Virus record (IMG/VR): IMGVR_UViG_2585427729_000001
Location: 1 to 5,061 of that record
Strand: one strand, 5' to 3'
Source of the DNA: a virus
Taxonomy: Duplodnaviria > Heunggongvirae > Uroviricota > Caudoviricetes
Length of the DNA stretch: 5,061 nucleotides
This document shows positions 1 through 5,061 of this stretch, piece after piece. The notes beneath the pieces were generated by a model that saw only the letters and a list, made by a program, of their open reading frames with translations, ran no database searches and had not been told where the DNA came from. The position numbers and the translations under genes were made by a program. Position 1 is the first letter of the stretch; every line of letters starts with the position of its first letter.

Positions 1-40
1 TGTCAAGTTTCCCCAAAGTTATTCAAAAAGTCAATATTAT
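1..40 (-). promoter_or_regulatory. Late promoter pR' (-35 and -10 hexamers) with the start of the Q-utilisation (qut) region; transcript start lies at or beyond the window edge
   Basis: Read on the minus strand just downstream of the Q stop: TTGACT (plus 29..34), a 17-nt spacer TTTTGAATAACTTTGGG, then GAAACT (plus 6..11). The layout matches my recollection of lambda pR' (TTGACT, 17 nt, TAAATT), with a weaker -10 here. The position immediately 3' of Q is where pR'/qut lies in lambdoid phages. Confidence 0.6.
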
Positions 41-76
41 GCCGTTAATATGTTGCCATCCGTGGCAATCATGGCG

Positions 77-700
77 CTAACGTGTGATCGCATTCAAAAT
101 GTTGTCTGCGATTGACTCTTCCTTGTGGCATTGCACAACCAGAGCGTCATACAGCGGCTTAACAGTGCGTGACCAGGTGGGTTGGGTAAGGTTTGGGATT
201 AGCATCGTCACAGCGCGATATGCGGCGCTTGCTGGCATTCTTGAATAACCGACGCCTTTACATCTTCCGCACTCTTTCTCAGCAACTATCCCCCACTGCT
301 CTGTTTTGGCTATATCAACCGCACGGCCTGTACCGTGGCAATCTCTGCATCTTGCGCCCGGCGTCGCGGCACTACGGCAATAATCCGCATAAGCGAATGT
401 TGCGAGCACTTGCAGTACCTTTGCCTTAGTATTTCCTTCAAGCTTTGCCACGCCACGGTATTTCCCCGATACCTTGTGTGCAAATTGCATCAGATAGTTG
501 ATAGCCTTTTGTTTGTCGTTCTGGCTGAGTTCGTGCTTACCGCAGAATGCAGCCATTCCGAATCCGGCTTGTGATTGCGCCATCCCCATAGCAGCCATCA
601 CATCAGTACCGGAAAGAGAGTCAGAAGCCGTGGCCCGTGGTGAGTCGCTCATCATCGGGCTTTTTGGCGAATGAAATTTAGCTACGCTTTCGAGTCTCAT
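77..700 (-). CDS. Q: Late-gene antitermination protein Q, lambda-type, 207 aa
   Basis: The track ORF 77..733 has an N-terminal extension; the likely true start is the ATG at 700 (MRLESVAKFHSPKSP...), preceded by GAGGGGAAG. The protein matches lambda Q nearly residue for residue as I recall it, including the Cys cluster CRDCHGTG...CGRCKGVG (zinc finger). The stop lies directly upstream of the pR'-like promoter. Confidence 0.93.
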   Translation of the reverse strand: MRLESVAKFHSPKSPMMSDSPRATASDSLSGTDVMAAMGMAQSQAGFGMAAFCGKHELSQNDKQKAINYLMQFAHKVSGKYRGVAKLEGNTKAKVLQVLATFAYADYCRSAATPGARCRDCHGTGRAVDIAKTEQWGIVAEKECGRCKGVGYSRMPASAAYRAVTMLIPNLTQPTWSRTVKPLYDALVVQCHKEESIADNILNAITR

Positions 701-711
701 CGTCTTCCCCT

Positions 712-846
712 CTATCCTTTGCAATGACACCACACTTCAAACATTCGTTTCACAACCTCACGACAGTAGAAGCCGTAAGCATCGCGGGTAAGATCGTAGC
801 GATTGCCATAACGCTGGCGCATATATCGTTCGAATGCTTTGTTCAT
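712..846 (-). CDS. Small hypothetical protein, 44 aa, YlcG-like by position (between rusA and Q); not in the supplied ORF track
   Basis: Hand translation of the minus strand from ATG at 846..844 gives MNKAFERYMRQRYGNRYDLTRDAYGFYCREVVKRMFEVWCHCKG, ending at TAG 714..712. The start overlaps the rusA stop as ATGA, GGAGAA lies a few nt upstream, and the stop is 11 nt before the Q start. Basic, with a C-x12-C-x-C cluster. The position matches the small ylcG ORF between rusA and Q in DLP12-type prophages. Confidence 0.6.
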   Translation of the reverse strand: MNKAFERYMRQRYGNRYDLTRDAYGFYCREVVKRMFEVWCHCKG

Positions 847-1205
847 GTGTTCTCCAGTTCGGTGATTTTTATTCCAAGCCTTCCGCCTGGTACTTTCACA
901 CCACGAATTACGCGAATGTCATCGAATTGCTCGTCGTCTTCCGCAAATCCGGCGTGGATAAGGGAGTCGAGTAAACCTTTCAGGATGTTGTCGAGGTCGC
1001 GGCGGCGGGAGTCTGGAACGTCTGCGATGACTTTGATACGGAGTCGTGATTTGGTGAAAATGTCTAACTTGAGTTGGCGAATGATTTGCTGAACGTCTTT
1101 TCGGTATTTCTGGCCTTTATCGCTGATGTAGTATTGGCCTCCCCGTCTTCGCCAGTAGGTATTCACCGACGGCGGGTATGGAAGCACAAACTGATATTCG
1201 TTCAT
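843..1205 (-). CDS. rusA: RusA-family Holliday junction resolvase (crossover junction endodeoxyribonuclease), 120 aa
   Basis: Protein MNEYQFVLPYPPSVNTYWRRRGG...DVPDSRRRDLDNILKGLLD...GGRLGIKITELENT shares the hallmark RusA motifs with E. coli RusA as recalled (LP-PPS-N-Y-R, PD-RRRDLDN acidic catalytic region, GGRL...ITE) and the same 120-aa length. The start overlaps the ybcO-like stop as ATGA; GGAGGGG lies upstream. Confidence 0.92.
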   Translation of the reverse strand: MNEYQFVLPYPPSVNTYWRRRGGQYYISDKGQKYRKDVQQIIRQLKLDIFTKSRLRIKVIADVPDSRRRDLDNILKGLLDSLIHAGFAEDDEQFDDIRVIRGVKVPGGRLGIKITELENT

Positions 1206-1492
1206 GGCTTAATCTTCCCCTCCTTCAGCAGTATCGCCTGCGTCCTGATCACGCCTTCGAGGTGGTAAAGTCTGGCGTCTTTGTTGTCGAGGTTATGGGT
1301 GCGTCGGTCGATTTCATCGTGACACGCGCTACAAGCCCATGCGCCGATCAGGTCGTCAGGCTTCATTCCCGTTCCGCAAATTCCAGCCATCCGGTAATGT
1401 GCCAGAACTGTAGTTTCAGGGTTGCCATTGCATACGCCGTAAATACGTACCTGGCATTCTCTGCCGCGAGCTTCTTTGCGTAGGTTAGCCAT
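1202..1492 (-). CDS. ybcO: YbcO-like DUF1364-family protein, putative Zn-binding nuclease, 96 aa
   Basis: Protein MANLRKEARGRECQVRIYGVCNGNPETTVLAH...CSACHDEIDRR... has the same length and Cys/His pattern as the DLP12 prophage YbcO that sits immediately upstream of rusA. RBS GGGGAGG lies about 8 nt upstream; TAATG overlap with the preceding gene. Confidence 0.85.
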   Translation of the reverse strand: MANLRKEARGRECQVRIYGVCNGNPETTVLAHYRMAGICGTGMKPDDLIGAWACSACHDEIDRRTHNLDNKDARLYHLEGVIRTQAILLKEGKIKP

Positions 1493-2214
1493 TAAGCAGC
1501 CTCCCCTGTTACTTTCAGCATTCCGTTATCGAGCAGCTTTCTGGTCAGCCACTGTTGACCACACCCGGTGATTTTTGTGGTGAACGATATCTGTATTCCG
1601 TGATTTGTGTTGACCGCTGTTTCTTTCACTGTGAAATAGCCGCGATCCATATATTCCTGCATTGGCACATTGCGCCGGGAACCTGAAGCAATAAGGATTT
1701 TGTGATCGCGCATCCACGCAAACAGTTTGTTTGGACCAATTCCAACAACCTTTGCAAAGTTTCCAATCAAAATTCCGCTGGCCTCGCCAACGCGATCGGC
1801 AAACTCAACTTTAGGTGCGGCAATTGCTAGCTGGTTTTCCAGTTGCATTTTCTGCTCAGCAAGGTCAGCAGCAAGGCGCAACGCTTCTGGTAGCGTTTTT
1901 GGGATATTAACCGCAGCTTCTTCAAGCTCTCGCCAACGGTCAACAAGGCGAGCCGTGAATTCCGGCGACAACTGGGCTACAACGACAATACTGTCTCGCT
2001 TTCCTTGTTCGCCTTCGAATACATACACACAAAAACTTTGATTTAAGCCTAACCCATTGATTCTTCCACAATCCTCAATTTGAGGAAGCCGGATAACACC
2101 ATTTTTAGCCAGCGTTTCGATGGTACGTTTCACATTGTCATGACGCTTACCAACCAACTCAGCGATTTCAATGCTTGTCATTTTTATGGCATTGCCATTT
2201 ATTAACTCATTCAT
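1492..2214 (-). CDS. Phage regulatory protein of the Rha/antirepressor family (N-terminal Rha-like DNA-binding domain plus C-terminal KilA-C/Ant-like domain); Roi-like, 240 aa
   Basis: The N-terminus MNELINGNAIKMTSIEIAELVGKRHDNVKRTIETL is the characteristic Rha-domain signature. The C-terminal half (...FADRVGEASGILIGNFAKVVGIGPNKLFAWMRDHKIL...) resembles antirepressor KilA-C domains. RBS GAGGAAG precedes the ATG; the start overlaps the upstream small ORF by 8 nt. Confidence 0.85.
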   Translation of the reverse strand: MNELINGNAIKMTSIEIAELVGKRHDNVKRTIETLAKNGVIRLPQIEDCGRINGLGLNQSFCVYVFEGEQGKRDSIVVVAQLSPEFTARLVDRWRELEEAAVNIPKTLPEALRLAADLAEQKMQLENQLAIAAPKVEFADRVGEASGILIGNFAKVVGIGPNKLFAWMRDHKILIASGSRRNVPMQEYMDRGYFTVKETAVNTNHGIQISFTTKITGCGQQWLTRKLLDNGMLKVTGEAA

Positions 2215-2383
2215 CGTCTTCTTCCTCGTACATTGAGCTATTCGGATCGCTCATCAGCTCTGCGCAGCAATCGGAGCACACGTGAACTTCCAGCACATGC
2301 AGCTTCTGACCGCAGTTAGCGCACGTTAAAGCTCGCTCGACGCTTTCTTTCTGGTATTGAAGGGTTTGGGATGGGCTAAGCAT
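2207..2383 (-). CDS. ninF: NinF-like small Cys-rich protein, 58 aa; not in the supplied ORF track
   Basis: Hand translation from ATG 2383..2381 gives [58 protein letters not shown], ending at TGA 2209..2207. It has a CxxC...CxxCC putative zinc-binding motif and an acidic tail. GGAGA lies upstream. Size and position (after ninE/ninX, as in the P22 order ninE-ninX-ninF) fit NinF; I also recall lambda NinF as very similar. Confidence 0.7.
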   Translation of the reverse strand: MLSPSQTLQYQKESVERALTCANCGQKLHVLEVHVCSDCCAELMSDPNSSMYEEEDDE

Positions 2384-2733
2384 TATTGGATTCTCCGCAT
2401 CATGAGAAAGACAATCATGGCGGCACGGAGTGGATTGTCATATGCGACACCAACATTCGGTCCGGCATCATCAAACAAGTCCCTTGCGTTGTCTGTGGCG
2501 CACGGCATTGAGGGATTGTCTAAAATTATGCTGATGTTGTTTTCAGTGATAATCGGCCATGCGTCTGCTGGGTTATTGCAGTAGTCGTACCATCGATAAT
2601 TGCCATTTGCTTCATTGCCAACAGACCGTCCATCTGCGTTGTGCGGATAACCTAATGGTTTTGCCCCAACTATCGCTTTAAATACTCGCTTGTTAATTTC
2701 AAAATCACTTAACTGTGAATAATCCATTGTCAT
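2383..2733 (-). CDS. Hypothetical phage protein, about 116 aa, NinX-like by synteny; function unknown
   Basis: ORF in the track as 2383..2769. The probable start is ATG 2733 (ATGA overlap with the ninE stop) or ATG 2727 (better spacing from GAGG). Protein [60 protein letters not shown]... has no motif I can assign to a known enzymatic function. It sits between ninE and the NinF-like gene, where P22-type phages carry ninX. Confidence 0.75.
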
Positions 2734-2906
2734 TTCCTCGCACGATGTCTTAGCCACCGGATATCCCACAGGTGAGCCGTGTAATTGAAGGTTTTTACGT
2801 CAGATTCTTTTGGGATTGGCTTGCGTTTATTTCTGGAGCGTTTCGTTGGAAGGTATTTGCAGTTTTCGCAGATGATGTCGGTGATACTTCGTCGTTGTCG
2901 CCTCAT
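2730..2906 (-). CDS. ninE: NinE, 58 aa, function unknown
   Basis: The track ORF 2730..2996 is over-extended. The true start is likely ATG 2906 ([58 protein letters not shown]), with AGGAGGG 5 nt upstream and an ATGA overlap with the methyltransferase stop. The sequence closely matches lambda NinE as recalled. Confidence 0.85.
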
Positions 2907-3430
2907 GCCGCCCTCCTGACGCCCTGCCCGATCGCCATCAATGCCGCTTTGGATACGGTAGTAAACATCCGTCGAGGACTGATGAACGGTCGCCAAATCA
3001 GCAGCATGGAGCCTTTGCTGTTTCCCTTCTTCTCCAGCCCTGTCGATGGTTCGATAAAATTAATCCGTCCATCAGTGATAATGCGAACTTCGTCGACACT
3101 CTCCAGAGCCTTGCTGAACCATCCGACAGACATATCCTCTGGCACAAGCATCACTACCGTCTGTCGTTGTTGTATGCACTGCTCAGCGGCTTTTTCCACC
3201 CACGGCCTGATATTGCTGTACGGTGGGTTATTCCAGATTGCACCGTGGCTTATCCACTCAGAATTTAGCGCGTCGTCAGCCTCAGTTAGCCAGTGAGCGC
3301 ACAGAGCATTTTTGTCGCTCGCTGCCGAATCCAGCCAGAATCCAAACTCAATATCCAGTGCATCAAAAAGCCAGAGCGGCGTTTGCCAGCAGTCCTTGTC
3401 GTGTGATGGCGTATTTGATTTGATAGTCAT
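2903..3430 (-). CDS. dam: Phage Dam-family DNA N6-adenine methyltransferase, small orphan methyltransferase of about 175 aa
   Basis: Track ORF 2903..3490; the probable start is ATG 3430 ([26 protein letters not shown]...), overlapping the ninB stop as ATGA. It contains the NPPY catalytic motif (IWNNPPYSN) and the N-terminal D-x-W-x-TP signature typical of the phage Dam family. No restriction endonuclease gene is adjacent. Confidence 0.88.
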
Positions 3431-3867
3431 GCAGCCCGATCTCCCCATCGCGCTTTCCATTCGAGAGCCAGTCGCGCTTCGTCTGACCACTTAACGCCAC
3501 GCTCTGTACCGAATGCCTGTATAAGCTCTAATAGCTCCGCAAATTCGCTTACACGCATCCTGCTGGTTGACTGGCCTATTACCACAAAGCCATTCCCGGC
3601 AAGGTTAGGAACAACGTCCTGCTGCTTTAATGCTGCTGTAAAAACGCACTTCCAGCTTTCTGCATCCAGCCAGCGACCATGCCATTCAACCTGACGAGAG
3701 ACGTCACCAAGGCAAGCCCAAAGCTTTCGATTCTGGTCTAAGCTGCGGTTGCGTTCCTGAATGGTTACTACGATTGGTTTGGTTGGGTCTGGAAGAATTT
3801 GCTGTACCGCGTGAATAGCGTTTTGCTGATGTGCTGGAGATCGAATTTCAAAGGTTAGTTTTTTCAT
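3427..3867 (-). CDS. ninB: NinB (lambda Orf), recombination mediator, 146 aa
   Basis: The track ORF 3427..3885 starts at a TTG. The real start is probably ATG 3867 (MKKLTFEIRSPAHQQNAIHAVQQILPDPTKP...), with GGAGAGGGAAG upstream. It matches lambda NinB/Orf as recalled. Confidence 0.9.
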   Translation of the reverse strand: MKKLTFEIRSPAHQQNAIHAVQQILPDPTKPIVVTIQERNRSLDQNRKLWACLGDVSRQVEWHGRWLDAESWKCVFTAALKQQDVVPNLAGNGFVVIGQSTSRMRVSEFAELLELIQAFGTERGVKWSDEARLALEWKARWGDRAA

Positions 3868-3884
3868 GACTTCCCTCTCCCCCA

Positions 3885-3916
3885 AATAAAAAGGCCTGCG
3901 ATTACCAGCAGGCCTG
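3885..3916 (-). terminator. Intrinsic (rho-independent) terminator between ren and ninB, lambda tR2-like
   Basis: The minus-strand RNA would read ...CAGGCCUGC-ugguaauc-GCAGGCCUG followed by UUUUUAUUUGGGGG. The stem is plus 3892..3899 paired with 3908..3915, with an 8-nt loop and a U-tract 3' on the minus-sense transcript. It lies in the only sizeable intergenic gap (3868..3940). On the plus strand no T-tract follows, so it is unidirectional. Confidence 0.75.
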
Positions 3917-3940
3917 TTATTAGCTCAGTGATGTAGATGG

Positions 3941-4231
3941 TCATCTTTTAACTCCATATACCGCCAATACCCGTTTCATCGCGGCACTCTGGCGACACTC
4001 CTTAAAAATCAGGTTCGTGCTCACCTTTCCTTCCCGTTCTTCTCTGGTAGCGAACCGGTAATACACCGTTCGCCAGACCTTACCTTCGATAACCAGAAGA
4101 CCTGCCCGTGCCATTTTAGCCGCGGCCTGATTTATGCTGGTTACTGTTGCGCCTGTTAGCGCGGAAACGTCCTGTGCACAGAAGCTCTTATGCGTTCCGA
4201 GGTAATGAATAATTGCCTCTTTGCCCGTCAT
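3941..4231 (-). CDS. ren: Ren protein, 96 aa
   Basis: Protein MTGKEAIIHYLGTHKSFCAQDVSALTGATVTSINQAAAKMARAGLLVIEGKVWRTVYYRFATREEREGK... matches lambda Ren as recalled in length and sequence. ATGA overlap with the P stop. Confidence 0.9.
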   Translation of the reverse strand: MTGKEAIIHYLGTHKSFCAQDVSALTGATVTSINQAAAKMARAGLLVIEGKVWRTVYYRFATREEREGKVSTNLIFKECRQSAAMKRVLAVYGVKR

Positions 4232-4929
4232 ACACTTGCTCCTTTCAGTCCGAACTTAGCTTTAATTTCTGCGATCTTCGCCAGAGCCTGTGCTCGATTT
4301 AGAGGTCTGCCGCCCATGACAGGAAGTTGTTTTACTGGTTCAGGTATAGTCTCACCACAGTTAATTCGCGCTGTCATACAGGTCAGCTCATCGGCAGCCT
4401 TACGCCGTAATTCCGCGTCAGTCAGCGCATTGGCCCGCATGTTCTGGTACAGGTTGGTAACCAGCCAGTAGTGCGCGTTTGATTTCCACGGATAAGACTC
4501 TGCATCTGGATACAGGCCACGCTTCCGGCAATACTCGTAAACCATATCAACCAGCTCGCTGGCGTTTGGCAGTCCGGCAATAACAGATGCTTCTTCACGA
4601 CACCAGGCAACAAACTGCCCGGGTGATGGCAGGAATGGTCGATTCTGCCGACGGGCTACGCGCATTCCTGCGTTAACCTGTTCCATCGTGGTGATCCCGT
4701 TTTCCCGGAAAGCCAGAACCCACTGGCGGCGGATTTCGTTCAGTTCGTTCTGGTCACGGTTAGCCAGGCTCGCCGGGAAAGTTGCCAGTAACTGGCTGAA
4801 CACACCGTTGATGATCTGCGCTACCTGCTGTACCTGCGGCTTTTCGTCGTACTGTTCCGGCATGTTGTTGGCGATCCGACGCATCTGCTCACGGTCAAAG
4901 TTAACCATCTGTGCGGCGATGTTTTTCAT
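4228..4929 (-). CDS. P: Replication protein P (helicase loader), 233 aa
   Basis: Protein MKNIAAQMVNFDREQMRRIANNMPEQYDEKPQVQQVAQIINGVF... matches lambda P as recalled, full length 233 aa. The start overlaps the O stop as ATGA. Confidence 0.93.
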   Translation of the reverse strand: MKNIAAQMVNFDREQMRRIANNMPEQYDEKPQVQQVAQIINGVFSQLLATFPASLANRDQNELNEIRRQWVLAFRENGITTMEQVNAGMRVARRQNRPFLPSPGQFVAWCREEASVIAGLPNASELVDMVYEYCRKRGLYPDAESYPWKSNAHYWLVTNLYQNMRANALTDAELRRKAADELTCMTARINCGETIPEPVKQLPVMGGRPLNRAQALAKIAEIKAKFGLKGASV

Positions 4930-5061
4930 AAATCCACCCCGTAAATCCAGTCTGTGTTTGTCAAGTCGAGTTTTGGTTTGCTGGCTGTCACGACTGCCTG
5001 TTGCTTGTTACGGTTGATTTCGAGCTGGGTCCACTTGTCGCGGAGTTTGGCCGGGCTCAGC
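4926..5061 (-). CDS. O: Replication initiator O, C-terminal fragment only (5' end lies beyond the window)
   Basis: The minus-strand frame ending at TGA 4928..4926 translates as ...LSPAKLRDKWTQLEINRNKQQAVVTASKPKLDLTNTDWIYGVDL, matching the C-terminus of lambda O as recalled (the P-interacting domain). It runs off the right edge of the window. Confidence 0.85.
   Translation of the reverse strand, partial: LSPAKLRDKWTQLEINRNKQQAVVTASKPKLDLTNTDWIYGVDL

Follow-up and report, generated by a model that had tools for sequence, protein, structure and literature searches.

A lambdoid prophage nin region, patchwork relative to lambda and very probably of the HK97/HK140/E212 type with two small cassette swaps

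The window, meaning the whole 5,061-nt stretch of DNA analysed here, is very probably a segment of the early-right (pR) operon of a lambdoid E. coli prophage, bounded by the end of O and the late promoter. Its minus-strand gene order is O', P, ren, ninB, dam, ninE, ninX, ninF, roi, a ybcO-family gene, rusA, a 44-aa ORF (orf44) and Q. Genes were identified through Pfam, PHROGs and PDB and through a 99.9%-identical prophage annotated by PGAP, and each of the 12 complete ORFs has the full length of its homologues. The features are as follows.

4926..5061, minus strand: O', 3' end of a lambda-type replication gene O, truncated by the window edge
4228..4929, minus strand: P, lambda-type replication gene, 233 aa (aa identity 97.0% to lambda P, 97.9% to HK140 P)
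3941..4231, minus strand: ren, 96 aa (94.8% aa to lambda Ren; annotated 'protein ren')
3892..3915, minus strand: candidate intrinsic terminator in the ren-ninB spacer, 8-bp GC-rich stem plus T run
3427..3867, minus strand: ninB/orf recombination mediator, 146 aa, conserved linker gene (PF05772, E=1e-54)
2903..3430, minus strand: orphan Dam-family N6-adenine DNA methyltransferase, 175 aa, at the lambda ninC/ninD position (PF05869, E=7e-65)
2730..2906, minus strand: ninE, 58 aa, conserved linker gene (PF05322, E=7e-44)
2383..2727, minus strand: ninX (DUF2591), 114 aa, cassette in the ninE/ninF slot (PF10765, E=3e-16; phrog_444)
2207..2383, minus strand: ninF, 58 aa, 5' end P22-type (PF05810, E=8e-14)
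1492..2214, minus strand: roi-type Rha + KilAC DNA-binding protein, 240 aa (PF09669, PF03374)
1202..1492, minus strand: YbcO-family (DUF1364) putative nuclease, 96 aa (PF07102, E=2e-44; PDB 3g27, E=3e-40)
843..1205, minus strand: rusA Holliday-junction resolvase, 120 aa (PF05866, E=6e-17; PDB 1q8r, E=4e-27)
712..846, minus strand: orf44, conserved protein, 44 aa, in the place of ninH (phrog_3871, E=2e-30)
77..700, minus strand: Q, lambda-type late antiterminator, 207 aa (PF03589, E=1e-57)
6..34, minus strand: predicted pR' late promoter with qut site, position transferred from the HK140 annotation

An earlier note, made from the letters alone, had called O, P, Ren, NinB, NinE and Q lambda-like, and their nucleotide identities to lambda bear this out (96.3, 95.2, 96.6, 95.2, 96.4 and 97.4%, respectively). 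At the protein level NinB is 99.3% identical to lambda and to HK97 alike, NinE 94.6% to lambda and 98.3% to P22, NinF 84.6% to lambda and 94.7% to P22, and Q 98.1% to lambda Q; the O' region is annotated 'replication protein' in the 99.9%-identical prophage. The ren-ninB spacer is conserved as well, its 60-nt windows across 3922-3863 being 100% identical to lambda, and the candidate terminator within it occupies what we take to be the position of lambda tR2. The pR' promoter was mapped from HK140, where it lies at 6216-6244 of sequence L002, through the gap-free alignment of window 713-2 with L002 5537-6248.

Between these genes the content differs. The Dam-family methyltransferase stands at the ninC/ninD position as the note had said; the segment has no match to lambda, and its product carries an NPPY motif at residues 67-70 and is 98.9% identical in amino acids to its counterparts in HK97 and HK140. 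The suggestion of anti-defence genes is weakly supported: Dam matches the 'orphan methyltransferase' models of PADLOC, and no other gene of the window matched a defence library. A NinX-like ORF follows ninE as in P22. In place of ninG, ninH and ninI, the proposed Rha + KilAC protein, YbcO-family protein and RusA were recovered by Pfam, and the last small ORF does end 11 nt upstream of Q (stop at 712, Q ATG at 700). It is not the ylcG gene it had been taken for: orf44 aligned in BLASTP with neither DLP12 YlcG nor phage 82 orf45, nor did it align with NinH, and the identification with YlcG was rejected.

Relative to lambda, the region 700-3430 reads as a patchwork. The only segments of the window matching lambda are 5061-3427, 2899-2733, 2349-2212 and 714-2, with 93-97% nucleotide identity across O-P-ren-ninB, ninE, ninF and Q, and the match is lost at 3427, 2906-2899, 2733, 2383-2349, 2212 and 714. 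The junctions proposed earlier at 3430, 2906, 2733, 2214 and 712..700 were thus placed nearly correctly (found at 3427, 2899, 2733, 2212 and 714); overlooked was ninF, a further lambda-like island that adds the junction 2383-2349. Six of seven junctions lie at most 7 nt from a start or stop codon; by a rough estimate such closeness to a gene boundary applies to about 5% of the positions in 700-3430, which gives a chance probability of about 1e-7. In base-level alignments the breaks coincide with ribosome-binding sites or with stop and start codons overlapping as ATGA: ninB/dam at a common GCATGA, ninF/roi at the roi ATG, and rusA/orf44 at a common ATGAAC, while at orf44/Q the orf44 stop codon is followed by 12 nt, AGAGGGGAAGAC, equal to the HK97 ninH 3' end plus the Q ribosome-binding site. 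The exception is the ninF junction, about 34 nt within the gene, these first nucleotides matching P22 and E212 and not lambda or HK97. Further variation away from gene boundaries consists of diverged patches within roi (about 2122-1943, 56-88% nt to HK97/HK140) and P (4402-4343, 78% to lambda versus 93% to the DLP12 P remnant). As judged from these alignments, the reading of joints at gene boundaries, as modular exchange predicts, holds.

The framing of lambda flanks around a replaced cassette is nevertheless only partly apt. The region is mosaic with respect to lambda, and the supposed cassette corresponds to a known kind of nin region: in all likelihood this is an HK97/HK140/E212-type region carrying two small cassette swaps, with no novel cassette between lambda flanks, and a lambda-centred view misleads. 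From ninB to rusA the window is 92-98% identical in nucleotides and 86-99% in amino acids to published examples of that type. HK140 aligns over 5060-2733 (96.8%), 2349-824 (95.3%) and 713-2 (95.5%), and HK97 over 3879-2733 (97.8%) and 2349-824 (92.6%); within 700-3430, HK97 is collinear over about 81% of the positions (92.5-97.8% identity), and for the window as a whole HK140 and E212 each reach a coverage of 90-91% at about 96%. Given that the HK97/HK140 alignments are 1.1-2.3 kb long, an artefact of similarity is unlikely. Uniform high identity across 700-3430 was found for none of lambda, P22, HK97, phage 82 and DLP12. For Roi the amino-acid identity is 95% with HK140 and 86% with HK97. Since a near-identical arrangement has already been sequenced and annotated in HK97, HK140, E212 and E. 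coli genomes, the region is ordinary and well understood.

By these comparisons two cassettes distinguish the window from HK97, HK140 and E212, namely ninX in the ninE/ninF slot and orf44 in place of ninH. The gene ninX is not present in lambda, HK97 or HK140; over its full length it is 83% identical in nucleotides to HK544, HK106 and mEp234, and its product is 43% identical to P22 NinX. Three inserts occupy the slot within identical boundary sequences: ninX of the window, the P22 ninX and an unrelated 135-aa ORF of E212. Similarly, orf44 swaps for ninH exactly, from start codon through stop codon. It has no Pfam or NCBIfam match, is 75% identical in amino acids to BP-4795 ORF3, and belongs to a family (84 homologue clusters) whose usual site is just upstream of xis-int.

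The arrangement recurs across independent genomes. An annotated prophage of E. coli 19KM2326N matches the window over its whole length at 99.9%, coverage is 97% or more at an identity of at least 98.9% in four complete E. coli genomes, and the rusA-orf44-Q joint occurs in 15 of 5426 genomes, E2348/69 among them. Lambdoid prophages with near-identical linker genes are frequent, several to an E. coli genome, with up to 9 places per genome matching the window, and an assembly or scaffolding artefact joining reads from co-resident prophages might be imagined; it is scarcely credible when four complete genomes of dog and human isolates, assembled independently of one another, carry the 5061-nt arrangement at 98.9-99.9%, and every complete ORF of the window is intact. 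Very improbable, too, is a lambda backbone in which a DLP12/phage 82 ybcO-rusA-ylcG block replaced ninG-ninH-ninI, dam and ninX being inserted separately. The order ybcO-rusA-small ORF-Q agrees at the family level, Pfam assigns the same two families and PDB 3g27 is itself 'phage 82 ybcO', but alignment to DLP12 and phage 82 is limited to 183 nt at 74%. YbcO and RusA are 72% and 44% identical in amino acids to those of DLP12/phage 82, as against 98-99% (HK97 gp66, 97.9%) and 97-98% (HK97, 97.5%) to HK97 and HK140, so that the DLP12/phage-82 type assigned earlier does not stand. Further, the small ORF is unlike YlcG or orf45, Q does not align significantly with QuuD or Q82, and dam-ninE-ninF-roi-ybcO-rusA forms one block collinear with HK97.

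A further question is how the joints arose. That the Hendrix/Juhala model (illegitimate recombination at random, then selection of products whose genes are intact) accounts for most of them, with linker homology minor, is unlikely, although part of the evidence leans that way: identity between cassette and recipient at orf44 amounts to the 6-nt ATGAAC on the left and at most 2 nt on the right, its donor locus upstream of xis otherwise has no homology to the nin region, and recognisable homeologous shoulders occur at no more than half of mosaic joints (PMC2327257). Against it stand the identical ninE/ninF slot boundaries around three unrelated inserts, the dominance of homology-dependent acquisition in experiments (PMC3945230), and linker genes 95-100% identical across phages, in which alleles common to different phages form a patchwork (at the variable sites of ninB, lambda-like and HK97-like alleles are intermixed). 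Linker identity and patchwork alleles together fit repeated exchange of an existing cassette by homologous recombination; the two processes are complementary, not exclusive.

We suggest that the conserved linker genes ninB, ninE, ninF and Q would serve as homology arms among co-resident lambdoid phages and prophages, homologous or homeologous recombination within them exchanging the DNA between arms. Original insertions, such as that of orf44 from a xis-proximal locus, may have involved illegitimate or microhomology-mediated joining, and selection would retain only joints that keep ribosome-binding sites and the ATGA overlaps by which translation is coupled. Such a scheme has precedents: nin regions have been called 'typically mosaic' (PMC2629481), lambda Red recombines diverged sequences (PMC2327257), and temperate phages gain prophage DNA via homology regions (PMC3945230). 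Transcription of the block would start at pR and read past the tR2-like terminator toward Q, and the predicted role of the block, from family membership, is non-essential recombination and repair (NinB/Orf mediator, RusA resolvase, putative YbcO nuclease). Likewise, Dam is predicted to methylate DNA and could protect against restriction, Roi is a predicted DNA-binding regulator, and NinE, NinX and NinF are three further small proteins of the block.

Lambda (J02459) shares O, P, ren, the tR2 spacer, ninB, ninE, most of ninF and Q, with order and orientation kept, whereas it has ninC/ninD where the window has dam, ninG(rap)-ninH-ninI where the window has roi-ybcO-rusA-orf44, and no ninX. P22 (NC_002371) shares the ninE-ninX-ninF architecture with identical slot boundaries and a gene 23/Q product 96.1% identical in amino acids, but its NinX is far more distant than its NinE and NinF, and it carries ninD, ninG, ninY, ninH and ninZ and lacks dam, roi, ybcO and rusA. 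DLP12 and phage 82 also have members of the YbcO and RusA families, in that order, immediately before the Q gene; their YlcG/orf45 is unrelated to orf44 and their Q is of the QuuD/Q82 type, unlike the lambda Q of the window. The EPEC E2348/69 prophage (NC_011601, 1.053-1.059 Mb) has identical accessions for Roi, DUF1364, RusA, orf44 and Q and a rusA-orf44-Q joint 100% identical in nucleotides. It aligns over 84% of the window at 98.3% identity but is without ninX, and an additional ORF of 108 aa separates its ren from its ninB. HK97 (NC_002167; nin region, Juhala et al. 2000, as cited in PMC2327257) is collinear over ninB-dam-ninE-ninF-roi-gp66-rusA-(ninH)-Q, with a diverged N-terminal patch in Roi, but its replication genes are P22-like (one resembling O, the other for a DnaB-type helicase) where the window has lambda O-P-ren, ninX is missing, and ninH stands in place of orf44. 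Finally, HK140 (NC_019710) and E212 (MZ043897) share lambda-type O-P-ren, ninB, dam, ninE, ninF, roi, the ybcO-family gene, rusA and lambda-type Q, and differ in having ninH (62 aa) between rusA and Q and, where the window has ninX, an empty slot in HK140 and the 135-aa ORF in E212.

All substantial plausible ORFs in the window lie on the minus strand, and from P through Q they are contiguous and co-oriented, which is the position of a nin region. The E. coli 19KM2326N prophage (NZ_CP151038, about 3.80-3.84 Mb) matches all 5061 nt at 99.9% identity, and three more complete genomes match 97-100% of the window at 98.9-99.7%. The gene map below combines the PGAP annotation of the 19KM2326N prophage, the best match, with Pfam scans.

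4926-5061, minus strand: 3' end of O (PGAP annotation of best match)
4228-4929, minus strand: P (PGAP annotation of best match)
3941-4231, minus strand: ren (PGAP annotation of best match)
3427-3867, minus strand: ninB (PF05772)
2903-3430, minus strand: Dam-family methyltransferase (PF05869, E=7e-65)
2730-2906, minus strand: ninE (PF05322)
2383-2727, minus strand: ninX (PF10765)
2207-2383, minus strand: ninF (PF05810)
1492-2214, minus strand: Rha+KilAC protein, roi (PF09669 and PF03374)
1202-1492, minus strand: YbcO-family protein (PF07102)
843-1205, minus strand: RusA (PF05866)
712-846, minus strand: orf44, 44 aa, without a Pfam match
77-700, minus strand: lambda-type Q (PF03589)

The conserved nin genes ninB (orf), ninE and ninF are all present above the gathering scores of PF05772, PF05322 and PF05810, and their products share 85-99% amino acid identity with those of lambda. 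An NCBIfam scan added nothing further except a weak Rha match, and no Rfam family reached its gathering score in the window. On the 3' side of the lambda-type Q, the 19KM2326N prophage (L001 8238-11061) encodes an RrrD lysozyme and a holin of class II in place of lambda S/R, with several pseudogene fragments (e.g. DUF1737) between Q and these genes; the mosaic therefore extends into the late region.

The window was compared by blastn with lambda, HK97, HK140, E212, P22, DLP12 and the phage 82 rus-Q fragment, and identity was followed per gene and in 60-nt sliding windows. Lambda aligns in four blocks, 5061-3427 (O', P, ren and ninB; 95.7%), 2899-2733 (ninE; 96.4%), 2349-2212 (ninF; 92.8%) and 714-2 (Q; 96.1%), and outside these four blocks blastn returned no alignment. 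The drops, at 3427, 2906-2899, 2733, 2383-2349, 2212 and 714, are abrupt, identity falling from 93-98% to 0% within a single 60-nt window. At base level, lambda homology stops where ninB overlaps the following gene (stop/start GCATGA), restarts near the start codon and ribosome-binding site of ninE, stops again within the last ninE codons, ends exactly at the roi ATG that overlaps the ninF stop, and restarts at the orf44 stop codon, 14 nt 5' of the Q ATG. One junction falls within a gene, the first ~34 nt of ninF being of P22/E212 type and not of lambda/HK97 type. A rough calculation puts about 5% of the positions between 700 and 3430 at 7 nt or less from a gene boundary, and the chance that six of seven junctions would lie so close is near 1e-7; the gene-boundary pattern is therefore real. 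The boundaries away from gene edges are the ninF junction and divergent patches inside roi and P. The roi patch (about 2122-1943, minus strand), in the N-terminal Rha-domain part, has 56-88% nucleotide identity to HK97/HK140, against 93-100% for the remaining gene. The P patch (4402-4343, minus strand, 60 nt) shares only 78% identity with lambda, HK140 and E212 but 93% with peaD, the P remnant of DLP12 (L006 377-775); overall, peaD/renD of this K-12 cryptic prophage match window positions 4539-3956 at 93-95%.

An earlier note, made from the sequence by eye, had placed five junctions at about 3430, 2906, 2733, 2214 and 712..700, all right within a few bases of the measured drops, and its 11-nt spacer 5' of Q stands at 701-711. 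The mosaic that it described is real and quantitatively sound, apart from three labelling errors. One of these is the oversight of ninF (2207-2383), a further lambda-like island that adds one junction. The other two concern the origin of the replaced genes, which had been assigned to a DLP12/phage-82-type ybcO-rusA-ylcG block. At family level this assignment has a basis, given that YbcO and RusA family proteins (PF07102, PF05866) do lie adjacent to one another upstream of Q. The families are the ones found in DLP12 and phage 82, but the alleles are distant: amino acid identity is 72% for YbcO and 44% for RusA, and 183 nt align, at 74%. Likewise, orf44, which had been named ylcG, gives no BLASTP alignment to DLP12 YlcG at E<=100 and none to phage 82 orf45. 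Blastn and blastp thus rule out DLP12 and phage 82 as donors. Against HK97 and HK140, the gene order ninB-dam-ninE-ninF-roi-gp66(YbcO)-rusA is found at >90% nucleotide identity, with window 3879-2733 aligning at 97.8% to HK97 and 96.8% to HK140, and 2349-824 at 92.6% and 95.3%, respectively. At the protein level, identity to HK97/HK140 is 98.9% for the Dam protein, 96.6% for NinE, 98-99% for the YbcO-family protein, 97-98% for RusA and 97.6% for Q, while Roi is 86% identical to that of HK97 and 95% to that of HK140. HK140 and E212 further have the lambda-type O-P-ren of the window, and cover 90-91% of it at ~96%. Modular exchange is right in kind as a reading of this region; what was exchanged is not a novel replacement in a lambda genome, it is a known HK97/HK140-type nin region.

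The slot between ninE and ninF (2732-2350) holds ninX in the window. In P22 the same slot (L007 2498-2836) also holds a ninX, whose product is 43% identical in amino acids to that of the window, whereas in E212 (L005 3829-4236) it holds an unrelated 135-aa ORF, and lambda, HK97 and HK140 have no insert. The left boundary on the ninE 3' side, …GAGGAAATGACAATG, and the right boundary at the P22-type ninF 5' end, ATGCTTAGCCCATC…, are the same in the window, P22 and E212. The insert-free phages have another ninE 3' end and another ninF 5' end. NinX matches PF10765 (DUF2591) at 60.1 bits (cut-off 22.6), residues 2-111 covering profile positions 1-114 of 114, and phrog_444 at E=1e-38; a sequence search found no solved structure for it. 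Nucleotide identity of the window ninX is 83% over the full length to HK544, HK106 and mEp234, and over some stretches it reaches 96-98% to JEP4 and HK446; ninX is therefore itself a patchwork.

The second slot, between rusA and Q (about 841-714), is occupied by ninH in HK97, HK140 and E212, and in the window by orf44, which takes the place of ninH precisely, start codon to stop codon. On the left, the joint falls where the rusA stop overlaps the next ATG, and ninH and orf44 have the hexamer ATGAAC in common there; on the right, it falls at the stop codon of orf44, and the next 12 nt, AGAGGGGAAGAC, are the same as those of the 3' end of ninH and the Q ribosome-binding site in HK97. Of 5426 complete E. 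coli genomes, 15 have the rusA-orf44-Q joint, among them E2348/69 at 100% identity, and records sampled from other parts of the ranking have ninH annotated at this position. BLASTP gave no match between orf44 and ninH, and ninH is rejected as its identity. Pfam gave no match to orf44 either; it matches phrog_3871 (E=2e-30), a family labelled as of unknown function, and its homologues form 84 clusters of 44-48 aa, all unnamed, from the genera Escherichia, Salmonella, Klebsiella, Enterobacter, Cronobacter and Pantoea. Fifteen positions are invariant among 20 members of the family alignment, which argues that orf44 is a real gene under constraint. The AlphaFold model has two helices with a short hairpin-like turn between them and good confidence (pLDDT 88), and Foldseek found no fold match to it in the PDB (best E=2.9). 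Zinc binding by its Cys and His residues was rejected, since homologues have F, S or A at the position of C28.

In every other context inspected (BP-4795 ORF3, four E. coli loci and four more loci that share this xis-int arrangement), the orf44 family lies directly upstream of xis (DUF1233)-int, in the early-left operon. The members compared lie at 2500-2634 of locus L008 and at 2501-2647 of loci L012-L019. Given this xis-int-proximal home, the presence of orf44 beside Q represents a transfer between operons: a family normally fixed upstream of xis-int in enterobacterial lambdoid prophages has had a copy transplanted, ORF for ORF, into the early-right ninH slot in a small lineage, the 15 E. 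coli genomes above. No flanking homology was found at the joints besides the 6-nt ATGAAC, which points to insertion by an illegitimate or microhomology joint. It is conceivable, but improbable, that orf44 is a self-contained small effector acting independently of its neighbours (e.g. a host-takeover, anti-defence or excision-timing factor), in which case relocation would shift the timing of its expression. It is the only element here without a described precedent.

Several functions may be predicted for the remaining genes. The Dam protein, assigned to a family of DNA N6-adenine methyltransferases, matches PF05869 at 218 bits (cut-off 28.1), residues 4-169 covering profile positions 1-167 of 169, and its translation contains the catalytic (D/N)PP(Y/F) motif as NPPY. 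GATC is the expected target for relatives of this family. The Dam protein of the window matches PADLOC 'orphan methyltransferase' models, no partner nuclease gene lies within the window, and it plausibly protects phage DNA from restriction. None of the other nin proteins matches a defence-system model; the Dam protein is therefore the one product here to which the remark that anti-defence genes accumulate may apply. Roi carries an N-terminal Rha DNA-binding domain (PF09669) at residues 12-99 and a C-terminal KilAC/ANT domain (PF03374) at residues 126-228, both above cut-off. Its homologues are implicated in HK022 lytic growth according to PMC3430580, citing Clerget & Boccard 1996, the title of which, as given there, states that in IHF mutants HK022 Roi inhibits lytic growth of the phage. 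According to PMC2327257 and PMC3945230, NinB/Orf is a loader of RecA or Red-beta, and lambda resolves junctions with Rap; here RusA, not Rap, is the predicted Holliday-junction resolvase, by its match to PDB 1q8r, and the YbcO-family protein is a putative nuclease (PDB 3g27).

Within the nin region, predicted promoters and terminators show no excess over shuffled sequence (4 versus 4.4 and 6 versus 5.9). A strong terminator-like hairpin at 3915-3892 (minus strand), in the ren-ninB spacer, reads AGGCCTGC…GCAGGCCT followed by a T run; it lies at the position of lambda tR2, and the spacer there matches lambda at 100%. In lambda, tR2 lies upstream of ninB and makes Q expression N-dependent. Of the predicted signals, only the tR2-like hairpin is credible, being conserved. 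The pR' late promoter with its qut site, transferred from the HK140 annotation, lies downstream of Q at 34-6 (minus strand), so the window ends just within the late-operon leader.

Unrelated cassettes thus sit between identical boundaries. Among lambda, P22, HK97 and HK140, identity in the linker genes (ninB, ninE, ninF and Q) is 92-100%, and the variable sites of these genes carry a patchwork of alleles shared with different phages. Cassettes probably spread by homologous or homeologous recombination in these linker genes, between co-resident lambdoid phages and prophages, while the founding insertions would have arisen by illegitimate joining and selection would keep joints that leave genes intact and translationally coupled. 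This is the standard account of lambdoid mosaics. Illegitimate-recombination (citing Juhala et al. 2000), boundary-sequence (citing Clark et al. 2001) and homeologous models are summarised in PMC2327257, which also shows that Red recombines sequences 22% diverged; lambda and phi80 acquire prophage DNA in a homology-dependent manner, including via nin-region homology (PMC3945230).

The findings have little significance beyond accurate annotation. They do provide a corrected reading (an HK97-type and not a DLP12/82-type block, with ninF present and a small ORF that is not ylcG), a clean case, resolved to the base, in which two slots (ninE/ninF and rusA/Q) take unrelated cassettes, and one gene, orf44, that has moved between the two early operons. 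A mosaic nin region whose junctions coincide with gene boundaries is the textbook case of lambdoid modular evolution, and genome records of phages and of E. coli already contain the present arrangement in annotated form; the relocation of a xis-proximal small gene family to the ninH slot is the only mildly unusual item. A closely related prophage, that of the EPEC reference strain E2348/69, lacks ninX, and its Roi, DUF1364, RusA, orf44 and Q proteins bear the same accessions; having orf44 without ninX, it is one of the two intermediates that independent cassette swaps would predict (the other would have ninX with ninH). Between ren and ninB it further carries a hypothetical ORF of 108 aa (L010 2694-3020) that is absent from the window, and the ren-ninB (tR2) spacer looks like another cassette slot. 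Members of the HK97/HK140 type have ninH between rusA and Q and ninF right after ninE; the window, with orf44 in the place of ninH and ninX between ninE and ninF, is therefore a variant of that type, differing from HK97, HK140 and E212 in only these two short cassettes. On gene order and alignment, the block is an HK97-type nin region, the known and annotated HK97/HK140 type with two small cassette variants.

Follow-up and report, generated by a model that had tools for sequence, protein, structure and literature searches.

The ybcO gene and its junction nuclease neighbor in the nin region of a lambdoid Escherichia coli prophage

We analyzed a 5,061-nucleotide (nt) stretch of viral DNA (called the window below), concentrating on positions 712 to 1492, which encode YbcO, RusA, and a small protein. 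One result worth keeping concerns ybcO, the gene for a predicted nuclease: the gene after it stays a junction nuclease gene even though the protein family of that nuclease changes. The rest is ordinary. That the genes are what they appear to be, and that they make up a known and unexceptional module, is nearly certain, and it is very probable that positions 712 to 1492 form the promoter-distal end of ninR, a segment of the early-right operon, in a lambdoid E. coli prophage. Both the module and the way it is annotated are already known, and the prediction that YbcO is a nuclease and its proximity to RusA have been published (PMC5714182, PMC4999995). Little follows for the window itself, an annotated module of the kind that is standard in the nin regions of lambdoid prophages. 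YbcO, however, is found widely among phages and its structure has been solved, and its near-constant pairing with structurally unrelated junction nucleases leads to a concrete hypothesis about the processing of recombination intermediates. A second result worth keeping is that the third gene is not related to ylcG, a correction that keeps a wrong "YlcG-like" annotation from spreading.

All the genes in the window are on the minus strand. In gene order, the features are as follows.

4228-4929, minus strand: P, preceded by the end of O.
3941-4231, minus strand: ren.
3427-3867, minus strand: ninB.
2903-3430, minus strand: dam, encoding a Dam-type methyltransferase.
Between dam and ninX, minus strand: ninE.
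2383-2727, minus strand: ninX.
2207-2383, minus strand: ninF.
1492-2214, minus strand: roi, encoding a Roi-type anti-repressor-like protein of 240 amino acids (aa) with Rha N-terminal and KilAC C-terminal domains.
1202-1492, minus strand: ybcO, 96 aa, PF07102 (DUF1364), a predicted Cys4 zinc (treble-clef) His-Me-finger/HNH-type nuclease.
843-1205, minus strand: rusA, encoding a Holliday-junction resolvase of 120 aa (PF05866, phrog_34).
712-846, minus strand: orf44, a 44-codon open reading frame (ORF) encoding a basic protein of 44 aa (phrog_3871) that is predicted to fold as a helix-loop-helix; its start codon and the rusA stop overlap.
701-711, minus strand: spacer of 11 nt from the orf44 stop (TAG) to the Q ATG, read from the sequence.
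77-700, minus strand: Q, encoding a lambda-type late-gene antiterminator of 207 aa (PF03589; "antitermination protein" in RefSeq).

The Roi-type protein matched PF03374 (E = 4.4e-32) and PF09669 (E = 6.6e-8) and fell into phrog_63, anti-repressor Ant; its gene is labeled roi in the annotation of HK97 and HK620.

An earlier note on this DNA described ybcO, rusA, and the small gene as chained by TAATG, ATGA, and ATGA and ending 11 nt before Q, and the sequence reads exactly so. At the junction of the roi stop and the ybcO ATG (...GCTTAATGGCT), 1 nt of TAATG is common to both genes. The ybcO stop and the rusA start (...GCCATGAAC) overlap by the 4 nt ATGA, as do the rusA stop and the orf44 start (...ACATGAAC). 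Between orf44 and Q (TAG-AGGGGAAGACG-ATG), the 11-nt spacer contains a G-rich, Shine-Dalgarno-like run (AGGGGA), and Q starts at 700. Of the 11 junctions that are complete within the window, 9 have stop/start overlaps of 1 to 8 nt; consequently, overlap is a weak and nonspecific argument for any special relationship among these three genes.

Over positions 650 to 1550 the DNA is 100% identical to that of prophages in E. coli O127:H6 E2348/69 and several other strains, in which these five genes are already annotated in RefSeq. Over its full length, the window is 99.9% identical to a prophage in strain 19KM2326N; phages E212, HK140, and HK97 match it in mosaic pieces at about 96% identity. A roi-ybcO-rusA block followed by ninH and Q is common to HK97, HK022, HK620, and many others. 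Because identical prophages are annotated and the block is shared in this way, we regard the window as a lambdoid nin region of the standard kind. No Rfam family matched anywhere in the window at E ≤ 1, and a scan of positions 1 to 2300 for promoters and terminators gave counts no higher than those in shuffled sequence.

The identifications of RusA and Q in the earlier note were borne out. RusA matched PF05866 with an E value of 6e-17 (62.8 bits; gathering cutoff, 22.8) and aligned over residues 1 to 119, without gaps, to the E. coli RusA chains 1q8r and 2h8c (E = 4e-27). The residues critical for catalysis or DNA binding by RusA are R69, D70, D72, N73, K76, and D90/D91 (PMC1636454); R69, D70, D72, N73, K76, D90, and D91 are all kept at the same positions in the ungapped alignment. 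Identity is 97% with HK97 gp67 and 43% with K-12 RusA; on the strength of this likeness to a characterized enzyme, the protein would be a dimer that cuts four-way junctions symmetrically. Q matched PF03589 (E = 1.2e-57; 192.5 bits; gathering cutoff, 26.7) and is 97.6% identical to HK97 Q. In the mechanical ORF list, Q begins farther upstream, with a GTG at 733; starting from the ATG at 700 yields the N terminus of a 207-aa lambda Q, and RefSeq uses this start.

The match of YbcO to PF07102 (E = 1.8e-44; 150.1 bits; gathering cutoff, 29.9) covered residues 3 to 92 of 96. YbcO is 71% identical to DLP12 YbcO, the structure of which is PDB 3g27, and 72% identical to orf96 of phage 82, and its fold is that of 3g27, the solved PF07102 member. 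In an alignment of 30 homologs with identities down to 44%, C13, C21, H32, G40, K44, D47, C54, C57, and H58 were invariant, and C39 varied. Thus, the assignment to YbcO/DUF1364 with conserved Cys and His residues holds, these residues being retained down to 44% identity. We predict that C13, C21, C54, and C57 are zinc ligands and that H32, D47, and H58 form the active site. The model places strands at residues 29 to 31 and 51 to 53 and a helix at residues 55 to 61, with D47 in place of the motif Asn. This modeled arrangement matches the core layout of the His-Me-finger enzymes, the invariant H32 and H58 falling on the positions of the beta-beta-alpha-metal motif, and a published superposition agrees with it. 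Kaur and Subramanian assigned 3g27 to the treble-clef zinc fingers, noted that one His of it can be superimposed on the catalytic His of His-Me nucleases, and found P1 Ref to be its best profile (FFAS) match (PMC4999995). Jablonska et al. placed DUF1364 and DUF968 together in His-Me group 7, listed RusA, Q, and antirepressor genes among the neighbors of DUF1364, and proposed a recombination role like that of NinG or Ref (PMC5714182). When we searched the PDB with a profile of the YbcO alignment, 3g27 was the sole match and Ref was not returned. NCBIfam contains no model for YbcO or orf44, and the searchable literature yielded no report of biochemical activity for any PF07102 protein.

We examined the neighbors of ybcO in a species-level set of 80 loci (one genome per species; YbcO identity of 65 to 100%), 77 of which were evaluable. 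RusA was downstream of YbcO at 63 of the 77 loci and directly adjacent at 60, mostly with the 4-nt ATGA overlap. Other nucleases took the downstream place at nine loci, namely VRR-NUC (6), DUF1064 (2), and a PDDEXK_15/Hjc-like protein (1); five loci had none. A junction nuclease of any kind was therefore downstream of YbcO at 72 of 77 loci. In contrast, the genes upstream of YbcO at the same loci fell into 33 unrelated clusters, the largest of which had 10 members. The linkage covers homologs down to about 60% identity and, in addition, a ybcO-rusA pair in Vibrio phage 1.039.O (41% identity), which is non-lambdoid and in which the pair is far from any Q gene. Curtis et al. reported domains of DUF968, the sister family of DUF1364, fused to RusA (PMC4118853), and a Ref-family HNH gene of Vibrio phage 1.115.B overlaps rusA just as ybcO does. 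Ref-like (PF16786) genes were followed by a recognizable RusA or VRR-NUC gene at 5 of 62 loci; their other neighbors were below threshold or had no Pfam match.

The earlier note had taken tight coupling to suggest that all three genes act in the same DNA-processing pathway. The part of this argument that rested on overlaps is weak, such overlaps being operon-wide, and the part concerning orf44 was not supported (see below); for YbcO the conclusion is supported by its conserved adjacency to a junction nuclease. Some of the evidence would also suit a possible, if somewhat unlikely, explanation, that YbcO is a positional passenger acting independently of RusA, for example in the degradation of host or competitor DNA or in counter-defense, with the adjacency being an inherited gene order of the mosaic nin region. 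Not only do overlaps join genes all along the operon with no specificity for these three, but RusA works without YbcO, since IS2 and IS10 insertions upstream of rusA activate its transcription and suppress ruv mutants (PMC1636454, PMC10956419), and in many phages, e.g., Acinetobacter phages, Stx2 phages, and SfIV, rusA has no annotated ybcO adjoining it. Furthermore, seven distant YbcO homologs (44 to 57% identity) had no recognizable resolvase downstream, although these were on short metagenomic contigs and the downstream genes had no Pfam family. A passenger would not be expected to keep its downstream partner as a functional class across RusA, VRR-NUC, DUF1064, and PDDEXK while its upstream neighbor is not kept, or to recur with rusA in a non-lambdoid Vibrio phage. 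As to a role in defense, no PADLOC defense model matched YbcO, nor did any match Roi, RusA, or orf44. We prefer a role for YbcO in the same pathway as RusA.

Both PHROG and RefSeq label YbcO "HNH endonuclease," a label that would also fit a selfish or homing endonuclease lodged beside rusA. Homing-type ORFs do invade this site: HNH_3/AP2 ORFs sit between ybcO and rusA at three loci (L014, L140, and L149). However, these true homing genes belong to another family and are sporadic, whereas ybcO keeps its position and its 4-nt overlap across many genera at 65 to 100% identity, and the YbcO family has hundreds of cluster representatives. With just 96 residues and no DNA-recognition module, YbcO is very unlikely to be a homing enzyme.

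Small phage HNH proteins can serve as terminase accessory factors, and YbcO might have been such a factor for cos cleavage and packaging, like HK97 gp74. We consider this extremely improbable. The ybcO gene precedes Q within the early nin region, a long way from the terminase genes, and its neighbors are recombination genes. HK97 itself carries a ybcO homolog in its nin region as gp66, and the terminase-linked HNH protein of that phage is gp74, which we take to be separate from gp66.

The third gene, orf44, matched phrog_3871 (E = 2.3e-30) and had no Pfam match even at E ≤ 10. We found 84 relatives of it in the databases, 44 to 49 aa in length and spread across the enterobacteria. Among 24 DNA versions the frame was open in all; variable sites at codon positions 1, 2, and 3 numbered 12, 8, and 37, and codon differences from the window copy were 287 synonymous and 118 nonsynonymous. 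Thus, orf44 is a real, conserved gene under purifying selection. Its invariant residues are F5, E6, R16, Y17, D18, L19, D22, G25, Y27, R29, V32, R34, M35, W39, and G44. The earlier note had called it a Cys/His-containing protein, and C28, C40, H41, and C42 are indeed present in the window copy; among homologs, however, C28 is replaced by S, A, or F, H41 by S, E, or Y, and both C40 and C42 by R. Because these residues vary, orf44 as a metal-binding partner is unsupported. An AF2 model gave a helix-loop-helix with a pLDDT of 87 and had no meaningful fold match.

The description "ylcG-like" did not survive comparison. Global identity between orf44 and YlcG was 17%, the two belong to different PHROGs (phrog_3871 versus phrog_2705), and the hhalign probability was 0.35%; against NinH (PF06322) it was 0.14%. 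With hhalign values below 1% for both, we rejected orf44 as a homolog of YlcG or NinH. All that orf44 and YlcG have in common is their position after rusA, the slot held by NinH in HK97 and by YlcG in DLP12. The occupant of this slot is not constant. Among 80 close relatives of the window ybcO it was NinH in 74 and orf44 in 3; at the species level it was YlcG in 14 and NinH in 8, and often there was no recognizable gene. Conversely, relatives of orf44 followed rusA in just 14 of 80 viral contigs, while in 64 of the 80 they were distant from any rusA and flanked by a DUF4222 gene and xis/int, where the leftward operon ends (BP-4795 and O157-type prophages are examples).

These distributions bear on the idea that YbcO, RusA, and the small protein are one obligate functional unit. 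The three genes are chained by overlapping codons, and the small gene of DLP12, ylcG, is cotranscribed with rusA (PMC12844172). An obligate unit of this kind is nevertheless highly improbable, given that the slot is filled by NinH, orf44, YlcG, or nothing recognizable and that orf44 is unrelated to YlcG and NinH, lacks conserved Cys/His residues, and mostly resides by xis/int. Because the slot varies and most orf44 relatives are by xis/int, we regard the third gene as an interchangeable accessory and not as a fixed member of a trio. orf44 is a real, separately mobile small gene, and it is probably an independent accessory gene outside the YbcO/RusA pathway.

The earlier note also held that RusA stands in for lambda Rap (NinG). 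This was supported: no ORF in the window matched PF05766 (NinG/Rap), and NinG was present at 0 of the 160 YbcO loci that we examined (about 4 kb on either side), whereas NinB was present at 105, NinE at 88, NinF at 80, and NinH at 83 of the same loci. The order in lambda is ninF-ninG-ninH-ninI-Q, and that in HK97 is ninF-roi-ybcO-rusA-ninH-Q, so that the place of lambda ninG (rap), between ninF and the small gene that precedes Q, is filled by the ybcO-rusA pair. According to the literature, orf is always upstream of either rap or rusA, and Rap, a His-Me-finger enzyme, both nicks D-loops and is able to resolve junctions. The absence of NinG from YbcO loci, the common slot, and this published alternation of rap and rusA all support replacement, and they allow it to be stated more sharply: the unit that replaces Rap is ybcO and rusA together, a His-Me-finger protein plus a resolvase. 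An hhalign comparison of the YbcO alignment with lambda NinG gave a probability of 0.09%, a weak test because NinG was a single sequence and not a profile.

We suggest the following mechanism. Transcription would start at pR under N antitermination and reach these genes at the tail of the early-right operon, and translation would proceed in series via their overlapping stop/start codons, as elsewhere in the operon. RusA would resolve four-way junctions that arise in the Red/NinB (Orf) pathway of the phage or the RecA pathway of the host. YbcO would most likely be a zinc-stabilized, metal-dependent nuclease with recombination intermediates as its targets, in the same pathway as RusA. It may resemble P1 Ref or lambda Rap in nicking or cutting D-loops or three-strand branches, and YbcO and RusA would then jointly cover the branch-cleaving functions that Rap alone supplies in lambda. 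Fold, motif, and gene linkage are what we observed for YbcO; from them we infer what it acts on and any joint action with RusA or a recombinase. A specific Ref- or Rap-like role is our best guess, and a tentative one. A wider proposal is that PF07102 proteins are dedicated to the upstream position of a recombination cassette with two nucleases, each as a Ref/Rap-like cutter, possibly guided by a recombinase, that is cotranslated with RusA, VRR-NUC, DUF1064, or PDDEXK proteins and splits the functions of Rap with them; in so specific a form we consider it doubtful.

Four known systems are closest to the window. P1 Ref, a RecA-dependent HNH nuclease (PF16786; PDB 3plw), has 186 residues, whereas YbcO has 96 and is without the Ref N-terminal region; YbcO had no Pfam match to PF16786. 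The lambda ninG (rap)-ninH-ninI-Q segment has the same place in the operon, from ninF to Q, and likewise encodes a branch-specific/Holliday-junction endonuclease, Rap also being a His-Me-finger protein. However, two small genes of the window stand in place of the single 204-aa enzyme of lambda, YbcO shows no detectable similarity to NinG in sequence, and the two arrangements are mutually exclusive.

The ybcO-rusA-ylcG-quuD genes of DLP12 and the orf96-rusA genes of phage 82 are in the same order as those of the window, with a PF07102 gene overlapping rusA, a small ORF, and an antiterminator. Alignment to these two elements, which the earlier note had proposed as a check, agreed for YbcO (71% and 72% identity) and, more distantly, for RusA (43%, K-12), but not for orf44, YlcG not being a homolog of it. 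DLP12 also differs in having an 82-type QuuD instead of a lambda Q and ninE instead of roi upstream.

HK97 (gp66-gp67), together with HK022 and HK620 (hkbD-rus), shares with the window the roi-ybcO-rusA block, a lambda-type Q, and the overlaps. Identities between HK97 and the window are 98% for YbcO, 97% for RusA, and 98% for Q. The difference lies in the slot after rusA: HK97 has NinH (62 aa), which overlaps both rusA and Q, whereas the window has the unrelated orf44 and an 11-nt spacer, an arrangement found in 3 of 80 close relatives.

The gene that follows ybcO, the predicted His-Me-finger nuclease gene, switches family and retains its functional class. In the Pseudomonas group and in some other genomes, ybcO is followed by a gene encoding a nuclease whose fold is not that of RusA. 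At the comparison loci (L-numbers) retrieved from other genomes and phages, the replacements of rusA after ybcO were as follows:

L046, L050, L057, L058, L071 and L075, VRR-NUC gene
L047 and L064, DUF1064 gene
L082 4822-5217, PDDEXK_15/Hjc-like gene

Elsewhere rusA is kept and another gene lies between it and ybcO. At three loci a homing-type HNH_3 gene of ~175 aa is found exactly at the ybcO/rusA boundary, where it retains the ATGA overlap (4-nt stop/start sharing) with ybcO:

L014 4285-4815, homing-type HNH endonuclease gene between ybcO and rusA; PF13392 HNH_3 and a weak AP2 match
L140 4285-4809, homing-type HNH endonuclease gene between ybcO and rusA; PF13392 HNH_3 and a weak AP2 match
L149, homing-type HNH endonuclease gene, with the ybcO stop at 1966 and rusA at 2488-2850; PF13392 HNH_3 and a weak AP2 match

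Insertions seem to recur at the ybcO-rusA junction. In Silvania hatchlandensis (L065 4285-4950), the two genes are separated by a NinI-type Ser/Thr phosphatase gene (PF00149), and ybcO-NinI-rusA is followed by ylcG and then a Q gene; this arrangement is a further mosaic variant of the region. The E. coli database protein P0091 (117 aa) matches both PF07102 and PF05866 in one sequence, most probably an artefact (frameshift or fusion) spanning the ATGA overlap.

Relatives of orf44, the 44-aa gene between rusA and Q, occur in other settings:

L167-L172 3001-3135, P0307, the commonest relative
L004 1652-1786, ORF3 of phage BP-4795

P0307 is indexed in ~13,000 blocks of the collection. In O157/Stx-type prophages it has a DUF4222 gene on one side and excisionase/integrase genes on the other, and the small gene therefore ends both early operons, in different phages. 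In Escherichia phage PhiR5_2, an 80-aa ORF (L005 2490-2732; phrog_17609) comes after ybcO-rusA-ninH, and its C-terminal 44 residues match the orf44 protein. Co-occurrence of NinH and the orf44 protein is therefore possible, and a longer form of that protein may exist.

In the window, the Q frame (minus strand) is open upstream of 700 as far as a GTG at 733, overlapping the end of orf44; consequently, a mechanical ORF call gives 218 aa versus the annotated 207 aa. A NinX gene (PF10765, a family named after phage P22 NinX) lies at 2383-2727 on the minus strand, flanked by ninE and ninF. The E2348/69 prophage and HK97, in which this region is otherwise nearly identical, lack it.

At L325 631-2020, a distantly related YbcO homolog (identity 53%) is encoded two genes downstream from a gene for a YqaJ-type recombination exonuclease, a further recombination setting with no recognisable resolvase. 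In Vibrio phage 1.115.B (L256 1727-2360), a 93-aa Ref-family nuclease gene (PF16786) overlaps rusA by 8 nt; its product matches phage P1 Ref (PDB 3plw) with an E value of 0.0017. This pair resembles the ybcO-rusA layout, but its nuclease belongs to a different His-Me-finger family.

Follow-up and report, generated by a model that had tools for sequence, protein, structure and literature searches.

What is encoded in the short interval between the Holliday-junction resolvase gene rusA and the antiterminator gene Q of this Caudoviricetes prophage, and does it act on Q, as its position might suggest, or on something else? The window, by which we mean the whole stretch of 5,061 nucleotides that was analysed (positions 1 to 5,061 of the IMG/VR record IMGVR_UViG_2585427729_000001), carries its genes on the minus strand throughout. 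The initial annotation had placed a basic open reading frame (ORF) of 44 amino acids directly upstream of Q, had suggested that its translation could influence Q expression and had considered a metal-binding peptide as an alternative. Such an ORF is present at 712-846 on the minus strand, 11 nt from the Q start codon, and its surroundings can be described as follows:

77..700, minus strand: Q antiterminator, 207 aa (PF03589), with its ATG at 700
701..711, minus strand: 11-nt spacer between the stop codon of the small gene and the ATG of Q, a remnant of the 3' end of ninH, identical in ninH-bearing relatives
712..846, minus strand: 44-codon small protein gene (PHROG 3871 family; WP_001030161.1), stop codon TAG at 714-712
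843..1205, minus strand: rusA, Holliday-junction resolvase (PF05866), whose TGA overlaps the ATG of the small gene
852..855, minus strand: GGAG Shine-Dalgarno sequence, located 5 nt ahead of the small gene's ATG and within the 3' end of rusA

The start codon of the small gene (ATG, 846-844) overlaps the stop codon of rusA (TGA, 845-843), forming the ATGA at 846-843 that had been noticed initially, and the sequence resembling a ribosome-binding site can be specified as the GGAG at 855-852. At the other end, the Shine-Dalgarno sequence of Q (GAGGGG, 712-707) is made up from the 11-nt spacer and the last G of the small gene's stop codon. The encoded product, MNKAFERYMRQRYGNRYDLTRDAYGFYCREVVKRMFEVWCHCKG, is basic, with a pI of 9.45 and a net charge of about +4.6.

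This gene is already known to the databases as an uncharacterised hypothetical protein. That it was missed by the ORF track is true of the first-stage track only; RefSeq annotates the exact coding sequence (WP_001030161.1, hypothetical protein) both in Escherichia coli E2348/69, whose prophage is 100% identical to the window between positions 600 and 1300, and in strain 19KM2326N, where a lambda-like prophage adjoining ybhC is 99.9% identical to the whole window. The identical 44-aa protein is present on 260 public contigs, and homologues are found in 861 of 5426 complete E. coli genomes, under the name 'hypothetical protein' throughout among the entries listed. Scans of the peptide against Pfam and NCBIfam returned no family; it belongs to PHROG 3871 (function unknown), which it matches with an E value of 2.3e-30, residues 1-44 aligning to profile positions 1-44 of 48. 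Homologues fall into 84 clusters at 90% identity, from Escherichia, Salmonella, Klebsiella, Citrobacter, Pantoea, Serratia and other Enterobacterales. The family is narrow nevertheless: an exhaustive profile search of 1.84 billion representative proteins found only 29 representatives at 50% identity, and it returned nothing beyond short family members, two spurious repeat proteins and a fusion to an excisionase (Xis), so that no characterised domain was linked to the family. Literature searches found no paper mentioning the 44-aa protein. Two homologues of 75% identity (locus L015, 3001-3147, and OM284015.1) are labelled as belonging to Bacteroidota (Chryseobacterium sp. 18061 and Elizabethkingia phage EKP1); their neighbouring genes are Enterobacterales-like, and they probably reflect contamination or mislabelling rather than transfer across phyla. 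It should also be noted that the 90%-identity cluster holding the window protein (window:715-846:-) is represented by an 80-aa DUF4222 protein, DUF4222 being the usual upstream neighbour where the family stands before xis; judged from the two sequences, between which no similarity is apparent, this looks like a clustering artefact.

Whether so short a frame is a gene at all cannot be read from its length, as the window contains 65 ORFs of at least 25 aa; conservation decides. From 101 retrieved loci, 41 different nucleotide sequences for the 44 codons were obtained, and the frame proposed for checking in related prophages proved open in all of them (41/41) and was never interrupted, which favours a real gene. 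Sites are variable at the first, second and third codon position in 26, 21 and 42 of the 44 codons, respectively, mean pN is 0.11 against a mean pS of 0.64, the median dN/dS amounts to 0.10, and synonymous sites are saturated between contexts. The remaining sense frames are interrupted by stops in almost every variant, and between 11 and 41 of the 41 variants have the antisense frames closed. The small ORF clearly is a protein-coding gene under purifying selection. On the opposite strand, an ORF of 122 aa (724-1092, plus strand) overlaps rusA and the small gene and is open in the related loci L029 and L032 as well; rusA being highly conserved, this is probably a shadow ORF of that gene.

The protein itself is predicted to be a folded, basic mini-protein of 5.6 kDa. 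In the AlphaFold2 model (mean pLDDT 89.8), a helix formed by residues 3-13 is followed by a hairpin loop and a second helix (residues 30-43). Eight residues are invariant in an alignment of 43 sequences (Y17, D18, L19, D22, V32, R34, M35 and W39), the first four of which make up the YDL..D motif held in the hairpin loop of the model. Comparison with solved and predicted structures revealed none of known function that resembles the 44-aa protein.

The position between rusA and Q is one at which small genes are exchanged. Hundreds of E. coli genomes, and phages including HK620, HK75 and mEp235, have ninH behind a near-identical rusA, and relatives whose flanks are ~97-98% identical to those of the window carry ninH in this slot, together with the same ribosome-binding site of Q. 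When the window is aligned with such a relative, the flanking sequences agree fully as far as the common start ATGAAC, and identity resumes at AGAGGGGAAGAC just before the ATG of Q; this resuming segment is the 3' end of ninH and bears the Shine-Dalgarno sequence of Q. The small gene and ninH are thus related by a clean cassette swap. Lambda NinH has been described as a Fis-like DNA-bending protein and Fis mimic, for which its authors proposed a role in excision and integration (PMC7166090). It resembles the window protein in being small, basic and encoded in the identical slot, and it is expressed from the nin region; however, NinH is a Fis-type helix-turn-helix dimer, whereas the window protein is modelled as a helix-hairpin-helix and matches no helix-turn-helix family. 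BLASTP gave no alignment between NinH and the window protein, and homology to NinH or to Fis-type helix-turn-helix proteins was therefore rejected for want of sequence similarity.

A third occupant of the slot is known from the E. coli K-12 prophage DLP12, with which comparison had been recommended at the outset. The uncharacterised YlcG is of similar size (46 aa), and its gene likewise has a 4-nt overlap with the rusA stop and is followed by quuD, a gene of the Q family. The two proteins are unrelated, as BLASTP produced no local alignment at E<=100; homology to YlcG was accordingly rejected, and the analogy with ylcG is now corrected to one of position alone. Since the exchange with ninH is clean, and since ylcG and ninH are unrelated to the small gene, the place between rusA and Q is a mosaic position, held by at least three unrelated small genes. 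Elsewhere in the window, a NinX-family gene (2383-2727, minus strand) between NinE and NinF marks another mosaic slot of the nin region; this gene is present in 19KM2326N and absent from the E2348/69 prophage, so that E2348/69 itself is not the source of the window.

In which surroundings the family occurs was determined by a census of the 101 loci, which were ranked by similarity to the query and include the best 80 of 461 viral matches, so that the proportions given here are approximate. The ORF stands directly upstream of an excisionase-integrase pair in 71 of the 101 loci, or in about 12 of 15 species-level loci; examples are STM0895.1n of Fels-1, ORF3 of BP-4795, phage CharmingMan and the O157:H7 prophage at mlrA. 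Downstream excisionases belong to at least four families (DUF1233, Exc PF07825, phrog_2917 and AlpA-like HTH_17/phrog_66), and the upstream neighbours in this context vary as well (DUF4222, a Cys-rich Fels-1 protein, a LexA-DBD protein and others). The PHROG 3871 members of Fels-1 (STM0895.1n), BP-4795 (ORF3) and O157:H7 (WP_000556583.1) are 70-86% identical in amino acids to the window protein and share with it the 44-residue core and the predicted helix-hairpin-helix. They differ from it in location: their genes belong to the end of the leftward early operon, with xis-int following directly, whereas the window copy is part of the rightward operon, flanked by rusA and Q, and is without the C-terminal tail of 3-6 residues found on many members of the family. 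The residues after G44 (0, 3, 4 or 6 in number) are junction sequence.

The order rusA-ORF-Q was found in 17 of the 101 loci. In addition, a Serratia locus shows the order NinG-ORF-Q-like and an Intestinirhabdus locus phrog_22211-ORF-Q-like. The Q-adjacent placement is old, being found in three genera at 73-80% amino acid identity. Four unrelated or divergent types of Q follow the ORF (the PF03589 Q of the window, a 44%-identical PF03589 Q, a phrog_753 Q-like gene, the start of which overlaps the ORF stop as TGATG, and a PF06530 Q), and the ORF is therefore not tied to any one of them. As for the third of these types, a 204-aa protein at the Q position before the lysis genes (L029, 3144-3758; L013, 3144-3758; L108, 1644-2258) matches phrog_753 (Q-like) and no Pfam family, and is called hypothetical in RefSeq; it appears to represent an under-annotated antiterminator family. 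In every context, the ORF is preceded by its own Shine-Dalgarno sequence, its stop codon lies in or beside the Shine-Dalgarno sequence of the next gene, and it always ends within about 30 nt of that gene or overlaps it.

Taken as a whole, these data are best explained if the small gene is an autonomous, translated gene, a portable cassette of 44 codons from a narrow prophage family of the Enterobacterales (PHROG 3871), the window copy of which fills the variable slot between resolvase and Q that is held elsewhere by ninH or ylcG. It would be expressed from the delayed-early rightward (pR-equivalent) transcript, and its translation is most probably coupled to that of rusA through the ATGA overlap together with its own GGAG. 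The mini-protein would most probably act in trans by binding a macromolecular partner, for which no Cys/His metal site is needed, and any effect on Q would be the generic coupling expected of whatever gene is tightly packed upstream, ninH included. To this explanation, a portable, trans-acting small accessory protein with merely generic operon coupling to Q, we assign a probability of about 0.7.

Among the alternatives, the one that fares best, unlikely as we consider it, is that the ORF acts in cis, as an upstream ORF or regulatory nascent peptide whose translation sets initiation on the next gene, be it Q or xis, for instance by stalling on the conserved C-terminal segment REVVKRMFEVW, and so tunes the timing of lysis or excision. 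The constant tight packing against the next gene, with the stop codon in or beside its Shine-Dalgarno sequence, is what such a peptide would show, and it also fits that the ORF still adjoins xis or Q, both dosage-sensitive regulators, while the flanks on both sides vary. However, amino acid conservation extends over all 44 residues, including Y17, D18, L19 and D22, and the model is that of a confidently folded protein; the tail that follows the core differs in length among members (0, 3, 4 or 6 residues before the stop), which speaks against a stall that depends on position; and an in-frame fusion to Xis exists. The ORF is not consistently tied to one downstream gene, since it precedes Q genes of four types and excisionases of at least four families, and in the relatives ninH stands before the same Q with an unchanged Shine-Dalgarno sequence. 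Nor was any mRNA structure seen that would couple translation of the ORF to exposure of the Q start: the region from the ORF to the Q start folds no better than shuffled sequence (minimum free energy -27.6 kcal/mol against a shuffle mean of -27.7, z = 0.04), with the Shine-Dalgarno sequence of Q unpaired.

The suggestion that translation of the ORF influences Q survives in a generic form. In coupled operons, termination-reinitiation coupling is possible where a stop codon overlaps a Shine-Dalgarno sequence and a start codon follows shortly downstream. Here the TAG overlaps the GAGGGG and the AUG lies 11 nt downstream, and ordinary coupling of this kind between the small gene and Q is, on the analysis of the sequence, plausible. 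A role specific to Q is unlikely, because four types of Q follow the ORF, because the placement before xis is far commoner and because ninH precedes the same ribosome-binding site of Q; the z value of 0.04 points in the same direction.

Far less probable is a mini-protein that binds zinc or another metal through a Cys/His cluster. The peptide does contain three Cys and one His among its 44 residues, three of them forming a C-H-C triplet close to the C-terminus, and most close homologues retain them. The spacing given in the initial annotation (Cys-x12-Cys-x-Cys-His-Cys) was miscounted, the actual arrangement being C28-x11-C40-H41-C42. Yet conservation is comparatively low at the putative ligands, C28 being kept in 34, C40 in 34, H41 in 30 and C42 in 39 of the 43 sequences, with F, Y, A, S, R, E and P among the substitutions, while eight other residues are invariant; across the family, there is no invariant set of at least three to four ligand residues. 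Distant members (P0130, P0143 and P0147) and the fusion protein P0150 have one or none of these Cys, and no zinc-finger family was matched in Pfam or NCBIfam. The model places C28 at one end of the 14-residue second helix and C40/C42 at the other, roughly 18 A apart by helix geometry, which would make chelation of one ion by a monomer geometrically implausible. Finally, the reading that the ORF arose by chance, or is a non-coding spacer conserved for a function of the DNA or RNA or for an antisense gene, can be dismissed, since its extreme shortness, the lack of a Pfam or NCBIfam family and the overlapping antisense ORF of 122 aa (724-1092) weigh little against a substitution pattern that refutes it (dN/dS 0.10 with saturated synonymous sites), the closure of the alternative frames among the variants (the sense frames in nearly all, the antisense frames in 11 to 41 of 41), and a region in which the Rfam scan gave no match, no stable structure was predicted and the promoter and terminator scans found none on the coding strand.

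If the small gene encodes a portable, trans-acting accessory protein, as we prefer to assume, its partner has to be guessed, because no relative in sequence or structure has a known function. The leading guess, and a tentative one, is the machinery of site-specific recombination and excision, that is, Xis or the nucleoprotein complex at the att site. An excision-associated role is the best available guess because adjacency to xis dominates, because a fusion to Xis exists and because a role of this kind was proposed for NinH, a proposal that fits the main habitat of the family beside xis. In the fusion, found in P0150 and its 90%-identical relative P0153, the ORF domain is joined by a short linker to a DUF1233 excisionase, and the fused gene (124 codons; contig L105, 3962-4336) takes the place of ORF and xis just before the integrase gene. 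This fusion is rare, having been seen only in one cluster and three Logan-assembled contigs.

The excisionase linkage, present as adjacency in 71 of the 101 loci and as the DUF1233 fusion, is facultative. Phage records with a DUF1233-type Xis number 153, as against 44 with the ORF, and the ORF is therefore dispensable for Xis function; 933W, for example, has a DUF1233-type Xis and is not among the ORF-bearing records listed (40 of the 44). In the closest full-length match to the window, Xis is of the lambda type and an unrelated small gene stands before it; a second copy of the ORF next to xis was looked for in the E2348/69 prophage and not found. With the fusion so rare, the ORF in 44 records against 153, and a lambda-type Xis with an unrelated gene in the closest prophage, the excision guess is weak, and the link to Xis could merely reflect the exchange of int-xis modules at a junction just downstream of the ORF. 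A more specific version, which we regard as improbable, holds that the 44-residue module is an accessory factor that physically partners with the product of the next gene and modulates the directionality or timing of excision; the partner would be Xis in most prophages, occasionally in fused form, and, where the ORF follows rusA or NinG, Q or recombination complexes. If this were true, the factor would correspond in function to the Fis mimic NinH, which it replaces, without being its homologue.

Taken alone, the small gene is of little importance, as it is uncharacterised, already annotated and located at a position of the nin region that is well known to be mosaic. With the ideas of a metal-binding peptide and of a leader specific to Q removed, what it offers is a cheap and testable hypothesis for a small protein, arising from the near-constant adjacency to xis or Q and from one fusion to an excisionase, in a family that is also found in the Shiga-toxin prophages of E. 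coli O157:H7.

Follow-up and report, generated by a model that had tools for sequence, protein, structure and literature searches.

The window, which is the whole 5,061-nt stretch of DNA that we analysed, holds genes in the order P-ren-ninB-dam-ninE-ninX-ninF-roi-ybcO-rusA-44-aa ORF-Q, all on the minus strand. The gene under study is an exact ATG-started minus-strand ORF of 240 aa, as the sequence-only reading had it (Table 1), and its coordinates are identical to those of a RefSeq coding sequence (WP_001003979.1 in NZ_CP151038). A Shine-Dalgarno-like sequence (GAGGAAG) lies ~9 nt before the ATG. The gene overlaps ninF by 8 nt and ybcO, a DUF1364/HNH neighbour, by 1 nt. Its position between P and Q confirmed the earlier view that it belongs to the delayed-early nin region and lies outside the immunity region. 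In the PR operon, ren and ninB are separated by a tR2-like intrinsic terminator, which precedes roi and occupies the position of the nin-region terminator annotated in P22. The 44-aa ORF (712–846) was considered as NinH and rejected, because it is not NinH-like.

The window was 99.9% identical to part of the E. coli 19KM2326N chromosome. The host record contains a complete 35.5 kb lambda-like prophage beside ybhC, which encodes int/xis, a LexA-family CI, cro, cII, O, P, the nin region, Q, lysis genes and Kil, as well as lambda-like head and tail genes and a second Rha-family gene after the lysis cassette. The annotated prophage record contains no immI/ant-type control region and no arc/mnt-type genes. 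PADLOC defence models gave no match for Roi or its neighbours.

A gene comparable to roi of HK022 and HK97 had been expected at this position, and the link proved stronger than claimed (88–95% protein identity). The gene shares ~90% DNA identity and 88% protein identity with HK022 roi over its full length (240 or 241 aa), and the protein is 95% identical to HK140 Roi. Identity to genes annotated as roi in HK620, HK140, Stx2 phage 86 and other Stx phages was ~95% at the DNA level. The order ninF-roi-ybcO-rusA-Q is common to HK022, HK97 and HK140; across the HK022, HK97, HK620, HK140 and Stx phages the same gene, 240 or 241 aa long, follows ninF and precedes ybcO-rusA-Q or ninG. Because the identity to HK022 roi is this high and the neighbours are the same, the gene is HK022-type roi itself, which is already known and very common. 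We found 219 phage records that match roi, 214 of them over at least 80% of the gene. Homologue searches returned 7288 matches in one search and 6897 cluster representatives in a second.

Table 1. Features of the roi locus. Positions refer to the window unless an accession is given.
Feature	Position	Strand	Basis or remark
roi CDS, 240 aa	1492–2214	−	ATG-started ORF; orthologue of HK022/HK97/HK620 roi
Rha-like winged-helix domain, aa 12–99	1918–2181	−	Pfam PF09669 Phage_pRha
Variable specificity patch, aa 22–63 (recognition helix and wing)	2026–2151	−	Entropy and diversity profiles
Long helix joining the two domains, aa 108–144	1783–1893	−	AF2 secondary structure
ANT/KilAC domain PF03374, aa 126–228	1531–1839	−	Pfam; nearly invariant among roi alleles
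IHF consensus core AATCAATGGGTTA, gene nt 153–165, codons I52-N53-G54-L55	2050–2062	−	Consensus match; wing tip
Perfect 7-1-7 dyad TCCTCAA-A-TTGAGGA, gene nt 129–143, codons L43–D48	2072–2086		Candidate Roi operator
6-1-6 palindrome ATGGCA-A-TGCCAT, gene nt 17–29	2186–2198		Conserved; invariant roi 5' end
6-1-6 palindrome TTTCAC-A-GTGAAA, gene nt 579–591	1624–1636		All five allele types; invariant region
tR2-like intrinsic terminator	3892–3915	−	8-bp stem, 6 GC pairs, then T-run
HK022 counterpart of the dyad, CTGCATTGCAG	AF069308, ~34785–34795		
HK022 counterpart of the IHF core	AF069308, 34807–34819		

Both domains that the sequence-only reading had proposed, a Rha-type N-terminus and an Ant/KilA-C C-terminus, scored above their Pfam gathering thresholds. 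The C-terminal match was strong (PF03374, E = 4.4e-32, 111.1 bits against a cut-off of 25.3, model positions 1–106 of 108), and the N-terminal match was a marginal pass (PF09669, E = 6.6e-8, 33.5 bits against a cut-off of 29.9, model positions 1–91 of 91). PHROG 63, 'anti-repressor Ant', covered the whole protein (E = 2.7e-95). The NCBIfam model for the Rha subfamily (TIGR02681) scored 17.3 bits against a cut-off of 45.95, with a match limited to aa 12–36, and no NCBIfam model names the protein. Since the TIGR02681 cut-off was missed, the N-terminal domain is, on these profile scores, Rha-like at the Pfam level only and falls outside the Rha subfamily proper. BLASTP of Roi gave 30% identity to P22 Rha over aa 14–57 and 46% identity to phi80 Rha over aa 8–35.

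The AF2 model of the N-terminus (pLDDT ~90) predicts a strand at aa 11–13, helices at aa 14–21 and 25–38 and a beta-hairpin at aa 45–52/58–67. This is a winged helix-turn-helix (wHTH) topology, with the predicted wing tip encoded by the DNA that holds an IHF consensus core, described below. The long predicted helix that joins the two domains is a possible dimerisation helix. On structural superposition, the predicted KilAC model may resemble MerR/excisionase-type DNA-binding wHTH domains. A sequence search of solved structures found no match, and a Foldseek search against the PDB returned nothing significant.

We assessed variation in 114 distinct roi coding sequences from ~230 loci. Protein variation across these alleles fell in aa 22–63, with a little more in the linker (aa 99–131), and the KilAC domain was nearly invariant. 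The patch at aa 22–63 comes in five major allele types. The window allele is of the HK140 type up to aa 46 and is distinct and unique in aa 47–63. All differences between the window protein and the Roi proteins of HK022 and HK140 lie in the patch, save for R218C, which falls in the 'TxKG' motif of KilAC; the window gene thus differs from both in having its own patch allele and this change. This pattern is typical lambdoid mosaicism, in which a variable specificity module is joined to a constant module. The protein variation between alleles clusters around the segment that holds the IHF core and a DNA dyad.

We searched for the IHF consensus (WATCAANNNNTTR) and observed one match in the 5 kb window, where 0.14 was expected. 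This match lies inside roi, on the coding strand. The nin regions of HK022 and HK140 each have a single match, at the same roi codons as in the window. All but one of the 114 distinct roi alleles have a single match, located at gene nt 153, and these 113 include all five patch types. At its four free positions the core varies between alleles (TGGG, TGAT, TAAC); its consensus bases do not vary, nor do the codons ATC, AAT and TTA, the last being a rare Leu codon. Homologues from Yersinia, Pantoea and Serratia (49–63% identity by tblastn, with different C-termini) keep ATC-AAT-AAC-TTA. In these homologues all four of the IHF-core codons are kept, whereas the codon is kept at only 38–51% of other identical residues. 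The I-N-x-L-G peptide is itself conserved, so protein constraint could explain part of the conservation of the core DNA.

The IHF consensus occurs twice in the 35.5 kb prophage. The second match, TATCAATTTGTTG, lies in the att P' arm beside int, within the 135 bp that separate int from ybhC. We take it to be the canonical lambda H' site, so it served as an internal positive control for the scan. P22 rha contains an identical IHF 13-mer (AATCAATAACTTA) at the homologous K-I-N-N-L-G codons, and this is one of four consensus matches in the 41.7 kb P22 genome. The core was absent from phi80 rha and from the second rha of the prophage itself, and is thus not universal to Rha genes.

Once the sequences were placed in register on the IHF core, a perfect dyad became apparent upstream of the core, at a distance of 9 nt, or 17 nt when measured from the centre of the dyad (Table 1). 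A survey of 134 distinct sequences found several versions on the same centre: CCTCAA.TTGAGG, CCTGCA.TGCAGG, TCCTGCA.TGCAGGA, (T)CCTCCA.TGGAGG(A), CCCCA.TGGGG and CGCCA.TGGCG. At least six versions keep their symmetry through compensatory changes. The window dyad is of the CCTCAA.TTGAGG class, whereas that of HK022 is of the CTGCA.TGCAG class. GCTCAA.TTGAGC stands at the dyad position in a homologue without the IHF core. Perfect arms of at least 5 bp were present at this position in 85 of 112 distinct IHF-positive sequences; exceptions include the major allele type B, which has one mismatch, and a few homologues in which the dyad is degenerate.

A synonymous position takes part: the third base of the Pro codon (CCT/CCC/CCG) and, 9 nt downstream, the second base of another codon (A/G/C) change together. 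Across 25 distinct sequences, 83.4% of cells were paired compared to 66.9% in shuffles (0/500), and double-change cells numbered 23 compared to 9.2 expected (0/500), values that are inflated by relatedness and come from the same, related sequences from which the dyad was derived. Changes on both sides were seen at 5 of the 7 pairs. Pairing fell to 25–49% in slid-partner controls. Under a synonymous-shuffle null, a dyad arose at the same position in 2–3.5% of shuffles per allele. The six outer pairs lack G-T intermediates, and only one nucleotide lies between the two arms; these two properties indicate a DNA dyad and not an RNA hairpin.

The class of dyad also tracks the motif in the recognition helix: KRTIETL occurs with CAA, K[IV]SI[ED]RL with GCA, KQSIERL with CCCCA and KR[STA]IERL with [TG]CCA. 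The helix motif and the dyad are only 40–60 bp apart and are inherited together, so we did not count their match as evidence.

Palindromes with a single-nucleotide gap and arms of at least 6 bp were more frequent in roi than expected under synonymous shuffling (3 compared to 0.375, P = 0.006). The other two lie in invariant regions of the gene (Table 1). Generic repeat searches in and around roi found no operator-like repeat that was consistent across allele types. An inverted repeat at gene nt 255/301 was rejected as an operator; it was seen in three types and is not kept in the window. A promoter and terminator scan gave counts at chance level and no promoter-like site on the coding strand of roi, and an internal promoter in roi was rejected on this basis.

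Previous work has connected roi to IHF. The gene is reportedly the determinant of the IHF requirement of HK022. Roi is said to be a helix-turn-helix protein whose binding site lies within roi, close beside an IHF site, and this binding is reportedly stabilised by IHF. Single amino-acid changes in Roi are said to permit growth on IHF-deficient hosts. Roi is both annotated and published as a DNA-binding protein. Where the sequence-only reading had roi of HK022/HK97-type phages as needed for lytic growth, secondary sources go no further than 'implicated in lytic growth' or state that it 'inhibits activation of the lytic cycle'. The title of the original study gives the phenotype as inhibition of phage lytic growth by Roi in IHF mutants (Clerget & Boccard 1996, PMID 8763934).

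The Rha proteins of phi80 and P22 (orf201), which define the N-terminal domain family, resemble Roi in two respects. They carry a related PF09669 domain (30–46% identity by BLASTP over 28–44 residues), and they too are reported to inhibit growth in IHF-deficient hosts; in the phi80 record, rha carries the annotation 'DNA synthesis inhibition in IHF- hosts'. Unlike Roi, these Rha proteins have no KilAC domain, and their genes belong to the late operon, where they follow the lysis genes, and lie outside the nin region.

To a known gene, the present analysis adds two elements within the coding sequence, a conserved IHF core and a co-varying dyad. On sequence grounds, core and dyad probably form Roi's own binding site. 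We infer that they correspond to the Roi operator and IHF site reported in 1996 within roi, with the qualification that the site mapped in HK022 may not be the dyad. The best explanation, and one that we consider somewhat probable, is that Roi binds the intragenic dyad in a complex stabilised by IHF, that this binding is probably autoregulatory, and that loss of IHF unleashes an activity of Roi that inhibits phage growth. It fits with the phenotypes, as roi and rha are both inhibitory without IHF and P22 rha shares the IHF 13-mer.

In this explanation, the Rha-like winged helix would be a sequence-specific DNA-binding module whose recognition helix and wing vary by allele, and the near-invariant KilAC module would probably be an effector or oligomerisation part. 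Roi, probably as a dimer, would bind the 13–15 bp dyad (2072–2086) in its own coding sequence. IHF bound at 2050–2062 would bend the DNA and so stabilise the Roi complex. The Roi–IHF complex would most likely limit Roi dosage by autoregulation, and may also modulate read-through. Autoregulation is the most likely role because the complex would form ~130–165 nt into roi, in the path of transcription from PR and upstream of Q. Without IHF this control would fail, and Roi would become inhibitory to phage growth, the phenotype published for roi and rha. DNA binding and the effect of IHF are taken from the literature, and we infer dimer binding and the regulatory outcome; as roi contains no promoter-like site, the regulatory outcome is conjecture. 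The core and dyad together span a 37 bp cis segment, which makes the 30-year-old question of how Roi and Rha render lambdoid phage growth dependent on IHF testable by synonymous changes. These elements could also show what separates the five Roi specificity types, including those of Shiga-toxin phages.

A more far-reaching form of this explanation, which we offer tentatively as a possibility, is that the operator is self-encoded. The DNA that codes for the wing would hold both the dyad operator and the IHF site, and the dyad would diversify through compensatory changes together with the linked recognition helix. Specificity and target would thus form a recombination-proof cassette of ~130 bp. 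If true, a coding sequence would here contain an immunity-like specificity system, part of which P22 rha would share, and the IHF dependence that roi and rha impose on phage growth would be explained.

An alternative is that Roi acts on the host. The KilAC domain would then target RecA and the SOS response or the division machinery, an excess of Roi without IHF would block growth, and the N-terminal module would only set Roi's own expression or regulate phage genes. Roi has the architecture that defines the AriS-like family, an N-terminal AntA/B, Bro-N or pRha domain followed by a C-terminal KilAC. Proteins of this family, represented by AriS of Listeria phi10403S (LMRG_02920), are likewise annotated as antirepressors, and other activities have been demonstrated for them. 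The KilAC part of AriS alone inhibits SOS on overexpression. CreP, a stand-alone KilAC protein, is bacteriostatic and causes filamentation, and inhibition of cell division has been described for CreP, phi11 gp07 and P1 KilA. A KilAC that stays nearly invariant while the N-terminus diversifies is expected of a module aimed at a conserved host target, and the annotation of phi80 rha as an inhibitor of DNA synthesis also fits.

The evidence for a host-directed KilAC, however, comes from overexpression, distant hosts and distant homologues, and the native level of AriS did not inhibit SOS. AriS is a distant Firmicutes-phage sequence, and its N-terminus is AntA/AntB. A resemblance of the KilAC model to MerR/excisionase-type wHTH domains would fit a second DNA-binding module as well. 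The prophage already encodes Kil for division inhibition, and phi80 Rha and P22 Rha have no KilAC domain and yet show the IHF phenotype. P1 KilA, P1 Ant1, phi11 gp07 and CreP share with Roi a KilAC domain with the 'AKxLG' and 'TxKG' motifs (A154-K155 and T216-G217-C218-G219 in Roi). They differ from it in that their N-terminus is KilA-N, Bro-N, AntA/B or none, in that they are reported antirepressors and/or division inhibitors, and in that no report describes any of them as binding, with IHF, to its own coding sequence. We consider a host-directed effector unlikely as the main explanation; it can coexist with IHF-stabilised binding of Roi to the intragenic dyad.

It is also improbable that the IHF core and the dyad are functionless by-products (of wing-peptide constraint, common ancestry and a post hoc search) and that the target of Roi lies elsewhere. 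The conserved I-N-x-L-G peptide and the descent and recombination that relate the allele types to one another would favour such a reading. So would the facts that the dyad was first noticed by eye, that its statistics come from the sequences in which it was noticed, and that it is imperfect in type B and in some homologues. Against it, the co-varying third base of the Pro codon is synonymous, at least six versions of the dyad share one centre, and pairing collapses in the slid controls. The codons TTA and ATC/AAT are kept where 49–62% of other identical residues changed codon. The IHF consensus scan is specific, with one of its two matches in the prophage falling at the att P' arm.

The sequence-only reading had raised the possibility that Roi is an antirepressor against heterologous prophage repressors, with effects on superinfection and cross-induction. 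In such a role Roi would bind and inactivate a CI-type repressor, that of its own or of a co-resident prophage, and so favour induction or cross-induction. This is not supported by our data, and we consider it very unlikely. The names would suggest it, as the Pfam entry for the C-terminal domain is 'Phage antirepressor protein KilAC' and the best PHROG is 'anti-repressor Ant', and P1 and P7 Ant1, which carry KilAC, are cited as antirepressors. The label derives, however, from KilAC names and not from tests, so the automatic name 'antirepressor' is no evidence for that function, and Roi itself is annotated and published as a DNA-binding protein. The CI of this prophage is of the self-cleaving LexA family, and there is no Arc/Mnt-type immI control region in the annotated record. 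An antirepressor of the P22 Ant or P1 Ant1 type would be expected to lie in an immI-type region under its own repressor or antisense control and to be expressed before prophage derepression or independently of it, and the placement of roi is different. Because roi lies downstream of the tR2-like terminator in the delayed-early operon, Roi would be made only after derepression and antitermination, and therefore cannot start the induction of its own prophage. Several Stx phages have both roi and a distinct ant gene, and a Pfam search of Roi detected no P22-Ant domains.

Finally, we rejected the reading of the dyad as an mRNA hairpin that affects roi translation or stability, which is extremely improbable: compensatory base changes are also a hallmark of RNA helices, but a single-nucleotide centre makes the innermost pairs impossible in RNA, although conservation and covariation extend to these pairs, G-U intermediates do not occur among the outer six, and the RNA stem would be only 5–6 bp.

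The gene is widespread: hundreds of sequenced lambdoid and Stx phages carry roi, as do most E. coli genomes. Natural disruption of the gene by IS629 occurs in some O157 Stx2a prophages.

Outside the window, the prophage has another gene with a Rha domain, and Roi and Rha therefore both occur in one phage. In the annotated record this gene is placed behind the lysis cassette, a position that matches that of rha in P22 and phi80. A consensus scan of the prophage showed no IHF consensus match within this gene. We observed such a match in P22 rha, where the 13-mer AATCAATAACTTA is identical to the IHF core in HK140-type roi. The P22 genome contains only four IHF consensus matches, including this one. 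Upstream of the 13-mer, inspection by eye revealed only a weak 4-4-4 dyad (CGCA-TTTT-TGCG).

Natural Roi fusion variants were of two kinds (proteins P0077/P0073 and P0002/P0001). One fusion joins NinB aa 1-76 in frame with Roi from K23 onward; it arises via deletion of dam-ninE-ninX-ninF, and helix 1 of the wHTH is lost as well. In the 304-aa variants, part of an additional Rha-like N-terminal module (MSSREIAELTGKRHDNVLRDI...) reads through into full Roi. At a Yersinia vastinensis locus (L008, ~4001-4700), two Rha-N-type modules occur in succession. The first encodes VNNLG, lacks the IHF core and terminates at a stop; the second, ~470 nt downstream, has the window-type IHF core AATCAATGGGTTA but lacks the dyad. 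This two-module locus may be decaying or rearranged.

We found three further perfect palindromes in roi, all kept in every allele type. Synonymous shuffling showed that palindromes of the 6-1-6 form are enriched in the gene (P = 0.006). The core GCAATGC of the further palindromes resembles the HK022-type dyad core, GCATTGC.

Coordinates of features in the window, the P22 genome (L231) and the annotated prophage record (L233)
Feature	Position	Strand	Remark
IHF consensus match in P22 rha	L231:39835-39847		gene nt 261-273; K-I-N-N-L-G codons
Palindrome ATGGCA-A-TGCCAT	window 2186-2198		in roi
Palindrome TTTCAC-A-GTGAAA	window 1624-1636		in roi
Palindrome CAAACA-AAC-TGTTTG	window 1719-1733		in roi
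Second Rha-domain gene	L233:16008-16532	-	174 aa; phi80-Rha-like
Terminator-like hairpin AGGCCTGC...GCAGGCCT + T-run	window 3892-3915	-	ren/ninB gap; strong, intrinsic type
44-aa ORF	window 712-846	-	between rusA and Q; RefSeq hypothetical protein WP_001030161.1
roi codon 218	window 1561-1563	-	Cys
Q	window 77-700 (RefSeq)		longest ORF 77-733
NinX	window 2383-2727 (RefSeq)		longest ORF 2383-2769
NinE	window 2730-2906 (RefSeq)		longest ORF 2730-2996
Dam	window 2903-3430 (RefSeq)		longest ORF 2903-3490
NinB	window 3427-3867 (RefSeq)		longest ORF 3427-3885

Residue 218 is Cys in the window's Roi; the equivalent position holds Arg in other Roi alleles and mostly Lys across the wider KilAC family. 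The residue is part of a 'TxKG' motif and adjoins the invariant G219. Only 5 of ~27 loci sharing the window's N-terminal type have Cys218. Cys218 might be an attenuating variant of natural origin. An IS629 insertion disrupts roi in some Stx2a prophage types of E. coli O157:H7 (PST1-3 and PST1-6), and the authors of that study speculated that the disruption could raise toxin production (PMC4587872). These interrupted copies bear on the question of whether roi is dispensable.

The hairpin between ren and ninB matches lambda tR2 in position. Because it resembles a terminator, all genes 3' of it, including roi, should need N antitermination. The 44-aa ORF occupies the place held by NinH in HK140 and HK97; direct comparison showed no similarity to HK140 NinH, and a family search gave no match. 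Compared with the RefSeq starts, the longest mechanical ORFs were too long for several genes. The RefSeq starts leave 4-nt gene overlaps, typical of translational coupling; the overlap of roi is 8 nt with ninF and 1 nt with ybcO.

Follow-up and report, generated by a model that had tools for sequence, protein, structure and literature searches.

Comparison of NinX sequences across phages indicates that this small protein is built of near-invariant blocks and two unalignable, reassorting cassettes, and that its gene sits between genes for the almost invariant NinE and NinF. This architecture is what appears to be new in the phage DNA presented above, the whole 5,061 nucleotides of which are called the window here. 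Recombination within the conserved blocks has reassorted the cassettes.

Results and discussion

The window is a lambdoid nin region whose 12 recognisable genes are all encoded on the minus strand. It belongs to a lambda/HK97-like phage or prophage of E. coli and matches phages E212 and HK140 over ~90% of its length with 96% identity. Its genes, and the junctions on both sides of ninX, are as follows.

77-700, minus strand: Q antiterminator, lambda-type
712-846, minus strand: 44-aa ORF (orf44) between rusA and Q; PHROG 3871, a function-unknown family
843-1205, minus strand: rusA
1202-1492, minus strand: YbcO/DUF1364 protein
1492-2214, minus strand: roi, encoding a Roi/Ant-type KilAC protein
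2207-2383, minus strand: ninF (PF05810), downstream neighbour of ninX and putative right homology arm
2381-2385, minus strand: TAATG overlap of the ninX stop (TAA) with the ninF start (ATG), read from the sequence
2383-2727, minus strand: ninX coding sequence, 114 aa plus TAA stop (ORF list, PF10765, PHROG 444 and RefSeq identity)
2730-2733, minus strand: ATGA overlap of the ninE stop (TGA) with the upstream candidate ATG of ninX, from sequence and alignment; translational coupling
2733, minus strand: alternative in-frame start of ninX, giving 116 aa (MTMDYS...)
2730-2906, minus strand: ninE (PF05322 at E 2e-43), upstream neighbour of ninX and putative left homology arm
2903-3430, minus strand: dam, encoding a Dam-type N6-adenine methyltransferase
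3427-3867, minus strand: ninB
3941-4231, minus strand: ren
4228-4929, minus strand: replication protein P

An initial annotation of this DNA had placed an ORF of 114-116 aa at 2383-2733 and called its product NinX-like. Both statements proved correct: the minus-strand ORF contains both in-frame ATGs and ends in a TAA stop at 2383-2385, and its product matched PF10765 (Phage_P22_NinX, DUF2591) over the full profile (1-114 of 114) with 60 bits, against a cut-off of 22.6, as well as PHROG 444 with an E-value of 4e-39. The three signature blocks of the family, SDFEIN, CNNPxDAWPII and the C-terminal block, whose columns exceed 90% conservation in 148 cluster representatives, were all found in the window protein, and the lambdoid gene order ninE-ninX-ninF was shared with P22, HK544, JEP4, Sf101, CUS-3 and Oslo. 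In RefSeq, an E. coli prophage encodes exactly the same protein, WP_021559693.1 ('phage protein NinX family protein'). These matches identify the feature as ninX, a member of an already known, named and annotated family that has no assigned function. As to its start, the ATG at 2727 has a better-spaced GAGGAA upstream and was chosen by RefSeq/PGAP for the identical prophage protein, while the upstream start is used in the P22 and CUS-3 annotations; ATGA junctions such as that at the upstream start are typical of nin regions (PMC8022706).

The coding sequence of ninX had also been described as more AT-rich than that of its neighbours, and this was borne out in part. At 44.3% GC, against 49.9% for the window, ninX has the lowest value among the 12 genes and falls at the 4.6th percentile of all 345-nt windows, ~2 SD under the mean. 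However, roi (46.1%), ninE (46.3%) and orf44 (45.9%) all lie within 2 points of it, and its GC3 of 0.443 is that of ninB (0.442) and roi (0.436). The AT-rich run quoted in the initial annotation is present (2522-2554, 27% GC), and the AT-richness of the gene is concentrated in the conserved N-terminal block, which likewise has 27% GC. The further suggestion that this composition reflects a different evolutionary origin fared less well. When NinX was back-translated with the codon usage of its neighbours, a GC content of 48.4 ± 1.6% and a GC3 of 52.7 ± 4.5% were predicted, compared with 44.7% observed for both (P ~0.01 and P ~0.04 respectively). This deficit of a few points is set against a synonymous-choice likelihood for ninX (-1.173) that is the same as those of Q (-1.181), dam (-1.173) and ren (-1.176). 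Low GC is a trait of the ninX family, the values being 40-46% in nine lambdoid alleles and 41% in one from a Vibrio phage; it does not contradict a separate origin, but is weak evidence for one. The opposite outcome, in which a neighbour-like composition would be joined by homology to a housekeeping phage function, was not obtained either, no housekeeping assignment having been found.

A conservation profile was computed from 148 NinX cluster representatives. Three blocks (aa 3-16, 47-67 and 98-110) were mostly 85-100% conserved among these representatives, with Cys50, Ala103 and Leu108 at 100%, Arg101 at 99% and Asn51, Asn52, Asp55 and Asn98 at 84% or above. Projected onto the window, the blocks and the two cassettes that they enclose occupy the following positions.

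2680-2721, minus strand: conserved N-terminal block, aa 3-16; start of helix 1, most positions 86-98% conserved, 27% GC
2590-2679, minus strand: variable cassette V1, aa 17-46, type 'a'; end of helix 1, loop and beta1-beta2 hairpin, entropy ~4 bits
2527-2589, minus strand: conserved core block, aa 47-67; end of beta2, helix 2 and beta3, Cys50 invariant
2437-2526, minus strand: variable cassette V2, aa 68-97, type 'A'; beta4, beta5 and loops, entropy ~4 bits
2398-2436, minus strand: conserved C-terminal block, aa 98-110; helix 3, 70-100% conserved per position, pLDDT ~93

Column entropies in V1 and V2 come to about 4 bits, a nearly random level; the exception in V2 is a semi-conserved Ala77, usually found within a W-x-A strand motif. 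V1 ranges in length from 15 to 58 aa, with 102 types counted, and V2 from 29 to 52 residues. Identity to the window cassettes was bimodal: values were 80% and above or 40% and below, with almost nothing between. Two V1 types and two V2 types were seen in every possible pairing, namely V1a with V2A in the window, V1a with V2B in CUS-3, V1b with V2A in HK544 and V1b with V2B in 683R2. HK544 and JEP4 share the window V2 (1 nt difference in 44 codons) behind different V1 cassettes, and CUS-3 shares the window V1 (5 nt differences in 44 codons) followed by a different V2, while the overall identity of these three proteins to the window NinX is 67-69%. Shared cassettes differ at only 0-5 nt over 41-48 codons, which points to recent exchange. 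The window-type V1 is ~86% conserved though joined to 25 different V2 types, and the combination of V1 and V2 seen in the window is rare, occurring in 2 of 108 typed clusters in a census that is biased by the retrieval of its first 120 sequences by similarity to the window allele.

NinX of P22 belongs to the same family, occupies the same ninE-ninF position and has the ATGACAATGG start region and the three conserved blocks, but its overall identity to the window protein is 43% and both of its cassettes are of other, unalignable types; it has no known function either. The two proteins also end in C-terminal tails of opposite kind, RRIQ in the window and QDANNA in P22. Within the family two such tails were seen: (R/Q)RIQ, encoded in the window by the last four ninX codons (2386-2397) and present in 683R2 and a few others, and QDANNA, the ending of most alleles from E. 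coli and Salmonella. Tail and V2 reassort independently of one another.

The neighbours of ninX behave quite differently from the gene itself. In the same phages, the median amino acid identity was 97% for NinE (nine phages) and 95% for NinF (eight phages) versus 50% for NinX, and pairwise NinX identities ranged from 40 to 88% in phages with near-invariant NinE and NinF. At the DNA level, the core of the N-terminal block (ten codons compared) is identical in nine lambdoid alleles and the C-terminal block is nearly identical, which fits a role of these blocks, along with ninE and ninF, as homology arms. Part of the block DNA identity among lambdoid phages would then stem from a position in recombination arms and not from selection on NinX. 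When 35 block codons were compared with those of Jerseyvirus, Yersinia and Vibrio alleles, synonymous changes were found in 11-14 of them, with the amino acids largely kept, and the blocks are therefore also under purifying selection at the protein level. In blastn searches, the core block alone was matched in Vibrio, Pseudoalteromonas and Yersinia phages.

The initial annotation had thought the gene a reasonable place to look for an anti-defence or host-takeover factor. In a sharper form of this idea, the mosaic may be read as the outcome of an arms race, in which NinX would be an anti-defence factor, acting as an inhibitor of host immune or nuclease proteins or as a decoy for them, and the cassettes would be specificity modules that are swapped so as to fit variable host systems or to evade them. 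We consider such an anti-defence function possible, although unlikely on balance. It would account for a hot spot of divergence (median 50%) between NinE (97%) and NinF (95%), for discrete and internally conserved cassette types that occur in all four combinations, and for a window-type V1 that stays ~86% identical across 25 V2 partner types. Ordinary lambdoid recombination together with relaxed constraint on loops could nevertheless give the same mosaic, and the cassettes shared between phages were exchanged too recently (0-1 nt differences) for positive selection to show. A nucleotide comparison of shared cassettes for dN/dS accordingly involved 0-8 nt differences, too few to measure selection.

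The presence of ninX is itself variable. In HK140, which lacks the gene, the ninE stop overlaps ninF directly. In an alignment of the junctions with this phage, the breakpoints fall at the last ninE codon on the left and ~12 codons inside ninF on the right, which delimits one further feature.

2347-2733, minus strand: mosaic segment relative to HK140, comprising ninX and the first ~12 codons of ninF (pairwise alignment, HK140 annotation)

The segment measures 387 bp in the window and its counterpart in HK140 ~43 bp. As ninX carriers and HK140 have dissimilar ninF sequences over the first ~12 codons, the mosaic joint lies inside ninF and not at the gene boundary. At this 5' end of ninF (2347-2383), ninX carriers encode MLSPSQ(S/T)LQYQKES... 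and the ninX-less HK140 encodes VIDPNRSYEQQS..., a difference of ~12-13 codons.

A search of 5,426 complete E. coli genomes matched the ninE/ninF flanks in 2,229 of them and this ninX allele (at least 80% coverage) in only 111. The slot in these genomes was found to hold other ninX alleles, nothing, or an unrelated 133-aa ORF. Its contents were taken from 30 rows evenly spaced down the E. coli match ranking, from which we crudely estimate that NinX fills about half of the slots, that about a third are empty and that the alternative ORF accounts for about an eighth. Together with HK140, these slots agree with the view in the initial annotation of a function-unknown gene inserted between conserved nin genes: ninX is optional cargo in a polymorphic ninE-ninF slot. 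The nin genes are dispensable under laboratory conditions (PMC5630979, PMC8022706), and a pool of 30-50 genes supplies them (PMC5630979); ninX has been listed as a P22 gene and not among the lambda nin genes (PMC8022706). The occurrence of alternative cargo in the same slot, and of a Dam methyltransferase elsewhere in the nin region, are further points for the anti-defence reading discussed above.

Several other details of these loci were recorded. The 133-aa ORF is found in the slot of a prophage of E. coli 2013C-3513 (1670-2071 of the extracted locus L005); its product has a coiled-coil C-terminus, belongs to PHROG 1511 and has no Pfam family. In the same prophage, ninB is split by an IS600-family element. 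The prophage that encodes WP_021559693.1, in E. coli 2015C-4136CT1, has the window's order P-ren-ninB-dam-ninE-ninX-ninF-roi-ybcO-rusA and is 99.9% identical to it over 841-5061, but carries ninH between rusA and Q where the window has the 44-aa ORF. This is a second small mosaic swap in the window (712-846, minus strand), in which the 44-aa ORF replaces the 62-aa ninH of HK140 and of the near-identical E. coli prophage; blastn identity breaks exactly at 714-840.

From the lambda paradigm we infer that ninX would be expressed as a delayed-early product of the rightward early transcript in lytic growth, and not from the repressed prophage. It was of interest in this respect that presence/absence polymorphism and lower GC are both typical of morons, and that ninX could on these grounds be a prophage-expressed moron of benefit to the lysogen, for example through superinfection exclusion. 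This we judge very improbable. A moron is flanked by a promoter and a terminator of its own, whereas ninX has overlapping stop and start codons on both sides and is coupled in translation to both ninE and ninF within the early operon, and the signals around it do not exceed chance. Only 3 weak promoter-like sites were detected, all of them inside ninX, against 2.6 ± 1.9 expected from shuffled sequences; no terminator was found near ninX, and terminator-like sites were no commoner than in shuffles. The three weak sites are sigma-70-like matches (9/12 positions) on the ninX coding strand at 2414-2696, and AT-rich stretches are their probable cause. The homologues in Jerseyvirus phages, which are virulent, adjoin replication genes, which again does not favour a lysogenic role. 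An autonomous moron was rejected on the basis of the coupling on both sides and the lack of any promoter or terminator excess.

The family to which NinX belongs is large, with 1,817 clusters at 50% identity. The best 150 of the 1,817 cluster representatives are nearly all stand-alone proteins of ~100-140 aa, none with a fused domain. Searches with tblastn found NinX in 669 phage records, including 344 from Vibrio, 116 from Salmonella, 85 from Escherichia and 36 from Klebsiella phages. In a Yersinia phage, ninX again follows ninE, and in lambdoid phages ninE is the only constant partner gene; no other partner is constant across the family. Outside lambdoid nin regions, homologues were located at 4001-4285 of extracted locus L002 and 4001-4351 of extracted locus L004. 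The Jerseyvirus homologue lies between the genes for a primase-helicase and DNA polymerase I, and those of Vibrio siphoviruses sit in a stretch where small ORFs alternate with opposite-strand genes for the portal and head morphogenesis.

NinX is a stand-alone acidic protein of ~13 kDa. An AlphaFold2 model built with 55 homologues (pLDDT 82, pTM 0.79) has a helix at 8-20, strands at 36-40 and 43-47, a helix at 53-62, strands at 66-68, 76-78 and 93-95 and a helix at 99-113. The predicted fold is thus a small, acidic, two-layer alpha/beta sandwich with the order helix, 2 strands, helix, 3 strands, helix. All three helices, and the strand that follows helix 2, fall in the conserved blocks, which scarcely vary between lambdoid and Vibrio phages, and model confidence is lowest in the cassettes (pLDDT 64-75). 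Fold searches matched only 4PUP/4QYB, an uncharacterised protein of Burkholderia cenocepacia J2315, and 1R7L, a phage protein of Bacillus cereus ATCC 14579. These are structural-genomics structures without assigned function, which show 12-18% identity to NinX and were not detected by the NinX sequence profile. A fold search with NinX against a viral structure library returned uncharacterised phage proteins only.

The helix-3 strands-helix half of the model has a partial topological likeness to dsRBD and HPF/RaiA folds, and NinX might in consequence be a protein that binds nucleic acids or ribosomes, with a fold like that of a dsRBD or a hibernation factor. We hold this to be improbable. The NinX family has a median pI of 4.6, with 94% of members below 6 and none above 8, and a net charge of -8; this uniform acidity argues against nucleic-acid binding. 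A dsRNA-binding domain combines an alpha-beta-beta-beta-alpha topology with basic RNA-contacting regions, a combination that NinX does not show.

No catalytic motif had been recognised in the initial annotation, and the searches led to the same conclusion, as neither a catalytic motif nor an enzyme family was found for NinX by Pfam, NCBIfam or fold searches. In Pfam nothing besides PF10765 was matched at E-values up to 10, and no NCBIfam model matched NinX. The conservation profile does nonetheless draw attention to the invariant Cys before helix 2 and the Arg in the first turn of helix 3, which could form a catalytic or ligand site. NinX would on that account be a small enzyme or ligand-binding protein acting through Cys50 together with Arg101, Asn98 and Asp55, and to this we assign a low probability. 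Besides the conservation of Cys50, Ala103 and Leu108 (100%), Arg101 (99%) and Asn51, Asn52, Asp55 and Asn98 (at least 84%), the placing of these residues at the N-terminal ends of helices 2 and 3 or immediately ahead of them, as judged from sequence position and the model, would be in keeping with such a site. There is, however, no enzyme family or fold match and no conserved histidine, and the polar residues follow the helix-capping patterns S-D-x-E, N-P-x-D and N-P-L-R, for which a structural role suffices. The conserved polar residues taken together (S7, D8, E10, N12, C50, N51, N52, D55, N98 and R101) may form a surface site or merely be helix caps. The codon for Cys50 lies at 2578-2580 and is invariant in 148/148 representatives; among solved structures the nearest in fold, 4QYB, is described in its deposition as a disulfide-bridged dimer.

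A single-sequence phmmer search of the PDB also gave a match to RNase T1 (E 0.12 over aa 23-67), which would make NinX an RNase T1-like ribonuclease or toxin. We attach virtually no weight to this. RNase T1 homology was rejected as the match was lost with the family profile, was absent from both fold searches and fell mostly in the non-conserved V1. The catalytic residues of RNase T1 are His40, Glu58, Arg77 and His92, and the position of His40 is a gap in the NinX alignment. The weak match aligns V1 (2590-2660) with the guanine-binding region and is ascribed to chance.

The properties of the protein also bear on the anti-defence reading. That NinX is small, acidic, apparently non-enzymatic, optional and probably expressed early would suit such a function, but characterised anti-defence proteins in the PDB or the viral structure library showed no resemblance to it. 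The literature was of no assistance: searches for NinX, DUF2591, PF10765, phrog_444, 1R7L and 4PUP, and for anti-defence functions of the nin region, returned annotation tables only, without functional data. A component of a defence system was rejected, as no PADLOC defence HMM matched NinX at E-values up to 0.1. Rfam gave no structured-RNA match in the window.

Conclusions

With the other roles set aside in this way, our leaning, a slight one, is towards NinX as a dispensable, non-enzymatic, protein-binding factor that modulates a host or phage protein in early lytic growth; the protein-binding role is proposed by exclusion. On this proposal, the conserved blocks would constitute the structural core of NinX, and V1 and V2 would form either a swappable specificity surface or a surface that is free to vary. 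NinX would modulate its host or phage target during early lytic development, and its role might lie in host takeover, in counter-defence or as an accessory to replication and recombination. More speculatively, and in our opinion unlikely, NinX may be a modular two-cassette binder, in which an invariant three-helix scaffold would carry two beta-hairpin modules exchanged by homologous recombination within the blocks, giving new specificities against host immunity as an inhibitor, a decoy or a means of sensing escape.

The gene itself is routine, as databases already name ninX and an identical copy is held in RefSeq. The cassette mosaic between invariant neighbours is the sole aspect worth following up, and the natural cassette variants in otherwise near-isogenic nin regions offer a concrete experimental handle for doing so. 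NinX is among the most widespread phage proteins without known function, ranging from lambda-like to Vibrio and Jersey-like phages. If the two-cassette arms-race reading were true, the ninE-ninF slot would be a hot spot of counter-defence in lambdoid, Jersey-like and Vibrio phages alike.

Follow-up and report, generated by a model that had tools for sequence, protein, structure and literature searches.

A nin-region dam gene of a lambdoid Escherichia coli prophage, very probably encoding an ortholog of the GATC methylase M.EcoVT2Dam

We identify a dam gene in the nin region of a lambdoid Escherichia coli prophage. It very probably encodes the ortholog of M.EcoVT2Dam, a GATC methylase that would be expressed in an N-dependent manner, would be translated within a chain of genes, and would supplement the Dam enzyme of the host. 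The DNA analyzed (the window) is a stretch of 5,061 nucleotides, positions 1 to 5,061 of IMG/VR record IMGVR_UViG_2585427729_000001, and comprises the early-right region of the prophage in reverse, with every gene on the minus strand. The gene is already known, being an intact copy of a long-annotated lambdoid phage gene. A first-pass annotation had placed an NPPY-motif methyltransferase of about 175 amino acids (aa) at 2903-3430, and the open reading frame (ORF) is indeed found there, with its strand now set as minus: it runs from 3430 to 2903, with ATG at 3430-3428 and TGA at 2905-2903, and encodes 175 aa in 528 nt with zero internal stops. The gene, its motifs, and its immediate surroundings are as follows:

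3882..3915, minus strand: intrinsic terminator (hairpin and T-tract) separating ren from ninB, at the position of tR2 in lambda (terminator scan; 34/34 lambda match)
3441..3446, minus strand: putative Shine-Dalgarno-like element GGGGAG in the 3' end of ninB, 10 nt before the dam ATG (sequence)
3427..3867, minus strand: ninB (Orf recombination mediator), 146 aa, upstream coupled gene (PF05772, E = 1e-54)
3427..3430, minus strand: ATGA overlap of the ninB stop (TGA 3429-3427) with the dam start (also in VT2-Sakai and phiEt88)
2903..3430, minus strand: dam, 175-aa phage N6-adenine DNA methyltransferase, very probably the M.EcoVT2Dam ortholog (PF05869, TIGR01712, 173/175 identity with VT2-Sakai dam)
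3377..3394, minus strand: DCWQTP codons, N-terminal motif, residues 13-18 (conserved in 46- and five-sequence alignments)
3218..3229, minus strand: NPPY codons, catalytic motif IV, residues 68-71 (invariant in a 46-sequence alignment and in T1 and HP1 Dam)
2903..2906, minus strand: ATGA overlap of the dam stop with the ninE start (ATG 2906-2904) (sequence)
2730..2906, minus strand: ninE, 58 aa, downstream coupled gene (PF05322, E = 7e-44)

The first-pass annotation had assigned the protein to the phage Dam family of N6-adenine methyltransferases and proposed a search with the PF05869 profile, and three profile collections agree with that assignment. PF05869 (Dam) matches full-length (profile positions 1-167 of 169) with E = 7.2e-65 and 218.2 bits, above the curated cutoff of 28.1 bits; the NCBIfam equivalog TIGR01712 (phage N-6-adenine-methyltransferase, phage_N6A_met) scores 263.6 bits against a cutoff of 97.05, and PHROG 111 ("DNA methyltransferase") is matched at E = 6.5e-88. 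Within Pfam, PF05869 alone was matched, with no match to PF02086 (classical alpha-class Dam) or to PF01555 (N6_N4_Mtase). A search among 5.8 billion proteins returned 265 protein clusters for the window Dam, and the 120 of these that were listed all carry PF05869 and stem from many Enterobacterales genera. The named clusters among those 120 are nearly all called phage N-6-adenine-methyltransferase, the rest being "DNA methylase" or similar.

Fusion proteins are also observed among the database clusters. Two of them join Dam to NinE, one frameshifted just before the stop (P0001; 233 aa, 41 members) and the other at about residue 132 (P0024; 235 aa, E. coli O55:H7), and in a third (P0005) an N-terminal segment with a precomputed PF05269 (phage CII) assignment is fused to Dam. 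All three have the appearance of prophage remnants with frameshifts or deletions, or else of misassembly at the ATGA junction.

The 528-nt gene is matched in 244 phage records at 95-99% nucleotide identity, in every case over at least 80% of its length, and these include phage 434, mEp043, mEp213, mEp332, and many Stx1- and Stx2-converting phages. Most of the 30 records listed of the 244 label the gene as a DNA (adenine) methyltransferase between NinB and NinE. Among 5426 complete E. coli genomes, 1566 (approximately 29%) contain it as well; a single genome can hold as many as five copies, and in several the identity reaches 100%. The entire window is 99.9% identical to a prophage of E. coli strain 19KM2326N, where the RefSeq name of the product is "phage N-6-adenine-methyltransferase."

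The product would be a minimal, single-domain S-adenosylmethionine (SAM)-dependent N6-adenine DNA methyltransferase with NPPY as the adenine-binding catalytic site. We observe the defining traits of the family in the window protein: NPPY for the (D/N)PP(Y/F/W) catalytic motif IV of PF05869 and TIGR01712, DCWQTP for the D-x-W-x-TP motif, and assignment to the class I SAM-dependent amino-methyltransferase fold. Both motifs had been pointed out before, and they persist on re-translation, at residues 68-71 and 13-18, respectively. Among 46 aligned family members with 59-98% identity to the window protein, N68, P69, P70, Y71, T17, and P18 never vary, and conservation is 90% or more at D13 and W15; in a five-sequence alignment including phiEt88, to which T1 Dam and HP1 orf13 were added at 34-37% identity, N68-Y71, D13, W15, T17, and P18 are all invariant.

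The HP1 orf13 Dam (M.HinHP1Dam, 173 aa) and the T1 Dam (M.EcoT1Dam, 237 aa), both counted as phage Dam enzymes in the literature, are also PF05869 proteins (E = 7e-75 and 2e-70, respectively) and have the D-x-W-x-TP, NPPY, D99, S101, W104, R122, and K139 positions in common with the window Dam. However, they are only 37% and 34% identical to it, neither adjoins ninB, and T1 Dam is, relative to the window Dam, extended by 45 residues at its N terminus and interrupted by an internal insertion. With the alpha-class enzymes E. coli Dam, T4 Dam, and DpnM (PF02086), there is no relation at the sequence level. Unlike classical Dam, the window Dam is without FxGxG, which a motif scan of the 175 aa found to be absent, and without a helical target-recognition domain (TRD), and it is about 100 residues shorter. 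The GATC specificity common to classical and phage Dam was reportedly described as convergent by Bujnicki et al. in 2001.

The fold of the window Dam is predicted to consist of the NPPY adenine-methyltransferase catalytic domain alone, lacking a separate TRD, on the basis of a structure model of moderate confidence in which residues 31-70 have a pLDDT of 52-57. A PDB sequence search gave chance-level matches only (E = 0.17 and 0.71), Foldseek with the model returned no PDB structure at E <= 1e-3, and no solved structure of the PF05869 family was found by either route.

Several other methyltransferases were considered as relatives and set aside. The nonspecific enzymes Hia5, Hin1523, and Nma1821 are classical Dam-like, with FxGxG and with DPPY at residue 194 (PMC3299994), and M.EcoGIX (SAY specificity) is plasmid-borne and acts on single strands. 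The relaxed methyltransferase PhiOS31_p25/phiP27 L24 is of the PF01555 type (L24, 352 aa, lies upstream of stx), and the window Dam is without PF01555; the comparison class formed by M.EcoGI/GII, phiP27 L24, and PhiOS31_p25 is characterized by PF01555, a length of about 350 aa, and a location downstream of Q near stx/lysis genes. The Stx-prophage 16S rRNA methyltransferase M.EcoPA8orf6770P/M.EcoGV (Koudelka) is, according to PMC10810198, an MT-A70 protein with DPPW that methylates 16S rRNA and is encoded near int, downstream of a PNB-2 partner gene; the window Dam has NPPY, has PF05869 as its sole Pfam match, and is encoded in the nin region. At the integrase end of VT2-Sakai, the candidate H0075 is a DUF551 protein and not a methyltransferase, and M.EcoMIV of ST131 belongs to another family (PF02086). 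A report on the expression of a Phi24B "CM2 putative Dam" (PMC3342100) is ambiguous as to which Phi24B methyltransferase gene is meant and was given no weight.

The closest point of reference is the Stx2 phage VT2-Sakai (AP000422), with whose dam product the window Dam is identical at 173 of 175 aa, the differences S9A and I60V both being conservative. The VT2-Sakai gene (16989-17516, 528 nt like the window gene) equals 933W L0094 and is annotated as "similar to 933W L0094, HP1 Orf13 and T1 M.T1," and its ninB-dam-ninE order, 4-nt overlaps, and upstream hairpin are all as in the window. As a difference, the prophage studied here is, within the window, not an Stx phage: it has lambda-type P/ren and a lambda-type Q (PF03589), and ninX, ninF, ant, ybcO, and rusA follow downstream. 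M.EcoVT2Dam was cloned in 2001 by Radlinska and Bujnicki (Acta Microbiol Pol; pmid 11720311), a study that we know through the papers citing it. According to PMC6602927, which cites this study, the enzyme "is known to target 5'-GATC-3'," and PMC7139368, from Radlinska's group and with the same citation, names VT-2 among the phages with demonstrated Dam-like GATC activity. Because the window Dam is 173/175 identical to this enzyme reported to methylate GATC, the adenine of GATC is the most likely target of the window Dam as well, and with a target assignable by 99% identity no new specificity need be proposed. The first-pass annotation had considered the target unreadable from the sequence, which is true de novo but has been superseded by the near-identity to M.EcoVT2Dam.

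GATC occurs 15 times in the window, versus 19-23 expected, similar to other 4-mer palindromes. The count is neither notably depleted nor enriched and is uninformative as a footprint of the enzyme. One GATC, at 3438-3441, separates the Shine-Dalgarno-like GGGGAG from the dam ATG and overlaps the former at its end (GGGGAGATC), and a second (2930) falls in the 3' end of dam, 24 nt ahead of the ninE start; both are probably coincidental.

In the window, dam is part of a run of eight minus-strand genes, ninB-dam-ninE-ninX-ninF-ant-ybcO-rusA (843-3867), in which every junction overlaps: ATGA at four, TAATG at two, and ATGAATGA at one, with P/ren likewise joined by ATGA. The overlaps of dam with the ninB stop and the ninE start that had been described earlier are both there, each as ATGA. 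The arrangement is a general nin-operon or mosaic-junction feature with nothing specific to dam, because all ninB-rusA junctions overlap and because lambda has the ninB/ninC overlap with unrelated genes. In lambda, the same slot between ninB and ninE (lambda 41081-42123) is filled by ninC (PAPS-reductase-like) and ninD, which are unrelated to Dam, with the same 4-nt ninB overlap and without a methyltransferase. The slot looks like a mosaic exchange point, holding ninC and ninD in lambda and dam in the window prophage, 434, mEp, and Stx phages. Translational coupling to ninB, as put forward in the first-pass annotation, therefore calls for a caveat: the ATGA overlap is present, but it is generic to the gene chain, and dam has its own Shine-Dalgarno-like GGGGAG, so that its translation may not depend strictly on coupling.

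The window ORFs with Pfam family matches are NinB, NinE, NinX, NinF, a KilAC antirepressor, YbcO, RusA, and Q, all of them non-restriction; P is named from the RefSeq annotation. Among the neighbors of dam in the 5-kb window, neither Pfam profiles nor RefSeq revealed a restriction enzyme gene, and the fully annotated nin region of VT2-Sakai is likewise without a restriction endonuclease beside dam. The gene can thus be called an orphan within the 5-kb window, as had been proposed.

Three smaller ORFs of the region deserve comment. The Ren homolog (3941-4231, minus strand, 96 aa) has no Pfam match at E <= 0.01, a small gap in Pfam coverage, and its position and translation start (MTGKEAIIHYLG) fit lambda ren. 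The NinX-like ORF (2383-2769, minus strand) starts in the ORF list with GTG, which gives 128 aa and would overlap ninE by 40 nt; a start at ATG 2733-2731, giving 116 aa and an ATGA overlap with the ninE stop, is more plausible. Finally, a 44-aa ORF (MNKAFERYMRQRYG..., 712-846, minus strand) shares ATGA at its start with the stop of rusA, and 11 nt separate its end from the start of Q; in DLP12, the small ylcG-type ORF that lies between rusA and the Q-like gene is presumably similar.

The 34-nt hairpin upstream of ninB is a 34/34 exact match to phage lambda between ren and ninB, a site that we take to be tR2, and it is exact in VT2-Sakai too. Given this identity with the hairpin that lambda has at tR2, the nin genes, dam among them, are placed behind an N-dependent terminator. 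A promoter scan found no private dam promoter, with no site upstream of dam and nothing above shuffle expectation. The hairpin fits the delayed-early expression with the recombination genes suggested by the first-pass annotation, and by analogy with lambda we infer that dam is silent in the lysogen and expressed delayed-early from pR after N antitermination.

Taken as a mechanism, dam would be off in the repressed prophage, and upon induction or infection transcription from pR would reach it only once N-modified RNA polymerase had passed the tR2-type terminator. The message would then be translated with dam as one link of the stop/start-overlapping chain that extends from ninB to rusA. During rapid lytic replication, the phage Dam would add to the host Dam, leaving progeny phage DNA fully GATC-methylated, and full methylation would protect it against methylation-sensitive GATC-cutting restriction and perhaps against MutH nicking of undermethylated DNA. 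The most likely role is thus, as we infer it, to complete GATC methylation of fast-replicating phage DNA. Against this explanation, the E. coli host is itself dam+: its specificity is duplicated by the phage enzyme, and a second GATC methylase has no obvious selective benefit.

GATC specificity has to be weighed against a relaxed or non-GATC adenine methyltransferase serving broad anti-restriction, like M.EcoGII, Hia5, and PhiOS31_p25. If the window Dam is, as modeled, a catalytic domain without a separate TRD, a reading of four base pairs would not be obvious, and prophage methyltransferases are described in PMC4659465 as often promiscuous. Moreover, the MboI/DpnI assay alone is blind to the difference between GATC-specific and relaxed methylation, a relaxed phage enzyme of another family having given the same MboI-resistant/DpnI-sensitive result (PMC7556043), and the discussion in PMC10810198 allows for off-target methylation by overproduced Dam-like enzymes. 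We nevertheless regard relaxed specificity as improbable. The known relaxed enzymes checked (Hia5, phiP27 L24/PhiOS31_p25, and M.EcoGIX) all fall in other families, the 99%-identical M.EcoVT2Dam is reported to target GATC, and strain 95NR1, which has two M.EcoVT2Dam copies, shows no extra unexplained m6A motif by SMRT sequencing, although the prophage genes may be silent there (PMC6602927). That the gene encodes an RNA (e.g., rRNA) adenine methyltransferase misannotated as a DNA enzyme, as happened with another Stx-prophage "DNA adenine methyltransferase," is far less probable still.

For the role of the enzyme, a rival to anti-restriction is a function tied to the flanking recombination genes, in which full GATC methylation of replicating and recombining phage DNA would suppress MutHLS-directed nicking and anti-recombination during the action of NinB/Orf and RusA. 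The window dam does lie between ninB and ybcO/rusA in a single overlapping gene chain, the 4-nt overlap of ninB with the methyltransferase gene is still conserved in Erwinia phage phiEt88, where the aa identity has fallen to 43% and rusA is also nearby, and the MutH link would follow from established Dam/MutH biology. However, the linkage is not family-wide, as the gene preceding HP1 orf13 is MazG-like and T1 dam comes after a helicase module; lambda fills the slot of dam with the unrelated ninC and ninD and has the same overlap there, which gives the slot the look of a site of mosaic exchange; and all nin junctions overlap, so that coupling to ninB carries no particular functional message. 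We found no experimental data for a recombination-linked role of dam, and we judge such a role unlikely. We hold out a similarly slim chance that a Dam without a TRD would accept broader or other substrates (single-stranded or hemimethylated intermediates, near-cognate sites), maybe shielding recombining DNA together with NinB/Orf from MutH or from methylation-sensitive defense. Reading of GATC by a bare catalytic domain, perhaps as a dimer or by DNA-shape readout, would, if true, be a new mode of recognition.

As the very probable M.EcoVT2Dam ortholog, the gene matters little as a discovery, having its own NCBIfam equivalog model and being reported as experimentally characterized. The puzzles of why a phage of a dam+ host retains a GATC methylase and how a domain without a TRD achieves its specificity belong to the entire PF05869 family and not to this window in particular. 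In annotating E. coli prophages, the gene should be kept apart from the other "adenine methyltransferases," namely the MT-A70 rRNA enzyme, the nonspecific PF01555 enzymes, plasmid-borne M.EcoGIX, and Hia5, which belong to different families and behave very differently.
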